In this document: one piece after another, positions 1 to 53,982 of the stretch | How positions within the stretch are numbered: the stretch's first letter is position 1 | Layout: every line of letters starts with the position of its first letter | NCBI GenBank assembly: GCA_003141675.1 | Contig: PLND01000053.1 | Coordinates: forward strand, 6,153 to 60,134 | Length of the DNA: 53,982 nucleotides | From: Anaerolineae bacterium | Lineage (GTDB): Bacteria > Chloroflexota > Anaerolineae > Anaerolineales > RBG-16-64-43 | Reading direction: 5' to 3' | Notes under the pieces: generated by a model | Database searches by the model: none | Seen by the model: only the letters and a program-made list of their open reading frames with translations | Told to the model about the DNA's origin: nothing | Program-made: the position numbers and the translations under genes

Positions 1-30
1 GAGGGGTTAGGTTCGTGTACAATATTCCCC

Positions 31-651
31 ATGTCTTTTCTGGTTTTTCTTTCCGGCGCGATCGTCATTTCCCTCTCGGGCGTTCTCGCGCCCGGGCCGG
101 TGACGGCCGTGACCATCGGCAAGGGAAACGACTCGCCGCATTCCGGCGCCTGGATCGCCGTCGGCCACGGAATCGTCGAGTTTCCCTTGATGATTCTCCT
201 GGCGCTTGGCATCGGGCAGTTCCTTGCAAGCGCGTGGCTCAAGACCACCCTCGGTATCCTTGGGGGATTATTTTTAATCTTCATGGCGATCAGCTTGCTG
301 CGGGGGATAGGACGGCAGGCGGTTAATTCCTCGTCCTACTCGGGTTCTCCGGTGCTCGCGGGGATACTACTGACCCTGGGAAGCCCGTTCTTCTTCGTGT
401 GGTGGGCGACGATCGGTGCGGCTCTCATTCTGCAATCCTGGGCGTTCGGACTGATAGGATTTGTGGTCCTTTGCATTTCCCACTGGTTGTGCGATTTTCT
501 ATGGGGATATTTTCTGTCGGCGATTTCCTACGCCGGCGGTCAATTCTTCGGCCGGCGTTTTCAGCAGGTGGTATTCGCCGCGTGCGGATCGGCGCTGCTG
601 GTTTTCGGCGGATGGTTCCTCTACAACGCCGCCGCTCCGCTTCTGGCCTAA
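31..651 (+). CDS. LysE family translocator
   Basis: 206 aa, hydrophobic; N-terminal SGVLAPGP and later TLGSPFFFVWW motifs typical of LysE/RhtB exporters. Confidence 0.85.
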   Translation: MSFLVFLSGAIVISLSGVLAPGPVTAVTIGKGNDSPHSGAWIAVGHGIVEFPLMILLALGIGQFLASAWLKTTLGILGGLFLIFMAISLLRGIGRQAVNSSSYSGSPVLAGILLTLGSPFFFVWWATIGAALILQSWAFGLIGFVVLCISHWLCDFLWGYFLSAISYAGGQFFGRRFQQVVFAACGSALLVFGGWFLYNAAAPLLA

Positions 652-708
652 CCCCCCTGTGGTCCCCCCATTTGCCGGAGCCAATGGGGGGGACGAGTTC
701 TTGGCGGG

Positions 709-1557
709 TCACGGATTCAACGGCTGGAATCCCTCGCCGAGCGCTTCGTTCGCCTGGCCGATGACGACGAACGCGTCGGGATCGGCTTCCAGAATGATCG
801 TTTTAAGCTGATTGACTTCCGAGCGGCTGATCGCGCAGAAAAGGATCTGCCGTGGTTTGCCGGAATACATCCCCGTCCCCGTCCACATGGTCACCCCACG
901 CTGCAGATCATGGATGATTTTCTCCGAGACTTCTTTCGGATGCTCGGTGACGATGGTGGCGGCGCGTACGATGTTCGAACCTTCCGACGCCAGTTCCGCC
1001 GCGAGGCCGGACGTATAGAGTGCGACCACCGCGTAGAGCGCAAGCGTCCAACTGAAAGCGAGAGCCGACCCCAGCACGACGGCGGTATCGGTGATCAGGT
1101 AGCTCTGGCTGAGAGGTATCCCCCGCCATTTGCCGAGTACCCGGGCGAGGATGTCGGTGCCGCCGGTTGTTCCTTTAGCCCGGAACACCAGCCCCATTCC
1201 AATTCCCATGATGACGCCGCCGAAGAGGGCGTTCAGCACCGAATCCCCGGTGAGATTCCGGGGCAGGTATCGCGGCAGCAGGTCGATCAACCCGGCATAG
1301 AGCACCACCGCCAGGAAGGTGCGCAGAAGGAAGCGCCGCCCGCCCAAGAAGCGCCAGCCGAGGAAAAAGAGCGGCAGGTTGCCTAGGATGATCATTACGC
1401 CGATCGGCCAGCCGGTATACCGGTTGATGATCTGTGCAAGACCGCTCACCCCGCCGGCAGCGAGCTTCCCTGGGATCAGGAACATGTCCATCCCGACCGC
1501 CTGGAGCACTGCGCCAAGGAGGATGAGGAAAATGTCCCGCAGAGGAAATTTTTTCAT
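709..1557 (-). CDS. YitT family membrane protein (C-terminal DUF2179)
   Basis: GGVSGLA, GTTGGTDILA, RGVT..G.GMYS and DPDAFV motifs; start moved to MKKF at 1557, which follows a GGAGG RBS. Confidence 0.88.
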   Translation of the reverse strand: MKKFPLRDIFLILLGAVLQAVGMDMFLIPGKLAAGGVSGLAQIINRYTGWPIGVMIILGNLPLFFLGWRFLGGRRFLLRTFLAVVLYAGLIDLLPRYLPRNLTGDSVLNALFGGVIMGIGMGLVFRAKGTTGGTDILARVLGKWRGIPLSQSYLITDTAVVLGSALAFSWTLALYAVVALYTSGLAAELASEGSNIVRAATIVTEHPKEVSEKIIHDLQRGVTMWTGTGMYSGKPRQILFCAISRSEVNQLKTIILEADPDAFVVIGQANEALGEGFQPLNP

Positions 1558-1859
1558 TACATCGCCTCCGGACAGTTGGTTCAAATCACAAGCATTGTAC
1601 ACGGAATACACCGGCCGGACTGAATGCTCCTGAAGCGGCGCGCTCCGACCCCGGCTCCGCCGTGTGGGCCGAGGGCGCCGGGCAGGGCCGGAGCGTCGGG
1701 CCGGAGCATCGAGAAACCCCAGAAGGCGCCGAGAAAAGAGGGTTATCAATTACAAGGGATTATTTCTTGTGTCGCATTCCGAGATCCTTCGGCGCTTTCC
1801 GTGTACTCGCCTTTTCTGTTGTAAAGTACAATTCATTTGGAATACGAAAAGGAGAACCT

Positions 1860-2900
1860 ATGACCCACCGTAATCATTTCGCCAGCGATAATTGTTCCGG
1901 GATGTGTCCGGAAGCCGTGCAATCCATGCTCCATGCCAATCCGGGGTATGAAGTATCCTATGGGGAAGACCACTGGACCGCGCAGGTTTGCGAAGAACTA
2001 CGCGCCGTGTTCGAAACGGATTGTGAAATCTTTTTCGTTTTCAACGGAACCGCCGCCAACTCGCTCGCGCTTTCCGCGCTGTGCCAATCCTACAACAGCA
2101 TCATCTGCGCCGACACCAGCCACGTGGAGACCGACGAATGCGGGGCGCCGGAATTCTTTACCAACGGGGCCAAGCTGCTTCTGGGAAAGGAAATCGACGG
2201 CAAGCTCCAGCCGGAAAGCATCGAAACCATCGCGAGGAGCGGCCGGGAGATTCACTTCCCCAAACCTAGGGTGGTCAGCGTCACCCAGGCGACGGAATTG
2301 GGCACGGTGTATACCCCGGCGGAATTGCACTCGATCCATGCCGCCGCCCAAAAATACAACCTGCGAATCCACATGGACGGCGCTCGGTTCGCAAACGCCT
2401 TGGCGCACTTGAACGTATCCCCCAAGGAAATCAGCTGGCAGTGCGGGGTGGACGTGCTCTGCCTGGGCGGGACTAAGAACGGGCTGGCGGTGGGCGACGC
2501 GATGATCTTCTTCAACAAGGCGCTGGCGGAGGATTTTGCCTACCGCTGCAAACAAGCCGGACAACTCGCGTCGAAGATGCGGTTCCTCGCCGCGCCTTGG
2601 ATCGGTCTGCTCAAGAACGGCACCTGGCTGAAAAACGCCGCGCATGCCAACCAGAGCGCGGCGGCGTTGGAAGCCCGCTTGGAAAAAATCCCGGAACTGA
2701 AAATCCTGATGCCCTGTCAGGCGAATTCGGTGTTCGTGCGGATGCCGCCCGCGCTGATTCACTCGCTGCACGAGAAAGGCTGGCATTTTTATAATTTTAT
2801 CGGTGAGGACGGCGTCCGATTGATGTGTTCCTGGAACACACGGGAGGAGGACATTGAGGAGTTTGTTGCGGATATTAAATATTCTCTCTCGAAAGCCTGA
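1860..2900 (+). CDS. ltaE: Low-specificity L-threonine aldolase (PLP-dependent)
   Basis: FASDN, NGTAAN, HMDGARFANA and GGTKNG (PLP lysine) motifs; AGGAG RBS before ATG 1860. Confidence 0.88.
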   Translation: MTHRNHFASDNCSGMCPEAVQSMLHANPGYEVSYGEDHWTAQVCEELRAVFETDCEIFFVFNGTAANSLALSALCQSYNSIICADTSHVETDECGAPEFFTNGAKLLLGKEIDGKLQPESIETIARSGREIHFPKPRVVSVTQATELGTVYTPAELHSIHAAAQKYNLRIHMDGARFANALAHLNVSPKEISWQCGVDVLCLGGTKNGLAVGDAMIFFNKALAEDFAYRCKQAGQLASKMRFLAAPWIGLLKNGTWLKNAAHANQSAAALEARLEKIPELKILMPCQANSVFVRMPPALIHSLHEKGWHFYNFIGEDGVRLMCSWNTREEDIEEFVADIKYSLSKA

Positions 2901-2935
2901 TCCTGAGCCGAAACAGAGTGCAGAAAAAAGATAGA

Positions 2936-3163
2936 TGTCATTGCGAGCGACCGCCTGCCCTCGTGTTCTTCGGGGGAAGGGAGCGAAGCCCCGGCCTCGC
3001 CCCGGTATGTGCAACCTTTGCAGAGTACGGGCCGGGGCGGGGCAATCTCGTTTTTCATGTCAGAAACCCCAGATTGCTTCGCCCGCCCCGGTTGGGGTGG
3101 GCCGGGGTCGCTTCGCTCCCCCGGCCTCGCAACGGCGAAGCCGAGGCGGAGCTCGCAATGACA
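2936..3163. repeat. Palindromic MITE/REP-like element with 13-bp terminal inverted repeats and nested inserts
   Basis: TGTCATTGCGAGC ... GCTCGCAATGACA; internal GCAATCT/AGATTGC pair. Confidence 0.75.
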
Positions 3164-3259
3164 AATCTCGACTTTTTCCGTATCCCGCTAAATAATAATT
3201 TCTCGTTTGCATGAAATCAGCCGGGCGGCAATTCCCGGCATGGTTCGTGAATAGCAATT

Positions 3260-3296
3260 AAAAAAAGACCTGGCGTTTTATCGCCAGGTCTTTTTA
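3260..3296. terminator. Bidirectional intrinsic terminator
   Basis: AAAAAGACCTGGCG-loop-CGCCAGGTCTTTTT between convergent genes. Confidence 0.8.
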
Positions 3297-3308
3297 ATCT
3301 TCCTGCAG

Positions 3309-4367
3309 TTATCGCCGGATTTGTCCCCGCAGTTTGGGATCCATGATATCCCGCAGTGCGTCGCCGACCAGATTCCATCCCAGAACAAATAAAATCAGGG
3401 CAATTCCCGGGTAAATCACGATCCACCAGTATTGCGACAAGGTTGGGATCCAATTCCGCGCGAAGCTGATCAACTGTCCCCAATCGGCATACCCCACCTC
3501 GGTGCCGATTCCCAGGAAGCTCAACGCGGCGAAACTAATCACGATGGTACCGATGTCCATCGAAGCCAATACGAGTGTGGGGTAAATGGCGTTGGGGATG
3601 ATGTGGCTGAAGAGGATCCGGCTGTCGTTGGCTCCCACGACCCGGGCCGCAGTGACAAAATCCCGTTCCCGGATGGAAAGGATATCCCCGCGGATCAGGC
3701 GGGCGTAGCTCATCCAGCCGAAGACCACCAGGGCGATGGTCGGAGGCCAGATGCCCCGGCCAATGATCGGGGTGAGGATCGCGGAAAGTGTGAGGGCGGC
3801 CATGATGAACGGGAAGGCCATGAAGATCTCGGTGAAGCGCATGAGGATTTCATCCACCCAGCCGCCGTAAAAGGACGCCACGGCGCCAATGATGATCCCG
3901 ATCATCAAGGTGAGACCTTCGATGAGCACGCCCACGATGATTGCCGTCCGCGTGCCCCAGACCAGGCCATAGAAGATATCCCACTGTCCGCTTGTCGTAC
4001 CGAGGACATGGAACCATTTATCCTTCCCGGTAATTGCCTTCCACCAGAACGGCAGTGGAGGAGCTTGGCGAAGCCATGCAGTTCCGGGTGGAAGGGGAGT
4101 AGTGCCGAAACCATCGCGCGGAATTGAGTAAGGGTTCGTTGGTGTTGCTGGCGGGACGATTTGGGCGGCAAAGATGGCCACCAGCACAAAGAACAAAATC
4201 AGGCTGGTGCCAATTATCGAAAGCGGATTAGTGATAACGCCCCGGAATATCCGGTAAAACTCGGGGCCCAAGACCCGTTCCATCCGGTTGAGTTTTCGCA
4301 GTTGGATGTCCGGTTCGACCCCGGCATTTTCCGGGGGGACGGGAGTCGATTGGTTCGCTGCGCTCAT
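3309..4367 (-). CDS. oppC: Peptide ABC transporter permease (OppC/DppC)
   Basis: LGTT..G.DIF..L.WG.R motif; EAA-like loop ERDFVTAARVVGA; ends GDALRDIMDPK. Confidence 0.9.
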   Translation of the reverse strand: MSAANQSTPVPPENAGVEPDIQLRKLNRMERVLGPEFYRIFRGVITNPLSIIGTSLILFFVLVAIFAAQIVPPATPTNPYSIPRDGFGTTPLPPGTAWLRQAPPLPFWWKAITGKDKWFHVLGTTSGQWDIFYGLVWGTRTAIIVGVLIEGLTLMIGIIIGAVASFYGGWVDEILMRFTEIFMAFPFIMAALTLSAILTPIIGRGIWPPTIALVVFGWMSYARLIRGDILSIRERDFVTAARVVGANDSRILFSHIIPNAIYPTLVLASMDIGTIVISFAALSFLGIGTEVGYADWGQLISFARNWIPTLSQYWWIVIYPGIALILFVLGWNLVGDALRDIMDPKLRGQIRR

Positions 4368-4381
4368 GAAAAATTTTCCTT

Positions 4382-5434
4382 TCAGCCCAGCCGGACCCTG
4401 GGATCGAGAAATGCGTACAGGATATCGACGACAAGGTTAGCGAGAATGAGAATCACGCCGGTCACCAGCGTAAAGGCCAGAACGGTGACCACGTCGTAGC
4501 GTGCCGCGGCTTCCGCGGCGGCGGAACCCATGCCCTGGAAATTAAAAATCGTTTCGGTAATCACCACGCCGCCCAGCAAATAGGCGATGGTGATCCCGCT
4601 GTAGGTAACTACCGGGATGAGTGCGTTGGGACGGGCATGCTTATTAATCACGTCGTTCTCCGGAACGCCTTTGGCGCGGGCTGTGGTGACGTACTCCTGC
4701 CGCAGGGTCTCGAGCATCGAAGAGCGTGTGATCCGCAGAAACGCCGCGAGCGAAGTGTATGCCAGGGTTACCGCCGGCAGCACCAGATGCCGGATCGCGT
4801 CCCAGAAAATATCGAAACGAAGATTTAACAGCGCATCGATTGTGATCAAATGGGTGTATTGCCGGTAATCTGTCTTGGCGACCCAATCCGAAATTCGTCC
4901 GGCTGGGAACCAGCGCAGATCCGCGTAAAAAATCATCAGGACAAGAATACCGAAGACAAATACCGGAAAAGAATATCCGATGATGCTGAAGACCCTTGCC
5001 CCCTGGTCGATCCATTGGTTGTGATGGACGGCCGCCGTCACCCCCATCCAGATCCCAATGATGATGATGGGAATGATCGCGTACAGAGTGAGTTCAAGTG
5101 TGGCAGGAAACCGCAAGGCCAGAAGCTCGGCCACCGGGCGGCTGGCGGATCGGGAGAAACCGAAGTCGCCCCGCAGGATGCCGCCGACGGTTTTTCCGGT
5201 ATCGGCATCCTTCCGCCCTACCAGCCAGTGCCAATACTGGACATAAATCGGGTCGTTTAAACCATATTTAATAATGATGCCCCTCATCACTTCCGCGTTC
5301 TTGGGAATATCCCGTACGTACAACGCGGACCGCGCCTCCGGTCCCAAGAGCTGCAACATCAGGAAGATAAGGACTGTCATGCCGAACAACGTGAAGGGCA
5401 TAATGAGCAAACGCCTAATGAAATAACTAATCAC
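4382..5434 (-). CDS. oppB: Peptide ABC transporter permease (OppB/DppB)
   Basis: GDFGFS, RFPATLEL, EYVTTARAKG and DILYAFLDPRV motifs; GTG start after AAGGAG. Confidence 0.9.
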   Translation of the reverse strand: MISYFIRRLLIMPFTLFGMTVLIFLMLQLLGPEARSALYVRDIPKNAEVMRGIIIKYGLNDPIYVQYWHWLVGRKDADTGKTVGGILRGDFGFSRSASRPVAELLALRFPATLELTLYAIIPIIIIGIWMGVTAAVHHNQWIDQGARVFSIIGYSFPVFVFGILVLMIFYADLRWFPAGRISDWVAKTDYRQYTHLITIDALLNLRFDIFWDAIRHLVLPAVTLAYTSLAAFLRITRSSMLETLRQEYVTTARAKGVPENDVINKHARPNALIPVVTYSGITIAYLLGGVVITETIFNFQGMGSAAAEAAARYDVVTVLAFTLVTGVILILANLVVDILYAFLDPRVRLG

Positions 5435-5470
5435 GGATACTCCTTGCCAGTCTGCGTGTTGTTGCTGCCA

Positions 5471-5508
5471 GTAATCCCCCCTTCCCGATTGGGGGAAGGG
5501 GGGATTAC
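5471..5508. terminator. Intercistronic hairpin after the substrate-binding gene (mRNA stabiliser or attenuator)
   Basis: GTAATCCCCCCTTCCC-loop-GGGAAGGGGGGATTAC. Confidence 0.55.
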
Positions 5509-5545
5509 GTATACCGGCGGCGTTGCCGCCATACCGCAGTTTCCG

Positions 5546-7594
5546 CTAACTCTTCGAGAGCGAATAGAAATAGAGGTCCGAGTAAAGCGGATTCCAGTAG
5601 AACCCGTTCACCCAGCGCTGGAAATAAAAGCGCGCGCCCGCCTGCGCGAGCAGGATTGCGGGTACGTTATCGTAATACAGCTGGTTGAACTGCTTGTAGA
5701 TCGCCGCGCGCTTGACTGGATCAGTCTCGTGCGCGCCTTGTTGCACCAACGGCGTCATCTGATCGATGAGCGATTTCGGCAAGCCCTGTTTCCCGCCAAA
5801 GTTCCCCAGCGAGTAGGTGAACACCCAGTTATGCGGATCGGGAATGTCTTCGATCCAGCCGAGGATGAAGAAAGGCAGTTTCTTGTGCTGGTAGGCGGTC
5901 AGGTAGTTCGACCATTCCAGGCCCTGGGCTTCGACTTTGAAATTCGGGTTTACCTGGCTGATGTCGTTCTGGAAGATCTGGGCGACGGTTTGGCGCGCCG
6001 TGTTGCCGGTGTTATAACCGATGGTCAGCCGGAAGCCCTCGTCCCACAGGCTCTTGCCGTCGGCCGACTTCCAGGTCGAGGCCTTGAACTCGTCCGCGCA
6101 TTTACCCGGATCGTAGGAGTAGTGGGCGCCGGTCGGCTCGTCGCCGATTTCCCCCTGCAGCATGACATCGTTGGCCTGAACGCCTTCACCCATCTCCACA
6201 TCCTTGATGTACGTGTCCCAGTCGAAGCAGTAAGCAAAGGCTTTGCGAACATGGATGTCGGAGAAGAAGTCGGCGGGAACTCCATTGCCGTCCAGTTTGC
6301 CGGAACCGATGAAGGTGTTGCCGCCCGTCGTGTCGATCTTGAAATTAAAGAAGGCATCGGTGCGGTTGGCGACGGGCTGTTTGACATAGCGCACGGCCTG
6401 CTTGTCGGCGCCATCGATGGCACATACGCCATTCGCATCGCAGGTTGCGCCTTCGAGCGTATCCAGTTGGGTCCAATCGGCCGCACCACCCGGCACGATG
6501 TAGTCCCCGTCACCCGCCTGGAAGGTCGCAAACCGAGTGGCGAATTCGTCGATCTGCTTGATGATGACGGTCTGAATCTTCGCTACACCGGAGGGCCCGC
6601 CGGTCCACAGCGGGGTCTTGAGCCAATAGTTCGGATTGGCTGTCAGGGTCATTTGCTGGTCGCCCCATTCCTTCAGCGTATACGGGCCGGTCCCGTTTTC
6701 CCCTTTGCCGATGGGGTTCTTGTTCTGTTCTTCGGAGGTCGGCGCGTAGAAGTTCTGCCAGGTTGCGCAGTCGCCGTTCCATCCGCCGTTAGCTCCCACC
6801 CAGGTCTTATCCTGAACTCCGCCCCACATGTTGGCGAAGGTAACAAGGAACGGACCCCAAGGCTGCGCCAGATTGAATGTGACTGTGCCGGCGGTGTCAT
6901 CCGCAACGATGGCGGAAGTCACTTTCTGGCAAAGTGCCGTCAGATCCGCTGGTTTTTCCTTTCCAAGGCCTTCGCGGTTGTCGAGCAATCCTTTCGCGCC
7001 GTCGGGGTCGAGCTGATCGGTGATGTCGTTGTTGGCTGTGGTTCCCAGAACCGGTTCGGTAAACAGCCACTGCGGCGAGATGGAGCCGCCCGATAAAATC
7101 CCGCGCTGGAAGGTGAACGCCACATCGTCCGGGGTCATCGTATCGCCGTTGTGGAATTTGACACCCGTCCGGATCTTAAAGGTATAGGTCTTTCCGTCGG
7201 CGGAGATGCCGCCATTTGCGGCGGAAGGAACTTCCGTGGCCAACTGTGGAACCAGCTCCGTGATTGAATCCCGCTTGTAGGTCAAGAGGTAGTCGTAGAC
7301 CTGCTGGATGATCCCACCACTTGCCGTGTCGTAGGCCAGTGCGGGGTCGAGTGTGTCGACGTTCCCGAATTCCAGAGCGACAAACGTGGTCGGGTCTTTG
7401 GATTTAAACCCGGCCGAGAACGTGGGCGTGTTGGTTGCCGCTATCGTCGGTATGGCCGTCGCCGCGGCCGTCGAAATGGCCGTCGCCGCGGTGGTCGGGA
7501 TTTCCGTTGCCGTGGCTGCGGTGCCGCAAGCCGAAAGGATCATGCCGCCCACGACCATCAGGCCGATAACAAGGATTTTCTTTCCATGGAACAT
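5546..7594 (-). CDS. oppA: Peptide ABC transporter substrate-binding lipoprotein (family 5)
   Basis: Lipobox LSAC, Thr/Ala-rich linker, TLDPA, YTFKIRTGVKFHNG and GTGPY motifs. Confidence 0.9.
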   Translation of the reverse strand: MFHGKKILVIGLMVVGGMILSACGTAATATEIPTTAATAISTAAATAIPTIAATNTPTFSAGFKSKDPTTFVALEFGNVDTLDPALAYDTASGGIIQQVYDYLLTYKRDSITELVPQLATEVPSAANGGISADGKTYTFKIRTGVKFHNGDTMTPDDVAFTFQRGILSGGSISPQWLFTEPVLGTTANNDITDQLDPDGAKGLLDNREGLGKEKPADLTALCQKVTSAIVADDTAGTVTFNLAQPWGPFLVTFANMWGGVQDKTWVGANGGWNGDCATWQNFYAPTSEEQNKNPIGKGENGTGPYTLKEWGDQQMTLTANPNYWLKTPLWTGGPSGVAKIQTVIIKQIDEFATRFATFQAGDGDYIVPGGAADWTQLDTLEGATCDANGVCAIDGADKQAVRYVKQPVANRTDAFFNFKIDTTGGNTFIGSGKLDGNGVPADFFSDIHVRKAFAYCFDWDTYIKDVEMGEGVQANDVMLQGEIGDEPTGAHYSYDPGKCADEFKASTWKSADGKSLWDEGFRLTIGYNTGNTARQTVAQIFQNDISQVNPNFKVEAQGLEWSNYLTAYQHKKLPFFILGWIEDIPDPHNWVFTYSLGNFGGKQGLPKSLIDQMTPLVQQGAHETDPVKRAAIYKQFNQLYYDNVPAILLAQAGARFYFQRWVNGFYWNPLYSDLYFYSLSKS

Positions 7595-7744
7595 GTTCTT
7601 TCCTCCTTTTTAATCATCGGAAAGACAACGAGTTTACTCGGATGCGAATCTATTCTATTTGAATTTCCGCCACCTCCTTTTCTAGGTGTCCTTCCTTTCC
7701 CCATGGTGTCCTATTTTCATCTTTCCTCGCTTGCTTTCAGCCCC

Positions 7745-8760
<1,016 letters not shown>

Positions 8761-8764
<4 letters not shown>

Positions 8765-9750
8765 CCCCGCGGCTTTCCGAGATCGATATCCCACCAGCAA
8801 GCCGACGTGTGGCTGTCGGCGATCGGCATCAGCGGCGGATTTTCCGCCCGGCAATGATCGAAGGCATAGGGGCAGCGCGGAACAAAAGGGCAGCCCCGCA
8901 CCGGTTGGCACATATCCGGTGGGAATCCTTTGATGTTGACCAGCCGGTGAATGCCTTGCTCGTCGATCCGGGGCAGCGAACCCAGCAGCCCGCGCGTATA
9001 AGGATGCTGCGGGTTGGCGTACAGCTCCTTGACGGGCGCATGCTCGACGATGAACCCGGCGTACATCACCACGACGCGCTGGGCGATCCCGGCGATCACA
9101 CCCAGGTCGTGCGTGATCCAGATAATCGCCATCTTAAACTCGTCCCGCAAGTGTTTGACAAGCTCCACAAATTGCGCCTGGATCGTCACATCCAGGGCGG
9201 TGGTCGGTTCGTCGGCGATGAGCAGGGGAGGGTTGCACGCCAACGCCATCGCGATCATTACGCGCTGCCGCATCCCGCCGGAAAACTGGTGGGGATAATC
9301 CGCCAGCCGTTTCTCCGGGCTGGGGATTCCCACATGTGTGAGAAGCTCGATCACCCGTTCGCGGGCTTGTTTCTTGGTCACGTGTTTATGGATCAATACG
9401 GATTCCGCCACCTGGGTTTCAATATTTAGAACCGGGTTGAGGGAGGTCATAGGGTCCTGGAAGACCATCCCGATTTGACATCCGCGGACCTGGCGGATTT
9501 CCTCGGGAGTCATTTTCAGGAGATCCTTGCCTTGGAAGACGGCTTCCCCGCTTTCGATCCGCCCCGGCGGCATGGCGATCAGGCGCAATATAGAAAGCAC
9601 CGATACGCTTTTCCCGCAGCCACTCTCGCCGACGATCCCCAGCGTCTCTCCTTCATCCACATGGAAACTCACGCCGTTGACGGCATTGATGATGTCAGTG
9701 TCGGTATAAAATTTTGTTTCGAGATTCGTTACGGAGAGGACTTCGGGCAT
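8761..9750 (-). CDS. oppD: Oligopeptide ABC transporter ATP-binding protein (OppD/AppD)
   Basis: [29 protein letters not shown] and CPFVPRC motifs. Confidence 0.92.
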
Positions 9751-10272
9751 GGAGGCTTAGCCACCTGTCTTAAGATTTTTGGGGGTAGACTTGCCCTTGG
9801 GGAGCATGTCGGTAAATTTTAGCATATTATCCGCGTTTAAGAGCAAGGTTGTATCGAAATAACCAGTCCCAAATAGCGTGAAATTCAAGCCCCGGCAGCT
9901 TCTGGAAATCGCGCCGATTAGAGGCCGGAGGGAACCTCTGAAACACATCGTCTGCCCCCTTTATACTGGATAATCCCTATAAATACGGTTTCCTGGGGCC
10001 ATTGGAGGCGGACAATCCCCTTCGATTACGGGGATCGGGGGTGGCTTGCTTCTCGGGGGAATTCCCGGTTGGAAAAGGAGGATTCCGGGGATAAGCGGAC
10101 GGGGTTCGGATATTCCGAAAGGTGCTATATCGAATTAAGTTGAAAGATGAAAAATTATTCCACATCAATGCATTTCAATCCCGACGAATTCCCTATTTGC
10201 TCTCCCTCCGTGCGGATGAAGCAGTCCCAAAATGGGATTAGTGCGTTCCGTAAGTAAAGCTAGGAAGATCCG

Positions 10273-11817
10273 CTACGGTACCCATGCCGCACGCCGGATG
10301 ACGGCATCCATAGAACCCATTTCACGCGGGACGAAATCCGGCGCGGATGCGGCAAGGAGGGTGCCGTTTTCAAATGCAATTAATAGGGTATTGCCCTCGA
10401 GCGGGTCCCAAACCATCGCCCCCACGTCGCCTTCCAAGATTTCCCGCCACGTACCGTCCGGAAATTTAATCTTCACCCGATGGATGCGATTCTCGATCAC
10501 CTCCCAGGCCTGGTTGCCGCTTTTCGAGACGGTTGGTTGATAGGAAGCGCCGGCCAAGGGCGGTTCGTAGCGCGTGGATCCGTCCGGTGAAAAGAGTGCT
10601 TCGGGATAGGATTGAAAGAGCCCGCTTTCGGGAAGCCAGGTTAGGACGTAAGCTTTTTTATCCGATATCTTCCACGGCGCAAGCGATTCCGGAAGGAGAA
10701 GATAGGTCCCTTCCTCGAGCGAACAGGAGCATCCGGAATCGATGGAGAAAATGACGGCGCCGTTTTCCGGCGACCAGGCAGGTTGCGTATAGAAGCAAAA
10801 ATCCACGATCGGCGTTTCCAGTCCGGTGGTGACGTCCACTGATCTCAAATTGCGGGCGATGCATTTTTCGTCGCTGGTGTACATCAGATAGTGCGTATCA
10901 TCAGACCAGCCGAGCAGATTGTGGAAGGTCCCCTTGGGCGCGGGCTGCGGGATTTCCACCCCGTCGGAAATCCGCACGGCCCACAGTCCGTCCATCGGAT
11001 GAAACCCGACGTACGTGGCGCCGTACGGAGGAACCCAGCTGATCCCGATGTGCAGCAAATATTTTCCGTCCGGCGACCAGATCGGATCGATGGTTTGGGT
11101 GGGATCCTGGACGAGTTGCCTGGTTTTCCCCGTGGTGAAATCGTAGCTAAACAAGTCCGCCGACGGGCCGGGGACGGCGCCGAGGAATGCCAGAACATCG
11201 TTCGAACCCGGCTGCCAAGCCAGATCCGGATACTGCGTGAGGGCGTAATAGGCGAACGCCTTCGGCGTGAACGAATTCAATGCGATCTCTTTTTGGGTGA
11301 TGTCCTGCAGGTGCTCGATCGTGCTCGCCTTTCCCGTCGGTAAGTCGACCGCTATCAGATCGGGCCCTTTGGCGCCGGCGACCACTAGCGCGATCCGATC
11401 GCCCTGGGGTGAGATGGAATTGTGAATATCCTGTTCCGAGTCTCGAATCCCTCGATCGGATATGCGGGTTAGAAATCCGCCGTCGGGGTTGGCGATCCAG
11501 ATGCCCGCATCGCCTTCGAAGAGCACGTACGGTCCCTGGGGATTAAGGCCCGCTGGAAGCGGTGTGTCCGTCGGCGGAACGGACGTGAATTGTGGCGTCG
11601 GTGTGGGGGATGCGAGTTCCGATGCGACGGCGGCCGTGACGCCGTTGGTCCCCTTGAGCGGGGAGGCGGCTATCGATGCGGAGCCGGCAATATTGCTGCA
11701 GGAGGAAAGGAAGAAGAGGAAAGCCGGCACTCCCAACCTGTGAAATGTCGAAATGAGGGACTTTTTCTCATGACGTTTCACCGCGCCGACAGCGATCAGA
11801 CCAAAATCCGTTGTCAT
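10273..11817 (-). CDS. Putative lipoprotein with TolB-like (PD40/WD40) beta-propeller repeats
   Basis: Lipobox LSSC, Thr/Pro linker, repeated ISPQG/WSPDG/WSPEN motifs; start uncertain (11817 ATG or 11781 GTG). Confidence 0.7.
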   Translation of the reverse strand: MTTDFGLIAVGAVKRHEKKSLISTFHRLGVPAFLFFLSSCSNIAGSASIAASPLKGTNGVTAAVASELASPTPTPQFTSVPPTDTPLPAGLNPQGPYVLFEGDAGIWIANPDGGFLTRISDRGIRDSEQDIHNSISPQGDRIALVVAGAKGPDLIAVDLPTGKASTIEHLQDITQKEIALNSFTPKAFAYYALTQYPDLAWQPGSNDVLAFLGAVPGPSADLFSYDFTTGKTRQLVQDPTQTIDPIWSPDGKYLLHIGISWVPPYGATYVGFHPMDGLWAVRISDGVEIPQPAPKGTFHNLLGWSDDTHYLMYTSDEKCIARNLRSVDVTTGLETPIVDFCFYTQPAWSPENGAVIFSIDSGCSCSLEEGTYLLLPESLAPWKISDKKAYVLTWLPESGLFQSYPEALFSPDGSTRYEPPLAGASYQPTVSKSGNQAWEVIENRIHRVKIKFPDGTWREILEGDVGAMVWDPLEGNTLLIAFENGTLLAASAPDFVPREMGSMDAVIRRAAWVP

Positions 11818-12087
11818 CCGTGAATAATTACCACCGGCCATCCTAGTTCGTAGCTGTCGAAGGATTATCCATCCCCGGATTGTGGAGCCATTCGTGCGCA
11901 TATTGTATAAGTATAATCCCGCCCTTGGCACATAATTAAATTTTATGGTCCGGGCTTTGCTTACCCTCTTGACCTGGAGAAGCATGACCCAGATATTAAA
12001 GCGAATGGTTGTCATCGATGGGAGTGCATTTCGCGACCTAGATGATTTATTTTCTGCATCGACATGCTCGTTGAGAATCCACGCACA

Positions 12088-12509
12088 CCCGGAGCTTAAG
12101 CTCCGGGCTTTCAACCACGCCTGCCCTCGCGCTTGCCCTCGCGAAGCGGGGGAAGCGGGGGCCGGAGAAATCCGGCTTCAGATCATTTGCTAAGCCGGAT
12201 GATTCGATCCCTGTAATCAATGCCTTCCTCGGCAAATGGGTACTACTTTTATTGCATCCGTTGATTGACATTGGTTTAAGGCCAAGCTTCGAGCCGGGCG
12301 CCGTTAATAGCTCGGGGCTTCAGCCCCGGGGGAATTCCGGTCGATCACCCGGCGGCTTATCCTTCGCATCCCCGGCCCGCCCGGCTTTACCCTTCCCTCG
12401 CGCCTGCCCTCGCGAAGCGGGGGAAGTGGAGGCCGGGTGGCTCCCCCTGCGGTTTTACGGGTGCCGTTAATAGCTCGGGGCTTCAGCCCCGGGTGAATTC
12501 CGGGCGATC
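12088..12509. repeat. Cluster of small palindromic repeats
   Basis: Palindrome CCCGGAGCTTAAGCTCCGGG (12088-12107); nested GCCTGCCCTCGCGAAGCGGGG units (12119-12160, 12390-12431); ~47-bp direct repeat GCCGTTAATAGCTCGGGGCTTCAGCCCCGGG... at 12300 and 12463. Confidence 0.75.
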
Positions 12510-12594
12510 GCTTGGCGGGCTATCCCATCGCCTAGGACCTGCCAGGAGATCCACTAATCTGATAACTCGAGCGGTCGAATCCATACCGCCACCA

Positions 12595-14025
12595 TCATGG
12601 CTTCCCGGGGGGCGACCAAATGAGAGTCCAAGGGCCAGGCACGGAAACACCAACATCGCTGTCCAGTTCGACGGTTAATTTTCCAATTGGTATATGTCCA
12701 TTCTTATAGGTAACAAACACATCATCTGGGTCCACTATGCAGTCTTCATTATCAAGTCCTTCTAAAATGCAGAGACTAAAATCGTGGCTATCATCGGTAA
12801 GTCGATGATTTGTAATAAAGGTATAGCCCGTCTTTGTCATTGTTACTTCCTCGATCACATATTCAACCCCGAGCAAAATGACATGTTGATTGATTTTCCA
12901 TGTTTGACCAATTTGTGGATTTGCGCCGGTATCGAACTGGAAAGTGGCGCTTTCGCTTGTATGAACACCTACATTATCCAACCGCAGGGTCAGCGGGAAG
13001 ATGATGGGTTTTTCGATTTCGTAGGCCCATTGAAACGAGTTATTCCATTGATCCGCTGGCCGGATGTCGGTCCGTGGCCAAGCCGTAATCCTATTTCCTT
13101 TTGCATCCGTAAAGATAAAAGGATCAACTACAGGATAATCTTTGCCTACCCCACAACATTGACCAGGCAAATCACCCGCGTTGGTGAAATTCCCAATCAA
13201 GAGATATGAATCTTCATATTCGATAACTCTATCCAGATAGAGACCCGTACCATTTGGTACGCGGGTTGGCATGGGTGGCCAGTTGGTCGGATATTCATCG
13301 GTAATTTCAAGAGTCGGGCTGGCGGTTGTTTTGAAGGTTGGGCCGGATTTCTGGGCGGTAACCCCGATTTCCACGCCGGGGGTAATAAAATTCTTGGGAG
13401 CAGGGATGAGCGAGAAGGGGACTTCCAAATTGAACGTCGGTCCAAATTTGTTCGTGGGATCGACGTTGGGGAAGACCAACACAACTTTCTGCGTATCCGA
13501 AGGTAAAGGCGGAAATGTACTACTTGTATTAATACGACCGCTCTCGCTTGACCATCCCATTCCGCCGCCAGTGGAGGAAGTTAGTTCTTTGCCGTTTCCC
13601 AAACGCAGGACGGGAATGGGGAAGAAATCACCGGGACCAAATGGGAAGCCATCGAAATGATACTGTATCACCGTGCGGGTTGCATCCGCTATGACTGTAT
13701 CCACCACAATGATAACCCCTCCATGCTGCACGCGGACCGGCTCCTTTAGGACACGAACAGGTGCGCTCAAATCCACGAGACCCACGCCGGGGAGGTAGCC
13801 CATGGTTTTTCCGATCACATACGCCACGCCGGTTAACAACGCCAGGGCGAGAACCAAAACAAGAATCAACAAAGCGGGTCTTGAACGCAAGGTTTGTAGG
13901 AAGGTCTTCTTTCTTCCACGAGCGGAATCGGGGATAAGGTTAACGAGGCGCGGCAGCAGATTGATGTCGCTCGGAATGTAGTCGGCTGCAACCGCATCCA
14001 GAACATCGTGATACGTCCTGTTCAT
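12595..14025 (-). CDS. Membrane-anchored putative anti-sigma factor (DUF4179-like), single TM with a large extracytoplasmic part
   Basis: Short N-terminal cytoplasmic region, one TM, then GYLPGVGLV; start overlaps the ECF sigma stop; paralogous to 46653-48992. Confidence 0.65.
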   Translation of the reverse strand: MNRTYHDVLDAVAADYIPSDINLLPRLVNLIPDSARGRKKTFLQTLRSRPALLILVLVLALALLTGVAYVIGKTMGYLPGVGLVDLSAPVRVLKEPVRVQHGGVIIVVDTVIADATRTVIQYHFDGFPFGPGDFFPIPVLRLGNGKELTSSTGGGMGWSSESGRINTSSTFPPLPSDTQKVVLVFPNVDPTNKFGPTFNLEVPFSLIPAPKNFITPGVEIGVTAQKSGPTFKTTASPTLEITDEYPTNWPPMPTRVPNGTGLYLDRVIEYEDSYLLIGNFTNAGDLPGQCCGVGKDYPVVDPFIFTDAKGNRITAWPRTDIRPADQWNNSFQWAYEIEKPIIFPLTLRLDNVGVHTSESATFQFDTGANPQIGQTWKINQHVILLGVEYVIEEVTMTKTGYTFITNHRLTDDSHDFSLCILEGLDNEDCIVDPDDVFVTYKNGHIPIGKLTVELDSDVGVSVPGPWTLIWSPPGKP

Positions 14026-14567
14026 TTCGCGTTCCTTTCCCCGAGCAAACTCCGCAAACGGTTACGGGCGGCGTTCAATAACCATTTGACGGTACCCGGC
14101 GCGGCGCCGAGCGTGCGCGCCATTTCCCCTTCACTCATTCCAAGATAATAACGATCGATAATTACAGCACGTTGTCTCGGCGAGAGTTTCGATATAGCGG
14201 AGAGAATTTCCTTTCGGAGATGTGCAAACTCCACCTGTGATTCGACCGTGGCAGCACGATCGAGCAGCGATTCCACTTCGTCCAGATCATCCAACGGAAT
14301 CGATCGGTTTTCGCGTCGCACCAGATGCAACGCCATATTGACCACGCTACGCATGAGATACGGCTCGAACGGGCGCGTCTCGTCGAAGTGTTGGATGCCT
14401 TCTATCATTCGAAGGAACGTCTCTTGAACGACATCCTGTGCGGTGGTTTCATCATGCATGATAAGGAATGCCACTCGAGCCGCTTTGACCTGATAACGCA
14501 CGACGAGCGGTTCTAACCCGCTGGTATCCCTGCGTTTTAAGCGGCGGATGGCCTGCAGATCATCCAT
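14022..14567 (-). CDS. ECF-type RNA polymerase sigma-70 factor
   Basis: AQDVVQETFL, FEPYLMRSVVN, LSPRQR and GTVKWLLNAAR motifs; GGAGG RBS. Confidence 0.9.
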   Translation of the reverse strand: MDDLQAIRRLKRRDTSGLEPLVVRYQVKAARVAFLIMHDETTAQDVVQETFLRMIEGIQHFDETRPFEPYLMRSVVNMALHLVRRENRSIPLDDLDEVESLLDRAATVESQVEFAHLRKEILSAISKLSPRQRAVIIDRYYLGMSEGEMARTLGAAPGTVKWLLNAARNRLRSLLGERNAK

Positions 14568-14850
14568 GAAATCCTCCGTTATGGATATGCACGCTCACAA
14601 TATATATATCCAATGCTAAGTCAAAAGGTTGGGTATTTTTTCCTATCAGATAGCACATCCGGCGATTCTTGCGCTTTAAGCAGCACAACCCTACGCGCCT
14701 ACCTGTGCTGGCCACTTGGCTTATTCTGATTAAATGGTGGTGTGTCTCTTCTTGGGATTCCTAAAGTCCGCAAAGTTTCGTAGCGATCCAACAGGATATA
14801 TATCACACTTGTTATGCGTACCTAATTGATTGTTATTCGAGCACAATTTG

Positions 14851-14885
14851 CGGGAGAGATATTGCCGAGGGCAATATCTCTCCCG
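14851..14885. other. Perfect 16-bp inverted repeat hairpin downstream of the Ubl operon
   Basis: CGGGAGAGATATTGCC-GAG-GGCAATATCTCTCCCG; no clear U-tract after the stem on either strand. Confidence 0.5.
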
Positions 14886-15037
14886 TAAAAACCACATAAG
14901 TTAATTTATTGACATACTGGAAGAATATCTTAAAACCTCTGAAATGTCTCCTTTAATTCCATTCAAAATGGCTTTTCCATTAGAAGGTCGCGACGCCTCG
15001 CTCCTTACGGGGCTCGGAGTGACATTATTAAGAAATT

Positions 15038-16195
15038 TCATTTTAATTTAATTCGACTCGCCTTTGGCTCTTGCAGCCGGATCCTGGGAGCGGTCGATTT
15101 GTATTGGCTTTCACCCATGCTCTTGGCCGGCACCAGGGTCAGGATTTTTTGCGCTCCGGCTGGCGCGAAGAGCAGCACGATCAATGCGGCCAGCAGGCCG
15201 AAGAACAGCGGCCAGGAAGACGACGGGGAAACCGCCGCCTCCGGAACCAGGCCGCCCGGGTTGTAGGCTCCCTTGGCGGGCACGGCGAGCGTGGAATCCG
15301 AAAGTTTGACGCTCAATGCGCGGTTGAGACCGTCCCGCAACGAAGCAGGGGAAACGTAAGTGATCACGTACTCGCTCTGCAGCGCGCGCCCATACTGTTC
15401 GTACAAATTGCGCAAAGCGGTGGCGTCGTTGACGTATCCATAACTCCCGCCGGCGCGCTCGGCCAAGCTCTTCAGCGACGGTTCGTCGATACCGGCGAGG
15501 GAACTCGTTTTCTGGGTGGAATCGCCGAGGCCGATCGTGGAAATGGAGAGTCCCGGCGGGCCGATCGCGGCGACGATGCCGTCGGCGGTTTGCTTGCTGC
15601 GGTTGTCCATCCCGTCGGTGAGGACGATGATCGCCTTGCGGCCGGAGACGTCCTTGAGCAGGTCGGTTCCCTGGATCAGGGCGTCGTACATCGCCGTATC
15701 GCTCCCGGCGATCAACCCTTGGATCGCCAACTTTAATTTGTCATGATCGGCCGTCACCGGCTGCACATAGGTAATGCGCGTATTAAAGGAAAGGAGGCCG
15801 GCTTCGTCCCCGGTGCGCATCTGATCGACGTAGGCGGAGGCGGCCGATTTGGCCGAGGTCAGTTTATTGTCGTAGTTCATGCTTGCGGAAATATCCACCA
15901 CGAGCAGAGTGGTCAGGGGCACGCTGTTCCCGATACCGGTGACATCGCTGGGAGTGATCCGCTTGCTGTTTTCATAGAGTTGAATGGTATCGAGCTTGAC
16001 CGGGGCGGGTTCGCCTGAACTCTCGGTCACCGAGATGTACACCTTTACCTTCGGAAAAGCGGAAGTATCGACCTGGGTGATGTGCACCTGCAACTGGCCC
16101 GAAGCCTGGGCATGAACCGGCGCGGCGCGTAGCCCCAGGGCTGCCAGGACGAGGAACGGAAGGAAAAATCTGATTTGCGTTCTAAACCGGTCCAT
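15038..16195 (-). CDS. Secreted, membrane-anchored von Willebrand factor A (VWA) domain protein
   Basis: Signal peptide (PVHAQA), MIDAS DISAS...T...LTDG, C-terminal TM and basic tail ending RIRL...RIKLK. Confidence 0.88.
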   Translation of the reverse strand: MDRFRTQIRFFLPFLVLAALGLRAAPVHAQASGQLQVHITQVDTSAFPKVKVYISVTESSGEPAPVKLDTIQLYENSKRITPSDVTGIGNSVPLTTLLVVDISASMNYDNKLTSAKSAASAYVDQMRTGDEAGLLSFNTRITYVQPVTADHDKLKLAIQGLIAGSDTAMYDALIQGTDLLKDVSGRKAIIVLTDGMDNRSKQTADGIVAAIGPPGLSISTIGLGDSTQKTSSLAGIDEPSLKSLAERAGGSYGYVNDATALRNLYEQYGRALQSEYVITYVSPASLRDGLNRALSVKLSDSTLAVPAKGAYNPGGLVPEAAVSPSSSWPLFFGLLAALIVLLFAPAGAQKILTLVPAKSMGESQYKSTAPRIRLQEPKASRIKLK

Positions 16196-16198
16196 GCT

Positions 16199-17056
16199 TC
16201 ACCTCTTTTCGTGATAGACGAGTTCCGTATTTCCCAGCCGCAGGATTTGACGGTTGGCAAGCTGCGCCAATTCCACCCGCCGTTTGTTGACGAATGTTCC
16301 CGTCTTGCTCATATCCTTGATGGTGAAATGCGAGCCGTTACCCGTGAGCATCGCGTGTTGCGGGGCGATATCCGGGTCGGGGAAGACAATGTCGGCTTTG
16401 AGCGCATCGCTGCCGAGGATGACGCTCGGGCCCTTGGCTTTGAGGAATTTATCCAGGATGAACTCGGCTCCGCGCAGCTTGCCGCTGGCCACTTCGATCC
16501 AGGCCCGCGATAGCAGCACGACGATCAGCGCGATGAGCGCTCCGACCGACCCTCCCAGTAGCACCAAGCCCAGCGCCTTTCCCAGGAGCGGATTCTTCAG
16601 CGCGTCGCGGGCGGCTTCCAAAAAGCCTCCACCCACGATCCCGCCGAGCAAGCCTCCCAGCGCGCCCTTCCACATCTGGCTCCCGCCGGTGATCCCTTCG
16701 GCCAGGCCGATCAACCCGCCGAACACTCCCCATCCCAGGGCGCGGCCGAAAAAGCCCGCCCCCAGAATCTGAAACAGGAATTCCCCGAGCGGAAGGCCGA
16801 TGGCGCCGGCTATAAGGCCAAGGCCCGCGGCGACCGCTCCGGCCCGCAATGCGCGGGCGAAGTTCAGCGTGAAGAGGCCTTCGGTGACTCCGATGAGCAA
16901 TCCAATGCTAAGGCCGATCAGCGCGCCTACGAACACTTCGCTCAGGTAGACGCTGCCGGTGAAGGATAATCCCGCCAGGTTGCTGATCTGCCATCCCAAA
17001 AGCCCCCCGATCGCGCCCAGGATTCCATAGTTGTAAGTCCGCATTCCTCTACTCAT
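16199..17056 (-). CDS. Gly-rich multi-pass membrane protein with C-terminal FHA-like domain
   Basis: About 6 Gly-rich TM helices, then LGS...DIAPQHA...IKDMSKTGTFVN...ILRLG (FHA pattern). Confidence 0.8.
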   Translation of the reverse strand: MSRGMRTYNYGILGAIGGLLGWQISNLAGLSFTGSVYLSEVFVGALIGLSIGLLIGVTEGLFTLNFARALRAGAVAAGLGLIAGAIGLPLGEFLFQILGAGFFGRALGWGVFGGLIGLAEGITGGSQMWKGALGGLLGGIVGGGFLEAARDALKNPLLGKALGLVLLGGSVGALIALIVVLLSRAWIEVASGKLRGAEFILDKFLKAKGPSVILGSDALKADIVFPDPDIAPQHAMLTGNGSHFTIKDMSKTGTFVNKRRVELAQLANRQILRLGNTELVYHEKR

Positions 17057-17771
17057 GGTTCTCCGCTCCTTCCGTCAATCCCTCTGGTTTTTCCAGTTCG
17101 AGGTTCTTCCAATACACAAGGCTCTTTCCGGAATTCCCGACGATCTCCAGAAATCCATGGTAGCGGTGATGGTCGAGGCTCCCGTCTTCTTCCCGCACGA
17201 AGAACCCGCCGATCTGGGTGTGCGGTTCGATGACCAGCGCCACCTGCCATGGTTCCGGAAAAAAATGTTGATGCAGCCAAAGGTCGTAATCCGAAAGGAA
17301 AACGCCCATTCTTGGGTGGGTGTGGAACCACCCGACCATGCGCTTTTCCGGATAGCGCGTCTCCTGCTCGTCGTGCAGTGCCACCAACGTATCCTGGGTG
17401 AAGGTGAGGAAAGCGCTTCCGTGCCGGGTGAACCGGGCGGGGAGCACGGCTTCCGCCACGATGAATTGCTCCCCGCTCGGATTGTCGATCCGCCATTGGC
17501 CGATAAGCGCTCCGCCCACTTCGTTGTCCATATCCTGTCCGGCCAGGGAACAGATCTGGACAAACGCGGGCTGGGTGAGGAACACCGACACCGCGGGTTT
17601 GCTCCCGTCCCGGTCGAACGGCGAGTTCCACCGCCGGACCTTCGATCGCGGGATGCGCGAGGGGCGCGGGTCCGGAGTCTCGGGCGGGCCGAGCCGGACG
17701 CGCGAAGATTCCGTTTTGGGGAATTCTTCGCCCTGTGGGAGTTCTGCATCGACCATCGGCATGACAGTCAA
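17049..17771 (-). CDS. JAB/MPN+ (Mov34) metallo-isopeptidase (putative deubiquitinase / Ubl-processing enzyme)
   Basis: EVGGALIG ... GWFHTHPRMGVFLSDYD matches the JAMM motif E-xn-HxH-x7-S-x2-D; exact start codon uncertain. Confidence 0.9.
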   Translation of the reverse strand: MTVMPMVDAELPQGEEFPKTESSRVRLGPPETPDPRPSRIPRSKVRRWNSPFDRDGSKPAVSVFLTQPAFVQICSLAGQDMDNEVGGALIGQWRIDNPSGEQFIVAEAVLPARFTRHGSAFLTFTQDTLVALHDEQETRYPEKRMVGWFHTHPRMGVFLSDYDLWLHQHFFPEPWQVALVIEPHTQIGGFFVREEDGSLDHHRYHGFLEIVGNSGKSLVYWKNLELEKPEGLTEGAENHE

Positions 17772-17774
17772 CCC

Positions 17775-18041
17775 TTAGCCGGCGGTGACGTCGGCGGTGA
17801 GGATCAGGCGGTCGCCGGTGGGAACCGACGCGGAGGAAAGGGTTTCCTCCTCCTGCAATTCGCGCCCCAGCGCCTTGCTGTCGATGCGATAGCTCATCGG
17901 TCGGCCGTCGGGACCGGTAGTCGGCAGCTGCAGCGAGGTGGTCAATTCCGGAATGAGTTCCTTGACGACCACGTCGTTCGGAACCTCCGCGGTGCGGGAG
18001 CCGCCGGATGGTAATACTACGGTAACGGGAACGTCAGCCAT
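17775..18041 (-). CDS. Ubiquitin-like beta-grasp protein (EsaB/YukD-like) ending in a free C-terminal Gly
   Basis: 88 aa; ETLSSASVPTGDRLIL resembles the ubiquitin TL..YNI...TLHL strand; ends TAG-stop; AAGGAG RBS. Confidence 0.85.
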   Translation of the reverse strand: MADVPVTVVLPSGGSRTAEVPNDVVVKELIPELTTSLQLPTTGPDGRPMSYRIDSKALGRELQEEETLSSASVPTGDRLILTADVTAG

Positions 18042-18056
18042 TTTCTCGTCTCCTTA

Positions 18057-18317
18057 TTACGAATTGCGGATGGTGCGCGGGTTTGGGTCCTGCTTGTCTT
18101 GCGGATACGCGCTCAATTGGTCCTCGTTCTTTGTATACGGAAGAAACGGAGAAGAGCCGAAGTCACGGAAAAATTTATTGTTCTCCTTGCCCCATTTATT
18201 TCCAATCAAGGAGTTGGAGTTATCCAAAAGGAATTCTCGGTGAGTTCCGTTATTTTCGGTGCCCCCGGCCCGACCCATGCCGGGGCGGGCTTCCGTGTAC
18301 TGGTTTTTACTAGACAT
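18057..18317 (-). CDS. Small hypothetical protein within the Ubl operon
   Basis: 86 aa; strong AAGGAGG RBS; fills the gap between the Ubl-E2 and Ubl genes; no recognisable domain. Confidence 0.6.
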   Translation of the reverse strand: MSSKNQYTEARPGMGRAGGTENNGTHREFLLDNSNSLIGNKWGKENNKFFRDFGSSPFLPYTKNEDQLSAYPQDKQDPNPRTIRNS

Positions 18318-18336
18318 TCCTGCCTCCTTGTCCTTC

Positions 18337-19173
18337 CTACTTCAACCGGATGCGCGGGGCGGGGTTTTTTTTCAGTTTGACCCGTCCCGGCCGCAACAGT
18401 TCGCGCTCGTCCACCGGAAACGCGTGCGGATGGTCGGCCCGGTAGGCCCGGCTCCAGCGCGCGGCATCCGGATCCCAGGGGAAGGGCGGCTTGGTGGGAT
18501 CGTCGTGGAAGTTCTTGTACTGCACCATTTCGCCCAGCATGATCACCAGTCGGTCCAGCGAACGGCTGGCGGTCCACCAGGCCACGTCGATGCAAACTGT
18601 TTTGTTGAGATGGTGAATATTCGGATGCCAGATCGGGGTCAGCCATTTCAGCCCGGGCCAGCGCTGCGGATACTGGTTGTGCAGGTAGATTTCCACCTGA
18701 TGATGGCTGGAATATTTGGGCCGCCCCAGTTTGTCGATTGCGGCGATTCCCTTACATCGGTACGTGACGATGTACCGTTCCGGCGCGGGGGATCCCCTGG
18801 AATCCACAGCCTCGAAAGTAATCAGGCTGCTCTGGGCGGCCAGTTCGCGCATCAACTCGTAATCCGCGATCAACCGGCGCACGCGCGGGCTTTGGGAGAG
18901 CGCCATGCCGCCGGCGGTGATGTCCGCCGTCAGGATCAAGCGGTCGCCGGAGGGAATCTTGGCCGAGGCGAGGGTTTCGTCCTCGCGCAGCTCGCGGCCC
19001 AGCGCCTTGCTGTCCATGCGGTATCCCATCGGCCGACCATCGGGTCCGACGGTGGGCAGTTTGAGAAGCGACGTGAGCTCCGCCATCAGGTCGCGCACCG
19101 GCGCGTCGTCGGGTACGTCGGCGGTGCGGGCGCCGCCGCTGGGCAAAACGATGGTCACGGATAGATCAGCCAT
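18337..19173 (-). CDS. Ubl-E2 (ubiquitin-conjugating, UBC-fold) fusion protein
   Basis: Residues 1-88 are a Ubl (63/88 identical to 17775-18041 by manual alignment) ending TAG-G; then RVRRL..DY, YPQRWP and IWHPNI...VCID (HPN motif plus catalytic Cys). Confidence 0.9.
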   Translation of the reverse strand: MADLSVTIVLPSGGARTADVPDDAPVRDLMAELTSLLKLPTVGPDGRPMGYRMDSKALGRELREDETLASAKIPSGDRLILTADITAGGMALSQSPRVRRLIADYELMRELAAQSSLITFEAVDSRGSPAPERYIVTYRCKGIAAIDKLGRPKYSSHHQVEIYLHNQYPQRWPGLKWLTPIWHPNIHHLNKTVCIDVAWWTASRSLDRLVIMLGEMVQYKNFHDDPTKPPFPWDPDAARWSRAYRADHPHAFPVDERELLRPGRVKLKKNPAPRIRLK

Positions 19174-19235
19174 TGTGTCGGGCTCCTTGTGTTACAAGAA
19201 TTTACATCCGTATCGTTCGCGTTCCCGCCGGAAGG

Positions 19236-19970
19236 TCAGGTGTGATAATGCGGAACCTGGCACATTCCGGTGATATCCCAGCAATCCTTGTGGTGGCGGG
19301 TGTGGCAGATCGGGCACACGACCACTCCGCGCGGATCCCTCGCCTCGATCGGTTGCAGGCAGTAGGGGCATTTGTATTTCTCGGCCCCGGTCAGGCGGAT
19401 CTCGGCATCGGGCCGCGCCCTTTGGAAGAACCGCAGTACGCCGCCGAAGCGATTGCGGGATGGGCGCGCGTCCTTTGCCGGCGCAGTGGCTTTAATTTTC
19501 TTTTCCAGTGCGGCGGATGGCTGCGGTTCCCCCAGAACCTCTCCGGCTGGTGCGGGGGCGGCGCGTTTCCTCCAGGCAACGAGGGCGAGCGCGGATGTGG
19601 CGGCGCCGATCGCCATCAATCCCAACGCCCCCCAATCCGGACGTCTCTCCGCGGGGAGGGTGGGATCGGCGCCGACCAGTCCCTGGGTCAGCCAACCCAT
19701 GATCAACAAGCTCAGCAATGTGGCGGTGATCGCGGCGGTTAATCGCAGCGGAAACGAAAACCGGCGAAAGAAAAGACGGGAGACGAACCCCAGGAAGATG
19801 CCTGCTCCCGCAGCGGCCGCGATTGCATAAACCCACGGCAAGATTGTGTCGTTGACCACCCCGGCAACCGCGAACCCCGCCGCCGTGAAACAAGCCAGCA
19901 GCGCCAGAAGTTCCAATCGGAACAGCAGCAGAAACAATCTCGGTGAGGAGTAAGGCTGGGAACCGCTCAC
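19236..19970 (-). CDS. Membrane protein with C-terminal prokaryotic RING-like zinc finger (putative E3)
   Basis: About 4 TM helices; C-terminal CPYC-x14-CPIC-x3-HH-x2-CW-x5-C-x3-H fits the Prok-RING_1-type pattern; GTG start overlaps the E1 stop (GTGA). Confidence 0.8.
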   Translation of the reverse strand: MSGSQPYSSPRLFLLLFRLELLALLACFTAAGFAVAGVVNDTILPWVYAIAAAAGAGIFLGFVSRLFFRRFSFPLRLTAAITATLLSLLIMGWLTQGLVGADPTLPAERRPDWGALGLMAIGAATSALALVAWRKRAAPAPAGEVLGEPQPSAALEKKIKATAPAKDARPSRNRFGGVLRFFQRARPDAEIRLTGAEKYKCPYCLQPIEARDPRGVVVCPICHTRHHKDCWDITGMCQVPHYHT

Positions 19971-21640
19971 GGCACACTCTCGTCCGGTGCCGTTTTTTCG
20001 TCGTGTAGAACGATCCGTCCGGCCGCCGGGCCCTTGTCTCCCTCATCCGGTTCCACGGCTTCCCCCAGGGAGATGCGTTCACGCAGCGGGATGGCAGAAA
20101 CGGCTTCCGGATTTTCGAAATGCCGGAAGTGCAGCGTCTCGGAAAGATCGCCGGTTAATTCGTAGAACCGAAACTCGCTTGAGTTGCGGGCGCGCAGAAT
20201 GTGAAGGGGGGGCACGCCCACGCTGGAAAGCGTCCGCTCCAGGAAGGTCTCGTCGCCGCGGATCTCGTGTGTCAGCTCGATTTCGCGCAGCAGGCCGCAG
20301 GACGGACAGTGGCCGGCTTCGAAGGTCACCGCTTCGAGCGGACGCAAGACCTCCTCGCGGGTGTGGCAACTCGGGCAGGTGAGAGAGAGGATCAATTCCT
20401 GATCCAGTTCGATCACGGCGTCGGACCCCAGATCCTGGCGCACCAGGCGCAACATCTCGGAGAGGGTTGTGCGGGAAGCACGCGCCGGAAGCTCGATCAC
20501 CTCGCCGTAGACCCAGTGGCTCTCGCAATCCTCGCGCGGGACATAGGCGCTGGTGTGCATCTCGTTGGTCAATCCGTTGAAATGCACAACCTTGCCTGCT
20601 TCCACCGGCATCCCGTGGATCAGCTTGAGCGCTTCCTGAGCCTGCATGCCGCCGATGATCGACGCGATCGTGGGAGTGGTCGGGACTTTTCCCAGGAGGA
20701 TGTTTTGCCGAGCCAGCAGCGGGCAGGAATAGCGCAGGGAAAGATCGCGCCGCGCCTGCTCGGTGAGCGTGCATTCGAAACAGGCTCCGCGGCCGGGGAC
20801 GAACGTGCGCACCAGTCCCAGCAACTCCTGGATGGCGCCGTCGACCCACGGCTTGTTCATCCAATAGCAGAAGCGGTTCAACGCCAGCCGGGCTTCGCGG
20901 TTATCGAGGCATCCGATCACGGCGTCCATGCGCCGGATGATTCCCAGGCCCAGCTGGGTGGTCACGTCCCCATCGAGGTATTGGACGTGCACATGTGGAT
21001 TGAGGCTCCTGGCGCGCGAGGCGACAACCTGGGCTTTGCTGCGTTTGGTATCCCCCTCGCGGAAGAGCACCGAGCGACTGAGGTTGGCCGCCTCGACCGT
21101 ATCGAAATCGACGATAAAAAGGTGTCCGATACCCATCAGGGCGAGGTTCTTGATCACTTCGTTGCCGAGCGCGCCCGCGCCCACCACCATCACATTGGCG
21201 TCCCGGACCTTGTCCTTCTCCCACCAGGAAATGAATTCGAAAGTTCCCAGCCGGTCCGTTTGCAGATTGGGAACGTGGAGCGGTTTTTCCGAGCTAGCGG
21301 GGAGGCGGTGCGGGCCGCTCGGGGTTTCTCCGCCGGGCGGGGTTTTTTCCGCGCCAAGCTGCCGGTAGGCGCCGGCCAGGTCGCGGGCCGCCGCGAGATT
21401 GTCGGCGTCCAGTTTGCACGCGAACCATCCCACGCCGGCCCGGGCTTCGATCAGACCGTTTTCTTCCATAGCCTTGAGCGCCTCGCGTAGCGTGGCGCGG
21501 CTGATATCCAGTTGCTGGATCAACTCCCTTTCGGAGGGGAGTTGTTCACCGGCCTTAATCGATCCATCGAGCACAGAGCCCGACAGACGCCCGGCGACAG
21601 CCTGTGATAATGACACGTGTCCGATCGGTAATATCTTCAT
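19967..21640 (-). CDS. GntR-family HTH fused to ThiF/E1 ubiquitin-activating enzyme with Zn-ribbon C-terminus
   Basis: N-terminal GEQLPSERELIQQLDISRATLREAL (GntR wHTH); GAGALG, DFDTVEAANLSR, CLDNREAR, CFEC, candidate catalytic YSCP, two CPSC; start taken as ATG 21640. Confidence 0.92.
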   Translation of the reverse strand: MKILPIGHVSLSQAVAGRLSGSVLDGSIKAGEQLPSERELIQQLDISRATLREALKAMEENGLIEARAGVGWFACKLDADNLAAARDLAGAYRQLGAEKTPPGGETPSGPHRLPASSEKPLHVPNLQTDRLGTFEFISWWEKDKVRDANVMVVGAGALGNEVIKNLALMGIGHLFIVDFDTVEAANLSRSVLFREGDTKRSKAQVVASRARSLNPHVHVQYLDGDVTTQLGLGIIRRMDAVIGCLDNREARLALNRFCYWMNKPWVDGAIQELLGLVRTFVPGRGACFECTLTEQARRDLSLRYSCPLLARQNILLGKVPTTPTIASIIGGMQAQEALKLIHGMPVEAGKVVHFNGLTNEMHTSAYVPREDCESHWVYGEVIELPARASRTTLSEMLRLVRQDLGSDAVIELDQELILSLTCPSCHTREEVLRPLEAVTFEAGHCPSCGLLREIELTHEIRGDETFLERTLSSVGVPPLHILRARNSSEFRFYELTGDLSETLHFRHFENPEAVSAIPLRERISLGEAVEPDEGDKGPAAGRIVLHDEKTAPDESVP

Positions 21641-21648
21641 AGGTTGGC

Positions 21649-21675
21649 TGGTATGCTGGTCAGACCAGTATACCA
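21649..21675. promoter_or_regulatory. FadR/GntR-type palindromic operator
   Basis: TGGTATGCTGGTCAGACCAGTATACCA, a near-perfect 27-bp palindrome with core TGGTCTGACCA (minus strand), 9 nt upstream of the GntR-E1 ATG. Confidence 0.75.
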
Positions 21676-21678
21676 ACA

Positions 21679-21706
21679 ATTCTAAAAGGTTTTTAAGGCT
21701 TGTCAA
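21679..21706 (-). promoter_or_regulatory. Sigma70-type promoter of the Ubl operon
   Basis: TTGACA (21706-21701), 16-nt spacer, TAGAAT (21684-21679). Confidence 0.7.
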
Positions 21707-22099
21707 TGGTCAATTTAATAGGCAAAAATGCTTTTTCCAATAATAGAAGCTTTTTTATTAAGGTCGCCGTCCTGTTTATAAAATGGTGAAGAATTATTCG
21801 AGGAACTGACCATTTTGGCGTTATTTCAAAAACAGTTTAATCAGCCACATTCCCTGGGATGCAAAAAAGTCACTATGGTTCGATGCGATTAAGTTTGACA
21901 AAATCGAATGCCGCTCGAAATTTCTTTCTTTTGACCGATAATTGGTTGAAAATCATTCCGATTGATCCATGAATCTAAAAAAAATACGCTATAATCCGGC
22001 TCAACTAGATCGAAGGAGAGGTTGGTTTGCTCTCCTGCATTTCCGGCGAGTTCCTTTGGGGAAGGAACCGATCTCATCCCTTTTTCTCATGGAGGAAAA

Positions 22100-22867
22100 A
22101 TGAAGATACGATCTTTGGTGATCCTTTCCGTCCTCATGGTGGCCGCCATGCTGATTTCCGGTTGCAGTGGTGGTATCTTGGGAGGCAAACCCAAATACAC
22201 CGTCGCCACCGACGCCACCTGGTACCCCTTCGAGTTTGTGGATGAGAACTCCAAGGAGATCGTCGGATTCGATATCGATCTGATGAAGGCCATCGCGGAT
22301 AAAGAAGGCATCCAGGTGGAATTCAAGAATGTCGCTTGGGAGGCCCTTCTGGCAGGGATGGCCCAATGCCAGTACGACGCGGCGATTTCCTCGATCTCCA
22401 TCACCGAGGACCGCAAACCGAATATGCTTTTCTCCGATCCGTACTACACGGTCGGACAGCAGGTAGTGGTGGCCGCCGATAACGCCACCATCAAGGGTAA
22501 AGACGATCTGAGCGGAAAAAAGGTGGGCGCGCAAATATCCACCACCGGCGCCATTGAAATCGGAAAGATCACCGGGGCGGAGCTGGTGAACTTCGATACC
22601 ATCGGCCTGGCCTTCCAGGCGCTAATGAACGGCAGCATCGACGCCGTGGTGGCCGATAACGTCATGGCCCTGGGTTACGTCAGCAAGTATTCCGACAAAA
22701 TGAAAGCCGCGGGAGATCCCTTTACCGGCGAGTCGATCGGCATTGCCGTATGCAAAACCAAACCCGATCTCCTCAAGAAGATGAACGACGGTCTGGCGAA
22801 AGTCACAGCGGAGAATTTGATCGACACACTCAACACCCAGTGGGTGAAGAATCAAAAATTGCCGTAA
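22100..22867 (+). CDS. Polar/basic amino-acid ABC transporter substrate-binding lipoprotein
   Basis: Lipobox ISGC; DATWYPFEF, GFDIDL and ITEDRK motifs; GGAGG RBS. Confidence 0.9.
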   Translation: MKIRSLVILSVLMVAAMLISGCSGGILGGKPKYTVATDATWYPFEFVDENSKEIVGFDIDLMKAIADKEGIQVEFKNVAWEALLAGMAQCQYDAAISSISITEDRKPNMLFSDPYYTVGQQVVVAADNATIKGKDDLSGKKVGAQISTTGAIEIGKITGAELVNFDTIGLAFQALMNGSIDAVVADNVMALGYVSKYSDKMKAAGDPFTGESIGIAVCKTKPDLLKKMNDGLAKVTAENLIDTLNTQWVKNQKLP

Positions 22868-22873
22868 GGTCTT

Positions 22874-22908
22874 ACCGCGGGGCGGATAAAACGCCTCGCG
22901 GTTTTTTT
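22874..22908 (+). terminator. Intercistronic terminator/stabilising hairpin after the SBP gene
   Basis: ACCGCGGGGCG-loop-CGCCTCGCGGT followed by a T tract. Confidence 0.6.
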
Positions 22909-22983
22909 ACGCGAAGGGCGCTCCGCATGCCCGAAACCGCTAGGCTGGGGAGCGCCCTTCGTTTGAAACTTGGATTATTGCCC

Positions 22984-23817
22984 ATGGAAAAAACCAAAAA
23001 AGAATTGGAACCGCTTCCGCAAAAAGGGATAATCTCCTCCCCTGGCGAAGAGCTCGGGGCGCATATGGATCCCTGGTGGGGTCTGGTGATCGGCGCCGTG
23101 ATCCTGGTGATTGTGCTGATCGTGGCGGTTCCGAATCCGTATAAAAGAATTTTCCGTTTTGTATCGGACGGGATCAGCATAACGATCATCACCACGCTGA
23201 TCTCCTTCGTATTGATGATCTTCCTGGGATTGCTGGGCGGGCTCGGGCGCAACTCGAAAAACCGGCTGGCAAATGGAATCGCCTCGTTGTATGTGGAAAT
23301 CATCCGCGGCATTCCGCTTCTGGTGCAATTGATTTTCTGGTACTACGCCTTCCCCTCGCTGGCGCAAAGCCTGGGGGATCAATTCCATATCGCCGCCCTC
23401 TCGGGTTTCCAGGCCGCGGCGTTGCCGATGGCGATCCTTGGTTTGACCATCTGTTACGGAGCCTACATGAGCGAAATCTTCCGTGCCGGGATTCAGAGCA
23501 TCCCCAAAGGACAAATTGAAGCGGCCCGCAGCTTGGGGATGAGCAATGGGCAGACGATGCAGCATGTGGTCCTGCCCCAGGCGGTACGGGTGATCCTGCC
23601 CCCGGTGGGGAACGAGTTCGTCTCGCTCCTCAAAGATTCCTCCCTGGTCAGTGTGGTGGCCGTCACCGATATGACCCGCCGGGGCCAGGAATTCATGGGG
23701 GCGACCTTCATCACCCTCCCGACCTGGGCGATGGTGGCGCTCTTATATCTGGTGATGACGCTGTTCTCGGCGCGGATCGTCGCGTGGATCGAAAAGCGCG
23801 TGAAGTATGAAAGGTGA
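22984..23817 (+). CDS. Amino-acid ABC transporter permease (HisM/GlnP family)
   Basis: [23 protein letters not shown] and LLKDSSL motifs; start approximate. Confidence 0.9.
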
Positions 23818-23821
23818 GACA

Positions 23822-24583
23822 ATGGAAAACCCGGCCGGCGCGGATCCAATCATCCGCATCGAAAAAGTGTGCAAACGGTTCGGCGCCTGTGAAGCATTGC
23901 GCGGGGTGAGCCTCGCGGTGAACCGAAAGGAAGTCGTCGTGATCATCGGCCCTTCCGGCTCCGGAAAATCCACTCTCCTGCGGTGCATCAACCGCCTGGA
24001 GGAATACGATTCCGGGCGGATCACGGTCGACGGCATTCCGCTGGATACGGCGAAAAATATCAACGCGGTCCGCACCGAAGTGGGGATGGTCTTCCAGTCG
24101 TTCAATTTGTTCGCGCATCTAACCGCGCTCGATAACATCACTTTGGCGCAGCGGATCGTCCGCAAGCGCAACCGGCAGGAAGCCGAACGGGTGGCCCGGG
24201 AACTCCTCGAGAAGGTGGGCATTCCCGAAAAGGCAAATTTTCGTCCGGCGCAACTTTCCGGCGGCCAGCAACAGCGCGTCGCCATCGCGCGGGCCCTGGC
24301 GATGAATCCGCGGATCATGCTGTTCGACGAGCCCACCAGCGCATTGGATCCGGAAATGATCAACGAGGTGGTGGAGGTCATGGAGAAGCTGGCGTACGAA
24401 GGGATGACGATGGTTGTGGTCTCCCATGAAATGGGGTTCGCTCGCGCCGCGGCCGACCGGGTACTGTTCATGGATGAGGGTCAGTTCATCGAGGAGGGAA
24501 CCCCGGACGATCTATTCGATCATCCTAAGCAGGAACGGACCAAGGCATTCCTGGGGAAGGTCTTGCATATCCATAATCAATAA
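23822..24583 (+). CDS. Amino-acid ABC transporter ATP-binding protein (GlnQ family)
   Basis: [27 protein letters not shown] and SHEMGFA motifs; start 23822 (alternative 23807). Confidence 0.92.
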
Positions 24584-24601
24584 TGGTTGTCATTTCCGAT
24601 G

Positions 24602-24645
24602 AAAAAACCGCAGGGGCGGATCGCGATCCGCCCCTGCGGTTTTTT
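24602..24645. terminator. Bidirectional terminator built from a REP-like palindrome
   Basis: Perfect 44-bp palindrome AAAAAACCGCAGGGGCGGATCGCGATCCGCCCCTGCGGTTTTTT between convergent genes. Confidence 0.75.
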
Positions 24646-24677
24646 ATAGGTGGGTTGCCTGTTTATAAAGCCCCGCG

Positions 24678-25313
24678 TTATTTCTTTTGCAGCGATTGTT
24701 CGAGCGCGGCGGCGGCGCGCTCTGCGGATTCCAGGCGCAGACTGAGCGTCAGATCGCCGCGGGTGCGTTCTGTAACCCCCCGAACCAAATCCGTGGTGCG
24801 GCGCAATCCCCCGGTCAGCGCGTCGGGGTAATCCAACGTCACCAGCAGCGAGTAGATATCGTCCATCAATCCAAGCAATCGCTCCGCTTCGGCGTTTCCG
24901 CCGCGGCGCAGCATGTCCAAGCTCCGACGCCGCAGTTCGCCGGCGGCCTCGCCCAGACCGTTGAGGTAGGGTGCAACATCCACTTCCAAGTCCGCCGCGC
25001 TCGGCAACGGAAGCTCGCCCACCAGCGCGAACACGATGCTCGCCTCCGAAAGCTCCTTGAGTGCATCCTGGGTGTATCCGGCGAAGTACAGGTCCGGATA
25101 GTCCGCCAACCCCTGCTGCATTTCCTTGGCCTGGGTGCGTGCCTGGCGGAGATTTTCCTCGGCCAGCGCGCGCTCGTCGCGGTGCACCGCACGGATGGCA
25201 AGCGACGAGTAGCGGATCACCGCACGCGATTGTTCGAGCGCCCGGTCGCGGGCCGTGTTTTTGGCACGCAGCAACGCGTGCATTTGTTCGCCGATCGCGT
25301 CCAATCCTTCCAT
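24678..25313 (-). CDS. Translin/TRAX-family protein (putative RNA-binding nuclease)
   Basis: All-helical; R.VIRYSSLAIRAVH, QDALKELSEA, YLNGLGEAAGELRR and LRRTTD motifs resemble archaeal translin/C3PO. Confidence 0.75.
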   Translation of the reverse strand: MEGLDAIGEQMHALLRAKNTARDRALEQSRAVIRYSSLAIRAVHRDERALAEENLRQARTQAKEMQQGLADYPDLYFAGYTQDALKELSEASIVFALVGELPLPSAADLEVDVAPYLNGLGEAAGELRRRSLDMLRRGGNAEAERLLGLMDDIYSLLVTLDYPDALTGGLRRTTDLVRGVTERTRGDLTLSLRLESAERAAAALEQSLQKK

Positions 25314-25317
25314 GGTC

Positions 25318-25668
25318 CTAACCTTCTTTCGGGGATTCCGGAGCAGGGTCTCCCGTCGGTTTGCGGAAGAGCTGTTCGGCCAGCGATGGCCCTTCCGGCA
25401 TGCGGATCTCGCCGTATTGCTTTTCGAATTTGGCGAGATTCTCGCCCAGTGCGCGATGCAGCGCTTTGGCGCACAGCGGAGTGAGGATCACCCGCGCGTA
25501 AATCCGCGCCTTCGGCATCGCCGGCAGGATGCGCGCGAAGTCGATCACCATCTCGGCCGGCGAGTGGGCGATCAGGGCAAGGTTGGAGTACACCGGTTCG
25601 AGGGTTCCCGGCAGTTCGATCGGAATCGGCTGGGGAGCGGCCGGAGGATTGGATTGCTGTTCGCTCAT
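25318..25668 (-). CDS. DUF3467 family protein
   Basis: YSNLALIAHS.AEMVIDF...ARVILTP..AK.L...L.ENL.KFE..YGEI pattern; start MSEQQ after GAGGTGG. Confidence 0.8.
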   Translation of the reverse strand: MSEQQSNPPAAPQPIPIELPGTLEPVYSNLALIAHSPAEMVIDFARILPAMPKARIYARVILTPLCAKALHRALGENLAKFEKQYGEIRMPEGPSLAEQLFRKPTGDPAPESPKEG

Positions 25669-25679
25669 CACCACCTCGC

Positions 25680-25708
25680 AAAAAAAAAGGCGGGGGATTC
25701 GCCCCGCC
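25680..25708 (-). terminator. Terminator-like hairpin after ssb
   Basis: GGCGGGG-loop-CCCCGCC followed by a T tract on the minus strand. Confidence 0.6.
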
Positions 25709-25716
25709 ACTACTAC

Positions 25717-26133
25717 CTAGAAAGGAATTTCCTCTTCCGTTGCCGGAGCCGGTGCGGCGCCGGTATCGTTTTCCGGGCCGGCGTCCTGCTTCTGGCCGAG
25801 GAAGCGCACGGTCTCGGCGTTTACTTCGAACGAAGCGCCGATTTCACCGTTTTGCCGCTTGAATGTGCGCGGGCCACCGGTCTGGCGGTCGCAAACCAGG
25901 CGTCCCTCCACCAGAACCTGCCTGCCTTTGGCGAGGTACTGTTTGCATACCTCCGCCTGTTTGCCCCAAACGGAAATGCGGAACCAGATGGTCTCTTCCA
26001 CGTTTTGCCCGTCCGAACCCGTATACCGGCGGTTGCTGGCTACGGAAAAGGACGTTACCGGCTGGCCGCCGGGCGTGTAGCGCATTTCCGGATCTTTGCC
26101 CAAATTTCCCACCAGGATGATTTTATGGAACAT
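25717..26133 (-). CDS. ssb: Single-stranded DNA-binding protein
   Basis: KIILVGNLGKDPEMRYT, LAKGRQVLVEGRL and acidic C-terminal EEEIPF. Confidence 0.95.
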   Translation of the reverse strand: MFHKIILVGNLGKDPEMRYTPGGQPVTSFSVASNRRYTGSDGQNVEETIWFRISVWGKQAEVCKQYLAKGRQVLVEGRLVCDRQTGGPRTFKRQNGEIGASFEVNAETVRFLGQKQDAGPENDTGAAPAPATEEEIPF

Positions 26134-26369
26134 GGCTCCTCCCCTTGAACTTCGTTTTCCCGGCCTGCGTGGCAACGGGATAAATTGATTCTACCCTCGA
26201 AGAGAGAATTTTCAAAGAAGACCGATCGGTAAAGATCGGGGCGGGTACCACAGGATGGAGCCGATCCCTTGTCGGCCGTTTCCATCATTTGGAAACAGAG
26301 TGATTTTTTCCATTTCCTCTGGCGGCTATCGACCTGGGTTATATATAATGAAGGAGGAGGGCGCCGCCT

Positions 26370-27047
26370 ATGACCTACGATAAAATCCTGCGCCACTTGA
26401 AAGCGAATGCCAATCCCGCCGGGTTGGAAGGGATGGCCAAGTTTGGAATCCTGACAGAGAACGCGTTGGGGTTGTCGATGCCGTTCTTGCGTCAGACTGC
26501 CAAATCCGCGGGCATCGATCATGCGCTGGCGCTTCGGCTCTGGCAGAGCGGAATCCACGAAGCGCGCATCCTCGCTGCCCTCGTCGACGATCCGGCGCAA
26601 GTGACTTCGGCCCAAATGGAAGATTGGGTGAACGATTTCGATTCGTGGGACGTCTGCGATCAGGTTTGTGGAAATCTCTTCGACCGGACCCGTCTTGGCC
26701 GGCGCAAGGCGGCGGCGTGGACCAGGCGGAAACCGGAGTTTATCCGGCGGGCGGGTTTCGCCTTGATGGCGGCCCTGGCCTGGCACGACAAAGAGGCGGG
26801 CGATGAACTGTTCCTCGGATATCTGCCGCTCATCGAAAAGTATGCATCCGACGAACGGAATTTTGTAAAGAAGGCGGTCAACTGGGCGTTGCGGAACATC
26901 GGCAAACGCAACCGCACATTGAATCACGCCGCCGTCGCCTGCGCCCGCCGCATTGCCCGGCAAGAATCCCGCGCCGCGCACTGGGTGGCCGCGGACGCGA
27001 TCCGGGAATTGACGGATCCAAAAACGGTTGCGAGGATTAAATCGTAG
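26370..27047 (+). CDS. alkD: DNA alkylation repair protein (AlkD family)
   Basis: LWQSGIHEAR, FDSWDVCD and DERNFVKKAVNWALR motifs. Confidence 0.88.
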   Translation: MTYDKILRHLKANANPAGLEGMAKFGILTENALGLSMPFLRQTAKSAGIDHALALRLWQSGIHEARILAALVDDPAQVTSAQMEDWVNDFDSWDVCDQVCGNLFDRTRLGRRKAAAWTRRKPEFIRRAGFALMAALAWHDKEAGDELFLGYLPLIEKYASDERNFVKKAVNWALRNIGKRNRTLNHAAVACARRIARQESRAAHWVAADAIRELTDPKTVARIKS

Positions 27048-27122
27048 GGGCCGGTCGCGACCGGCCCCTACGGACGATTTACGAATGACGAATGAAGGGG
27101 TGCGTCGCCGACGCGCCCATAC
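27043..27122. repeat. GTAG-type REP-like palindromes
   Basis: CGTAGGGGCCGGTCGCGACCGGCCCCTACG plus a degenerate copy at 27094-27122; related copies at 24610 and 48995. Confidence 0.7.
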
Positions 27123-27124
27123 GG

Positions 27125-28918
27125 TTATTCTCTGCTGTCCACCGCCTTGTTCACCATCGCAATAAATTGCTCCACCGGCATCGCGCCCTTGTCCTCGCCG
27201 CTGCGCAGGCGGACCGCCACCGCGCCGGCGACTGCTTCCTTGTCGCCCATCACCAGCATGTAGGGGATTTTCTGCATCTGCGCGTCGCGGATCTTTGCGT
27301 TCATGCGTTCGGTGCGCACATCGACATTCACACGGATGCCAGCCCGGCGCAGCTGATCGGCAACCTTCTGCGCGTATTCGTTATGGCGATCGGCGATCGG
27401 GATGGCCATCACCTGGACCGGCATCAGCCAGACCGGGAACGCGCCGGCGTAGTGTTCGATCATTACCCCGAAGAAGCGCTCCATCGAACCGAGCAGCGCC
27501 CGGTGGATCATATAAGGTTGCTCCTCCTGGCCGGCTTCGTTGATGTAGTGCAGGTTGAAGCGCGCCGCTTCGTTGAAATCGAACTGGATCGTGCTGCATT
27601 GCCATTCGCGGCCGATGGCGTCCGCGATCTTCAGGTCGATCTTCGGCCCATAGAAGGCGCCTCCGCCCTCGTCCAACGCGTACTCCAGACCCGAGCGTTC
27701 CAGCGATGCGCGCAGCGCTTCGGTGGCCGCTTCCCACTGGGCTGCCTCACCCACGGATTTCTCCTTGGGCCGCGTGGCCAGGTAGGCGTGAAACTGGGTG
27801 AACCCGAACGCGCGCAGGATATGCAGACAAAATTTCAGAACGCGGTCGATTTCCTCCGGCATTTGGTCCGGCCGGCAGAAGATGTGCGCGTCGTCCTGCG
27901 TGAAACCGCGCACACGCATCAACCCGTGCAACACGCCCGGCTTTTCGTAGCGGTAAACGCTGCCCCATTCCGCGTATCGAATCGGAAGTTCACGGTACGA
28001 GCGCAACCCGGAATTGTAGATCATGATGTGGAACGGGCAGTTCATCGGTTTGACGTAGTAGGTTTCGTTGTCCATTTCCATTCCGGCATACATGCTCTCG
28101 CGATAGAAATCTAGGTGCCCGCTGGTTTCCCATAGATGTCCGCGTCCGACGTGCGGTGAATCCACCAACTCGTAGCCGTTCGCGAGATGTTCCCGTTTAC
28201 AGAAGTCCTCCATCAAATAGCGGACGAGCGCCCCTTTCGGATGCCAAAGCACCAGCCCGGGCCCGACCTCCGGGTTGATGGAGAACAGATCCAGTTCCTT
28301 GCCGAGCTTGCGGTGGTCGCGTTTCTTGGCCTCCTCCAGCCTCCAAAGGTACTCCTCCAGCTCCTTGGCCGAATCCCATGCGGTGCCGTAGATGCGCTGC
28401 AGCATCGGGCGCTTCTCGTCGCCGCGCCAGTACGCGCCCGAGACGTTAAGCAGCTTCAATGCGTCGGGGTTGATCTGCCCGGTGCGCTGGACATGCGGTC
28501 CGCGGCACAGATCCGTAAAGGTGTCGCTCGTGTATATGGAAATCACCGGCGGGGCGGTGAGCGGGTTGCCATCCTCGTCGGCCGCGCCGTGCTCGAGACC
28601 TTCGATCAACTCGAGCTTGTAGGGCTGATCGGCGAACAGCTGCTTGGCTTCTGCGGCGGAGAGCTCGCGGCGGACGAACGGGTGGTCGCCGCGGATGATC
28701 TCGCGCATCCGGCTCTCGATCTGGCCCAGGTCCTCCGGGGTGAGCGGGCGCGGCAGATCGAAATCATAATAGAAACCGTCCTCGATTGGCGGTCCGATGG
28801 TGATCTTGGCCTGGCCGGGGAACATCTCCATCACCGCCTGCGCCATCACATGCGATGCGGAGTGGCGGAGCCGGTAAAGCGGCGTCTCTGAATATTTTTC
28901 GGTTTTGCGGATCGGCAT
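27125..28918 (-). CDS. thrS: Threonyl-tRNA synthetase (short form lacking the N-terminal TGS domain)
   Basis: LRHSASH, DLCRGPH, GAYWRGD, RDHRKLG, KPMNCP, RVRGFTQDDAH and FYGPKID motifs. Confidence 0.97.
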   Translation of the reverse strand: MPIRKTEKYSETPLYRLRHSASHVMAQAVMEMFPGQAKITIGPPIEDGFYYDFDLPRPLTPEDLGQIESRMREIIRGDHPFVRRELSAAEAKQLFADQPYKLELIEGLEHGAADEDGNPLTAPPVISIYTSDTFTDLCRGPHVQRTGQINPDALKLLNVSGAYWRGDEKRPMLQRIYGTAWDSAKELEEYLWRLEEAKKRDHRKLGKELDLFSINPEVGPGLVLWHPKGALVRYLMEDFCKREHLANGYELVDSPHVGRGHLWETSGHLDFYRESMYAGMEMDNETYYVKPMNCPFHIMIYNSGLRSYRELPIRYAEWGSVYRYEKPGVLHGLMRVRGFTQDDAHIFCRPDQMPEEIDRVLKFCLHILRAFGFTQFHAYLATRPKEKSVGEAAQWEAATEALRASLERSGLEYALDEGGGAFYGPKIDLKIADAIGREWQCSTIQFDFNEAARFNLHYINEAGQEEQPYMIHRALLGSMERFFGVMIEHYAGAFPVWLMPVQVMAIPIADRHNEYAQKVADQLRRAGIRVNVDVRTERMNAKIRDAQMQKIPYMLVMGDKEAVAGAVAVRLRSGEDKGAMPVEQFIAMVNKAVDSRE

Positions 28919-28991
28919 GGCTGCCTCCTTGGTTGACCACTCCCCTTCCCCCCTTCCCTTAAGGGAAGGGGAGTGCGGGTTGGGTCGTTTA

Positions 28992-29235
28992 AAAAAAATT
29001 TCGCCCCATCACAGGGGCGAGAGAGTTCGCGGTTCCACCCAAATTCCCCCGGAAGAGAACACTCCGAGGCTCTTGCAGCCGCTAACGGGGCTGAGCCGTT
29101 CTCCATACTCGGCGGTAGTTCGCCTTTCCGGTTCAAGCCGCCGGGGGGTTTTCGGTTGACTTGGATTGTGGGGCTTGCACCGCGTCCCCGCTCGCTGAAA
29201 TCCGCTGACAACTTACTCGTCCCGACGATTGCCTT
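28992..29235 (-). promoter_or_regulatory. T-box riboswitch (Thr) upstream of thrS
   Basis: Minus strand: AGTA/AGCGAG stem-I elements, GAAA-ACC specifier, T-box TGGGTGGAACCGCG, terminator CGCCCC-TGTGAT-GGGGCG followed by a T tract. Confidence 0.88.
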
Positions 29236-29271
29236 GGGTATGAACCCCGGTCGAGATCCGAACCGGGGAGG

Positions 29272-29345
29272 TGGGCGGTATAGGGCTCGAACCTACGACC
29301 TCACGGATGTCAACCGTGTGCTCTAACCAACTGAGCTAACCGCCC
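29272..29345 (-). tRNA. tRNA-Val(GAC)
   Basis: GGGCGGTTAGCTCAGTTGGTTAGAGC-ACACGG-TTGACAT-CCGTG...GGTTCGAGCCC...CCGCCCA cloverleaf; 3' CCA not encoded (CCT). Confidence 0.95.
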
Positions 29346-29442
29346 AAGCGACGGGGATTTTACCGGATTTTGATCCTCCCCGCCAGAGGAATTTGGGCCG
29401 GCTGCTTCAGCATGAACTGCCGGCCCAAAATCGTCGAATACG

Positions 29443-30285
29443 CTAGGGGGTAATCGTGATGCTCTTGATTAAATCATTCAACATCAGGATCGACGGGTTG
29501 AAACTTGCCGGTTGTACGGAGTTCAATTGGCTGGTCATTTGCGCGTAGTACGGGTCGGGGTTGCTGTATAAGTCCGCGGGCGGATTGTCCCCGTTCTCTG
29601 GCAGACTGGGATGCGAGATGGGAAGAATGATCGAAATCCAATACTTCCCGTCGGACGTAAGCCCCTGGTAGGAGAAGAACATCTCGTGATTGTTTACCGG
29701 GTAATATGCCTGGGCGTACTCGGTCACGATGTGGTAACCGCTTCCGTTGGTAAACGCAACAATGTTGTACCGCGCGAAGAACAGTTGGCGCGCATATTGG
29801 ATCGGCAGCAGCGGAAGATCGTTGCTGCCGGGAGCCCCGCCAGCGATCATGGCTTGCAGGGCGGTCACATCCGCGTTGATGGCGTCCGGCAGAAGCTGGC
29901 TGAACGGTTCCACGGGGAAGACTGAGATGACCGGTTTCATAAACCGGTCGGAAAGGATGTACCCCTGTAGCGAGACTTTCGTGTATTGCGGGTTGGTGCC
30001 AATACCCGTCGGGCTTATGAACTGGGGTGTGGTTTCGCACTGAATGCTCGTCGCAAGAGTGGGATCCAGATAAAAAGAAAGCTCGTTACAGGAAACATTC
30101 GGTGCCGGCGTATCGGTTGCGGCTTCGGTGGCCGGCGCAGCGGAGGTATTGGTCGGCGTAAGAGGAATACCTTGTGTATCCGTTGCTCCCGGTTGGGAGG
30201 TTACGCCCTGGGTTACCGTTGTCGAAATGTTGCACCCTAAAAGGATAATCGCCAGGATGATAAGGCTTACTAGAAATCGTTTCAT
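29443..30285 (-). CDS. Hypothetical lipoprotein
   Basis: Lipobox LLGC, Thr/Pro-rich linker, AGGAGGAG RBS. Confidence 0.75.
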   Translation of the reverse strand: MKRFLVSLIILAIILLGCNISTTVTQGVTSQPGATDTQGIPLTPTNTSAAPATEAATDTPAPNVSCNELSFYLDPTLATSIQCETTPQFISPTGIGTNPQYTKVSLQGYILSDRFMKPVISVFPVEPFSQLLPDAINADVTALQAMIAGGAPGSNDLPLLPIQYARQLFFARYNIVAFTNGSGYHIVTEYAQAYYPVNNHEMFFSYQGLTSDGKYWISIILPISHPSLPENGDNPPADLYSNPDPYYAQMTSQLNSVQPASFNPSILMLNDLIKSITITP

Positions 30286-30385
30286 TGCTCCTCCTTAGAA
30301 CGAGGTCATTATACTTGGATTTGAAGGGGCGGAATGCGATGAGGCGGGCGCCCTGCGATGATATACTCGATGCGTAACGAGGCCG

Positions 30386-32545
30386 GTGTTGAAAACTCGG
30401 ATTGGTTTATTGTTGGTCCTGCCCCTCCTCTGGCTCGCTCCGCTCCTCGGCGGATTCGGGCAAATTCATAATTCGCCCGGCGCGGAGTTTTCAGATCTGA
30501 CCGTCACCCATTGGCCTAACGCCGAGTTTTTACGGCAATCGTTAATCCGATACGGCGAGATCCCAATGTGGAATCCACAAACGTTGGGTGGGACGCCCTT
30601 CGCGGCCGATCCGCTGTCGGGGATCTATTACCCGCCGCTATGGCTGGCGCTGGTGATTTCACCGCCGCTGGCTTTCAACATCCTCTTTCTTTTGCATTTG
30701 GCTTTTGCCGGGATTGGAGCGTTTCTGCTGGCACGCGACGAAGGCGCTTCGACCACCGGCGCACTGCTGGCGGGAATTGCTTTCGGCGGGTTGCCGAAGT
30801 TTGTCGCGCACGCGGCAGCCGGGCATCTGACCCTGGTACTGGCCGTATCCTGGACTCCATGGCTGTTGCTCGCCGCGCGCAGGGCTGCACGGACCGGGAG
30901 CTTGCGCGCATGGTCCTTCGCCGGTGTTATGGCCGGCGCCATGTTCCTCGCCGATCCACGCTGGGCGATTCCATCCGCTTTGGCCGCCCTCGGATATGCG
31001 ATCGTTTCCGCCGGAGACAACCCGGCGCGGGAATCGGCGCGTATCCGGATCATCGCCTGGGGGAAGAACTTTTTATTGTTCGGCGCGTTTGCCGCGGCGG
31101 TATCGGCCGTGCTCGCGTTGCCGATGGCCCAGTTCGTCTCGCTCTCCACGCGGGCGAATCTCTCGGGGACGGAAGCCGCCACTCAATCGCTGCCTTTCCT
31201 TTCGCTGCTTGGCTTGATATTCGGCGGAATAGGAACTTCGGTGGAATGGGAGGTATACCCGGGAGTCGTCGTGCTCGCGCTGGCGTTGTTCGCTTGCTTC
31301 CATATCGTTTTCCGCCCCCATGCTTCCGATAAAGGCCTGAAAAAAGCAGAGGGTGACGCAGGCGTCTTCTGGATCATTCTGCTGATTCTTGCGGTTTTCC
31401 TTTCCCTGGGTTCAAACATTCCGGGCTTTTCGGCCGTGATCGGCGCGATTCCCGGTGCTGGCCTGCTGCGCGTTCCTCCGCGCTGGATGTTCCTGGCCGG
31501 ACTGGCGCTCACGATGCTCGCCGCGCGTGGGATGACCGCGCTGGAATTGAAAACGGATCAAGGTGGTATCCTCAAGAAGATCGGTTTTGCGTTGGCATCG
31601 GGCGGCGCGGTTCTCGCGATCGCATCCTGGTTTATGAAATTGCCTCCGGCACTATGGCAGGATGGATTGATCTGGGGCGCGGCGGGCGTCATTCTCTTCG
31701 TCGGGTTCCTCTCGAGACGTTGGGCGTCTAGCGTGGGCGCCGCCCTGATCTGCCTGGCGATCTTGGATTTTGCGGTTGCCGATTTCCGTTTGATCGACCC
31801 GCACCCGGCCGTGGTCGAACCGCCCGGCGTCGAGGCGGCCTTGTCGTTCCTGCAAAAAAATACCGCAGGATACCGCGTCTACTCTCCCTCTTACAGCATC
31901 CCGGCTTTGGACTTCGTGAACGGCGATTTGCGTTCGCTGGATGGCGTCGATCCGCTGATGCTGCTCTCCACGGCGAGGGTGGTTTCGACAGCGGCGGGCG
32001 TTTCACGGCCGGGATATTCCGTCACGCTGCCCGCGTTTGCCACCGGCAGCCCGGTGATCGACAATCAGGACGCCATCCCCGACGCGCGCCTTTTAGGCCT
32101 TCTGAACGTGCGCTACATCGTTTCGGCGTTTGCGATCCCTGACGCCGCGCTGAACCTTCGTGAAAAAGTACTCGGCATTTTCCTGTATGAAAACCCGATG
32201 GCAATGCCGCGTGCATGGGTTGCAGAAACCCTCGATGATTGGGATCGGCCGGTCGGGAACCGCGCGGCGCGGGTGGAATCCGAAAGCCCGAACCGGTTGC
32301 GTCTGACCGCCGAAGGACCCGGATGGCTGATCTTCGCCGAGGCGGCTTATCCCGCCTGGCGTGCGACGGTGGACGGGAAAAGCGCGGCGGTACGCACCGC
32401 CGGCGGGTGGTGGCGTGCGGTCGAGCTTGGACCGGGAACGCACGAGGTGCAGATGAGCTATGATCCCGGATTGCCGTTGACCGGGGCGGCCGTGACGTTC
32501 TTCGCGCTGCTCTTGTTTTTCGGAGTGTGGCGATGGGCAAAGTGA
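30386..32545 (+). CDS. YfhO-family (GT-C-like) polytopic membrane protein
   Basis: GEIPMWNP...GTPFAADP...YYPP N-terminus; C-terminal YPAWRATVDG...HEVQMSYDP. Confidence 0.8.
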   Translation: MLKTRIGLLLVLPLLWLAPLLGGFGQIHNSPGAEFSDLTVTHWPNAEFLRQSLIRYGEIPMWNPQTLGGTPFAADPLSGIYYPPLWLALVISPPLAFNILFLLHLAFAGIGAFLLARDEGASTTGALLAGIAFGGLPKFVAHAAAGHLTLVLAVSWTPWLLLAARRAARTGSLRAWSFAGVMAGAMFLADPRWAIPSALAALGYAIVSAGDNPARESARIRIIAWGKNFLLFGAFAAAVSAVLALPMAQFVSLSTRANLSGTEAATQSLPFLSLLGLIFGGIGTSVEWEVYPGVVVLALALFACFHIVFRPHASDKGLKKAEGDAGVFWIILLILAVFLSLGSNIPGFSAVIGAIPGAGLLRVPPRWMFLAGLALTMLAARGMTALELKTDQGGILKKIGFALASGGAVLAIASWFMKLPPALWQDGLIWGAAGVILFVGFLSRRWASSVGAALICLAILDFAVADFRLIDPHPAVVEPPGVEAALSFLQKNTAGYRVYSPSYSIPALDFVNGDLRSLDGVDPLMLLSTARVVSTAAGVSRPGYSVTLPAFATGSPVIDNQDAIPDARLLGLLNVRYIVSAFAIPDAALNLREKVLGIFLYENPMAMPRAWVAETLDDWDRPVGNRAARVESESPNRLRLTAEGPGWLIFAEAAYPAWRATVDGKSAAVRTAGGWWRAVELGPGTHEVQMSYDPGLPLTGAAVTFFALLLFFGVWRWAK

Positions 32546-34113
32546 CGCGCGCCGAGTGGCGCTGGGCACTGGCTTTTGCGGTCGGCGTGATGGCGCTGCT
32601 CACGCTGCCCTATCTGATTGCATACCAATCGCAGGGAAGCGGACGGCGCTTCAGCGGCTCCCTGTTCGCCGTCGAAGACGGCAACTCCTACATCGCCGAT
32701 ATGCGCCAAGGCGCGGACGGCGCGTGGTTGTTCCGGGATCCCTACACCAGCGAACCGCAGAGCGGCACGCTGATCTACTTGCCGTATCTGCTGCTGGGCA
32801 AACTGGCGGGCGGTGCGGAAATGCACGGACAGCTGGTTGTCCTTTTCCGCTTGGCGAACATCTTGGCGGGGATCGCGATGATGCTGGCGGTCTATCGCTT
32901 CCTGGCATGCTTTCTCGAAAGCATCCCGCTGCGGCGCTGGGGAATGGCGGCGGCGGCCTTCGGAGGAGGTTTTGGCTGGCTCCTCGCCCTGCGTGGAGTC
33001 TATCCGATTGAATTCACCTCTCCCGAGGCGTTCGGCTTTCTTTCGATTTTTGGAATTCCGCATCTCGCCGCAGCCCGCGCGTTGCTGTTGCTCGCGCTGG
33101 CGTGGTTCCTTACGCCGCGTCCCGCAGCGGAGGTCGGCCGCCAGGGGGTGAAAATAGGCGTGGCGCTCATCGGGTTGTGGTTGTTCCAGCCGCTCACAGT
33201 GCTTGTCGCCTGGGCGGTGATGGCGGCGGCGGTCGCGCTCTCGTTCCTGAAAATGCGGATCCGGCGGACGGGGGACGGTGGGCCTGTACGGGACGGATTG
33301 ACGCGCGCTTCGATTGCAGTGGCGTTTACGATTCCGTTCGTCCTGTATTCCGCGCTGTCCTTCGCGCTCGATCCGATCCTGCGGCAATGGAACGCGCAGA
33401 ACGTGCTTCCCTCGCCTCCCTTCTGGCAGTACCTGCTTTCGTACGCCGTGCCGCTTCTGCCGGCGCTGGCGGGCGCGTACCTCGCCCTGCGCGAGGATGA
33501 CCGCTGGCTGCTGTTGATCGGGTGGGCGCTGATCTTTCCGGTCATGGTGTATCTGCCGGTGGGTGTTCAACGCCGGCTGGCGGAAGGGTTCTGGATTGTG
33601 CCGCTCATCCTGGCGCTCTTCTTTGTCGAAAGGAAAATGGCCGGCCTGGCCCGCAGAGCGGCGCTTGCCATCGCAATGGCGTTCATGCTTGCGGCGACCG
33701 CGCTTTTTCTAGGCTGGGCTTTGGAGCAATCCGCGTCTCCCCATGCGCCGGCGTTCCTGCCGTCGGAGGAGGTCCGCGCCTTCGATTGGCTGGATATAAA
33801 CGCCGAGCCGGGCACGGTGGTGCTCAGCGACTTCAACGCGGGAAATGCGCTTCCAGCCTATGCCGATCTGGTGTCCTACATCGGCCACGGTCCCGAAACG
33901 CTGAATGGCGTGCAAAAACAATCCATCGTCCAGGTTATCTTCGACGGTGCTCGTTCCGGCGAGGAGCGTTTGGCCGCGCTCCGGCAATCCGGCGCGCGCT
34001 ATGTGCTGGTCGGTCCGGAGGAAGGCGCACAATTGGGAACGGGAATTACCGGTTGCCGGCGAGTATACAATGCAGGCGGATGGGAAGTTTGGGAAATCTT
34101 GCCGGCGGATTAA
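32533..34113 (+). CDS. Polytopic membrane protein, probable GT-C-type glycosyltransferase
   Basis: EDGNSYIADMRQG loop after TM1, many TMs, C-terminal soluble WL...VVLS...GH..ET...YVLVG domain. Confidence 0.6.
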   Translation: MGKVTRAEWRWALAFAVGVMALLTLPYLIAYQSQGSGRRFSGSLFAVEDGNSYIADMRQGADGAWLFRDPYTSEPQSGTLIYLPYLLLGKLAGGAEMHGQLVVLFRLANILAGIAMMLAVYRFLACFLESIPLRRWGMAAAAFGGGFGWLLALRGVYPIEFTSPEAFGFLSIFGIPHLAAARALLLLALAWFLTPRPAAEVGRQGVKIGVALIGLWLFQPLTVLVAWAVMAAAVALSFLKMRIRRTGDGGPVRDGLTRASIAVAFTIPFVLYSALSFALDPILRQWNAQNVLPSPPFWQYLLSYAVPLLPALAGAYLALREDDRWLLLIGWALIFPVMVYLPVGVQRRLAEGFWIVPLILALFFVERKMAGLARRAALAIAMAFMLAATALFLGWALEQSASPHAPAFLPSEEVRAFDWLDINAEPGTVVLSDFNAGNALPAYADLVSYIGHGPETLNGVQKQSIVQVIFDGARSGEERLAALRQSGARYVLVGPEEGAQLGTGITGCRRVYNAGGWEVWEILPAD

Positions 34114-34117
34114 ATCC

Positions 34118-34197
34118 AACCACGGATTACACGGAAAAATATTAAAAATATTTTTCAATCCGTGAAATCCGTGGTTGGATCCGTGTAATCTGTGGTA
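34118..34197. repeat. CACGGATTACACGGA / TCCGTGTAATCTGTGG inverted short-repeat element
   Basis: Inverted blocks of ~9-nt tandem units; related elements at 41002-41092, 42500-42600, 43870-43960 and 45852-45970. Confidence 0.65.
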
Positions 34198-34226
34198 GAT
34201 GTTCTTCGCAATAAGAGGAGGCCGCA

Positions 34227-35210
34227 ATGCAATATCGGGAACTGGGACGTACCGGATGGAAAGTTTCCGCGGTCAGTTTCGGCGCGTGGGCAATCGGTGG
34301 CACCTGGGGGTCGGTTCAGGATTCCGAATCCCTCGCCGCGCTGAACCGCGCACTCGACCTGGGGGTCAATTTCTTCGACACCGCTGACGTGTACGGCGAC
34401 GGCCACAGCGAAAAACTGATGGCGCAATTGCGCCGCCAGCGGCGCGAACCTTTCTACGTGGCTACCAAAGCCGGCCGCCGGCTGGACCCGCATACCGCCG
34501 ACGGTTACAACCGCAAAAATTTAACCGCGTTCGTCGAGCGCAGCCTGAAGAACCTGGAAACCGAAGCCATCGACCTGCTGCAGCTGCACTGTCCGCCGAC
34601 GGACGTCTATTACCGGCCGGAGGTGTTCGGCGTGCTGGACGGCCTCGTGCAGGCGGGGAAGCTGCGGTATTACGGCGTGAGCGTGGAAAAGGTGGAGGAA
34701 GCGCTGAAGGCGATCGAGTTCCCCGGCGTGCAATCGGTGCAGATCATCTATAATATCTTCCGCCAGCGCCCGGCGGATCTCTTCTTCGAGCAGGCGCAAC
34801 GACGCAAGGTGGGGATCCTGGCGCGGGTGCCGCTCGCCTCGGGTATGCTCACCGGAAAATTCACGGCCTCCAGTACTTTCGAATCCGACGACCACCGCGC
34901 ATTCAACCGCCACGGCGAGGCGTTCGACCGCGGAGAGACCTTCGCCGGCCTGGATTACAACCTGGGATTGCAGGCGGTCGGGAACCTGAAACCGATTGTG
35001 CCCGCCGGGATGACCATGGCGCAAATGGCGCTGCTTTGGATTCTGATGTCTCCCGCCGTCACCTGCGCCATACCCGGTGCCAAACGGCCCGCGCAGGTGG
35101 AGGAAAACGCCGCGGCGGCCGATTTTCCGCCGCTCACCGCGTCCGCGATGGACCGGATCGGAGCGATCTATAACAGCCAAGTGAAACCGTTGGTGCATCC
35201 GTATTGGTAA
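34227..35210 (+). CDS. Aldo/keto reductase
   Basis: LGRTGWKVSAVSFG, FFDTADVYG, ATKAG, SLKNLETEAIDLLQLH and IPGAK motifs. Confidence 0.92.
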   Translation: MQYRELGRTGWKVSAVSFGAWAIGGTWGSVQDSESLAALNRALDLGVNFFDTADVYGDGHSEKLMAQLRRQRREPFYVATKAGRRLDPHTADGYNRKNLTAFVERSLKNLETEAIDLLQLHCPPTDVYYRPEVFGVLDGLVQAGKLRYYGVSVEKVEEALKAIEFPGVQSVQIIYNIFRQRPADLFFEQAQRRKVGILARVPLASGMLTGKFTASSTFESDDHRAFNRHGEAFDRGETFAGLDYNLGLQAVGNLKPIVPAGMTMAQMALLWILMSPAVTCAIPGAKRPAQVEENAAAADFPPLTASAMDRIGAIYNSQVKPLVHPYW

Positions 35211-35276
35211 GGGCCGGTTTTCATCGAACCGCGCGACCGTGTGGAAGTTATGATCCCCCGTTTTTAATTTAAAAAA

Positions 35277-35311
35277 ATTCCGCCGGATCCATTTATCGGA
35301 TCCGGCGGAAT
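35277..35311 (-). terminator. Intrinsic terminator
   Basis: ATTCCGCCGGATCC-loop-GGATCCGGCGGAAT with a T tract on the minus strand. Confidence 0.7.
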
Positions 35312-35352
35312 GCACCTGTCGATGGCAAGCTAGCGTGACTTCTACGCGCGGG

Positions 35353-36393
35353 TTATTTCACCAGCGGTAAGTTCTTCTCTTTCAACACCGCATTCAAAGC
35401 CGTCAAGTCGTTAATCCCGTCCAAGTTGGGTTGGGTTTTCAGGAACCCCGCCTCGTAAGCCGACTGGGCGGATTTGGCCAACGAGGCGCTGATCGGATCC
35501 CAGGTGGGTTTCATCCTGCCCCAGGCCATCGAGAGCACGTCGGAGGACAGCGCTTTGCCGGTGAGCTTTTGAATCTGAGCGTTCATCAAGGTCTGGGCGT
35601 CGCCGGGATTTTCCAATTCCCACTGCGTGATCTCCACGTGCGCGCGCAGCCAGGCTTTGACCGCATCCGGATGGGCTGCGAGGAATTTTGTATCGACGAT
35701 GATTAGCGCTGTGGTGAACTGGCCGCCGGTCTCCGTCCATAGATCCCGCTCGTCGACAAAGACCGTACCGCCGCCGTCAATCACCAGCCGGCTGGCCCAG
35801 GGTTCGGGAACCCATGCCCCGTCGATCTGCCCGAGGCGGAACAGGTCGAGGATCTGCGCGTTATCGGTCGGCACGACTTCGACGTTGCCGCCTTGTTCTT
35901 TGGTTTTCAGTCCGTGCTCGGCCAGGTAGCCGCGCAGTGCCACATCCTGGGTGTTCCCCAGTTGAGGAGTGGCCAGTTTCTTGCCCGCCAAATCCGCGGC
36001 GGATTTGATGTTCGCTGCGGGACGCACCACGAACGCCGCACCGCCGCTGGTGGCCCCGGCCACGACGCGCAACGCTTTGCCCTCGGATTGGGTGTACCCG
36101 TTGATGGCCGGATTGGGGCCGATGTACGAAAGATCGATCTGCCCGGCGAACAAGGCTTCGATCACGGAAGGCCCGGCGTTAAACACCGTGGTCTGGATTG
36201 TGACGTTGTCGCCCAATGCTTTTTGAAAATCCCCGCGGGCTATGCCGATGAGCGCCTGCGAGTGGGTGATGTTGGGGAAATATCCCACGCGCATGGCGAA
36301 TTTTACAGCCGGAGTGGACGGGGCGCTTTTGCAACCCGCCAGGAATAGGACAACCGCCGGCAGAAGGCTCCGGATGAGTATTTTCTTGTTCAT
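35353..36393 (-). CDS. Aliphatic sulfonate / NitT-TauT family ABC substrate-binding lipoprotein (SsuA-like)
   Basis: Lipobox LAGC; RVGYFPNITH, FNAGPSVIEAL, YIGPNP, TPQLGNTQD and WVPEPW motifs. Confidence 0.85.
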   Translation of the reverse strand: MNKKILIRSLLPAVVLFLAGCKSAPSTPAVKFAMRVGYFPNITHSQALIGIARGDFQKALGDNVTIQTTVFNAGPSVIEALFAGQIDLSYIGPNPAINGYTQSEGKALRVVAGATSGGAAFVVRPAANIKSAADLAGKKLATPQLGNTQDVALRGYLAEHGLKTKEQGGNVEVVPTDNAQILDLFRLGQIDGAWVPEPWASRLVIDGGGTVFVDERDLWTETGGQFTTALIIVDTKFLAAHPDAVKAWLRAHVEITQWELENPGDAQTLMNAQIQKLTGKALSSDVLSMAWGRMKPTWDPISASLAKSAQSAYEAGFLKTQPNLDGINDLTALNAVLKEKNLPLVK

Positions 36394-36416
36394 GTTTTGC
36401 TCCCTCATATTCCTCA

Positions 36417-36441
36417 ATACACGACAAACATAGTCGGGTTT
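36417..36441. promoter_or_regulatory. Possible Rrf2-family (IscR/CymR-like) operator
   Basis: ATACACGACAAACATAGTCGGGTTT matches 21/25 positions of the IscR type-1 consensus ATASYYGACTRWWWYAGTCRRSTAT (recalled); lies just downstream of a minus-strand TATAGT. Confidence 0.45.
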
Positions 36442-36677
36442 TACTATAAAAAATTATATCCCTATTCGTTTTTTTTGAAGATTATCAAGAAACTCAGTCG
36501 TTTTTCACCGGGTAAGTGGATGCCACGCTCGCCAGCGGAATTTATTTTGTTTTGCCGAAATGCGGTGGATCGGCGCAAGCGGACAGTTGAAATACCGAAC
36601 CGCCATAAAAAAGCGAGTGCGAGAAAACATGGCTTGTCGAGGAATTGCCGCACCGAAGGGTCAACATTGGGTTAATT

Positions 36678-36709
36678 AAAAAAATGCCCGGAGCCTTGGC
36701 TCCGGGCGT
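36678..36709 (-). terminator. Intrinsic terminator
   Basis: GCCCGGAGCC-TT-GGCTCCGGGC with a T tract on the minus strand. Confidence 0.65.
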
Positions 36710-36733
36710 GAATCTTTTTCAGCGACTTCAATC

Positions 36734-37885
36734 CTATTTTAACTTCACCCAATCGATGACCTGCGAATCGGCGGGCAAAGTGACCTGGTAAGGATTCCAT
36801 TCGCCGGTTTTAACCGCAAACACGCCGGACGTTGCAAGGAAAATCAGCGCTTCGCCGTCCGGACTCCAAACGGGGTGGTCACCATTGCCGATATGATGTT
36901 CCTCGCTGCCGTCGGGGCGCATCACCCACAAGGAAACTTTACCGTCCTGCGCGAGCTCGGTTTGGTTGGCCACGGCCAGCCACGTTCCGTCCGAGCTCCA
37001 TGCGAGGTGGTAATTGCCGACATCGCTTCCGCCGAGGACTGTGTAGCGATGCAGCAGCATTACCTGCAGCGTGTCCAGATCGAGCACCGCTACGCCGCTC
37101 CAACCGTTGCTGCCGGTTTGATCGCCGAAAAGTTGCCAGGCGATCTTGCGGCTGTCGGGAGACCAGGCGGGGTTGGTTGCGATCCGGTATTTTTCCGGAA
37201 ACGACTTCGGGAAGATCGGCATCATGCCGCCGGTGAAGTTGTAAACCCAGGGGATTCCGCCGCGGTCGTAAGCGATCGACTGGCCGTCGGGCGAAAGCGC
37301 GGCCGGAGAATTCGATCCGATCTCTTCGTCGATCACGAGGTAGTTCGTTCCGTCCGTTTTCACCGTCGCCGGATAGCCGGCTATGGGTTGAATGTCGTTT
37401 TTAAATTGGTAGTGAAATACAATGATCCCAGGTCGGGCGGGCCACCACTGGTAATCCGTTTCGACTTTATCGTTCGTCCGGGTTAGGTTGATATTTTTCC
37501 CCGTCCCGAGATCGGTCAGCCAAATGTCCCCGTTTTCACTGTACACCACCTGCTTCTGATCGGGGGATAACCTCGGATTGCTCTTGGTGCTGAGTTGTTT
37601 TGATTGACCATCGGCCTGTACGATCCATAATCCCAGGGATGCGGCGTCATTGCCTACCTTAATAAATACAAGCCCGGGTGTGGGGGCAGCGGGGGGAAGC
37701 GTCACCGCGGTGGTGGGAGTGGATGTAGGAAGAGCAGGTTGAGTGGGAGACGGTGTATTGGTGAAGGCAGCCGCTGGAGCGGTTGAAACGAGAAGTTCCG
37801 GCTTGGGGGTCGGCGTTCCCCCGCACGCGGAAAGCAGAGCCACGGCGACCGGGAGGAAAAGAAATAGACGCGGATTAAGGGGCAT
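36734..37885 (-). CDS. Lipoprotein with TolB-like PD40 repeats
   Basis: Lipobox LSAC, Pro/Thr linker, LSPDQ/LSPDG/WSPDS/WSSDG/WSPDG repeats; start MPLNP after GGAAGGAG. Confidence 0.8.
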   Translation of the reverse strand: MPLNPRLFLFLPVAVALLSACGGTPTPKPELLVSTAPAAAFTNTPSPTQPALPTSTPTTAVTLPPAAPTPGLVFIKVGNDAASLGLWIVQADGQSKQLSTKSNPRLSPDQKQVVYSENGDIWLTDLGTGKNINLTRTNDKVETDYQWWPARPGIIVFHYQFKNDIQPIAGYPATVKTDGTNYLVIDEEIGSNSPAALSPDGQSIAYDRGGIPWVYNFTGGMMPIFPKSFPEKYRIATNPAWSPDSRKIAWQLFGDQTGSNGWSGVAVLDLDTLQVMLLHRYTVLGGSDVGNYHLAWSSDGTWLAVANQTELAQDGKVSLWVMRPDGSEEHHIGNGDHPVWSPDGEALIFLATSGVFAVKTGEWNPYQVTLPADSQVIDWVKLK

Positions 37886-38052
37886 GGAAATCTCCTTCCC
37901 GATCGGCGGCGTCGGATACTTCCTTTCCGATTTCTCGCCAGCGCCGCATGCCGGGAACTTGGAAAGATTATATAACCAAAGCCATCCGGCGAGGAATCGG
38001 AATATGGTTCCGGGCGCTTGCCTGCCCCCTGGAAACAGGGTATACCAGACGT

Positions 38053-40401
38053 ATGACGCCATCCGTCGTTTGGGTGCGCATGAAGAACTTTTTTTCGCGC
38101 GTGGATCCTGCTTATGGGGTTCTGATCGGCGCGTTGCTCGTTCTTTTGTGGCCGGTCCTGGCTGGCGTCCGGGATATCTTTTGGGGGCTGCCGTTGTTGC
38201 AGTTTTACCCCTGGCACGAGATAGCCAAGCAAATCCTCTTCAGCGGCCACTTGCCACTCTGGAATCCTTTGTTTGGAATGGGAGCGCCGCTGCTGGCCAA
38301 CGCCCAATCGGCGCTGCTGTATCCGCCAAACTGGCTGCTCCTCATTCTTCCGGTCGATTACGGACAGGGCTTGCTGCTGGCGGGGCATCTCCTCTGGGCC
38401 GGGATCGGCATGGTAAAGCTCAGCCGCAAGCTTGGGATAGGCTTCCTGGGGCGGACGGTGGCCGGGCTGGCGTTCATGCTCTCCGGGTACCTCGCGGCGC
38501 GAGCGTGGTTCCTGACCATCAATGCCTCCATCGCGTGGCTGCCTTGGATTATCCTGGCCGGGGAGGAAGCCGTCCGTCAGCGGAAGGGAATCCTCGCGTG
38601 GCCGCTCACCGCGGCGCTTTGCCTGCAGTGGCTGGCCGGCCACTGGCAGACGGCCTGGTATACCTGGCTGATCCTCCTGGGTTGGATGGCTGTGCGCGCT
38701 GTTTCCATGCGCCTCCCCGGAAGACAGATACTGCTGACCGGAGTGCGGCTTTTTGCCGCCAGCGGGTTGGCCTTCGCGCTCGGTGCGGCGCAATTCCTCC
38801 CGACGGTTGAATACTGGTGGGCATCGCAGCGCGCGGCGGGGGCGGAGATCGCCTCGGCCCTGACGTATTCTTTCTGGCCCTGGCATTGGCTCACGCTGAT
38901 CGCCCCGAATTTTTTCGGCAACCCGGCGCACGGCGATTACTGGGGATATGCCAATTACTGGGAAGACGCGATCTATATCGGGCTATTGCCGCTGAGCCTG
39001 TCAGTGACGGCCGTGATCGGCAGAATCCGCCGCAGGGGGATTTCGGATTTCCCGTATGGGTACCTGCTGGCGTTGCTGGGATTGACCGCAGTCCTTGGAA
39101 TGGGCAATTGGACTCCGGTCTTTCTGTTTCTATTTCAACACGTTCCCACGTTTAATTTATTCCAGGCCCCGGCGCGGATCATGGTCGGGTTGGTGTTTGC
39201 ACTTTGCCTGCTGGCTGCGGCCGGCGCCGAGGGTTGGGCCCGGGCGCAGGAGACGTCCCGCCGCGGGCCGGCGAACCTCGGGGTGATCGCGGCGGCGGTG
39301 ACGATCGGCGGAATCGGCGCGGCTTCCCTGAAGGTAATCCACTCGACGTTTCCGCTTTCCATCATCGTCGCCGGAACGCTGGGAATCCTTATCGCCCTTG
39401 TATGGTGGCTCAAAATCGAATCCCAAAACCGTCCGGGGCTGGTGCGAATCTGGCCGGCGGCAGCTGTCGCGCTCGTCGCGCTCGATTTGCTCTTTACCGA
39501 CGCCGGATTGCTTCCCGTCACCTCACCGGATCTGTATCGGATGGCCAATCCGGCGGGCGCGGAGATCGCTGCGAAGCTAAATGGAAGCCGCCTCTTTATG
39601 CCGGAGGATATTCGCTACCGGCTGATGTACAGCCGGGCGTTTTTGTTCCGCACGTTTTCGGGGATCGCGGATTGGATGGATGTCCGGCGCTGGGAACTGC
39701 CCAACACGGCATGGATGGACGGTATTTCGTCGGCGAACAATTTTGATTCATTTGTTCCCGGCCGATACGCCGCGTTGATCGAGAGCGCGGAAACGCTTCC
39801 GGATTCGCAACGCGTGCGGATTCTGGGAATGATGGACGTCGGCGCAGTCTGGGAGTGGCCCGCAAGCGCGGATTCCCCTTCGCTGCGATATCTTGGAGAC
39901 GGTGCGGCGCGCGCATGGGGCGTGTGCCGAGCGCGCTGGATGATCAACCCGGAAGACGCCCGGGCTGCGGTGATCGATCCGGCATTTGATCCGCGGCAGG
40001 CCGTGATCGTCGAAACCGGGCGGGGGGAGGAAGGCGCGGCCTGCCTCTCGGAACCCAAGGTTGCGCTGGAACCGTCGAACGATCCCAACCTCGTGCGCGT
40101 CGACGCGAATTTTACGCAGGATGGGTTTCTGGTTCTGGCGGATGTGAATTATCCCGGCTGGAGTGCGTTCCTCGACGGCACGCGCGTCCCGCTACTGCAG
40201 GCGGATTACGCTTTCCGAGCGGTCCGCGTGCCCGCCGGGGAACATATCGTGGAATTCCGATTTGCGCCGCTGTCTTTCTCGGGCGGATTGATTCTCTCGG
40301 TCGGAATGTTCTTGGCGCTGATTGCCGTCGGATGGTATGGCCGGTTGCGAAAATCCGGTAACCGCAGCCCGGACGACGAACCGGCCATTCCGGAGAAATG
40401 A
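38053..40401 (+). CDS. YfhO-family (GT-C-like) polytopic membrane protein
   Basis: QFYPW...GHLPLWNP..GMGAPLLANAQSALLYPP; C-terminal LADVNYPGWSAFLDG...FRAVRVPAGEHIVEFRF; start 38053 or 38080. Confidence 0.82.
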   Translation: MTPSVVWVRMKNFFSRVDPAYGVLIGALLVLLWPVLAGVRDIFWGLPLLQFYPWHEIAKQILFSGHLPLWNPLFGMGAPLLANAQSALLYPPNWLLLILPVDYGQGLLLAGHLLWAGIGMVKLSRKLGIGFLGRTVAGLAFMLSGYLAARAWFLTINASIAWLPWIILAGEEAVRQRKGILAWPLTAALCLQWLAGHWQTAWYTWLILLGWMAVRAVSMRLPGRQILLTGVRLFAASGLAFALGAAQFLPTVEYWWASQRAAGAEIASALTYSFWPWHWLTLIAPNFFGNPAHGDYWGYANYWEDAIYIGLLPLSLSVTAVIGRIRRRGISDFPYGYLLALLGLTAVLGMGNWTPVFLFLFQHVPTFNLFQAPARIMVGLVFALCLLAAAGAEGWARAQETSRRGPANLGVIAAAVTIGGIGAASLKVIHSTFPLSIIVAGTLGILIALVWWLKIESQNRPGLVRIWPAAAVALVALDLLFTDAGLLPVTSPDLYRMANPAGAEIAAKLNGSRLFMPEDIRYRLMYSRAFLFRTFSGIADWMDVRRWELPNTAWMDGISSANNFDSFVPGRYAALIESAETLPDSQRVRILGMMDVGAVWEWPASADSPSLRYLGDGAARAWGVCRARWMINPEDARAAVIDPAFDPRQAVIVETGRGEEGAACLSEPKVALEPSNDPNLVRVDANFTQDGFLVLADVNYPGWSAFLDGTRVPLLQADYAFRAVRVPAGEHIVEFRFAPLSFSGGLILSVGMFLALIAVGWYGRLRKSGNRSPDDEPAIPEK

Positions 40402-40486
40402 GTCGGACGAAAATACGATCCACGCGGGCCGGAGTGGGGTTTCCAACAGGCATTCACTATTCACGATCGGCATCGCAGAGGCGGAC

Positions 40487-40999
40487 ATGAAAACAAAAAC
40501 ATTGGCCTACGACGTCTTGGAAACCAACCCGGGCCCGGTTTATGTGGCGTGCACCGAATATGGGCTGGCGATGGTGCAAATCGGAGGAAGCGCTGCGGCC
40601 TGGAAACGTCAACTGCGGAGGTTTTTTTCCACCGCCGCCGAAAAAAAACCGGCCGCAGTCCGCGAGGCGGCGTCACAAATCCGCGAATATCTCCGGGGCA
40701 AGCTACGGTCGTTCCACACCCGGATCGATTGGCGCGTAATGAGCCCTTTCCAGCGCCGCGTGTTGCGCGTCGCACTGCGTATTCCCTACGGCCGGGTGGC
40801 CACCTACGGGGAGATTGCGGCCGAGATCGGCAATCCGCGCGCGGCGCGCGCGGTGGGCCGGGCGCTGGCTGCCAATCCCATCCCGCTGGTTGTGCCCTGC
40901 CACCGCGTAATCGCGAGCAGCGGCGCGCTCGGCGGGTATAGCGCGGCGGGCGGGGTGCGGGTGAAGCGGAAACTTTTGGATCTCGAGCGCGGTAAATAA
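40487..40999 (+). CDS. ogt: Methylated-DNA-[protein]-cysteine S-methyltransferase
   Basis: IPYGRVATYG, ARAVG and NPIPLVVPCHRVI active-site motif. Confidence 0.93.
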   Translation: MKTKTLAYDVLETNPGPVYVACTEYGLAMVQIGGSAAAWKRQLRRFFSTAAEKKPAAVREAASQIREYLRGKLRSFHTRIDWRVMSPFQRRVLRVALRIPYGRVATYGEIAAEIGNPRAARAVGRALAANPIPLVVPCHRVIASSGALGGYSAAGGVRVKRKLLDLERGK

Positions 41000-41001
41000 T
41001 T

Positions 41002-41092
41002 TCACCACGGATTGCACAGATAAAAACGGATTGCACGGAGGATATAGAAAATCCGTGCAATCCGCGGTCCCCCTCCGTGAAATCTGTGGTTA
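41002..41092. repeat. CACGGATTGCAC-type inverted short-repeat element
   Basis: ACCACGGATTGCACAGAT...ATCCGTGCAATCCGCGG...TCCGTGAAATCTGTGGT. Confidence 0.65.
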
Positions 41093-41184
41093 TTAAAACC
41101 TCGTCACCGTTTCTTCCAATCAGTCAAATAGTAAATCCGAAATCCGGAGACCCCATTGCGAAAACGGGTCTTTGGATACCTCAA

Positions 41185-42375
41185 TTATCTCAGGGAATAA
41201 TATCCATGCGGATCGACGCGCACGCCGTTATAGATCATTTCGAAATGCAGGTGAGGTCCGGTGGAATTGCCGGTTGATCCGCCCAGCCCGATTTGGCCTC
41301 CGCGTTGAACGGTATAGCCGCATCCTACATCAATCCGACTAAGGTGGCCGTACACGGTCTGCCAGCCGTTGCCGTGATCGATCACAATGAGGTTGCCGTA
41401 GCCCCAGGTATTCCATCCCGCGTAGACTATCACTCCACGGTCTGCGGCGTGAACAGGTTCGCCAAGGGTGAGGTATAGGTCGATGCCGTGATGGTAAGCG
41501 GAGTAATTGTTCCCGACGATCCAATTGCTGGCGGTGGGCAGGAACCAGGAACCCGTGCCGGCAGATCCGCTGTAGACGCCGTTGCATGCGCCCGGCCCGC
41601 CGAAGGTCCAAGAGGTGCCGCTCGTCGAACGGACAATTTGAGGTTCCCATGCCTTGAATTCCCGGTGGCCGCCCGGAACAACCAGCCACATTCCGGGAGG
41701 TATGCCGGGATTTTGGATGTCGATGGTCGGAGAGAGATAGTTGCCGGGCCAAAGGATTATATCTTCCGGAGTTACGCCGTATGTGCTGGCCACCGTGTCC
41801 AGCCGATCTCCGGCCTGCCATTGATAATATAATCCGTCGACCGGCAGGATATTTAGCACCTGGCCGGGGACAATGATCTCCGGATTATCCTTCAGGACGT
41901 CGTAGTTGGACCATAGGATGGTTTCCGGTTTGATCTTGAACTTATCGGCGATAGCAAAGAGAAAGTCACCCGATTGCACGGTATACGTAATCACGTCCGC
42001 CCGGAAATCGGCGGGCTCGGTGGAACCCGAGGTGATCAACCGGGAGAGGTAAGGATTCAGATTCGCGCGGCTTACTTGCGGGAGGGATTGGCCCGCTTCT
42101 TCGGAAGCGGAGGGTGTTTGAGCCGCGGCTTTATTCCCGGTGGAAGCGGACAACCACGAGCTCACCGCGGGTTTGGCCAGCACGACTACCGCAACCAAAA
42201 TCGCGAGGAGCATGAAAAAGCCGAACCATCGCAGCCAGGATTGCCGCAGAATTGCCAACCAAGGATTATTATTTACCGCCGAGTCGCTATGTCCGCCCGG
42301 CTCAAGTTGGGAGGATGCTGGCGATTTCGCGGCTTCAGGCCCAATTTCGGGTTTTATTTTTGTGTTTGGATCCAT
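41185..42375 (-). CDS. Membrane-anchored LysM + M23 family peptidase
   Basis: N-terminal TM, two LysM-like repeats (YTVQSGD.LFAIA..F), HHGID, YGHL and TGPHLHFE motifs. Confidence 0.9.
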   Translation of the reverse strand: MDPNTKIKPEIGPEAAKSPASSQLEPGGHSDSAVNNNPWLAILRQSWLRWFGFFMLLAILVAVVVLAKPAVSSWLSASTGNKAAAQTPSASEEAGQSLPQVSRANLNPYLSRLITSGSTEPADFRADVITYTVQSGDFLFAIADKFKIKPETILWSNYDVLKDNPEIIVPGQVLNILPVDGLYYQWQAGDRLDTVASTYGVTPEDIILWPGNYLSPTIDIQNPGIPPGMWLVVPGGHREFKAWEPQIVRSTSGTSWTFGGPGACNGVYSGSAGTGSWFLPTASNWIVGNNYSAYHHGIDLYLTLGEPVHAADRGVIVYAGWNTWGYGNLIVIDHGNGWQTVYGHLSRIDVGCGYTVQRGGQIGLGGSTGNSTGPHLHFEMIYNGVRVDPHGYYSLR

Positions 42376-42741
42376 GGAAATATTCTAGCACATCCGCCGA
42401 AGCGCCTTTATTAATATCGGAAAAATAATAGGGATTATGCCCGAAAAATAGTAGATCCGCGATATTTTCTCATCAAATTGTTAGTAGAAAAAACTGGAAT
42501 TACGGATTCCACGGAGAAATATCCGGATTACGCGGAATAATTAAAATGATTATTGGTAAATATATTTTCCCCCTCATCCAATCCGTGTACCGCTTTAATC
42601 CGCCGGAAATGGGTGATCGTTTTCGGTTCCGTTTCGCCCGCGATTATCCCGCTTTCGCGGGATGAGAATTATTCCGCCGCTTGAGGCGCTAAATCTTGGG
42701 TGTTGCCTTCTGGAATACCGCGCTGCTTGCCTCGCGGTGGT

Positions 42742-43843
42742 TCATTTTTTATTTCCGATCCGGGAGCGGAGAAAGGATTCGATGAAACCATCGATCTCCC
42801 CGTTGAGCACCGCCGTGGTGTTTCCGGTTTCGTATTCGGTGCGGTGGTCCTTGACCATCTGGTAGGGATGCAAGACGTAGGAGCGGATCTGGCTGCCCCA
42901 TTCGGCTTTGATGTGCTCGCCCTTAAGCGCAGACAGCTCTTTTGCCTGCTCCTCGCTCTGGAGGGCAAGCAGCCGGGCGCGCAATACTTTCATAGCATTT
43001 TCACGGTTCTGGGTTTGTGAGCGTTCGTTCTGGCATGTGACGACAATGCCGGTGGGCAGGTGGGTGATGCGAATGGCGGTTTCGTTCTTCTGTACGTTCT
43101 GCCCGCCCGCGCCCGAGGAGCGGTAGGTTTCGATCTTAATATCCGCCGCCGGGATGTCGATCTCCCCGGCTTGCTCGAGCTGCGGGTAGACCTCCACCAA
43201 CGCGAACGAGGTATGCCGGCGGTTGGCCGAATCGAAGGGCGAGAGCCGCACCAGGCGGTGGACTCCCTTCTCGGCCTTGAGGTATCCGAACACGTGGGTC
43301 CCCTTGAAGGAAATCGTGACGCTCTTGATTCCGGCCTCTTCGCCGGGCATGCGGTCCAGAATTTCGGTCGCAAACCCGCGGCGTTCGGCCCAGCGCAGGA
43401 ACATGCGTTCGAGCATCTCCGCCCAATCCTGGCTGTCGGTTCCTCCGGCGCCGGCGTGGATCGAGAGGAATGCATCGGCGTCGTCGTAGGGTTCGGAGAG
43501 CAGCGCTTCCAGGTCGAGCCTTGAGAGGTCGGATTCGATGCCGGCGGTTTCTTGTTCCAATTCGGGCAGAAGGGATTCGTCCCCGAGTGAGGCCAGTTCG
43601 AGTGCATCGCGCACGCGATGCTCCATGCCGCGCCATTCGGCCACCCGGCCGCGCAAGCCGGTGAGTTCGCGCATGAGTTTTTTTGCGCTATCGGGGGAGT
43701 TCCAAAGCGCGGGATCCGCCGCTTGTGTTTCGAGTTGCTTTAGTTGAGTTTCCTGTGACGCGAGGTCAAAGACTCTCCAGCAGGTGGCGGAGTTTGTCGC
43801 TTGCGGTGGTCAGGCGTTGGGTAATATCGTCGAAGACGGACAT
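42742..43843 (-). CDS. prfB: Peptide chain release factor 2 (programmed +1 frameshift)
   Basis: ORF1 MSVFDD...LLESL ends CTT-TGA-C (43771-43765); the +1 frame continues DLASQE...ALWNS...; SPF and GGQ motifs. Confidence 0.95.
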
Positions 43844-44014
43844 GATGGTTTCCTCTCGGATGATTATAAGGGATTACCCGCGGATTCGTATCCGCGGGAT
43901 CTACGGAGGCATTGGAAAGGATGGACAGGATCAGAAAAAAATCTTGAAAATCCCTGTCAATTTGTTCTTATGTTCAATAAAAATTCACCGGTGAAGGAGG
44001 GGTGGTTTTATCGA

Positions 44015-44180
44015 CCCCTCCCGGCCTCCGGCCCCGGAAAATCACCGAGGCTCCGCCACCCGCCCCGTCATGGGGAGGGCAGGGGAGGGGTAAGTGATCC
44101 CTCGAGAAATAATTCGCAACATCCCACCTATCCCGGCCTCCGGCTACGCTCCCTATTATGGGGAGGGAAAGGGAGGGGTA
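44015..44180. repeat. CCCCTCCC...GGGGAGGG palindromic repeat elements
   Basis: Two tandem elements (44015-44095, 44122-44180); related copies at 651-692, 28940-28985 and 51733-51800. Confidence 0.6.
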
Positions 44181-45076
44181 AGCAGCCCGTCGAGAAATTT
44201 TTCGCGATCGAACGGCGCCAGATCCTGCGATTGCTCGCCAAGGCCCACGAAGACAATCGGCAGCCCGAGCTCCGACCGGATGCGGAAGACGATCCCGCCC
44301 TTGGCGGAGCCGTCGAGCTTGGCCAGGATCACGCCGTCGGCCGCGACCGCCTCGCGGAATCCCGCCGCCTGGGCCAGCGCATTCTGGCCGGTGGATGCGT
44401 CCAGGACCAGCCAGGTGTGGTGCGGCGCGCCGGGAACGACTTTGCCCAGCACGCGGCGGATTTTCTTCAGTTCCTCCATCAGATTGAAACGCGTGTGCAG
44501 CCTCCCAGCCGTATCCACGATGAGCAGATCGGCTTTGCGGGAGAGCGCGGCCTGGGCGGCGTCGAATGCCACCGCGCCCGGATCGGAACCGGGGGCGCCG
44601 GTGATCAATTCCACCTTGAGCCGCTGAGCCCAGACCTCGAGTTGTTCGGAAGCCGCGGCCCGGTAAGTATCCGCCGCGGCCAGCAGCACGCGTTTCCCCT
44701 CGCGCTGATAGCGGTCCGCCAGTTTGGCGATGCTGGTGGTCTTGCCGGAGCCGTTCACTCCCACGATCAACAGGACCGAGGGTCTGGTAGTGAATTCAGC
44801 TGCGGCGGGGGATTCTAAAAAAGAGCCGAGAAATTCGCGCAGGGCTTTTTCCAATTCAGCCCGCTGCAACATGCCCTGTTCCTTTACCTTGCGTTGGAGA
44901 AAAGCGATCGTTTCCTGAGTCAACCGCGGACCCAGATCCGCCTGCAGCAAAAGCGATTCCATTTCCTCCCAGGCGGCGGGGGTGATATCCGTCGCCCCGA
45001 GGAGCGAAGCCACGCGGCCGAAAGCCGCGCGGCGGGTGCGAGAGAGCGCCTGTTTCCAATCCCCGGATGCAGTCAT
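44156..45076 (-). CDS. ftsY: Signal recognition particle receptor FtsY
   Basis: GVNGSGKTT, DTYRAAA, DTAGR, LDASTGQN and KLDGSAKGG motifs. Confidence 0.96.
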   Translation of the reverse strand: MTASGDWKQALSRTRRAAFGRVASLLGATDITPAAWEEMESLLLQADLGPRLTQETIAFLQRKVKEQGMLQRAELEKALREFLGSFLESPAAAEFTTRPSVLLIVGVNGSGKTTSIAKLADRYQREGKRVLLAAADTYRAAASEQLEVWAQRLKVELITGAPGSDPGAVAFDAAQAALSRKADLLIVDTAGRLHTRFNLMEELKKIRRVLGKVVPGAPHHTWLVLDASTGQNALAQAAGFREAVAADGVILAKLDGSAKGGIVFRIRSELGLPIVFVGLGEQSQDLAPFDREKFLDGLLTPPFPSP

Positions 45077-45151
45077 TCCGGAGATTATACCCGAGCCTCG
45101 AGTCGGAATTCCGATCGAATGGGCGCTTTACCGCGTGATACAATCCCGCGC

Positions 45152-45826
45152 GTGAAGAACAATATCAATCTCCCTGCGAACACTTCACCGCGTTCCTGGC
45201 CGATCCGGCAGATCGTTCTGTGCTTGATCTTATTCGGATCCGGAATCGCGGTGGGTTACAGCGTAAGGGATTTCATCTTCCCCAACGGGAGCAACCCATC
45301 CAACACCGAATTGGACGCCAGCAGCCAAGACGATCCATCCTGGGGGCCGGCGGACGCCAAAGTTACCATGGTCGAGTTCGGCGATTTTCAATGCCCGTAT
45401 TGCCGGCAATGGTATTCGACGGTATATGAAAAACTTCAGGCGAATTACGGAAACAAGATCCGTTTCATCTTCCGCGATTTTCCACTCACATCGATCCACC
45501 CCGACGCGAAGCCGGCGGCGGTGGCCGCCAACTGCGCCGGTGAGCAGGGGCGCTACTGGGAATACTTCCGATTGCTGTATGGGAGTGCGAACTTGGGTAG
45601 CGCTATATATCAAACCTACGCGCAAGCGGTCGGGCTGGATCCCTCCAAATTCAACAGTTGCATAAAAAGTGACCGCTTCGACAAGGAGGTCATTCTCGAC
45701 TTGCACGACGGCGAGCGCCTTGGCGTATCGGGCGTGCCGGCCTTCTTCATCAACGGCAGGCTGATTTCCGGTCTGCAACCGTACGAGGCCTTCCAACAAG
45801 TAATCGACGATGAATTAAACAAGTGA
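45152..45826 (+). CDS. Membrane-anchored DsbA-family thiol-disulfide oxidoreductase
   Basis: EFGDFQCPYC, FRDFPL and GVSGVPAFFING motifs; GTG start inferred. Confidence 0.88.
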   Translation: MKNNINLPANTSPRSWPIRQIVLCLILFGSGIAVGYSVRDFIFPNGSNPSNTELDASSQDDPSWGPADAKVTMVEFGDFQCPYCRQWYSTVYEKLQANYGNKIRFIFRDFPLTSIHPDAKPAAVAANCAGEQGRYWEYFRLLYGSANLGSAIYQTYAQAVGLDPSKFNSCIKSDRFDKEVILDLHDGERLGVSGVPAFFINGRLISGLQPYEAFQQVIDDELNK

Positions 45827-46094
45827 GGGAATGCATTTCGTGTTGGATTGGGGGACACGGAAAACACCGAAGGAACCGAATCCACGGAAGGATAAAAAAT
45901 TATTCCCAATGTAAATAATTTCCATTTCTTGTTCGGTGACTTCGGCCCTTTATCGGTGAAATCCGTGTACTTCTTTGCGTTTCCACCTACAAATACTTCT
46001 TTATCTCCAGTTTGTCCCTTTTTGCCCGTTGCCCCGATATTATGCATAGAAGATAAAAGCTGATCCCGTACATCATCCGGAGGATTCGAACAGA

Positions 46095-46649
46095 ATGCCA
46101 AAATCCCAGCCGGCCGAACCGGTCGAACCCGCAGCGCAGGATGATACCGCCCTGATCCTCGCGGCGCGCCGGAATCCGGAGGCGTTCGCCGCGCTCTACG
46201 ACCGGTATGTGCCATCCGTATACCGCTACCTGTATGGCCGGGTCGGTTCGGCGCAGGAAGCCGAAGAACTGACGGCGCAGACTTTCCTGGCCGCGATCGA
46301 ATCGCTGCCGCGCTACGACCACCGCGGATATTTCTCCGCCTGGCTGTTTTCCATCGCGCGCCGCAAGGCGGCGGATTTCTTCCGCGCCCGGGAGCCGTTG
46401 CGGCTCGAGGAGGCTGGGGATTTTGCGTCCGAGGCGGATCTCCCCGGCGAGGTCGCCCGCGACGAGCAGATCCGGAAACTCGCGCGGTTGATCCGGTCGC
46501 TGGAGGACAGCGAGCGCGAGTTGATCCATCTGCATTTCACGGCCGGGCTGACCTTCGCCGAAATGGCTTCCGTTCTGGGAAAGAAGGAAGACGCGGTGAA
46601 GAAATCGATGTACCGGTTACTCGAGCGGCTGCACGGACGGATGGAGTAG
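46095..46649 (+). CDS. ECF-type RNA polymerase sigma-70 factor
   Basis: FAALYDRY, AEELTAQTFL, FSAWLFSIAR and AVKKSMYR motifs. Confidence 0.9.
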   Translation: MPKSQPAEPVEPAAQDDTALILAARRNPEAFAALYDRYVPSVYRYLYGRVGSAQEAEELTAQTFLAAIESLPRYDHRGYFSAWLFSIARRKAADFFRAREPLRLEEAGDFASEADLPGEVARDEQIRKLARLIRSLEDSERELIHLHFTAGLTFAEMASVLGKKEDAVKKSMYRLLERLHGRME

Positions 46650-46652
46650 GCC

Positions 46653-48992
46653 ATGAGTGATTATTTTCCTTCCCCCGAATGGTTGCAACAAATGCACTCC
46701 GCCGCGGCGGCTCCTTCCCCGCGGGATGAGTTCGTGCAAGGGTTGCGCGAGCGATTGGTGGCCCGCGGACTCGCATTCCAATCCCGAAGCAGAGTGCGCG
46801 CCCGTTTGGCGTGGGGGTTTGCCGTTGTTGCGATTTTGCTGGCGGCGGGTGTGCTGATCGCCGGCCCGCAGAACGTCGTCTCCGCCCTGCAAAAAATACT
46901 CGGCTATATCCCCGGCATCGGAATCGTCCAGGACGGTTCGATCCGCGTGCTGGCCGAGCCGGTGACCGTCACGCGCGACGGGATCACGCTGACGCTCGAA
47001 CAGGTGGTGGCGGATCCGACGCAGACGATTATCGTCTACAAGGCCGAGGGGCTGTCGGTCAAGGTTGCAAATTCCAATGGAGAGGGAGGGCCGCTGTGCG
47101 CCAAGCCGGAGGCGCTCCGCCTTCCCGGCGGGACCGAAATCGCCTTCACCGGAGGAGGGGGTGGCGGCGGTTGGGGGTCGGGATATCGCAGCCGGCTCGT
47201 CTACGGTGCCATGCCGCCGGATGTAAATGAAGGAACGCTTGCTGTTCCCTGCATTATGGACATGCCGCCGGGCAAAGCGCCGGAGGATTGGAGCCTGCCT
47301 TTCCGCCTCAAGCCCGCGCCGCCGGATTTAACCGTGATGCCGGTATTCGACCTGCCGACGCCGACCGTCGAACCCTCGCCGCTTGCGGCGACCGCAAGCC
47401 CGACGAAGGCTGAAACCTACGGGATCACGCTTTCGCTGGATCGGGTGATCACATTGGACGACGGTTATGCGCTGCTTGGCAGTCTGCGCTGGCACGACGA
47501 TCGATTGGCAAGCGCAGCCGGACCCATGCAGGCGATTGTCACGGATGCAGACGGGATGCCGATTCCCGTCGAGCAAGATTACGATGATTATGGAATGGCG
47601 CAGACCGTGGAACCTGGCGCCACCCGGTGGGCTTATCGAATCCAGGGTAAAGCATTTCATGGCCCGTTGACGTTGACGTTTCCCGACGTCGAAGCGTTCC
47701 TTCACAACCCGGTACCGATCCAATTCGATACCGGAGCAAACCCCCGCGAAGGGCAGCGTTGGGAGCTGAACCAATCGTTCCAGATCCTTGGCATTCCGGT
47801 TACGCTGCTCTCGGCCAAAATGATCACGCAAGGAGATATGCAGGGATTCGAGTTTGCCGTGCAGGCGCCGTTGGCTTTGCGCGCGCTGCAGCTCAACTTC
47901 GAAAAAAGCACGGGCTTGGTTCAAACGCAGGACAGGTGCTGCTCGAGCGGCGGCGGCAGCACTCCAAACCAGAAGGGCACCTTTAAAACCTACGCTCTCA
48001 CCGACTTCTCTCTGGTCGGAGGTCAAATCAACCTCTCTATCAATAATGTTACCTTGGCCGGTAGCTGGAACGTCACATGGAATCCGCCGGTCGTAGAAGG
48101 AGCGCCGACGGCGATGGCGCTCCCGCAGGTTTGCTTGACGGATGACAAGTGGAACCGACTGGCTGAAGGACCGGCGCTGCCTCTGCCGGTGGGACTGGGC
48201 GGAAAGATCCTCACCATGCGCGAAGCCGTGGCGCCCGATCCCTCGCTGTTTCTCTCCGGAGTGGACGGCAGCGGTGAAAAGGGATTGATCTTCGGCGATG
48301 GAATACTTTCACCCGATGGAAGCAAATTGCTTTTTGATCAGGACCAACGGATGTATATCCTCGATCTGGAGAGCGGCGTGAAAACCGCGCTCACGCCGCC
48401 CGGTGTGGATGGCATGCGCCCGGTGTGGTCCCCCGATGGCAAACATATTGCGATGACTCAATTCCTGGAAAATTATCACGTGGTGGTGATGAATGCGGAC
48501 GGGTCGGATCTGCACCGTGTAACCCGCGGGGTATCCATCGAGGAATCGGCTGGCTGGTCGCCGGATGGAAAACAAGTGCTGTATACCGTCCTTGGCGAAG
48601 GCGGCAAACAATACCTGAAGCTGGTGGATATTGATACGGGAGCGATTACAGACCTGTTCTCGATCACCTCAAAGGATCCGTCGCTGGCGCTTTCACCCGA
48701 CGGGCAATGGGTGGCGTATTTGGATCGCGGATTCGGGATGTTCGAGGCGAGCGTGTACGTTGCGCGCCTGGATGGATCGGACCGGCGCCTGATGGCGCAG
48801 CTGGACGCGCAGCCGTTCTTCGCCTATGGTCCGTTCTGGAGTCCGGACGGCAAATGGCTGGCGGTGAGCATCCAGGATGCGAACGCATTCCAGCCCGGTG
48901 ATCCGTCGATTGCGTTGATCCAGCCGGATACCTGCGAGGTGATTCCCCTGCCGGGAATAAAGGGTGAGATCCGTTCGTGGGTGCCGTCGTAG
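46653..48992 (+). CDS. Putative anti-sigma factor (DUF4179-like) with C-terminal TolB/PD40 beta-propeller
   Basis: Single TM then GYIPGIGIV; homologous blocks to 12595-14025; five (W/L)SPDG repeats. Confidence 0.72.
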   Translation: MSDYFPSPEWLQQMHSAAAAPSPRDEFVQGLRERLVARGLAFQSRSRVRARLAWGFAVVAILLAAGVLIAGPQNVVSALQKILGYIPGIGIVQDGSIRVLAEPVTVTRDGITLTLEQVVADPTQTIIVYKAEGLSVKVANSNGEGGPLCAKPEALRLPGGTEIAFTGGGGGGGWGSGYRSRLVYGAMPPDVNEGTLAVPCIMDMPPGKAPEDWSLPFRLKPAPPDLTVMPVFDLPTPTVEPSPLAATASPTKAETYGITLSLDRVITLDDGYALLGSLRWHDDRLASAAGPMQAIVTDADGMPIPVEQDYDDYGMAQTVEPGATRWAYRIQGKAFHGPLTLTFPDVEAFLHNPVPIQFDTGANPREGQRWELNQSFQILGIPVTLLSAKMITQGDMQGFEFAVQAPLALRALQLNFEKSTGLVQTQDRCCSSGGGSTPNQKGTFKTYALTDFSLVGGQINLSINNVTLAGSWNVTWNPPVVEGAPTAMALPQVCLTDDKWNRLAEGPALPLPVGLGGKILTMREAVAPDPSLFLSGVDGSGEKGLIFGDGILSPDGSKLLFDQDQRMYILDLESGVKTALTPPGVDGMRPVWSPDGKHIAMTQFLENYHVVVMNADGSDLHRVTRGVSIEESAGWSPDGKQVLYTVLGEGGKQYLKLVDIDTGAITDLFSITSKDPSLALSPDGQWVAYLDRGFGMFEASVYVARLDGSDRRLMAQLDAQPFFAYGPFWSPDGKWLAVSIQDANAFQPGDPSIALIQPDTCEVIPLPGIKGEIRSWVPS

Positions 48993-48994
48993 TC

Positions 48995-49020
48995 GTAGGG
49001 GCGGACCGCCGGTCCGCCCA
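48995..49020. repeat. GTAG-type REP-like palindrome
   Basis: GTAGGGGCGGACCGCCGGTCCGCCC. Confidence 0.6.
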
Positions 49021-49039
49021 TTTACTTATCGATCTGCCT

Positions 49040-50062
49040 CTAGGACGATTGCGGTGTGTCTGTCCTTGCTTCCTCGCGCGCCTCTTTCACCGATAGTCCC
49101 TCGCGCAGCATGAACCATGCGCCCAGCAGGGTGATCGGCAGCCAGAGCGCGGCGTGCAGAACGACGGTGTAGGCCGTGGCGATGGCTTTGTCAACTCCAT
49201 AAGCCGTCAATACGGCGATCCCGGCCGCTTCAAACGTCCCTACGTAGCCTGGCGCCGCGGGAATGGTGGTGACCAGATTGGCAATCCCGTTCATCAACAT
49301 TAACGCGAAGAAGGAGACGCTGAAGGCGAACCCGTGCATGAGGAACCAATACTTGCCGGTTTCCAGCAGCCAGATCACGATCGAGGTAAACAGGATCATC
49401 ACGGCGTCGCGCGGCGAACGCAGGCAGCTCAGCCCTTCGAGGAATCGATCGGCGAGGCCTTGGAGTTTCGGACGGAAGCGGGTGGGCGTCAGATGGGCGA
49501 TTGACCATGCCACGGCCCGGGCTGTGACCGCGGGGAACATGGCGGCCAGCAGGAAGACGAGGAGCGCGCCGAAGAACACGCCCGTGCCGACGATCGCCAA
49601 TTCCTGGATGGTCCCGGCCACGCCGGAATCCCCATTAAGTTTGGCCAGCTCCGGCAGATTGACGAACACAAAAAGCATCATCACCACCGCGTCGAAAATG
49701 CGCTCGATGATCACGATCGCGAGGGACGCGCTGATGGCCACGCCCTCCTTTTGCTTGATCACATACGCCCGCAGCAGCTCACCGGCGCGGGCGGGGTAGA
49801 TGTTATTACCCATGTAGCCGATGCAAACGATCGGGAAGAGCGTTCGGACTGATACTTTCTTGATCGGACGCATCATATAATGCAGCCGCCAGGCGCGGAC
49901 CCAAACTCCGATAAAATAGACACCGATGCCGGGGATCAACCACAGGTAGTTCGCGCTGCGCAGCGAATCCCAGAGCTGCGGGAAATTCTGCTTGGGAAGC
50001 ACGAGGAAATATATACAAGCGATGCTGATCAGTAGGCCGAGCCAGAATTGCCAGCGTTTCAT
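49040..50062 (-). CDS. Lysylphosphatidylglycerol synthase TM-domain / UPF0104 flippase-like protein
   Basis: RAWR, GYMGNNIYPARAGELLRAY, IERIFD and PAAPGYVGTFE motifs. Confidence 0.85.
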   Translation of the reverse strand: MKRWQFWLGLLISIACIYFLVLPKQNFPQLWDSLRSANYLWLIPGIGVYFIGVWVRAWRLHYMMRPIKKVSVRTLFPIVCIGYMGNNIYPARAGELLRAYVIKQKEGVAISASLAIVIIERIFDAVVMMLFVFVNLPELAKLNGDSGVAGTIQELAIVGTGVFFGALLVFLLAAMFPAVTARAVAWSIAHLTPTRFRPKLQGLADRFLEGLSCLRSPRDAVMILFTSIVIWLLETGKYWFLMHGFAFSVSFFALMLMNGIANLVTTIPAAPGYVGTFEAAGIAVLTAYGVDKAIATAYTVVLHAALWLPITLLGAWFMLREGLSVKEAREEARTDTPQSS

Positions 50063-50125
50063 GGAATAATCCGTGGAAATGAAATAAGATTGCTTAGGAT
50101 TGTACCATCCAGAAGAGGAAGCGGA

Positions 50126-50755
50126 ATGATGACGAAGCCAAGATTACTTGTTGCCACGACTAACGCCGGTAAGCAGCGCGAGTATCGCGAGCTGTTGCGC
50201 GAGGTCCCCGCCGAGATTGTTTTCCCGGGCGACCTGGGGATCGCGCTGGAAGTGGAAGAGGATGGCACAACCTTCCGCGAGAACGCGGCCAAGAAGGCTG
50301 CCGCGCTGGCGCGCGCGTCGGGCCTGCTCTCCCTGGCGGACGATTCCGGTCTGGAAGTGGACGCGCTCGGCGGGGAGCCGGGCGTGCGCTCCTCGCGCTA
50401 CGCGGGTCCGGGCGCAGATGACCCCCGCCGCCGGGAGTTTCTTCTCGAGAAGCTCCGCGGCATCCCGGCGCCGCGCAAGGCGCGCTTCGTATGCGTGATT
50501 GCGATCACCATTCCCGGCGGCGGGATATCTTTCGCCGAGGGCGAGTGCCGTGGGGAGATCACACTCACCCAGCGCGGTTCGAACGGATTTGGGTACGATC
50601 CGGTCTTCCAACCGGAAGGCCGGCAGGTGACGTTGGCGGAACTGCCACCGGACGAAAAAAACCGAATCAGCCACCGGGCCCGCGCCGCGGCGGCGGCCAT
50701 ACCAATCCTGCGCACGTTGCTTGATTCAGAATCCGCCCGGAGGGAACATCCATGA
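50126..50755 (+). CDS. rdgB: Non-canonical purine NTP pyrophosphatase (RdgB/HAM1)
   Basis: ATTNAGK, ENAAKKA, ADDSGL, GFGYDPVF and KNRISHR motifs. Confidence 0.94.
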   Translation: MMTKPRLLVATTNAGKQREYRELLREVPAEIVFPGDLGIALEVEEDGTTFRENAAKKAAALARASGLLSLADDSGLEVDALGGEPGVRSSRYAGPGADDPRRREFLLEKLRGIPAPRKARFVCVIAITIPGGGISFAEGECRGEITLTQRGSNGFGYDPVFQPEGRQVTLAELPPDEKNRISHRARAAAAAIPILRTLLDSESARREHP

Positions 50756-51669
50756 ACGTTGTCACCGGCTCCTTCGGTTTTATCGGACGCCATATCACCC
50801 AGCGCCTGCTTGAGCGCGGACAAACCGTGCGGACCATTACCACGCATCCCGACAAACCGAATCCGTTTGGAAGCGGGGTCGAAGCTTTCCCGTATGCTTT
50901 CGACTATCCGAAGGAACTGGAGGCTTCGCTGCGCGGCGCGGATGTGCTCTATAACACCTATTGGATCCGGTTCGAATACGGGGAAATGACGTACGCGCGC
51001 GCGTTGCACAACACAGCCACCCTCTTTGAATGCGCCCGGAAAGCGGGCGTGAATAAAATCGTCCATATCGGGGTCACCGGCAGTTCGGAAAGTTCTCCCC
51101 TGCCGTATTACCGCGGAAAGGCCGCGCAGGAACGGCTGCTGCGTGAGGCGGGCGTCCCGTTCGCCGTCGTCCGCCCGTCGCTCGTTTTCGGAGAAGGGGA
51201 CGTCCTGGTGAACAACATCGCCCGGTTGATGCGCGCCTTCCCCGTGTTCCCGGTTTTCGGGGACGGAAAGTACGAGGTGCAGCCGGTTCACGTCGACGAC
51301 GTGGCGGACATTGCGGTGGAATTCGCGCATTCCACAGAGCCCGCGACGGTCGATGCGATCGGTCCGGAGAAGTTCGCCTTCAAAGATTTCCTCCAGCTTG
51401 TCGCTGAAAACATCCGTCCCGGGATGATATTCCTGCCCATGCCGCCGGCGGCCGGGATCGCGCTAGGGTGGATGATCGGCCGGGCGCTGGGCGACGTCCT
51501 GCTAACCGCGGATGAATTGCGCGGCCTGATGCAGGGACTGCTTACCTCGCGCCAAAAGCCCAACGGGAAGATCGTTTTTTCGGAGTGGCTGCAAAAGAAT
51601 CGGGAGAGCATCGGCCGGTCGTACACATCGGAAATCAAGCGGCACTATGCATGGAAAAAGAGCGGGTAA
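50752..51669 (+). CDS. NAD(P)-binding atypical SDR / epimerase (NDUFA9-like)
   Basis: VTGSFGFIG, YYRGKAAQE, VRPSLVFG and QPVHVDDVA motifs. Confidence 0.85.
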   Translation: MNVVTGSFGFIGRHITQRLLERGQTVRTITTHPDKPNPFGSGVEAFPYAFDYPKELEASLRGADVLYNTYWIRFEYGEMTYARALHNTATLFECARKAGVNKIVHIGVTGSSESSPLPYYRGKAAQERLLREAGVPFAVVRPSLVFGEGDVLVNNIARLMRAFPVFPVFGDGKYEVQPVHVDDVADIAVEFAHSTEPATVDAIGPEKFAFKDFLQLVAENIRPGMIFLPMPPAAGIALGWMIGRALGDVLLTADELRGLMQGLLTSRQKPNGKIVFSEWLQKNRESIGRSYTSEIKRHYAWKKSG

Positions 51670-51806
51670 TCACCATAACCTACTTTGTACATCGGTGGAA
51701 TAACATTTTTCAGGGACAGGATTTAAAGAAAACCACTCCCGGCCTTCCCCTCGGAAAACCACCGAGGGTCCGACCACCCTCCCCATTCTGGGGAGGGGTC
51801 CGCATT

Positions 51807-52457
51807 TTATCGTTTCTTCGAAATCACACTCGCTATAGTAATATTGATTCTTTCAATTCGTTTGTATAATCCTGGCAGGGATGCGGAGTACGCTACCAAA
51901 TAATACAGCATCGCCAGGAAGAAATTATGCGCCAGCAGAAACAGCGCGCCCGATCCCAAGGTTCGAATCAGGAATGAGATTACCTCCGCACGGGAAAAAC
52001 CTCCGGCTTCCTTCCGTTTTCCCAGGGCAAACTCGATCACCGATGCAAGCAGACCGGCAATCACCGCGAGCGAAAGAAAATTCACCAGCGGCCAGGCCGC
52101 GGCTCGGTAGAGGGACCAGCATGCTTCGTCGCGCACATCCCCCAATCCGCGCGGATTCGAAAAGCGGACGGATGCCCAAGCGAGGATCAATCCCAGCAGG
52201 ATTGCCGCCGCTGCGCCGAGCGCCCATTCCAAACCCGTCTGACCCGTCAGGCCGTAATCCCGCGAGGAGATCCATCCAAGGAGCAGGCCGCCGTAGGGCA
52301 GTCCGGGGCTTTTAATCCACGGTGCCAGATCGGATATCCATGGAAATCGGTTGGCCAGCGGGGTAACCACCCGCGCGGGCAGGAAGCGGATAAACAAGGG
52401 GAGGAGACAGACCGTCAGGGCGAGGACCAAGCCGGGGAGGAAGGGCGAATTTTCCAT
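51807..52457 (-). CDS. Hypothetical membrane protein
   Basis: 216 aa with multiple hydrophobic segments; starts 7 nt after the kinase stop. Confidence 0.65.
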   Translation of the reverse strand: MENSPFLPGLVLALTVCLLPLFIRFLPARVVTPLANRFPWISDLAPWIKSPGLPYGGLLLGWISSRDYGLTGQTGLEWALGAAAAILLGLILAWASVRFSNPRGLGDVRDEACWSLYRAAAWPLVNFLSLAVIAGLLASVIEFALGKRKEAGGFSRAEVISFLIRTLGSGALFLLAHNFFLAMLYYLVAYSASLPGLYKRIERINITIASVISKKR

Positions 52458-52463
52458 TGTGCG

Positions 52464-53981
52464 TCAGGCGGGGGATTCGGCGACGGCGTCGGTCTGCAAG
52501 GGAATCCGCACTTGGACCCGCGTGCCTTTGCCGGGCGTGGAAAGGATCTGCAGGCTGCCGCCGGCCAGTTCGGCGCGCTCGCGCAGGTTCACCAGCCCCA
52601 GGCTGCTGCGTTCGGTGTAATGCTTCTCCACTTCGGCGAGGTTGAACCCGACGCCGTCGTCGGCCACTTCCAGAAAGAGGAAGTCGCCTTCGCGTTGCAT
52701 CCGGATCCAAACGTGCGAGGCTTGGGCGTGTTTGCGCGCGTTGCCGACCGCCTCGTCCACCAGGTTGAAGAGTACCCCTTGCCGGTTGATGTCGAGCTTG
52801 TCGGCGGAGCCGGCTTCCAGATCGATGTGGATATCCTGGTTGAAGGTATCGCGGGTTTTTTCAGCAAGCTGTTTGAGCGCGCCGCCCAACCCCTGGGTTT
52901 CGAGGACGAGCGGGCGCAGAGTGAACAGCATGTGCCGCATTTCCTTGGTGGCGCGCCGCGCGAGCTCCTCGATTTCGAAGAGCTCCTCGCTGGTAGTCTC
53001 CGGTTTGCGCTGCAACAAGCGCCGCGCGTAATTAACCCGCATGGCGATCGCCGCGGTGGCCTGGATCGGCCCGTCGTGCAGGTCGCTGGCGAGCTTCTTG
53101 CGCGCTTGTTCCTCCACCTCCACCAGCCGGTCGCGTTCCTCGCGCAGCGCCTGGAACAATTCCGCGTTGCGCAGAGTCGAGGCGGTCTGCTTGGTCAGGC
53201 CTTCGATCAGCTCAAGAAAGTCGCCTTCGAGGAAGTGCGGGTCGGGGTGGGCGAACAGCAGCGCGCCGCGGACTTCCTCCTCGACAACCATCGGCAGGAG
53301 AATCCCGGAGTGGCAGGCGTGCAGCGCCACCATCTGGGAAAGTTCCGGATCCTGAAGCGGGGCATCGGCCCGGGTGGGCATCCGCGAATGCAGAATGCGC
53401 GAGAGGGCGCCGGCTTCGCCGGGCAGGGTGGCGCGCAGATCGGCGCGTGTCAGGCGTCGCGCCGTGGCGATGAAGAATCCACTTTGATCGCGCAGAAGGG
53501 CCGCGCTCACCAGACGGCCGGTGGCGCCCTTCTCGCCGCTGCCCTCCGCGGCAAGGTCGAGTGCCGTATCTAGGATGCGCAGCGGCTCGAGGCTTCCGGT
53601 GATGGCGCTGGCCATGCGATAGACCGAGCGCACCAGCGTCTTGAGCCGGTCGAGTTCCTGGGTGAATACTTCGTCGCGCTTGCGGCGTTCGAGCGTCAGG
53701 CTGTGGTCCAACCGCCCGGACAGGTTGCCGGCGCCGCCGGCGATGATCATCAGCGGGATGCTCTCGATGAGCACCAGAGCGGCCGGGGTGACGTCCACCG
53801 TCGAGATTAAAAGGAAATATTGAAGGACGGTGAGCAGGCAGCCGGTGAGCACGCCCCAGATCGCGCCGAAGTAGATGGAAAAGGTGGCGGTTGGGAGCAG
53901 ACCAATCCAGAAAACCGCGCCCATCGAACCGCCGGTCTGTAAATAGATCGGCAGGATGAGGATGCCGTCGAGCAGCGCGAT
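52464..53981 (-). CDS. Membrane GAF-domain sensor histidine kinase (HisKA_3/NarX-like), 5'-truncated by the window edge
   Basis: EEQARKKLASDLHDG, EAVGNARKHA, DDGVGF, LGLVNLRERAE and GKGT motifs; frame open to the window end. Confidence 0.9.
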   Translation of the reverse strand: MALLDGILILPIYLQTGGSMGAVFWIGLLPTATFSIYFGAIWGVLTGCLLTVLQYFLLISTVDVTPAALVLIESIPLMIIAGGAGNLSGRLDHSLTLERRKRDEVFTQELDRLKTLVRSVYRMASAITGSLEPLRILDTALDLAAEGSGEKGATGRLVSAALLRDQSGFFIATARRLTRADLRATLPGEAGALSRILHSRMPTRADAPLQDPELSQMVALHACHSGILLPMVVEEEVRGALLFAHPDPHFLEGDFLELIEGLTKQTASTLRNAELFQALREERDRLVEVEEQARKKLASDLHDGPIQATAAIAMRVNYARRLLQRKPETTSEELFEIEELARRATKEMRHMLFTLRPLVLETQGLGGALKQLAEKTRDTFNQDIHIDLEAGSADKLDINRQGVLFNLVDEAVGNARKHAQASHVWIRMQREGDFLFLEVADDGVGFNLAEVEKHYTERSSLGLVNLRERAELAGGSLQILSTPGKGTRVQVRIPLQTDAVAESPA

Positions 53982-53982
53982 A

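Follow-up and report, generated by a model that had tools for sequence, protein, structure and literature searches.

Bacterial operons that combine an E1, an E2, a RING E3, a JAB peptidase and a ubiquitin-like protein (Ubl), including fusions of Ubl and E2, are credited to Burroughs et al. 2011 in the available sections of two later papers (PMC10557695; PMC7159879, section 21), the first of which still terms the RING-bearing operons uncharacterised. The operon of Caldiarchaeum subterraneum (Hennell James 2017, PMC5654768; Fuchs 2018, PMC6043591) likewise is compact and encodes an E1, an E2, a RING E3, a JAMM deubiquitinase and a precursor modifier; this system has been rebuilt in vitro. According to the available text on FtsH-type vWA-MoxR ternary systems (Kaur et al. 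2020, PMC7159879), their Ubl tri-ligase module has separate JAB, E1 and RING genes, a Ubl-E2 protein and a vWA protein, and the systems also include AAA+ ATPases (MoxR and FtsH), a caspase-like effector and, on the Ubl, an EAD1 adaptor. Bil (BilABCD) and Type II CBASS Cap2/Cap3 are operons with ubiquitination-related E1/E2/JAB chemistry, have no RING E3 and stand in a phage-defence context. Bub operons (Ye et al. preprint, PMC11601596), as far as the accessible part describes them, contain BubAB, a cleaved fusion of the Ubl-E2 type, possibly associate with the membrane, use the serine protease BubE instead of a JAMM enzyme, have no RING protein and are located in mobile elements or defence loci.

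Here we describe a cassette in a window (the whole stretch of DNA that was analysed) of 53,982 nucleotides from an Anaerolineae bacterium (contig PLND01000053.1, positions 6,153 to 60,134). It has the component set of the E1-E2-RING-JAB-Ubl 'tri-ligase' operons predicted in 2011, its RING being of the Prok-RING_1 type. The class of the cassette is not new: such operons, Ubl-E2 fusions included, are already in print, and the hint of novelty in an earlier, sequence-only reading is not supported. It shares the Ubl-E2 type fusion and possible membrane association with Bub. Compared to the Caldiarchaeum system, the cassette, which is predicted from its genes, has a YukD-like modifier and a RING on a four-transmembrane (4-TM) protein; a GntR domain and the membrane proteins FHA and VWA come in addition, and no member of the proteasome family PF00227 was found in the host genome (99.7% complete). 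None of the ATPases, adaptor and effector reported in the available text on vWA-MoxR systems is found among the eight ORFs listed for the locus, and the vWA protein here is exported and membrane-anchored and accompanied by an FHA protein. The cassette E2 has the eukaryote-type HPN motif, whereas BilB has CEHH in the available text of PMC11354881.

Gene content, order and distribution

Seven genes on the minus strand encode a GntR-E1 fusion, a 4-TM Prok-RING_1 protein, a Ubl-E2 fusion, a free Ubl, a JAMM peptidase, a TM-FHA protein and a VWA protein. The sequence-only reading had proposed an operon of eight genes; these seven are real and belong to the families as called (Pfam), while the eighth, an 86-aa orphan ORF, is present in 3/80 loci. 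The tight packing, with start/stop overlaps or 3-nt gaps, is borne out by the gene coordinates.

Relatives were found in 305 species genomes; almost all of the 80 best were Anaerolineae-type MAGs. A search of gene neighbourhoods, which had been proposed as a check, showed the seven genes to be colinear in all 52 related loci with enough contig, and the same holds for 11/11 loci fetched from relatives (in two of them VWA is truncated by the contig end). The arrangement is therefore far beyond chance. Three of the 11 fetched loci have a frame break in one gene, namely E1 (L017), FHA (L019) and Ubl-E2 (L024), which may be an assembly error. The cassette is present in 17/20 genomes of its own family and is sparse in a phylum-wide sample (13/401 genomes). 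In four coded runs, RNA-library contigs span the cassette with at least 99% identity and bridge gene junctions, although such contigs may include DNA and are no proof of one single transcript.

The orphan ORF (18057-18317) lies in a variable spacer between the Ubl-E2 and Ubl genes (18042..18336), which is probably non-coding. Spacer length varies from 18 to 388 nt in the best 80 loci, with a median of 76 nt. The ORF had no family match in Pfam, PADLOC and NCBIfam profile searches, the spacer had none in Rfam, and in a same-genus genome the ORF was 57% identical, compared to 97-100% for the flanking genes. Hence it is probably not a gene. The spacer, too, is covered by RNA-library contigs.

Predicted conjugation and deconjugation components

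The E1, E2, RING-type, Ubl and JAMM components are all recognisable at the sequence level, with intact and invariant catalytic motifs. The first gene (19967..21640, listed to 21706) encodes a GntR winged helix-turn-helix domain (Pfam GntR, 6.7e-17) fused to an E1 domain (ThiF, 1.7e-56). It was listed with 579 aa from TTG 21706; the true start is probably ATG 21640, giving 557 aa, since the TTG opens a promoter-like site and protein conservation starts at that Met. In comparison with solved structures the E1 profile best matched eukaryotic UBA7 (1.5e-37), UBA1 and SAE2, followed by ThiF (1.2e-25) and MoeB. Invariant features are GAGALGNE, the zinc pairs C287/C290 and C422/C425 plus C445/C448, and RYSC306 within a short crossover loop.

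The Ubl-E2 fusion (18337..19173; YukD 1.3e-10, UQ_con 1.8e-8) consists of a YukD-like Ubl (aa 1-88, ending DITAG88), an E2 core (aa ~95-255) and a basic tail, RVKLKKNPAPRIRLK-COOH (aa 264-278). H183-P184-N185 and C194 are invariant in 14/14 aligned sequences and align with the 'WHPNI...C[IL]D' motif of eukaryotic E2s, which are also the nearest solved relatives. The free Ubl (17775..18041; YukD 1.3e-12) has 88 aa, ends in TADVTAG and shares 72% identity with the fused Ubl domain. It stops exactly at TAG in 72/79 loci and has an extension of 2-7 residues in the other seven. In the fusion, the residue next to DITAG varies among 81 loci (A, 43; G, 27; S, 9; K, 2). Variants L107, L106 and L105 have a split fusion or none. 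Two observations fit cleavage of the fusion: the free Ubl mostly ends at Gly, with short extensions in the other loci, and in variants the Ubl and the E2 each have a gene of their own. By sequence, the Ubl had no match among solved structures. Burroughs, Iyer and Aravind (2011, Mol Biosyst 7:2261) reportedly proposed such systems as the machinery that conjugates YukD-like Ubls. YukD proper is reported as not conjugated in the available text of PMC1779556.

The RING protein (19236..19970) has four hydrophobic segments (residues 9-133) and a C-terminal finger (aa 201-243; 19242-19370) that matches Prok-RING_1 at 3.6e-9, above the curated Pfam cut-off, so that the call of a roughly 4-TM protein with a RING-like zinc finger stands. 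It is part of an existing Pfam family, as 53/53 aligned homologues match Prok-RING_1. The invariant residues C201, C204, C219, C222, H226/H227, C230, C237 and H241 form a pattern of eight zinc ligands, C4HC-CH, and the TM region shows little conservation (overall identity 23-94%). Solved RING-type fingers were matched weakly by the profile (HOIL-1, 0.017; TRIM5, 0.77). Eukaryotic membrane RING-CH ligases of the MARCH and Doa10 type are multi-pass proteins with a cytoplasmic C4HC3-like finger, placed to tag the cytoplasmic tails of membrane proteins. The likeness to them would be a functional analogy; no homology was seen outside the RING-like finger, in which the last two ligands of the cassette protein form a C-x3-H pair. 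Both the RING and the UBC fold, like all contacts between cassette proteins proposed below, are predictions from sequence.

The JAMM/MPN+ peptidase (17049..17771; JAB 1.4e-7) has E84 and H150-x-H152-x7-S160-x2-D163, with the motif at 17283-17324, invariant in 12 sequences. Its best matches among solved structures were AMSH/STAMBP (5.8e-6), the Caldiarchaeum Rpn11-like structure 6fjv (1.1e-4), Rpn11 and CSN5.

Membrane partners, shared tail and operator

The TM-FHA gene (16199..17056) encodes a Gly-rich protein with multiple TM segments, whose C-terminal part (aa ~186-285; FHA 1.5e-12, Yop-YscD_cpl 1.5e-11) is an FHA-like domain in the cytoplasm. In alignment with GarA and 3gqs the canonical GR, SxxH and NG are replaced by GS, APQH and TG, and the replacement is kept in orthologues; the domain is thus predicted to have no phosphothreonine pocket. 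The VWA protein (15038..16195; VWA_2 2.7e-14) has a signal-like segment (aa 8-29), a MIDAS motif (D101-x-S-x-S105), a C-terminal TM segment within aa 324-357 (core at aa ~328-347) and a cytoplasmic tail that ends in PRIRLQEPKASRIKLK-COOH (15041-15088), in agreement with the predicted secreted protein with a TM segment and a cytoplasmic tail. The available text of PMC6509490 describes a complex of the FHA protein ArnA and the vWA protein ArnB in Sulfolobus.

The C-terminal motif of the VWA tail is conserved in orthologues and is the same as that of the E2, which ties VWA to the cassette enzymes. The pattern [RK][IV][RKH][LIF][KRH] ends only two of 15849 ORFs in six frames of the genome, Ubl-E2 and VWA. 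The strict motif is found at 58/74 E2 and 28/62 VWA C-termini, most others being one residue off. At the DNA level the two tails are not alike and thus did not arise by a recent duplication. Looser copies occur in the E1, with R-I-x-L at aa 520-526 and again at aa 541-546 (53/75 E1 tails have two or more loose motifs vs 12/2044 background tails), and at the JAB N-terminus in 25/78 loci. A few variants suggest a link between the motif and FHA/VWA, as the motif is absent in L107, which has neither FHA nor VWA, and present in L105, which has both. L108, without recognisable FHA or VWA, speaks against it by having RIRF near the E2 C-terminus. We regard it as an even chance that the shared tail is a docking motif. 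It is doubtful that the FHA domain is its receptor, and somewhat unlikely that the VWA tail is a substrate of Ubl conjugation. In 1/62 VWA tails the last 35 residues contain no lysine.

The E1 gene is preceded by a sigma-70-like promoter, TTGACA-16-TAGAAT (21679..21706; 11/12 consensus positions), and TTGAC-like -35 and TAnAAT-like -10 elements recur upstream of E1 in related loci. Four nt after the -10 element begins a 27-bp palindromic operator, TGGTATaCTGGTC-T-GACCAGcATACCA with the core TGGTCTGACCA (21649..21675). Among 65 distinct upstream regions, GGTCNGACC is present in 60 and TGGTN3ACCA in 50; in shuffled controls, 2/65 matched. The genome has no second copy of the full site, and CTGGTCNGACCAG matches once vs 0.27 expected. 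L105, whose E1 has GntR, has the site; it is missing in L107, whose E1 has no GntR. TGGTN3ACCA-type operators are those of FadR-like repressors of the GntR family, which likewise have an N-terminal GntR domain and a palindromic operator overlapping the promoter, but in the cassette protein a complete E1 adenylation enzyme replaces the usual effector-binding domain. Since the conserved TGGTCNGACCA operator covers the E1 promoter, the E1 is probably the autorepressor of the operon. In print we found neither a conserved TGGTCNGACCA operator over an E1 promoter, nor a basic C-terminal tail RIRLK-COOH common to E2 and VWA proteins, nor a cassette FHA domain without phosphothreonine-binding residues.

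Proposed working and alternative explanations

That the locus encodes real Ubl-conjugation machinery is very likely. With a probability of roughly 55%, it is a self-regulated, membrane-anchored Ubl conjugation cassette of the prokaryotic E1-E2-RING type. Judging from motifs and family knowledge, the JAMM peptidase would cleave after Gly88, releasing Ubl from the Ubl-E2 precursor, and would trim the free Ubl where it is extended. The E1 would adenylate the C-terminal Gly, bind Ubl as a thioester via Cys306 in the short crossover loop and hand it to Cys194 of the E2, with Asn of HPN providing the oxyanion function. On the cytoplasmic side of the membrane, the 4-TM RING protein would retain E2~Ubl and promote transfer to lysines of neighbouring proteins. 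The best candidates are the FHA protein and the tail of VWA, both membrane partners from the cassette itself; JAMM would undo the modification. The basic beta-strand-like tail of E2 and VWA may serve as a common docking element gathering enzymes and receptor in one place, the looser copies at the E1 C-terminus and some JAB N-termini having the same role, and a first guess for its receptor would be the FHA-like domain with the lost phosphothreonine pocket. The GntR domain, probably dimerised via the ThiF domain, would bind the operator over its own transcription start and repress the operon, until loading, or E1 recruitment to the membrane, relieves repression.

As the comparison with Bil and Bub had hinted, the cassette could be a Bil-like anti-phage or other conflict system in which Ubl is put on invader proteins at the membrane, the exported VWA senses surface attack and GntR-E1 keeps the operon silent until needed. 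We consider this unlikely. Bacterial E1/E2/(RING)/JAB/Ubl operons are treated as conflict or defence systems in the available parts of PMC3417536, PMC10557695 and PMC7159879, and the sparse distribution across the phylum, the different flanking genes in same-genus genomes and the fast evolution of exposed parts (in the best 80 loci, VWA 43-84% and the RING protein 23-94% identity) point in the same direction, as does the distant Ubl-E2/E1 pair of L108, which adjoins NERD-kinase, DUF499 and HicA genes. However, the cassette is near-universal in its family, with fixed order and high identity (best 80 loci: E2 69-97%, Ubl 69-100%), and is therefore unlike typical patchy defence genes. The PADLOC check yielded generic E1-E2 and JAB matches, for the E1 and the JAB protein, and a weak BilD match (1.8e-7), but none for E2, Ubl, RING, FHA or VWA. 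The flanking genes examined encode an ECF sigma factor and an amino-acid ABC transporter, searches found no relative in viral contigs and a single distant E2 in plasmids, links of the cassette to defence islands were not found, and besides the cassette's own proteins there is no nuclease, protease or pore effector.

It is very improbable that the Ubl is unconjugated and that the beta-grasp proteins, FHA and vWA are structural parts of a membrane machine, as with YukD/EsaB in type VII secretion. Both Ubls match Pfam YukD and are the genome's only YukD-family domains, another contig carries two WXG100 genes and an EssC-like triple FtsK ATPase, and type VII clusters often hold YukD-like, FHA and vWA proteins in the available text of PMC11217815. 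According to the same text, YukD-like proteins of type VII systems have no C-terminal Gly-Gly, whereas the cassette Ubls end in an invariant Gly and are encoded next to an E1, a RING protein, a JAMM peptidase and an E2 that has both HPN and Cys. Among 41 relatives, WXG100 and the cassette do not go together: the cassette occurs without a WXG100 match in at least eight genomes, five of them from genus g4, while G024, G028 and G038 have WXG100 without the cassette; no type VII secretion link was found. It is hardly credible, and the sequence-only reading had also argued against it, that the locus makes cofactors or thio-compounds through a sulfur carrier of the ThiS/MoaD type and that its E2-like and RING-like genes are incidental: the E1 matches ThiF/MoeB models and has its catalytic Cys in a short crossover loop as they do, but it scores far under the NCBIfam equivalog cut-offs (141 bits vs 275 for ThiF, 98 vs 377 for MoeB) and matches eukaryotic E1s better, rhodanese, MoaE, ThiG and cysteine-synthase domains are absent from all eight ORFs, and the E2, RING and JAMM genes stay with E1 in 52/52 loci.

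The putative self-regulated conjugation cassette belongs to a type predicted in 2011 by comparative genomics, whose RING-bearing operons are still termed uncharacterised in later papers. A surface receptor or sensor, as first suggested, is a plausible target of the modification. Because the proteasome family is not represented in the genome, modification would more likely alter assembly, signalling or membrane-protease turnover than feed a proteasome.

Composition and conservation of the cassette

The tightly packed row of ORFs on the minus strand at window positions 15038-21706 encodes, according to the ORF list and Pfam, an E1 with an N-terminal GntR wHTH (6.7e-17) and a ThiF domain (1.7e-56); a protein with four hydrophobic segments (hydropathy) and a C-terminal Prok-RING_1 domain (3.6e-9, exceeding the curated cut-off); a single protein combining YukD (1.3e-10) and UQ_con (1.8e-8) domains (Ubl-E2); a free, YukD-like Ubl of 88 aa (1.3e-12); a JAMM peptidase (JAB, 1.4e-7); a glycine-rich multi-pass membrane protein with an FHA domain at its C-terminus (1.5e-12); and a VWA protein with a signal-like N-terminus, a VWA_2 domain (2.7e-14) and, near its C-terminus, a membrane segment with some 38 tail residues after it. 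Within the source genome (2.82-Mb assembly, 99.7% complete), Prok-RING_1 and YukD domains occur in the cassette alone.

Analysis of the catalytic motifs showed that H183-P184-N185 and C194 of the E2 are invariant in all 14 aligned sequences, and that the motif aligns with the 'WHPNI...C[IL]D' of eukaryotic E2s, the sole solved relatives (best 1e-7). In the E1, ten sequences share without exception the nucleotide loop GAGALGNE, the Zn pairs CFEC and CPSC...CPSCG, and RYSC306, which sits in a short crossover loop. Among solved structures, eukaryotic E1s rank above ThiF and MoeB as its relatives, both with the single sequence (UBA7 1.3e-27 vs ThiF 1.4e-22) and with the ten-sequence profile (UBA7 1.5e-37, UBA1 4e-33 and SAE2 1.6e-29 vs ThiF 1.2e-25 and MoeB 2.9e-23). 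A sulfur-carrier activator of the ThiF/MoeB type was rejected on the NCBIfam scores (TIGR02356: 141 bits, cut-off 275; TIGR02355: 98 bits, cut-off 377), and no sulfur-transfer partner domains occur among the Pfam matches of the eight ORFs. The JAB residues E84 and H150-x-H152-x7-S160-x2-D163 are invariant in 12 sequences, the best solved relatives being AMSH, a Caldiarchaeum Rpn11-like protein, Rpn11 and CSN5. The E1, E2, Ubl and JAMM assignments of the sequence-only reading are borne out at the sequence level by catalytic motifs that are intact and invariant in the aligned sequences, together with the Pfam matches.

The RING-like Zn finger of the same reading has eight invariant Cys/His residues (C201, C204, C219, C222, H226/227, C230, C237 and H241), and Prok-RING_1 was matched above its cut-off by 53 of the 53 aligned homologues; by sequence these would be the Zn ligands of a predicted binuclear cross-brace finger, and RING-type fingers of solved structures are matched weakly by the profile. 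Bacterial members of Prok-RING_1 carry transmembrane helices, as Pfam notes. The Protein Atlas neighbours of the RING protein are Chloroflexota Prok-RING_1 clusters; a search of solved structures by sequence found nothing for the Ubl. The VWA protein keeps its MIDAS (D101-I-S-A-S105), with a Thr and an Asp conserved as well, and passes TIGR03436 of NCBIfam with 81.8 bits (cut-off 81.25).

The closest proteins come from sources labelled Anaerolineales or Chloroflexota. Of 41 related genomes, 20 encode the Ubl-E2; within the same family the count is 17 of 20 genomes, and across other families of the order it is 2 of 20. When one genome per species was scanned, relatives turned up in 305 encoding stretches; the best 80 of these, which we call the related loci, are nearly all from Anaerolineae-type MAGs, with identity of at least 69%. 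The gene-neighbourhood comparison suggested by the sequence-only reading gave a fixed order: the seven genes are colinear in all 52 related loci with room for all seven, and the order E1, RING, Ubl-E2, Ubl, JAB, FHA, VWA is kept in 11 of 11 loci taken from the related genomes with Ubl-E2, in two of which VWA is cut by the contig end. Identity to the window across the related loci is 69-100% for Ubl, 69-97% for Ubl-E2, 46-94% for E1 and 45-93% for JAB; for the membrane proteins it is 54-95% (FHA), 43-84% (VWA) and 23-94% (RING protein). An even sample of the phylum yielded matches in 13 of 401 genomes. Clustering of a library at 50% identity placed the window-type Ubl-E2 in a single cluster (P0241, 72%); the same library gave 600 matches at E <= 1e-10, most among the 150 listed being stand-alone E2s of 160-230 aa.

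Several individual loci deviate. A frame break is suggested in L017 (E1), L019 (FHA) and L024 (Ubl-E2), where one gene each appears as two overlapping pieces; these assemblies consist of few, long contigs, and sequencing error and real decay are indistinguishable there. A contig labelled Candidatus Eisenbacteria (L038) encodes a Ubl-E2 75% identical to that of the window amid otherwise Anaerolineae-type records, which could reflect a binning error or gene transfer.

The sequence-only reading had counted eight genes. Seven are real; the eighth, an 86-aa orphan ORF (18057-18317) in the spacer between Ubl-E2 and the free Ubl, was rejected, having no match in Pfam, PADLOC or NCBIfam searches and being present in three of the 80 related loci. 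Since it is so rare, and since the length of the spacer varies from 18 to 388 nt across the related loci, the ORF is probably non-coding. The spacer of the window (18042-18336) is unusually long (295 nt vs a median of 76); the ATG of the ORF is preceded by a good Shine-Dalgarno-like GGAGG, and RNA-library contigs cover the spacer. Rfam gave no RNA match at E <= 0.1 across 14000-22500, including the spacer and the leader.

As judged from the sequences, then, this is a real, highly conserved and apparently complete Ubl-conjugation cassette with predicted UBC, RING and beta-grasp (Ubl) folds.

Variants, genomic setting and known systems

Four variant loci differ in gene content. In L105, which belongs to another class of the phylum, all seven genes are present and the E2 is not fused to a Ubl. 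L107 and L106 contain an E1 without GntR, followed by Ubl, E2, two JAB proteins and two RING proteins, and have neither FHA nor VWA. This second kind of RING-bearing Ubl operon (L107 6048-11777, also L106) is from the same class and has a YukD-like Ubl and long JAB proteins; of its two Prok-RING_1 proteins, one has a hydrophobic segment at the C-terminus. Genes for a dynamin-like GTPase and a CAP-domain protein lie upstream of the operon, which lacks operator and tail motif. L108 (147-10552) has an E1, a Ubl-E2 that is divergent (31% identity; HPN retained; junction ...SVAG|A) and two proteins without family, with NERD-kinase, DUF499 and HicA genes alongside; this setting, unlike that of the window, looks like a defence island.

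Fused and unfused forms of Ubl and E2 therefore replace one another. The free Ubl and the fused Ubl domain are 72% identical; the free Ubl ends exactly in ...TAG in 72 of 79 loci and has an extension of 2-7 residues in the other seven, and the fusion junction always has G88, with A, G, S or K as the next residue. Taken together, these variants, ends and junction would fit a cleavage after Gly88 by the JAMM peptidase, which would expose the Ubl C-terminus. In a 2011 abstract, Burroughs et al. reportedly proposed conjugation of YukD-like Ubls.

On the flanks lie genes for an ECF sigma factor and its probable anti-sigma partner, for two proteins that match no family, and for an amino-acid ABC transporter. 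The sigma factor gene shares 4 nt with that of a 476-aa membrane protein (12595-14567), pointing to a sigma/anti-sigma pair. This downstream pair was rejected as a part of the system, being found in one of 80 related loci; of two genomes of the same genus, L024 has it and L014 does not, so the flank has been rearranged within the genus.

The cassette is matched by RNA-library contigs from four coded wetland runs; 85 of the 90 contigs are at least 99% identical, and 22 to 30 of 30 bins are covered, DNA carry-over being possible and the uncovered parts in runs X3 and X4 being evidence of nothing. The contigs bridge the VWA-FHA, FHA-JAB, Ubl-spacer-Ubl-E2 and E2-RING junctions, which is no proof of one transcript.

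The cassette does not look like a defence island. A PADLOC run, the defence check that had been suggested, returned generic E1-E2 and JAB matches, a weak BilD match to the E1 (1.8e-7) and nothing further; its 'E1-E2' models match the adenylation domain only (aa 149-313 of E1), and its BilA-D models left E2, Ubl and JAB unmatched as Bil proteins. No relatives were found in viral contigs, and plasmids yielded one distant E2, cyanobacterial (Crinalium) and 30% identical over the E2 core; it is annotated as ubiquitin-conjugating enzyme E2 on the mobilizable plasmid NC_019754.1 (40572-40970, hit H1).

Nor is the cassette tied to the proteasome or to type VII secretion. The proteasome link was dismissed because the 99.7% complete source genome has no match to the proteasome/HslV family PF00227, which 10 of 14 control genomes match. 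The type VII link was rejected since WXG100 and the cassette are not co-distributed in 41 relatives, and the EssC-like and WXG100 genes of the source genome lie on another contig; YukD/EsaB of type VII systems is a non-conjugatable Ubl beside an EssC ATPase and WXG100, whereas the cassette Ubl has a C-terminal Gly. The type VII secretion-like core itself is found at the end of contig 6 of the source genome (32861-38204, L123), where a 1296-aa EssC-like protein with three FtsK/SpoIIIE stretches (2.5e-64) adjoins two WXG100 genes. No YukD-family gene is present there, the only two YukD domains of the genome being in the cassette.

Comparison with known systems revealed further differences. Bil (BilABCD) has no E3, whereas the cassette includes a RING protein; type II CBASS Cap2/Cap3 combines an E1-E2 fusion with a CD-NTase and an effector, whereas the cassette has a separate E2 gene and no CD-NTase among its ORFs. 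Its enzymes also look more eukaryote-like than those of Bil and CBASS, the E2 having HPN and the E1 matching UBA1, UBA7 and SAE2 best. The FtsH-type vWA-MoxR ternary system, as outlined in part of the article PMC7159879, includes MoxR and FtsH AAA+ ATPases, an EAD1 adaptor and a caspase-like effector, none of which is among the Pfam matches of the eight ORFs or of seven flanking ORFs.

The sequence-only reading had hinted at novelty. As to kind, that hint is not supported, since published descriptions make this type of operon already known as a computational prediction: a passage of Hennell James et al. (2017, PMC5654768) mentions 'some examples of complete operons' in bacteria, and sections of Kaur et al. 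(2020, PMC7159879) place a complete Ubl system (JAB, E1, prokaryotic RING and a Ubl+E2 protein) inside FtsH-type vWA-MoxR systems and a related system in Thermofonsia and planctomycetes. A 2023 preprint by Chambers et al. (PMC10557695) still describes the bacterial ubiquitin-like systems with a RING as uncharacterised. The literature searched contained no experiment on such a system, and no account of this seven-gene architecture, of a GntR-E1 operator or of the tail motif; either the 2011 paper of Burroughs et al. or their 2012 review may already show the cassette. The observations added here, all from sequence comparison, are the predicted operator for the GntR domain of the E1, the tail shared by E2 and VWA, and the apparently pocket-less FHA.

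A predicted operator and a shared C-terminal tail

The TTG listed as the E1 start (21706) coincides with the first base of TTGACA-16-TAGAAT, which agrees with the consensus at 11 of 12 positions; conservation of the E1 protein begins at ATG 21640, from which its motif residues are numbered here. Four bases after the -10 element lies a palindromic, putative operator of 27 bp, TGGTATACTGGTC-T-GACCAGCATACCA (21675-21649, minus strand), whose core TGGTCTGACCA has the TGGT-N3-ACCA form of FadR-type GntR operators. We counted its occurrence in 65 distinct upstream regions of the related loci, an earlier 74-locus count having contained duplicate genomes: GGTCNGACC is present in 60 regions, TGGTN3ACCA in 50, and GGTN3ACC in 61 vs two after shuffling. 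Its position is constant while the flanking sequence changes completely. The 2.8-Mb genome contains a single copy of the full site; among the variants, it precedes the GntR-bearing E1 of L105 and is missing ahead of the GntR-less E1 of L107. Because the operator is conserved, unique in the genome and tracks the presence of GntR, the GntR-E1 probably binds it and represses its own operon. We know of no E1 enzyme described as doubling as a sequence-specific transcription factor.

The Ubl-E2 ends in ...GRVKLKKNPAPRIRLK and the VWA protein in ...APRIRLQEPKASRIKLK. The motif [RK][IV][RKH][LIF][KRH] stands at the C-terminus of exactly two of the 15849 genome ORFs (at least 60 aa, all six frames), namely these two. 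A tandem pair of motifs within 20 residues occurs in five ORFs: the same two, and three that look Arg-rich and off-frame. Among the related loci, the strict C-terminal motif is present in 58 of 74 E2s, the remainder ending in xIRLK, and in 28 of 62 VWA tails, many others having one extra residue (e.g. RIKLKD). Of 75 E1s, 53 have two or more looser copies, R-[IV]-x-[LIF], within their final 70 residues (background tails, 12 of 2044), and 25 of 78 loci have a copy close to the N-terminus of JAB (background N-termini, 18 of 2044), where the background is a crude ORF set of the genome and the orthologues are not independent.

That the shared tail arose by recent duplication was rejected, the 3' ends of the two genes not aligning at the DNA level. 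The motif is missing from every protein of L107, the variant without FHA and VWA, and present in L105; its association with FHA/VWA is suggestive only, as L108 has RIRF near the E2 C-terminus although neither FHA nor VWA is recognisable there. We read the motif as a possible docking element, at about even odds. The VWA tail as an obligate lysine substrate is a weakened candidate, one of 62 tails having no Lys in its last 35 residues.

The FHA-like domain and the receptor reading

The phosphothreonine pocket of canonical FHA domains contains a conserved Arg (in GR), Ser (in SxxH) and Asn (in NG). In an alignment with GarA and 3gqs, the GR, SxxH and NG positions of the cassette protein are GS, APQH and TG, so that Arg, Ser and Asn are replaced by Ser, Ala and Thr, the same holding for the orthologues. 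With these replacements the domain does not match a canonical phosphothreonine-binding FHA; no kinase or phosphatase was found among the Pfam matches of the cassette ORFs. The FHA-like domain is the first candidate receptor for the tail motif, a doubtful assignment that we make from the sequences. An FHA-vWA complex is known in Sulfolobus (ArnA-ArnB), according to part of the article PMC6509490.

Taken jointly, the features could describe bacterial receptor ubiquitination coupled to transcription, a reading to which we give a probability of about one in five. An exported, metal-dependent VWA receptor would carry a cytoplasmic tail mimicking that of the E2; the VWA and E2 tails, the E1 and the JAMM peptidase would dock on a phospho-independent FHA hub beside the membrane RING ligase; and the E1 would simultaneously be the DNA-bound repressor of the operon. 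A ligand outside the cell would then lead to Ubl tagging at the membrane and pull the E1 off the operator, inducing the genes.

RING-bearing bacterial Ubl systems bear on the pre-eukaryotic origin of the E1-E2-E3 cascade, and the cassette is a good entry point to them: it is compact (seven genes) and well conserved, its order is fixed wherever this can be judged, and its enzymes look more eukaryotic than those of Bil or CBASS. The putative operator, the shared tail and the pocket-less FHA are each directly testable at the bench, making the cassette a well-posed experimental target, and in combination they offer an idea of how expression could be coupled to tagging and membrane location. If the E1 is truly a repressor, this would be a new way to wire a ubiquitin-like pathway to transcription.

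Follow-up and report, generated by a model that had tools for sequence, protein, structure and literature searches.

A short linear motif in the tails of a bacterial ubiquitin-like operon, most likely a docking motif and tentatively assigned to the Ubl

In the present study, a short linear motif, R-[IV]-x-L, was followed through the proteins of a ubiquitin-like (Ubl) operon from an Anaerolineae bacterium, within a window of 53,982 nucleotides (the whole stretch of DNA that was analysed, contig PLND01000053.1). We believe that this shared tail motif is most likely a short linear docking motif used across the operon. The initial annotation had proposed a common docking motif, either a SIM-like strand that pairs with the Ubl or a ligand of the degenerate FHA domain. 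The docking part is well supported by conservation, by disorder of the tails, by co-variation of the motif flavour between E2 and JAB and by recurrence of a Trp flavour, from which we infer the binding. As to the receptor, we give SIM/LIR-like docking of the strand on the Ubl a little less than an even chance, the receptor identity, the strand addition and the client role of the VWA protein being parts that we infer.

By Pfam search, the operon comprises seven genes, all on the minus strand: GntR-E1, TM-RING, Ubl-E2, Ubl, JAB, TM-FHA and VWA-TM. Three of the products are membrane proteins, and no T7SS genes lie in the operon. The E1 (579 aa, 19967..21706; ThiF 1.7e-56, GntR 6.7e-17; 77 of 80 related loci) is built of an N-terminal GntR winged helix, a ThiF adenylation domain, a C-terminal domain and a tail with two motif copies, ERISLG (residues 543-548, 20063..20080) and GRIVLH (residues 563-568, 20003..20020). 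In the TM-RING protein (244 aa, 19236..19970; PF14446 3.6e-09; 78/80 loci), N-terminal membrane segments and a basic linker are followed by a C-terminal Prok-RING_1 zinc finger, and a degenerate copy, EIRL (residues 190-193, 19392..19403), stands 9 residues ahead of CPYC. The Ubl-E2 fusion (278 aa, 18337..19173; YukD 1.3e-10, UQ_con 1.8e-08) joins a YukD-like β-grasp domain (residues 1-88) to a UBC-type E2 core and a disordered tail (~248-278), which carries GRVKLK (residues 263-268, 18370..18387) and, at the extreme C-terminus, APRIRLK (residues 272-278, 18340..18360). The free Ubl (88 aa, YukD-like β-grasp, 17775..18041; YukD 1.3e-12; 80/80 loci) ends in ...TADVTAG and lacks the tail motif. 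The JAB/MPN metalloprotease (240 aa with the TTG start as called, 17049..17771; JAB 1.4e-07) has its copy, SRVRLG, at residues 23-28 (17688..17705), and the orthologs suggest that its true start may be later than the called TTG, just ahead of the motif. The TM-FHA protein (285 aa, 16199..17056; FHA 1.5e-12, Yop-YscD_cpl 1.5e-11) has glycine-rich membrane segments and then a C-terminal FHA domain; its tails are without the motif among the termini of 77 orthologs examined, and a further strict match, RRVEL at 260, falls within the FHA domain. The VWA protein (385 aa, 15038..16195; VWA_2 2.7e-14; 72/80 loci) runs from a signal-peptide-like N-terminus through a VWA domain and a single C-terminal membrane segment to a basic tail of ~36-37 aa, predicted to be cytoplasmic from its sequence and the positive-inside rule. 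This tail carries APRIRL (residues 369-374, 15074..15091) and, at the extreme C-terminus, SRIKLK (residues 380-385, 15041..15058).

The motif strings previously quoted for the VWA, Ubl-E2, E1, JAB and TM-RING proteins were each found in place. The tandem pairing described for the termini was confirmed in the C-tails of VWA, Ubl-E2 and E1, and the JAB N-tail holds a single copy. The APRIRL said to be common to VWA and Ubl-E2 is indeed identical; since its codons differ between the two copies (gct ccc agg atc cgg ctg vs gcc ccg cgc atc cgg ttg), the two genes share the protein sequence and not a repeated stretch of DNA. The variant reported for the RING protein held in part: EIRL is present before the zinc finger, but strict R[IV]xL occurs in only 4 of 78 orthologs. 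In these orthologs φ-x-φ is found at -13..-7 of CPYC in all 78, with a basic first residue in 24, and EIRL may belong to the RING fold rather than be a motif copy.

The frequency of the motif was compared with a background set of crude greedy ORF calls over the whole genome (2307 proteins, 829,882 aa). In this set, R[IV]xL occurs 678 times, that is 0.82 per 1000 aa against a composition expectation of 0.99, and it lies within the last 20 aa of 26 proteins. At least two copies in the last 40 aa were found in only 2 of the 2307 proteins, the E1 and VWA of the operon; the Ubl-E2 gene, whose place in these crude calls was taken by a longer shadow ORF, would otherwise be the third. Scanned with a PSSM made from ortholog instances, the same set of proteins gave 20 matches scoring 12 bits or more, four of them in the operon's VWA and E1. 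By its tandem terminal copies, the motif thus stands far above the proteome background.

Conservation was examined in 80 related loci, the counts per gene varying with the usable tails. Across these loci, four proteins keep the motif in their tails, with variable linkers and a fixed distance to the C-terminus. Relaxed copies are present in 80/80 E2 tails, 52 of 59 usable VWA tails and 72 of 73 usable E1 tails, and among the best 120 Ubl-E2 homologues the last 32 aa hold at least one strict copy in 110 and at least two in 66. Strict-motif density per 1000 aa, tail vs body, was 29.7 vs 0.45 for Ubl-E2, 22.5 vs 0.95 for VWA and 28.6 vs 0.20 for E1, so that ortholog tails exceed bodies 25-140-fold. 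In the E1, the ortholog consensus of copy 1 is (L)R(E/D/G)R(I/V)(R/S/H)(L/I)(G/K) and copy 2 reads GR(V/I)(K/V/R)L(H/R)(D/E); the motif is followed by exactly 2 residues in 53 of the 72 tails with a relaxed copy. Copy 1 of Ubl-E2 reads LRP(E/G)R(V/I)(K/R/H)(L/I/V), and 61/80 tails have two relaxed copies; copy 2 is followed by exactly 1 residue in 69/80 orthologs. JAB orthologs start with M-x-x-(S/P)-R-(I/V)-(R/H)-(L/I/V/F)-x-P-P and VWA orthologs end with (K)(P/S)R(I/V)KLK(D)-COOH. The relaxed terminal copy of VWA is followed by 1 residue in 36 tails and by 2 in 10, and a second, upstream relaxed copy is seen in 25/59 usable tails.

In the AlphaFold2 models, the Ubl-E2 tail has a pLDDT of 54 and then 36 with no secondary structure, and residues 1-30 of the JAB are at ~50 against a protein mean of 84. 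Both the E2 tail and the JAB N-tail are undocked on their own cores.

Distant E2 relatives have the same layout with other flavours of the motif, acidic (FEIRIL) or Trp-containing (QIIWDD). A φ-x-φ core lies in the last 8 aa of 70 of the 102 tail-bearing distant representatives (shuffles 26.7±4.4, maximum 38), and these 70 terminal motifs are basic in 31, neutral in 16 and acidic in 23 cases. The flavour is matched between E2 tail and JAB N-region, as in APRIRL/SPRVRL, VIRIKA/IIRVKA and QISWDD/EIIWEE; the best 6-mer score was 18.1 within a locus vs 15.4 across clades (14 E2 clades, permutation p=0.0008). In the I-x-W clade (6 loci), a search of 46 operon-strand proteins for [IV]xWx[DEN] gave 35 matches (3.9±1.9 in shuffles, maximum 11), against two in 12,408 aa of control ORFs. 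Of the 35, 26 fall within the N-terminal 50 or the C-terminal 35 aa, and the motif is carried by E2, JAB, TM-zinc-finger proteins, Ser/Thr kinases and a TPR protein.

The Ubl is favoured as the receptor because it is the sole component always present and never tagged: it is found wherever it is detectable, and no Ubl read bears the tail motif. The free Ubl has a net charge of -6 and its β2-α1 segment, defined by the AlphaFold2 model as the positions aligned to Ubl residues 14-37, a charge of -2. In 14 Ubl-E2 fusion representatives, the charge of this segment was inversely related to the tail charge over the last 12 E2 residues (rho=-0.76, p=0.0016; a small sample, phylogeny uncorrected), and in the same representatives the rest of the Ubl gave +0.10 and the E2 core rho=-0.29 (p=0.32). 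In 25 mixed representatives the values were rho=-0.56 (p=0.004) for β2-α1 and +0.19 for the rest of the Ubl, again with phylogeny uncorrected. In a sliding window the anticorrelation peaks over Ubl residues 1-42, and a second minimum at E2 core residues 103-126 (rho=-0.63) counts against a signal specific to the Ubl. The net charge of the whole Ubl is not inversely related to that of the tail (rho=-0.08, n=14), and the Ubl is net acidic in basic-tail and acidic-tail group A operons alike, which argues against charge complementarity. Docking on the Ubl is also weakened by the model of the fusion, in which the tail is not docked on its own Ubl domain. Of the two receptors first proposed, the Ubl is therefore favoured by its presence, its lack of a tag and its β2-α1 charge, but the test on clade means in separate-Ubl operons (n=9) did not reach significance (r=-0.49, rho=-0.37, one-sided permutation p ~0.10).

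Known systems close to this one include eukaryotic Ubl pathways. Like SIMs, the motif has a short hydrophobic core, φ-x-φ(-φ), lies in disordered segments with charged flanks and is often tandem, and acidic flavours such as DFEIVILDDDEDFDIVVLR resemble textbook SIMs. It differs in its bacterial setting, in the YukD-like nature of the Ubl, in the basic flavour of this clade (R-I-R-L-K, not acidic), in the constant spacing of 1-2 residues between the last copy and the C-terminus and in the E2 itself being a carrier. LIR/UFIM motifs are found on the E1, E2, protease and cargo receptors of one pathway. The QIIWDD/EIIWEE flavour is LIR-like in its aromatic residue and acidic flank; unlike in LIRs, the residue order is [IV]-x-W-acid and not W-x-x-L, and the likeness is one of sequence alone, with no sign of homology. 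According to a review (PMC12687455), SAE2 (E1) and SENP proteases bear SIMs in flexible extensions, and SIMs are received by a groove between β2 and α1, with similar β-strand-motif grooves in ATG8, UFM1 and ATG12. The same review describes SIMs as bound by an added β-strand at Ubl β2/α1, which we would only propose here, and the LIR/AIM of ATG8 and the UFM1-interacting motif of UBA5 as linear β-strand motifs for a Ubl groove. Within the SUMO pathway, SIMs are likewise distributed over the E1 tail, the extensions of the proteases, E3s and substrates.

Among prokaryotes, the operon resembles eukaryote-like ubiquitin operons (Caldiarchaeum and bacterial Prok-RING_1 types) in its ThiF-type E1, UBC-type E2, JAB, Ubl and Prok-RING_1 zinc finger, and differs from them in the added TM-FHA and VWA-TM partners, the GntR-E1 and Ubl-E2 fusions and a membrane-anchored RING. 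The bacterial RING operons were reportedly defined by Burroughs et al. 2011. The archaeal counterpart has reportedly been reconstituted (PMC5654768 and PMC6043591), and no shared tail motif for prokaryotic ubiquitin-like operons was found in the literature searched, as far as its available text goes. The Ubl here matches Pfam YukD, as do YukD/EsaB of type VIIb secretion; in PMC12637312, YukD is described as a non-covalent partner of FHA domains and of a predicted YukB β-hairpin. By analogy, two motif copies joined by a 6-residue linker could fold into a YukB-like hairpin. Experiments cited by Iyer et al. 2006 found YukD not covalently conjugated to other proteins; the present Ubl terminates in a conserved ...TAG, and its gene lies beside those of E1, E2 and JAB.

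Docking on another core enzyme (an E1 groove, the E2 backside or the JAB core) is unlikely, though it survives best among the alternatives. Such docking has precedents in the Ubc12 N-terminal peptide on UBA3 and the UBA5 C-terminal peptide on UFC1. E1, E2 and JAB occur in every motif-keeping operon, the acidic cores of E1 (-10) and JAB (-14) here would suit a basic strand, and the secondary charge minimum falls in the E2 core; charge of the whole E2 core, however, fails to track tail charge. In smaller operons the E1 is by eye without the tail motif, as a receptor should be, but in this clade E1, E2 and JAB all bear it themselves. The E1 may still be the receptor with a self-binding tail, which would count against the Ubl. 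The undocked E2 and JAB tails speak against binding to their own cores, and the kinases, TPR and zinc-finger neighbours that bear the motif in the I-x-W clade better fit a mark on whatever meets the Ubl than a handle specific to E1 or E2.

Adjacent lysines had been suggested as acceptor sites, and a consensus for self-modification of the cascade and the VWA tail, or a degron read by a housekeeping protease, is improbable. The tails are rich in lysine, and K follows the terminal copy in 74/80 E2 tails and 38/52 VWA tails of this clade. This is not general: the residue after E1 copies is H or R, mostly in an H/R-D/E ending (K in only 6/72), the JAB copy runs on into G-P-P, and the acidic (...GINIL or ...FEIRIL) and Trp flavours have no lysine nearby, so acceptor lysines are not a core feature. 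Moreover, the flavour co-evolves within operons, which points to an operon-encoded reader rather than a housekeeping one.

Slightly less probable again is that the copies bind each other as an intermolecular β-sheet, zipper or amyloid-like signalling motif (RHIM, bacterial amyloid signalling sequences). Known amyloid signalling motifs are ~20-40 residues long and G/N/Q-rich; those here are far shorter units of 4-6 residues with very high like charge (E2 tail +6 over 31 aa, VWA tail +7 over 37 aa), the acidic flavours being just as highly charged, and such charge disfavours in-register stacking. Like bacterial and fungal amyloid motifs, the motif is lineage-specific, often tandem and common to the termini of adjacent genes' products, the signature by which amyloid signalling motifs have reportedly been sought in genomes (bioRxiv 10.1101/2020.01.06.895854). 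The partners, however, are Ubl enzymes and not NLRs/effectors, and we noticed neither an NLR nor a pore-forming effector among the operon genes.

The other receptor first proposed, the degenerate FHA domain of TM-FHA as a scaffold of the cascade at the membrane, is very unlikely. Besides the Ubl, TM-FHA is the sole operon protein here without the tail motif, FHA domains bind extended peptides, and its phosphothreonine-binding residues appear replaced (by eye, against the FHA consensus). Among 80 metagenome loci with distant E2 relatives, however, FHA matches occur at only two, and E2 tails and JAB N-tails in this set of loci still bear matched motifs. Since E1-Ubl-E2-JAB operons without FHA, VWA and a detected RING keep the motif on E2 and JAB, the FHA domain is not supported as its general receptor, and the net charge of this domain here, +4, is basic like the motif. 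Least probable of all is a basic-hydrophobic strand that takes soluble enzymes to their membrane-anchored partners by binding membrane or anionic lipid: basic and hydrophobic residues do alternate in the core and three of the operon's proteins sit in the membrane, but VWA, already anchored, bears two copies, and sister clades of the same architecture are strongly acidic (23/70 terminal motifs) and unable to bind anionic lipid.

Docking on the Ubl, as the tentatively preferred reading, would work through a β-strand type core of 4-6 residues with charged flanks, basic-[IV]-x-[LI] in this clade and φ-x-φ generally. Often in tandem, it would sit in the disordered tails of the Ubl-handling enzymes (E1, Ubl-E2, JAB) and of a membrane partner, namely the VWA cytoplasmic tail, plus the degenerate copy ahead of the RING, and would extend the YukD-like β-grasp domain by a strand at its exposed β2 edge and α1 face, in the manner of SIMs on SUMO and of LIR/UFIM motifs on ATG8 and UFM1. 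Every enzyme would thereby gain a second, low-affinity grip on free or conjugated Ubl. It is suggested that the VWA tail, with its motif amid lysines, may draw Ubl-loaded enzymes to the membrane and possibly be their substrate, and assembly of the cascade at the membrane is possible in this clade.

In the present study, the motif-bearing proteins were found to be encoded in one compact gene run on the minus strand (15038 to 21706), in which a ThiF-type E1, a UBC-type E2, a JAB protein, a β-grasp Ubl and a Prok-RING_1 finger are co-linear and matched by Pfam above the gathering cut-offs. This operon is a prokaryotic E1/E2/RING/JAB/Ubl gene set of the Prok-RING_1 type, which is known in outline from Pfam Prok-RING_1 and from archaeal and bacterial E1/E2/RING/JAB operons. 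All on the minus strand, it comprises the E1 (19967-21706; GntR winged helix, 6.7e-17, and ThiF, 1.7e-56), TM-RING (19236-19970; Prok-RING_1, 3.6e-09), a Ubl-E2 fusion (18337-19173; YukD-like β-grasp and UQ_con), a free YukD-like Ubl (17775-18041), JAB (17049-17771), TM-FHA (16199-17056) and VWA (15038-16195), the last with a signal-peptide-like N-terminus, one membrane segment towards the C-terminus and, behind it, a basic tail of ~36 residues. The seven-gene set recurs in 72-80 of 80 related loci fetched from species genomes, and the homologues are labelled as MAG proteins of Anaerolineales or Chloroflexota. At the positions on which catalysis would depend, the respective alignments show HPN...C194 of the E2 (with its cysteine), H150, H152 and D163 of the JAB (metal site) and the C-terminal G88 of the Ubl to be invariant. 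There is no solved structure of a close homologue, the best PDB matches being eukaryotic E2s (1e-07) and AMSH (6e-06).

E1 residues 33-95 (21400-21706, minus strand) form an N-terminal GntR-type winged-helix DNA-binding domain, and the joining of an E1 to a module of the transcription-factor type points to a link between the cascade and gene regulation, either its own or other. About 295 bp without an annotated gene (18042-18336) separate Ubl-E2 from the free Ubl, and a promoter internal to the operon or a regulatory RNA may be located there; the other genes of the operon abut or overlap (E1/TM-RING by 4 bp, JAB/TM-FHA by 8 bp), and the gap measures ~270 bp in the related locus L001 and, judged from match spans, looks shorter in many more distant loci. 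On the plus strand, a 301-aa shadow ORF (18259-19164) exceeds the real Ubl-E2 gene in length, and the locus may be open to mis-annotation by naive gene callers. The free Ubl ends in ...TADVTAG-COOH and its E2-fused paralogue (18910-19173, minus strand) runs on as ...TADITAGG-MALSQ, with ITAGA or ITAGS there in orthologues; the fused module may need JAB processing for its release, or may never be conjugated. Directly downstream (12595-14567, minus strand) lie an ECF sigma factor (Pfam Sigma70_r2, r4_2) and, overlapping its gene, that of an anti-sigma-like protein of 476 aa with one membrane segment and no Pfam match. Because this pair accompanies the operon in only 1 of the 80 related loci, its members are probably unrelated neighbours. 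Among the compared loci, L015 (labelled Candidatus Eisenbacteria) and L013 (Chloroflexi, same sample series) are near-identical in E1 tail, TM-RING and TM-FHA, which points to mis-binning of one of these MAGs.

The initial annotation had quoted R-[IV]-x-L strings from the ends of these proteins, and all of them are present. VWA carries APRIRL (369-374) and SRIKLK (380-385, the C-terminus), Ubl-E2 carries GRVKLK (263-268) and APRIRLK (272-278, again the C-terminus), E1 has ERISLG (543-548) and GRIVLH (563-568), JAB has SRVRLG (23-28), and TM-RING has EIRL (190-193) immediately ahead of CPYC. The sole further strict match (R[IV]xL) in the operon is RRVEL, within the FHA domain of TM-FHA. The tandem copies of VWA and E2 are 10 residues apart. 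The APRIRL copies of VWA and Ubl-E2 are written in different codons, so that their identity lies at the protein level, and a DNA repeat as its source was ruled out. As background we used crude, non-overlapping, length-greedy ORFs from the whole assembly (2307 proteins, 829,882 aa), among which R[IV]xL occurs 678 times (0.82 per 1000 aa, vs 0.99 expected from composition). A copy falls within the last 20 residues of 26 of the 2307 proteins, and at least two within the last 40 residues of two, which are the operon's own E1 and VWA; Ubl-E2, displaced from this crude set by the longer shadow ORF, would be the third. Scanning the same set with a PSSM made from ortholog instances gave 20 sites of at least 12 bits, four of which belong to VWA and E1; the scan brought up no other terminal copy that was convincing, only one weak C-proximal match in a 177-aa protein of contig C34.

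AlphaFold2 with ortholog alignments predicted folded cores for Ubl, E2 and JAB, a disordered E2 tail (pLDDT 54 then 36) and unstructured JAB residues 1-30 (pLDDT ~50). Since the tails are left unstructured in these models, the motif is predicted to act as a short linear motif and not as part of a domain. In JAB, a second conserved N-terminal element follows the motif (residues 31-50; 17640-17690, minus strand) with the pattern P-x-R-(I/M/L)-P...A-x-R-W-x-S-P-(F/Y)-(D/E), and is modelled within the JAB core (pLDDT 84-92; predicted strands 36-38 and 45-49).

Conservation in orthologs was one of the things on which the initial annotation had made its proposal depend, and the motif is kept across the tails of the 80 related loci, where genes were called as stop-to-stop ORFs matched by BLASTP or phmmer, with N-termini therefore approximate. 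With the relaxed pattern [RKH][IVL]x[LIFMV], at least one copy is found in 80/80 E2 tails, 52 of the 59 usable VWA tails and 72 of the 73 usable E1 tails, and at least two copies in 61, 25 and 65 of them, respectively; at least one strict copy is found in 59, 42 and 62. The last copy is followed by one residue in 69 of the 80 E2 tails, by one or two in 46 of 52 VWA tails and by two in 53 of 72 E1 tails. The density of strict motifs per 1000 residues is 29.7 in the tail vs 0.45 in the body of E2, 22.5 vs 0.95 for VWA and 28.6 vs 0.20 for E1. Among the best 120 Ubl-E2 homologues (73-100% identity), the last 32 residues hold at least one strict copy in 110 and at least two in 66, with three copies in 3 sequences, and the tail reads LLRP(E/G)R(V/I)K(L/I), a variable linker and (K)PR(I/V)(R/K/H)LK-COOH. 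JAB orthologues mostly start M-x-x-(S/P)-R-(I/V)-(R/H)-(L/I/V/F)-x-P-P, which places the JAB copy at the extreme N-terminus. In TM-RING orthologues, two hydrophobic residues in φ-x-φ spacing stand at -13 to -7 from CPYC in 78/78, with a strict R[IV]xL in only 4/78 and a basic first residue in 24/78; this copy is degenerate and may be part of the fold of the finger. No tail copy was seen at the orthologue termini of TM-FHA and Ubl.

Beyond the close relatives, a full-library Ubl-E2 search gave 150 representatives of 50%-identity clusters, of which 102 align as far as the E2 core reaches and continue in a tail of 10-120 residues. Of these tails, 70 have φ-x-φ in their last 8 residues (26.7±4.4 in 1000 shuffles, maximum 38) and 90 have at least two φ-x-φ units (shuffles 69.2±3.9); by charge, the 70 terminal motifs are 31 basic, 16 neutral and 23 acidic, with examples such as SRIRVTS...SRIKIVKK, DFEIVILDDDEDFDIVVLR, DFEIRIL and EDVDIKLL. 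By these counts, a two-strand tail with a terminal copy is general in this family of bacterial E2s, in which R-I-R-L-K is one lineage-specific flavour.

An acidic-tail E2 alignment (subset A5, as the first alignment, A4, was too diverse) was then used to collect 80 metagenome loci, mostly smaller E1-Ubl-E2-JAB operons, some with a downstream zinc-finger gene. These 80 loci gave no match to VWA, and FHA was found only in L133 and L135; no E1 tail motif was visible by eye, the E1s stopping at their last folded domain. In these loci the motifs of the E2 C-tail and the JAB N-tail agree in flavour: (E/D)FEIR(I/L)L occurs with (D/E)(F/Y)DI(K/R)(V/I)GP, LDITLI..IEIEFN with LEIILGQ, (M/V)VIR(I/L)K with LIIRVK or IKIRIK, and QI(I/S/V)WDD with EIIWEE, the flavour classes of some clades being assigned by eye. 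An unsupervised test bore the likeness out. The E2 tail and the JAB N-region were compared by their highest-scoring ungapped 6-mer under BLOSUM62, with a single locus standing for each of 14 E2 clades (60% identity, from 123 loci). Matches averaged 18.1 within loci and 15.4 from one clade to another (p=0.0008 by permutation, p=0.0026 by Mann-Whitney), and the best 6-mer was the motif itself in 6/14 clades.

The clade with the Trp flavour (I-x-W; E2 tail QIIWDD) extends the pattern to further genes. The 46 operon-strand proteins of six such loci (12,118 aa) contain 35 instances of [IV]xWx[DEN], vs 3.9±1.9 in residue shuffles (maximum 11 of 1000) and 2 in 12,408 aa of other-strand or distant ORFs, and 26 of the 35 fall within the first 50 or the last 35 residues of their protein. 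The motif is borne by E2 at its C-terminus, by JAB at its N-terminus, by a small TM-zinc-finger protein in its linker, by a TPR protein at its N-terminus, by Ser/Thr protein kinases at their C-termini and by several proteins to which Pfam gave no match. These loci amount to an independent replicate of the shared-motif observation. Judged by eye, the zinc-finger protein of acidic group A loci and a 222-aa protein encoded upstream both begin with (I/L)x(I/L)T(E/D)(E/D)D(I/V), which resembles the E2 tail found there. The kinases stand beside E1-Ubl-E2-JAB genes (L131:12993-14566, L137:6189-7682 and L159:12551-13957), each ending in two copies, and together with the FHA domain of the present operon they hint at a phospho-signalling link. 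In the I-x-W clade, JAB includes an additional domain as well as a membrane segment at its C-terminal end.

With regard to known classes of motif, all sites have an [IV]-x-[LI] core of the SIM type, the AlphaFold2 tail values are consistent with disorder, and the motif is spread over the pathway, being carried here by E1, E2, JAB and VWA and, in the I-x-W clade, by kinases and by TPR and TM-zinc-finger proteins besides E2 and JAB. Amyloid signalling motifs (BASS/RHIM-like) are low-charge, G/N/Q-rich units of ~20-40 residues beside NLR and effector genes. As in such systems, neighbouring genes here encode proteins with like motifs at their ends; the units have 4-6 residues in tails of +6 or +7 or strongly acidic charge, which sets them apart from a BASS/RHIM-like unit, and Pfam gave no NLR-type domain in the operon and compared loci.

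Operons that lack FHA, VWA and often any detected RING still have E2 and JAB motifs that match, which argues that the reader is a core component. The Ubl is present wherever detectable and never bears the motif, and no other component behaves so; in the clade of this operon, E1, E2 and JAB all bear it. For the Ubl, charge was taken over the segment aligned to residues 14-37 of the window's Ubl (β2 to α1 in the model), picked beforehand by analogy with the SIM groove. In 17 Ubl-E2 fusions, the charge of this segment varies inversely with that of the last 12 E2 residues (rho=-0.72, p=0.0013, uncorrected for shared ancestry), as it does in the 14 fusions that remain once a same-clade sequence and two truncated ones are removed (rho=-0.76, p=0.0016, vs +0.10 for the remaining Ubl and -0.29 for the E2 core, likewise uncorrected) and in 25 mixed representatives (rho=-0.56, p=0.004, remaining Ubl +0.19, again uncorrected). 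Over sliding windows, the correlation was most negative at Ubl residues 1-42. At α1 positions 27-28 (window numbering), the present operon has K-E, the other basic-flavour clade (L148, L155) has D-D or E-D, and acidic-flavour clades have R-R, E-R or K-R. Other results speak against the Ubl as reader. Whole-Ubl net charge bore no relation to tail charge in the 14 fusions (rho=-0.08), and the clade means of nine separate-Ubl clades gave no significant trend (r=-0.49, rho=-0.37, one-sided permutation p ~0.10). In the AlphaFold2 model of the whole Ubl-E2, the tail did not dock on the Ubl domain with which it shares a chain, and the models of whole Ubl-E2 and whole JAB revealed no receptor site, their motif segments being disordered. 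From the patterns of occurrence and segment charge we infer the receptor to be the Ubl, and docking of the motif on it in a SIM/LIR-like manner is the top-ranked reading, with a chance a little short of even; a SIM-like pairing with the Ubl was one of the two receptor options raised in the initial annotation.

Docking on another core enzyme would also agree with a core reader, and a second sliding-window minimum (-0.63) lies at E2 residues 103-126; with the Ubl alone being always free of the motif, we consider this reading unlikely. That the tails are acceptor sites or degrons is improbable, and self-pairing as a β-zipper slightly more so, since the E2 and JAB flavours are alike and not complementary, which argues against tail-tail pairing and for a shared site. 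The other receptor option of the initial annotation, with the motif as a ligand of the degenerate FHA domain, has very little chance: the E2 and JAB motifs persist with FHA in 2/80 metagenome loci, and a conserved Thr, expected of a phosphothreonine ligand, is absent from the motif logos. A complex prediction of FHA residues 185-285 and the free Ubl, with the Ubl-E2 tail (244-278) as partner, gave ipSAE of 0.02 and 0.01 (mark 0.32) in runs without controls, and weighs on neither side of the binding question. Binding of the tails to lipid is the least probable of all. As to the FHA domain itself (16199-16500, minus strand), compared by eye with what we take to be the canonical phosphothreonine-binding residues, these look replaced (G-S for G-R, A-P-Q-H for S-x-x-H, T-G for N-G), and the domain also matches Yop-YscD_cpl, a phospho-independent family (1.5e-11).

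Docking on the Ubl has parallels in known systems. PMC12687455 describes SIMs in flexible extensions of SAE2 and SENP proteases, a SIM groove between β2 and α1, and similar grooves of ATG8, UFM1 and ATG12 that bind β-strand motifs; on that account, a motif on E1, protease, E3 and clients is known as the hallmark of Ubl-binding linear motifs. PMC12637312 reports binding of the YukD Ubl to FHA domains and to a β-hairpin predicted in YukB, and by analogy a hairpin made of the tandem copies may be a reasonable ligand shape. In the literature searched, which took in passages of PMC1779556, PMC11601603, PMC11354881 and the 2023 Bil preprint, we found no description of the shared tail motif.

A wider proposal, which we regard as possible rather than probable, is that bacterial Ubl conjugation systems use an address code of the SIM/LIR type, in which the β2/α1 groove of the Ubl is matched to a lineage-specific terminal strand motif on E1, E2, JAB, E3 and clients. 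The clients would be the cytoplasmic tail of the VWA surface receptor here, and kinases and TPR proteins elsewhere. For bacterial E1/E2/JAB/Ubl operons, the tail motif offers a list of likely partners or substrates that is read from sequence alone; in this Anaerolineales operon the VWA receptor tail is such a candidate, as are, in the I-x-W clade, the Ser/Thr kinases, a TPR protein and the TM-zinc-finger proteins. If the proposal is true, the non-covalent recognition of linear motifs by Ubls would be older than eukaryotes, and partners and substrates of uncharacterised bacterial Ubl systems would be readable from genomes through their flavour-matched tails. Should the Ubl be the reader, the principle of eukaryotic SIM/LIR signalling would already be present in bacterial systems, for which the charge-swapped flavours would serve as natural specificity controls.

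Follow-up and report, generated by a model that had tools for sequence, protein, structure and literature searches.

A GntR-type winged helix fused to the E1 enzyme of a bacterial ubiquitin-like operon and a conserved candidate operator at its own promoter

The window analyzed here, a stretch of 53,982 nt from the genome of an Anaerolineae bacterium, contains an operon of seven genes on the minus strand, which in Anaerolineales follow each other in the order E1, membrane RING, Ubl::E2, Ubl, JAB, membrane FHA and vWA. The first gene (19967..21640, delimited by means of the ORF list, Pfam and an alignment of homologues) encodes a GntR-E1 protein of 557 aa (plus stop codon) starting with ATG at 21640. 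Its stop is overlapped by the start of a gene for a membrane protein with a C-terminal Prok-RING_1 domain (19236..19970), which was, like the following fusion of a YukD-like Ubl with an E2 (18337..19173; UQ_con, HPN...C), assigned by Pfam and found in 77 of the 80 compared loci. The free Ubl (17775..18041; Pfam), a protein of 88 aa with a C-terminal Ala-Gly, occurs in the same number of loci at 72-100% identity. Pfam also identified a JAB/JAMM peptidase (17049..17771; 76/80 loci) and a membrane FHA-domain protein (16199..17056; 72/80 loci), and the last gene was recognized by a profile search as encoding a vWA-domain protein (15038..16195; 70/80 loci). Matching the operon to a known defense system was tried with the PADLOC library, but this yielded generic superfamily-level matches only (E1-E2, BilD and JAB).

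For the E1 gene the initial ORF call was 19967..21706 (579 aa, TTG start). These coordinates had to be corrected, as 66 nt of the promoter are counted in them as coding. With the TTG at 21706 begins the -35 hexamer TTGACA, and ATG 21640 coincides with the position of the Met in 21 of 29 aligned homologues (15 of them starting with MKI), with the remaining eight being annotated 1 to 17 residues longer. The start codon is thus ATG 21640.

The initial annotation of the protein as a GntR winged helix-turn-helix connected by a linker to a full E1 was right. Its GntR domain comprises residues 11-73 (21422..21610, minus strand; Pfam PF00392, E 6.2e-17, 61.4 bits at a cut-off of 27) and scored 65.5 bits in a profile scan of the whole genome. 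The nearest solved relative is the N-terminal domain of PdhR (5kvr, E 3.1e-12), the others being regulators of the FadR family and NanR. Among 30 aligned homologues with identities of 68-93%, the DNA-reading helix and the wing are invariant, including S47, R48, T50, L51, R52, V70, G71 and W72. According to the alignment and the structure model, residues 94-140 (21221..21361, minus strand) form the linker, a stretch rich in Pro, Gly, Ala and Ser and predicted to be disordered (pLDDT 27-42). Up to about residue 108 the linker is variable and disordered; then follows a conserved segment (GPxRLP...PNLxTDRxGTF), of which residues 124-137 are located within the dimer interface predicted by the model.

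The ThiF/E1 adenylation domain spans residues 139-372 (20525..21226, minus strand; Pfam PF00899, E 1.5e-56). It is the only C-terminal Pfam domain of the protein. Its motifs are an invariant GAGALGN, D246, C287xxC290 and C372/H375, and its best solved relatives in sequence are UBA7, UBA1 and SAE2, which like ThiF match at E 1e-27 to 1e-22, with MccB and PaaA also being among the solved relatives. The pair C287xxC290 is invariant in the 30 aligned sequences, and so is C306 (RYSCP; codon 20723..20725, minus strand; 30/30). By its spacing after the CxxC, C306 was matched to the cysteine of MoeB, ThiF and UBA5, a spacing rule which we presume to apply here, and it is considered a candidate thioester cysteine; residues 291-324, which include it, were modeled at a pLDDT below 50. 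A C-terminal domain with C422xxC425 and C445xxC448 (residues about 380-500; 20141..20503, minus strand) was delimited in the structure model with a pLDDT of 76-94 per 10-residue block, mostly above 84, and is a candidate for the ubiquitin-fold domain with which canonical E1s recruit their E2 at the C-terminus. A Foldseek comparison of the whole model with the UBA3 chain 2nvu_B aligned 442 columns at a TM of only 0.30.

The monomer model of GntR-E1 is mediocre (mean pLDDT 63.7). For residues 1-380, the homodimer model scored 0.80 against 0.00 for the best control, a mark attained by 20 of 30 proteins with structures of same-chain pairs and by one of 23 with single-chain structures. Here it may reflect no more than likeness to already solved E1 dimers. 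The predicted interface lies in residues 124-363, the model runs agreed in at least 65% of the contacts with a partner pLDDT of at least 74, and the winged helices are located outside the confident interface. The E1 is complete and probably active as an enzyme, and it is predicted to pair through its adenylation domain, as single-domain E1s do.

Directly upstream of the gene, a promoter scan identified the -35 hexamer TTGACA (21701..21706, minus strand) and, after a spacer of 16 nt, the -10 hexamer TAGAAT (21679..21684, minus strand). The previously proposed TTGACA-N16-TAGAAT promoter is indeed present at 21706..21679 (minus strand), agreeing with the consensus at 11 of 12 positions, and is the best of eight promoter-like sites between 14000 and 22600, a region for which shuffled sequences contained 3.3 such sites on average. 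All 81 sequences have a -35-like hexamer in the corresponding position, and 72 of them have a sigma-70-type promoter scoring at least 10/12. Inside the left arm of the operator described below there is a second -10-like element (TGgTATACT), so that it is not certain which promoter is used. The transcription start is a predicted position, which the RNA-library contigs cannot place. Upstream of the operator, some RNA-library contig cover was seen in two runs (X5 and X6) and none in X8 and X10, a difference that was left out of account.

The candidate operator is a palindrome of 27 bp, TGGTATACTGGTCTGACCAGCATACCA (21649..21675), with the core TGGTCTGACCA (21657-21667) and the right outer arm ATACCA (21649-21654). 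It was found by a scripted palindrome search, a general repeat search having failed to list it, and with 12 of 13 complementary arm pairs (21675..21649) the palindrome over the promoter that had been described before is real. The window contains nine palindromes of equal or better score compared with 0.2 expected from block shuffles, and several of the others are long G + C-rich hairpins. From the last base of the -10 hexamer to the dyad of the operator there are 17 nt, and in 77 of the 81 sequences this distance amounts to 15-17 nt, which is the position of a repressor site.

Whether homologous GntR-E1 fusions conserve the palindrome could be answered for its core, which with at most two mismatches is present in all 80 fused loci. 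Within 200 nt upstream of the E1 gene it is exact in 66 loci and has one mismatch in 11 and two mismatches in one. L010 and L011 contain a core with one mismatch behind its own promoter, about 200 nt upstream of the start codon, and L012, one of the 11 loci with a single mismatch, is built in the same way. The sequence TGGTCNGACCA occurs 72 times in the 981,430 nt of these loci, 70 of these copies being located no more than 200 nt upstream of the E1 gene. Variants of the operator with GACCG and GACTA were also observed. In a weight-matrix scan of the 2.82-Mb genome, the E1 operator was the sole site above 10 bits (40.2 bits). A second exact core on another contig (C9) was rejected as a member of the regulon, as it lies inside an ORF of 425 aa and lacks the flanks.

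While the palindrome and the conserved core of the operator have thus been retained from the initial description, its symmetry has not. In most relatives the element is asymmetric, the conserved block being TGGTCTGACCA-CC-ATACCA with an invariant right outer arm; the left outer arm is complementary at 6 or more of 8 positions in merely 23 of 72 distinct sites. Such an asymmetric block is not explained by one symmetric dimer. The assignment of TGGT-N3-ACCA to the FadR-subfamily type of operator agrees with the passages of PMC4494728 on this subfamily, in which the GT and the AC belong to TKGT/ACMA boxes and are typically separated by 3 nt. The palindromic GT-Nx-AC near a promoter, by which sites of the GntR type are recognized, is represented here by a TGGT-N3-ACCA core, which directly follows the -10 box in each of the 80 loci. 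The operator also has outer TGGTAT/ATACCA units, and these are similar to repeats given in the same passages for NanR (FadR subfamily), NagQ (HutC) and GabR (MocR) (PMC4494728).

The fusion itself is widespread. Both PF00392 and PF00899 were detected in 119 of 120 homologue clusters among the matches listed, the exception being located on a 1.7-kb contig. All 80 genomic loci compared encode the fusion, with matches beginning at residue 1-10. Of 201 genomes sampled from Anaerolineales, 50 carry it, and two families stand out with 15 of 18 and 16 of 19 genomes. Contigs of the operon are furthermore present in wetland RNA libraries. The suspicion that the fusion might be an assembly artefact can be dropped in view of these clusters, loci, genomes and RNA-library contigs, and the occurrence across the lineage together with the RNA-library contigs indicates that the operon is a system in use and not a relic. 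The nearest unfused E1s, proteins of about 400 aa with at most 54% identity, belong to Promineifilaceae and Ardenticatenaceae and were represented by 80 loci. None of these 80 loci contains a GntR domain near the E1 (flanks of up to 6 kb) or the operator upstream of it.

With the operator being present in 80 of 80 fused and in none of 80 unfused loci, and being unique in the genome, the previously suggested autoregulation of the operon by its E1 is strongly supported by comparison of sequences. We consider it very probable that the E1 homodimer binds the operator at its own promoter through the GntR helices and represses its own seven-gene operon. The ThiF/E1 part would be a Ubl-activating enzyme that forms a homodimer, and this dimer would present two winged helices of the FadR/PdhR type on flexible linkers of roughly 45 residues. 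The winged helices would bind the operator centered on TGGTCTGACCA, a few bases past the -10 box and over the expected transcription start, and would thereby block RNA polymerase, so that the E1 and the six downstream genes would be repressed. The E1 domain would stand in for the effector and oligomerization domain of ordinary GntR regulators, and the regulon would consist of one operon, the E1's own. That the GntR domain binds DNA, that it represses and does not activate, and that the dimer is the binding unit is what we infer.

Nearly even chances are given to a plain negative autoregulation without control by a ligand, in which the E1 domain would be no more than a dimerization scaffold and repression would cap the level of the operon. 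All support for an enzyme that is also a repressor fits such an autoregulation equally well, and the long and disordered linker argues against a tight allosteric coupling of the domains. On the other hand, the segment between the domains (residues 109-137) is conserved and located at the predicted dimer interface, the full conservation of the enzyme residues rules out that the E1 serves as an inactive scaffold, and ordinary GntR regulators sense through their C-terminal domain, as described in the portion of PMC4494728 on the family. The initial suggestion that ATP, Ubl adenylate/thioester or dimerization may govern DNA binding is a hypothesis. Somewhat doubtful, yet worth considering, is the reading that the E1 acts as a sensor, in which Ubl, Ubl-adenylate or the E1~Ubl thioester in the active site, or Ubl on the winged helix, would release the operator.

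Some members of the GntR family act as activators. That GntR-E1 activates its promoter is nevertheless quite improbable, as in all 81 sequences the site follows the -10 box and extends across the expected start, and as a promoter so near to the consensus (at least 10/12 in 72/81) needs no activator. The N-terminal winged helices of E1-like enzymes of the MccB/PaaA type bind peptides, and with MccB and PaaA being among the solved relatives of the E1 domain the winged helix could be a clamp for the Ubl substrate instead of a DNA reader, the palindrome being bound by another factor. This is highly improbable: the N-terminal Pfam matches comprise only GntR and other DNA-binding HTH models, with 61.4 bits for the GntR model; the best solved relatives are the DNA-binding domains of PdhR, FadR and NanR; the FadR-type operator tracks the fusion (80/80 fused versus 0/80 unfused loci); and as for another factor, the genome encodes just one further GntR domain above the Pfam cut-off. 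Least credible is that the palindrome acts on stability or translation as a hairpin of the leader RNA. The leader of the window sequence is indeed predicted to fold at -16.5 kcal/mol (z -3.1), but the left arm contains the expected transcription start, the relatives do not preserve the outer stem (invariant right arm, variable left arm, no compensatory pairs), the remaining inner stem has just 5 bp around a single central base, no Rfam family was matched apart from one chance-level miRNA match inside the coding region, and in L010-L012 the element adjoins the promoter with the start codon about 200 nt away.

One polypeptide that combines a pathway enzyme with a DNA-binding domain at the operon of the same pathway, which it is presumed to regulate, recalls the biotin ligase/repressor BirA. 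BirA forms an adenylate, carries a winged helix at its N-terminus and is the repressor of its own pathway's operon; the adenylate drives its dimerization and DNA binding. GntR-E1 shares with BirA and other 'trigger enzymes' the combination of presumed adenylate formation with an N-terminal winged helix and a putative repression of the own pathway's operon. Unlike in BirA, its dimer is, as far as the model indicates, probably constitutive, and the two proteins differ in fold and DNA-binding family. A fusion of GntR with ThiF/E1 was not reported in the literature searched, a search outside of which lie the 2009 and 2011 surveys of the Burroughs/Aravind group. Burroughs, Iyer and Aravind reportedly described in 2011 bacterial Ubl-E1-E2-JAB-RING operons as complete eukaryote-like cascades. 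Such a complete cascade in one operon is also known from Caldiarchaeum subterraneum (Ub/E1/E2/small-RING/Rpn11), for which, in contrast to the operon studied here, the abstract of PMC5654768 mentions no DNA-binding domain on the E1. The Bub, Bil and CBASS operons are likewise bacterial E1/E2/Ubl/JAB operons under transcriptional repression, and in Bub a Ubl-E2 pre-protein is cleaved by the JAB peptidase, according to the sections of PMC11601596 on these systems. There, however, the regulators are encoded by separate genes (CapW, CapH + CapP and CapK + CapS in the corresponding parts of PMC11601596 and PMC13373217), whereas here the regulator would be contained within the E1.

By its DNA-binding domain, as judged from sequence, GntR-E1 is a member of the GntR family, but it fits none of the named subfamilies, which the overview in PMC4494728 distinguishes by their C-terminal domains (FadR/FCD, HutC/UTRA, MocR aminotransferase, YtrA, AraR and PlmA). 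With the repressors of the FadR subfamily (FadR, PdhR, LldR and NanR) it has in common an N-terminal winged helix, in which helix and wing are conserved alike, as well as an operator with TGGT/ACCA boxes 3 nt apart, as given in that overview (PMC4494728). Unlike these, it has no FCD effector domain; instead, some 45 disordered residues link the winged helix to a ThiF/E1. The MocR regulators (GabR, PdxR) are similar in having a GntR winged helix, a long linker and a whole enzyme-fold domain that also dimerizes, as outlined there (PMC4494728). Yet their fold is that of a class I aminotransferase, which as a rule does not catalyze a step of a pathway, whereas the E1 keeps every catalytic residue and is encoded within the pathway operon which it putatively regulates.

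The GntR family thereby gains a new type of C-terminal domain, ThiF/E1. An activating enzyme carries its own DNA reader together with a dedicated and strongly conserved operator, a task for which regulators are separately encoded elsewhere, as far as the sections of PMC11601596 and PMC13373217 on such operons go. The control of a complete eukaryote-like E1-E2-RING cascade in bacteria becomes testable in a simple manner with the protein, the 27-bp site, ATP and the Ubl of 88 residues. GntR-E1 may also represent a new case in which gene expression is set by the catalytic state of an enzyme. If the E1 did act as a sensor, transcription of the cascade would follow the flux of or demand for Ubl, a BirA-like feedback in a ubiquitin-type system, and GntR-E1 would constitute a seventh GntR subfamily with an E1 as its 'effector domain'.

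The gene heading the seven-gene operon joins a GntR DNA-binding domain to a ubiquitin-like protein (Ubl)-activating enzyme (E1), and this fusion, termed GntR-E1, is real. In a protein search, 119 of the 120 best clusters combined a PF00392-type GntR with a ThiF Pfam domain, the exception being a protein of 427 aa located on a 1.7-kb contig. Relatives are encoded on 192 stretches of one-genome-per-species contigs, 80 of which were kept as loci (all Anaerolineales or Chloroflexota MAGs), and all 80 align from residue 1–10 of GntR-E1 onward. These counts speak against an assembly artefact, by which the initial annotation could have been refuted. Four wetland RNA libraries contain contigs that match at ≥99%, and two of these contigs (X5, 21149–21549; X10, 21135–21516) lead from the winged helix interior across the linker and into the E1 domain. 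As RNA libraries may contain DNA, they show the junction in independent data but are no proof of transcription. Of 201 genomes sampled evenly from the order, 50 contain GntR-E1 (19 of 84 genera), with a patchy occurrence among families (15/18, 16/19, 6/19 and 5/19, many others 0).

The mechanical ORF call (19967..21706, minus strand), which the initial annotation had adopted, starts with a TTG at the first base of the −35 hexamer. While its reading as a fusion stands, its start does not: the TTG belongs to the −35 hexamer, and the start codon is ATG 21640, because the Met aligned with it is the first residue of 21 of 29 aligned homologues (15 of them starting MKI); the annotated starts of the other eight lie 1 to 17 residues further N-terminal. 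The product of 557 aa contains a GntR winged helix of the FadR/PdhR kind (residues 11–73; Pfam, 61.4 bits, cut-off 27), a ThiF/E1 domain (residues 139–372; Pfam, E 1.5e-56) and a C-terminal domain with a confident predicted fold and two CxxC pairs (residues 380–500). The linker between the first two is variable and predicted to be disordered up to about residue 108, and conserved beyond (GPxRLP...PNLxTDRxGTFEFISWW). GAGALGN, D246, C287xxC290, C306 and C372/H375 of the E1 part are kept in 30 of 30 aligned sequences, C306 being the YSCP cysteine pointed out initially. By sequence, the E1 part is nearest to the active adenylation domains of UBA7, UBA1 and SAE2, before ThiF and MoeB; the top Foldseek match was UBA3, with a TM of only 0.30 for a mediocre model (mean pLDDT 63.7).

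The proposed promoter, TTGACA-16-TAGAAT (21706..21679, minus strand), scores 11/12, higher than any other promoter-like site in 8.6 kb. It is followed by the 27-bp palindrome TGGTATACTGGTCTGACCAGCATACCA (21675..21649) described initially, in which 12 of 13 arm pairs are complementary. Nine palindromes in the window score at least as well, compared with 0.2 in shuffles; several of the others are long G+C-rich hairpins. Long, perfect or nearly perfect G+C-rich palindromes at 24604–24643 (20/20 pairs), 27043–27072 (15/15) and 14851–14885 (16/17), some bordered by A/T runs, look like bidirectional terminators.

In the 200 nt preceding the E1 gene, 66 of the 80 loci carry an exact operator core TGGTCTGACCA; 11 others have it with one mismatch and one has it with two. 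Loci L010 and L011 have a fully palindromic core with one mismatch behind their own TTGACT-16-TATAAT, about 200 nt upstream of the start codon, and counting these the element is present in 80/80 loci. L012, one of the 11, shares this layout; the operator is thus tied to the promoter and not to the start codon. Among 981,430 nt of the 80 loci, 70 of 72 copies of TGGTCNGACCA fall inside the 200 nt before E1. A near-consensus promoter (≥10/12) precedes the operator in 72 of 81 sequences, and the end of the −10 box lies 15–17 nt from the dyad in 77 of 81. The core therefore spans about +3 to +14 of the predicted transcript, a placement typical of repressors. When the window's own genome (2.82 Mb, 99.7% complete) was scanned with a weight matrix derived from 77 sites, the GntR-E1 operator alone scored above 10 bits (40.2 bits); the only other exact core of this genome, within a coding region and without flanks, was rejected as a second operator. 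The left operator arm, TGgTATACT (21667–21675, minus strand), resembles an extended −10 and has TTAAAA 18 nt upstream, so a second promoter overlapping the first, with the operator over its −10 box, is possible. In many related loci (L020–L024, L031, L034, L046, L059, L070 and others) a second conserved motif, roughly (T)AGTACnnnnTTnCCTA, abuts the −35 box, about 5–25 nt upstream, and may be the site of another factor; the window's own promoter and its nearest relatives, L001–L008, lack it.

When 1.84 billion representatives were searched with the E1 part alone, the fused family fell into a single cluster. The next relatives (≤54% identity) are unfused, since they have about 380–420 aa and their matches begin at their own residue 10–30. 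Their 80 loci (Promineifilaceae, Ardenticatenaceae and others) contain E1, Ubl/E2 and JAB genes, and in none of them do the fetched flanks (up to 6 kb) encode a GntR domain, nor does any have a core-like site upstream of E1; five core-like matches in 913,078 nt were three within E1 coding sequence and two distant ones. With the core in 80/80 fused and 0/80 unfused loci, fusion and operator are thus co-inherited. Apart from GntR-E1, a single GntR domain in the window's genome exceeds the Pfam cut-off; it lies in a 139-aa frame. In FadR-subfamily sites, TKGT/ACMA boxes place GT and AC at a distance of 3 nt (PMC4494728, available part), with which the TGGT-N3-ACCA core, initially assigned to this type, agrees. 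Given the FadR/PdhR-kind helix and this spacing, the operator motif suits the domain.

Single-domain E1s are homodimers. Two modelled copies of residues 1–380 formed a symmetric interface (residues 124–363) with contact agreement ≥65% and pLDDT ≥74. It scored 0.80 (best control 0.00), a mark reached by 20 of 30 proteins solved as one-chain pairs and 1 of 23 solved single chains; as similar E1 dimers are already solved, the model counts as likeness, not proof. The E1 dimer would take the role of the FCD, UTRA or aminotransferase domain of other GntR regulators and carry two winged helices onto the palindrome, which would block the promoter, a mode of action resembling that of FadR-type repressors. 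It is quite probable that GntR-E1 represses its own operon, as the initial annotation had proposed. A control of DNA binding by ATP, Ubl-adenylate or thioester state, also suggested initially, is hypothetical and rather doubtful; plain autoregulation without it is no less likely.

The block that is conserved, TGGTCTGACCA-CC-ATACCA, is asymmetric. Its right outer arm varies as little as the core; at least 6 of 8 positions of the left arm are complementary in only 23 of 72 distinct sites, and this arm is at times shifted by one base. An RNA hairpin is argued against by these asymmetric arms, as compensatory changes are absent among the sites. Nor does the asymmetry fit one symmetric dimer; it would be accounted for by three or four half-sites of the TGGTmTG type that two dimers, or helices on flexible linkers, would read. 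For NanR, NagQ and GabR, repeats of TGGTAT/ATACCA have been described (PMC4494728, available part).

Downstream of GntR-E1 follow six same-strand genes, for a membrane protein with a C-terminal Prok-RING_1 finger (start overlapping the E1 stop), a YukD-like Ubl fused to an E2 with HPN...C motif (18337–19173), a free Ubl of 88 aa with C-terminal Ala-Gly (17775–18041), a JAB peptidase, a membrane FHA protein and a vWA protein. By tblastn they occur in the same order in 77, 77, 77, 76, 72 and 70 of the 80 related loci, several missing genes belonging to short contigs that stop within or just past the E1 gene. In L013 and L014, the membrane RING gene precedes E1 rather than following it, with promoter and operator between the two genes. 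The free Ubl ends in ...TAG (one C-terminal Gly), and the fused copy continues as ...TAGG-MALS into the E2. BubAB is cleaved by a JAB peptidase (PMC11601596, available part), and by analogy Ubl::E2 may be a pro-form. Ubl::E2 and free Ubl are set apart by about 295 non-coding nt of lower G+C (0.525; 18042–18336); RNA-library contigs span this gap, an Rfam search of it matched no family, and most related loci have such a gap (51 to about 390 nt). Just past the operon, the same strand encodes an ECF sigma factor of 181 aa and, overlapping it, a protein of 476 aa for which Pfam gave no match (12595–14567); as this pair is found behind the operon in only 1/80 loci, it is probably not part of it.

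In layout, GntR-E1 resembles BirA, an adenylating enzyme with a winged helix, and, as far as the available sources describe them, MocR regulators, which join a GntR helix to a whole enzyme fold. Both of its domains are already annotated automatically in source databases; in the literature searched, which leaves aside the Aravind-group papers likeliest to list it, no report of a GntR-ThiF/E1 fusion was found. Its C-terminal domain lies outside all six GntR subfamilies named in the available part of PMC4494728. According to the accessible parts of the sources, the repressors of Bub operons (PMC11601596) and CapK+CapS, also found in Bil and CBASS (PMC11601596, PMC13373217), are encoded by separate genes, whereas here the predicted repressor would be part of the E1 itself.
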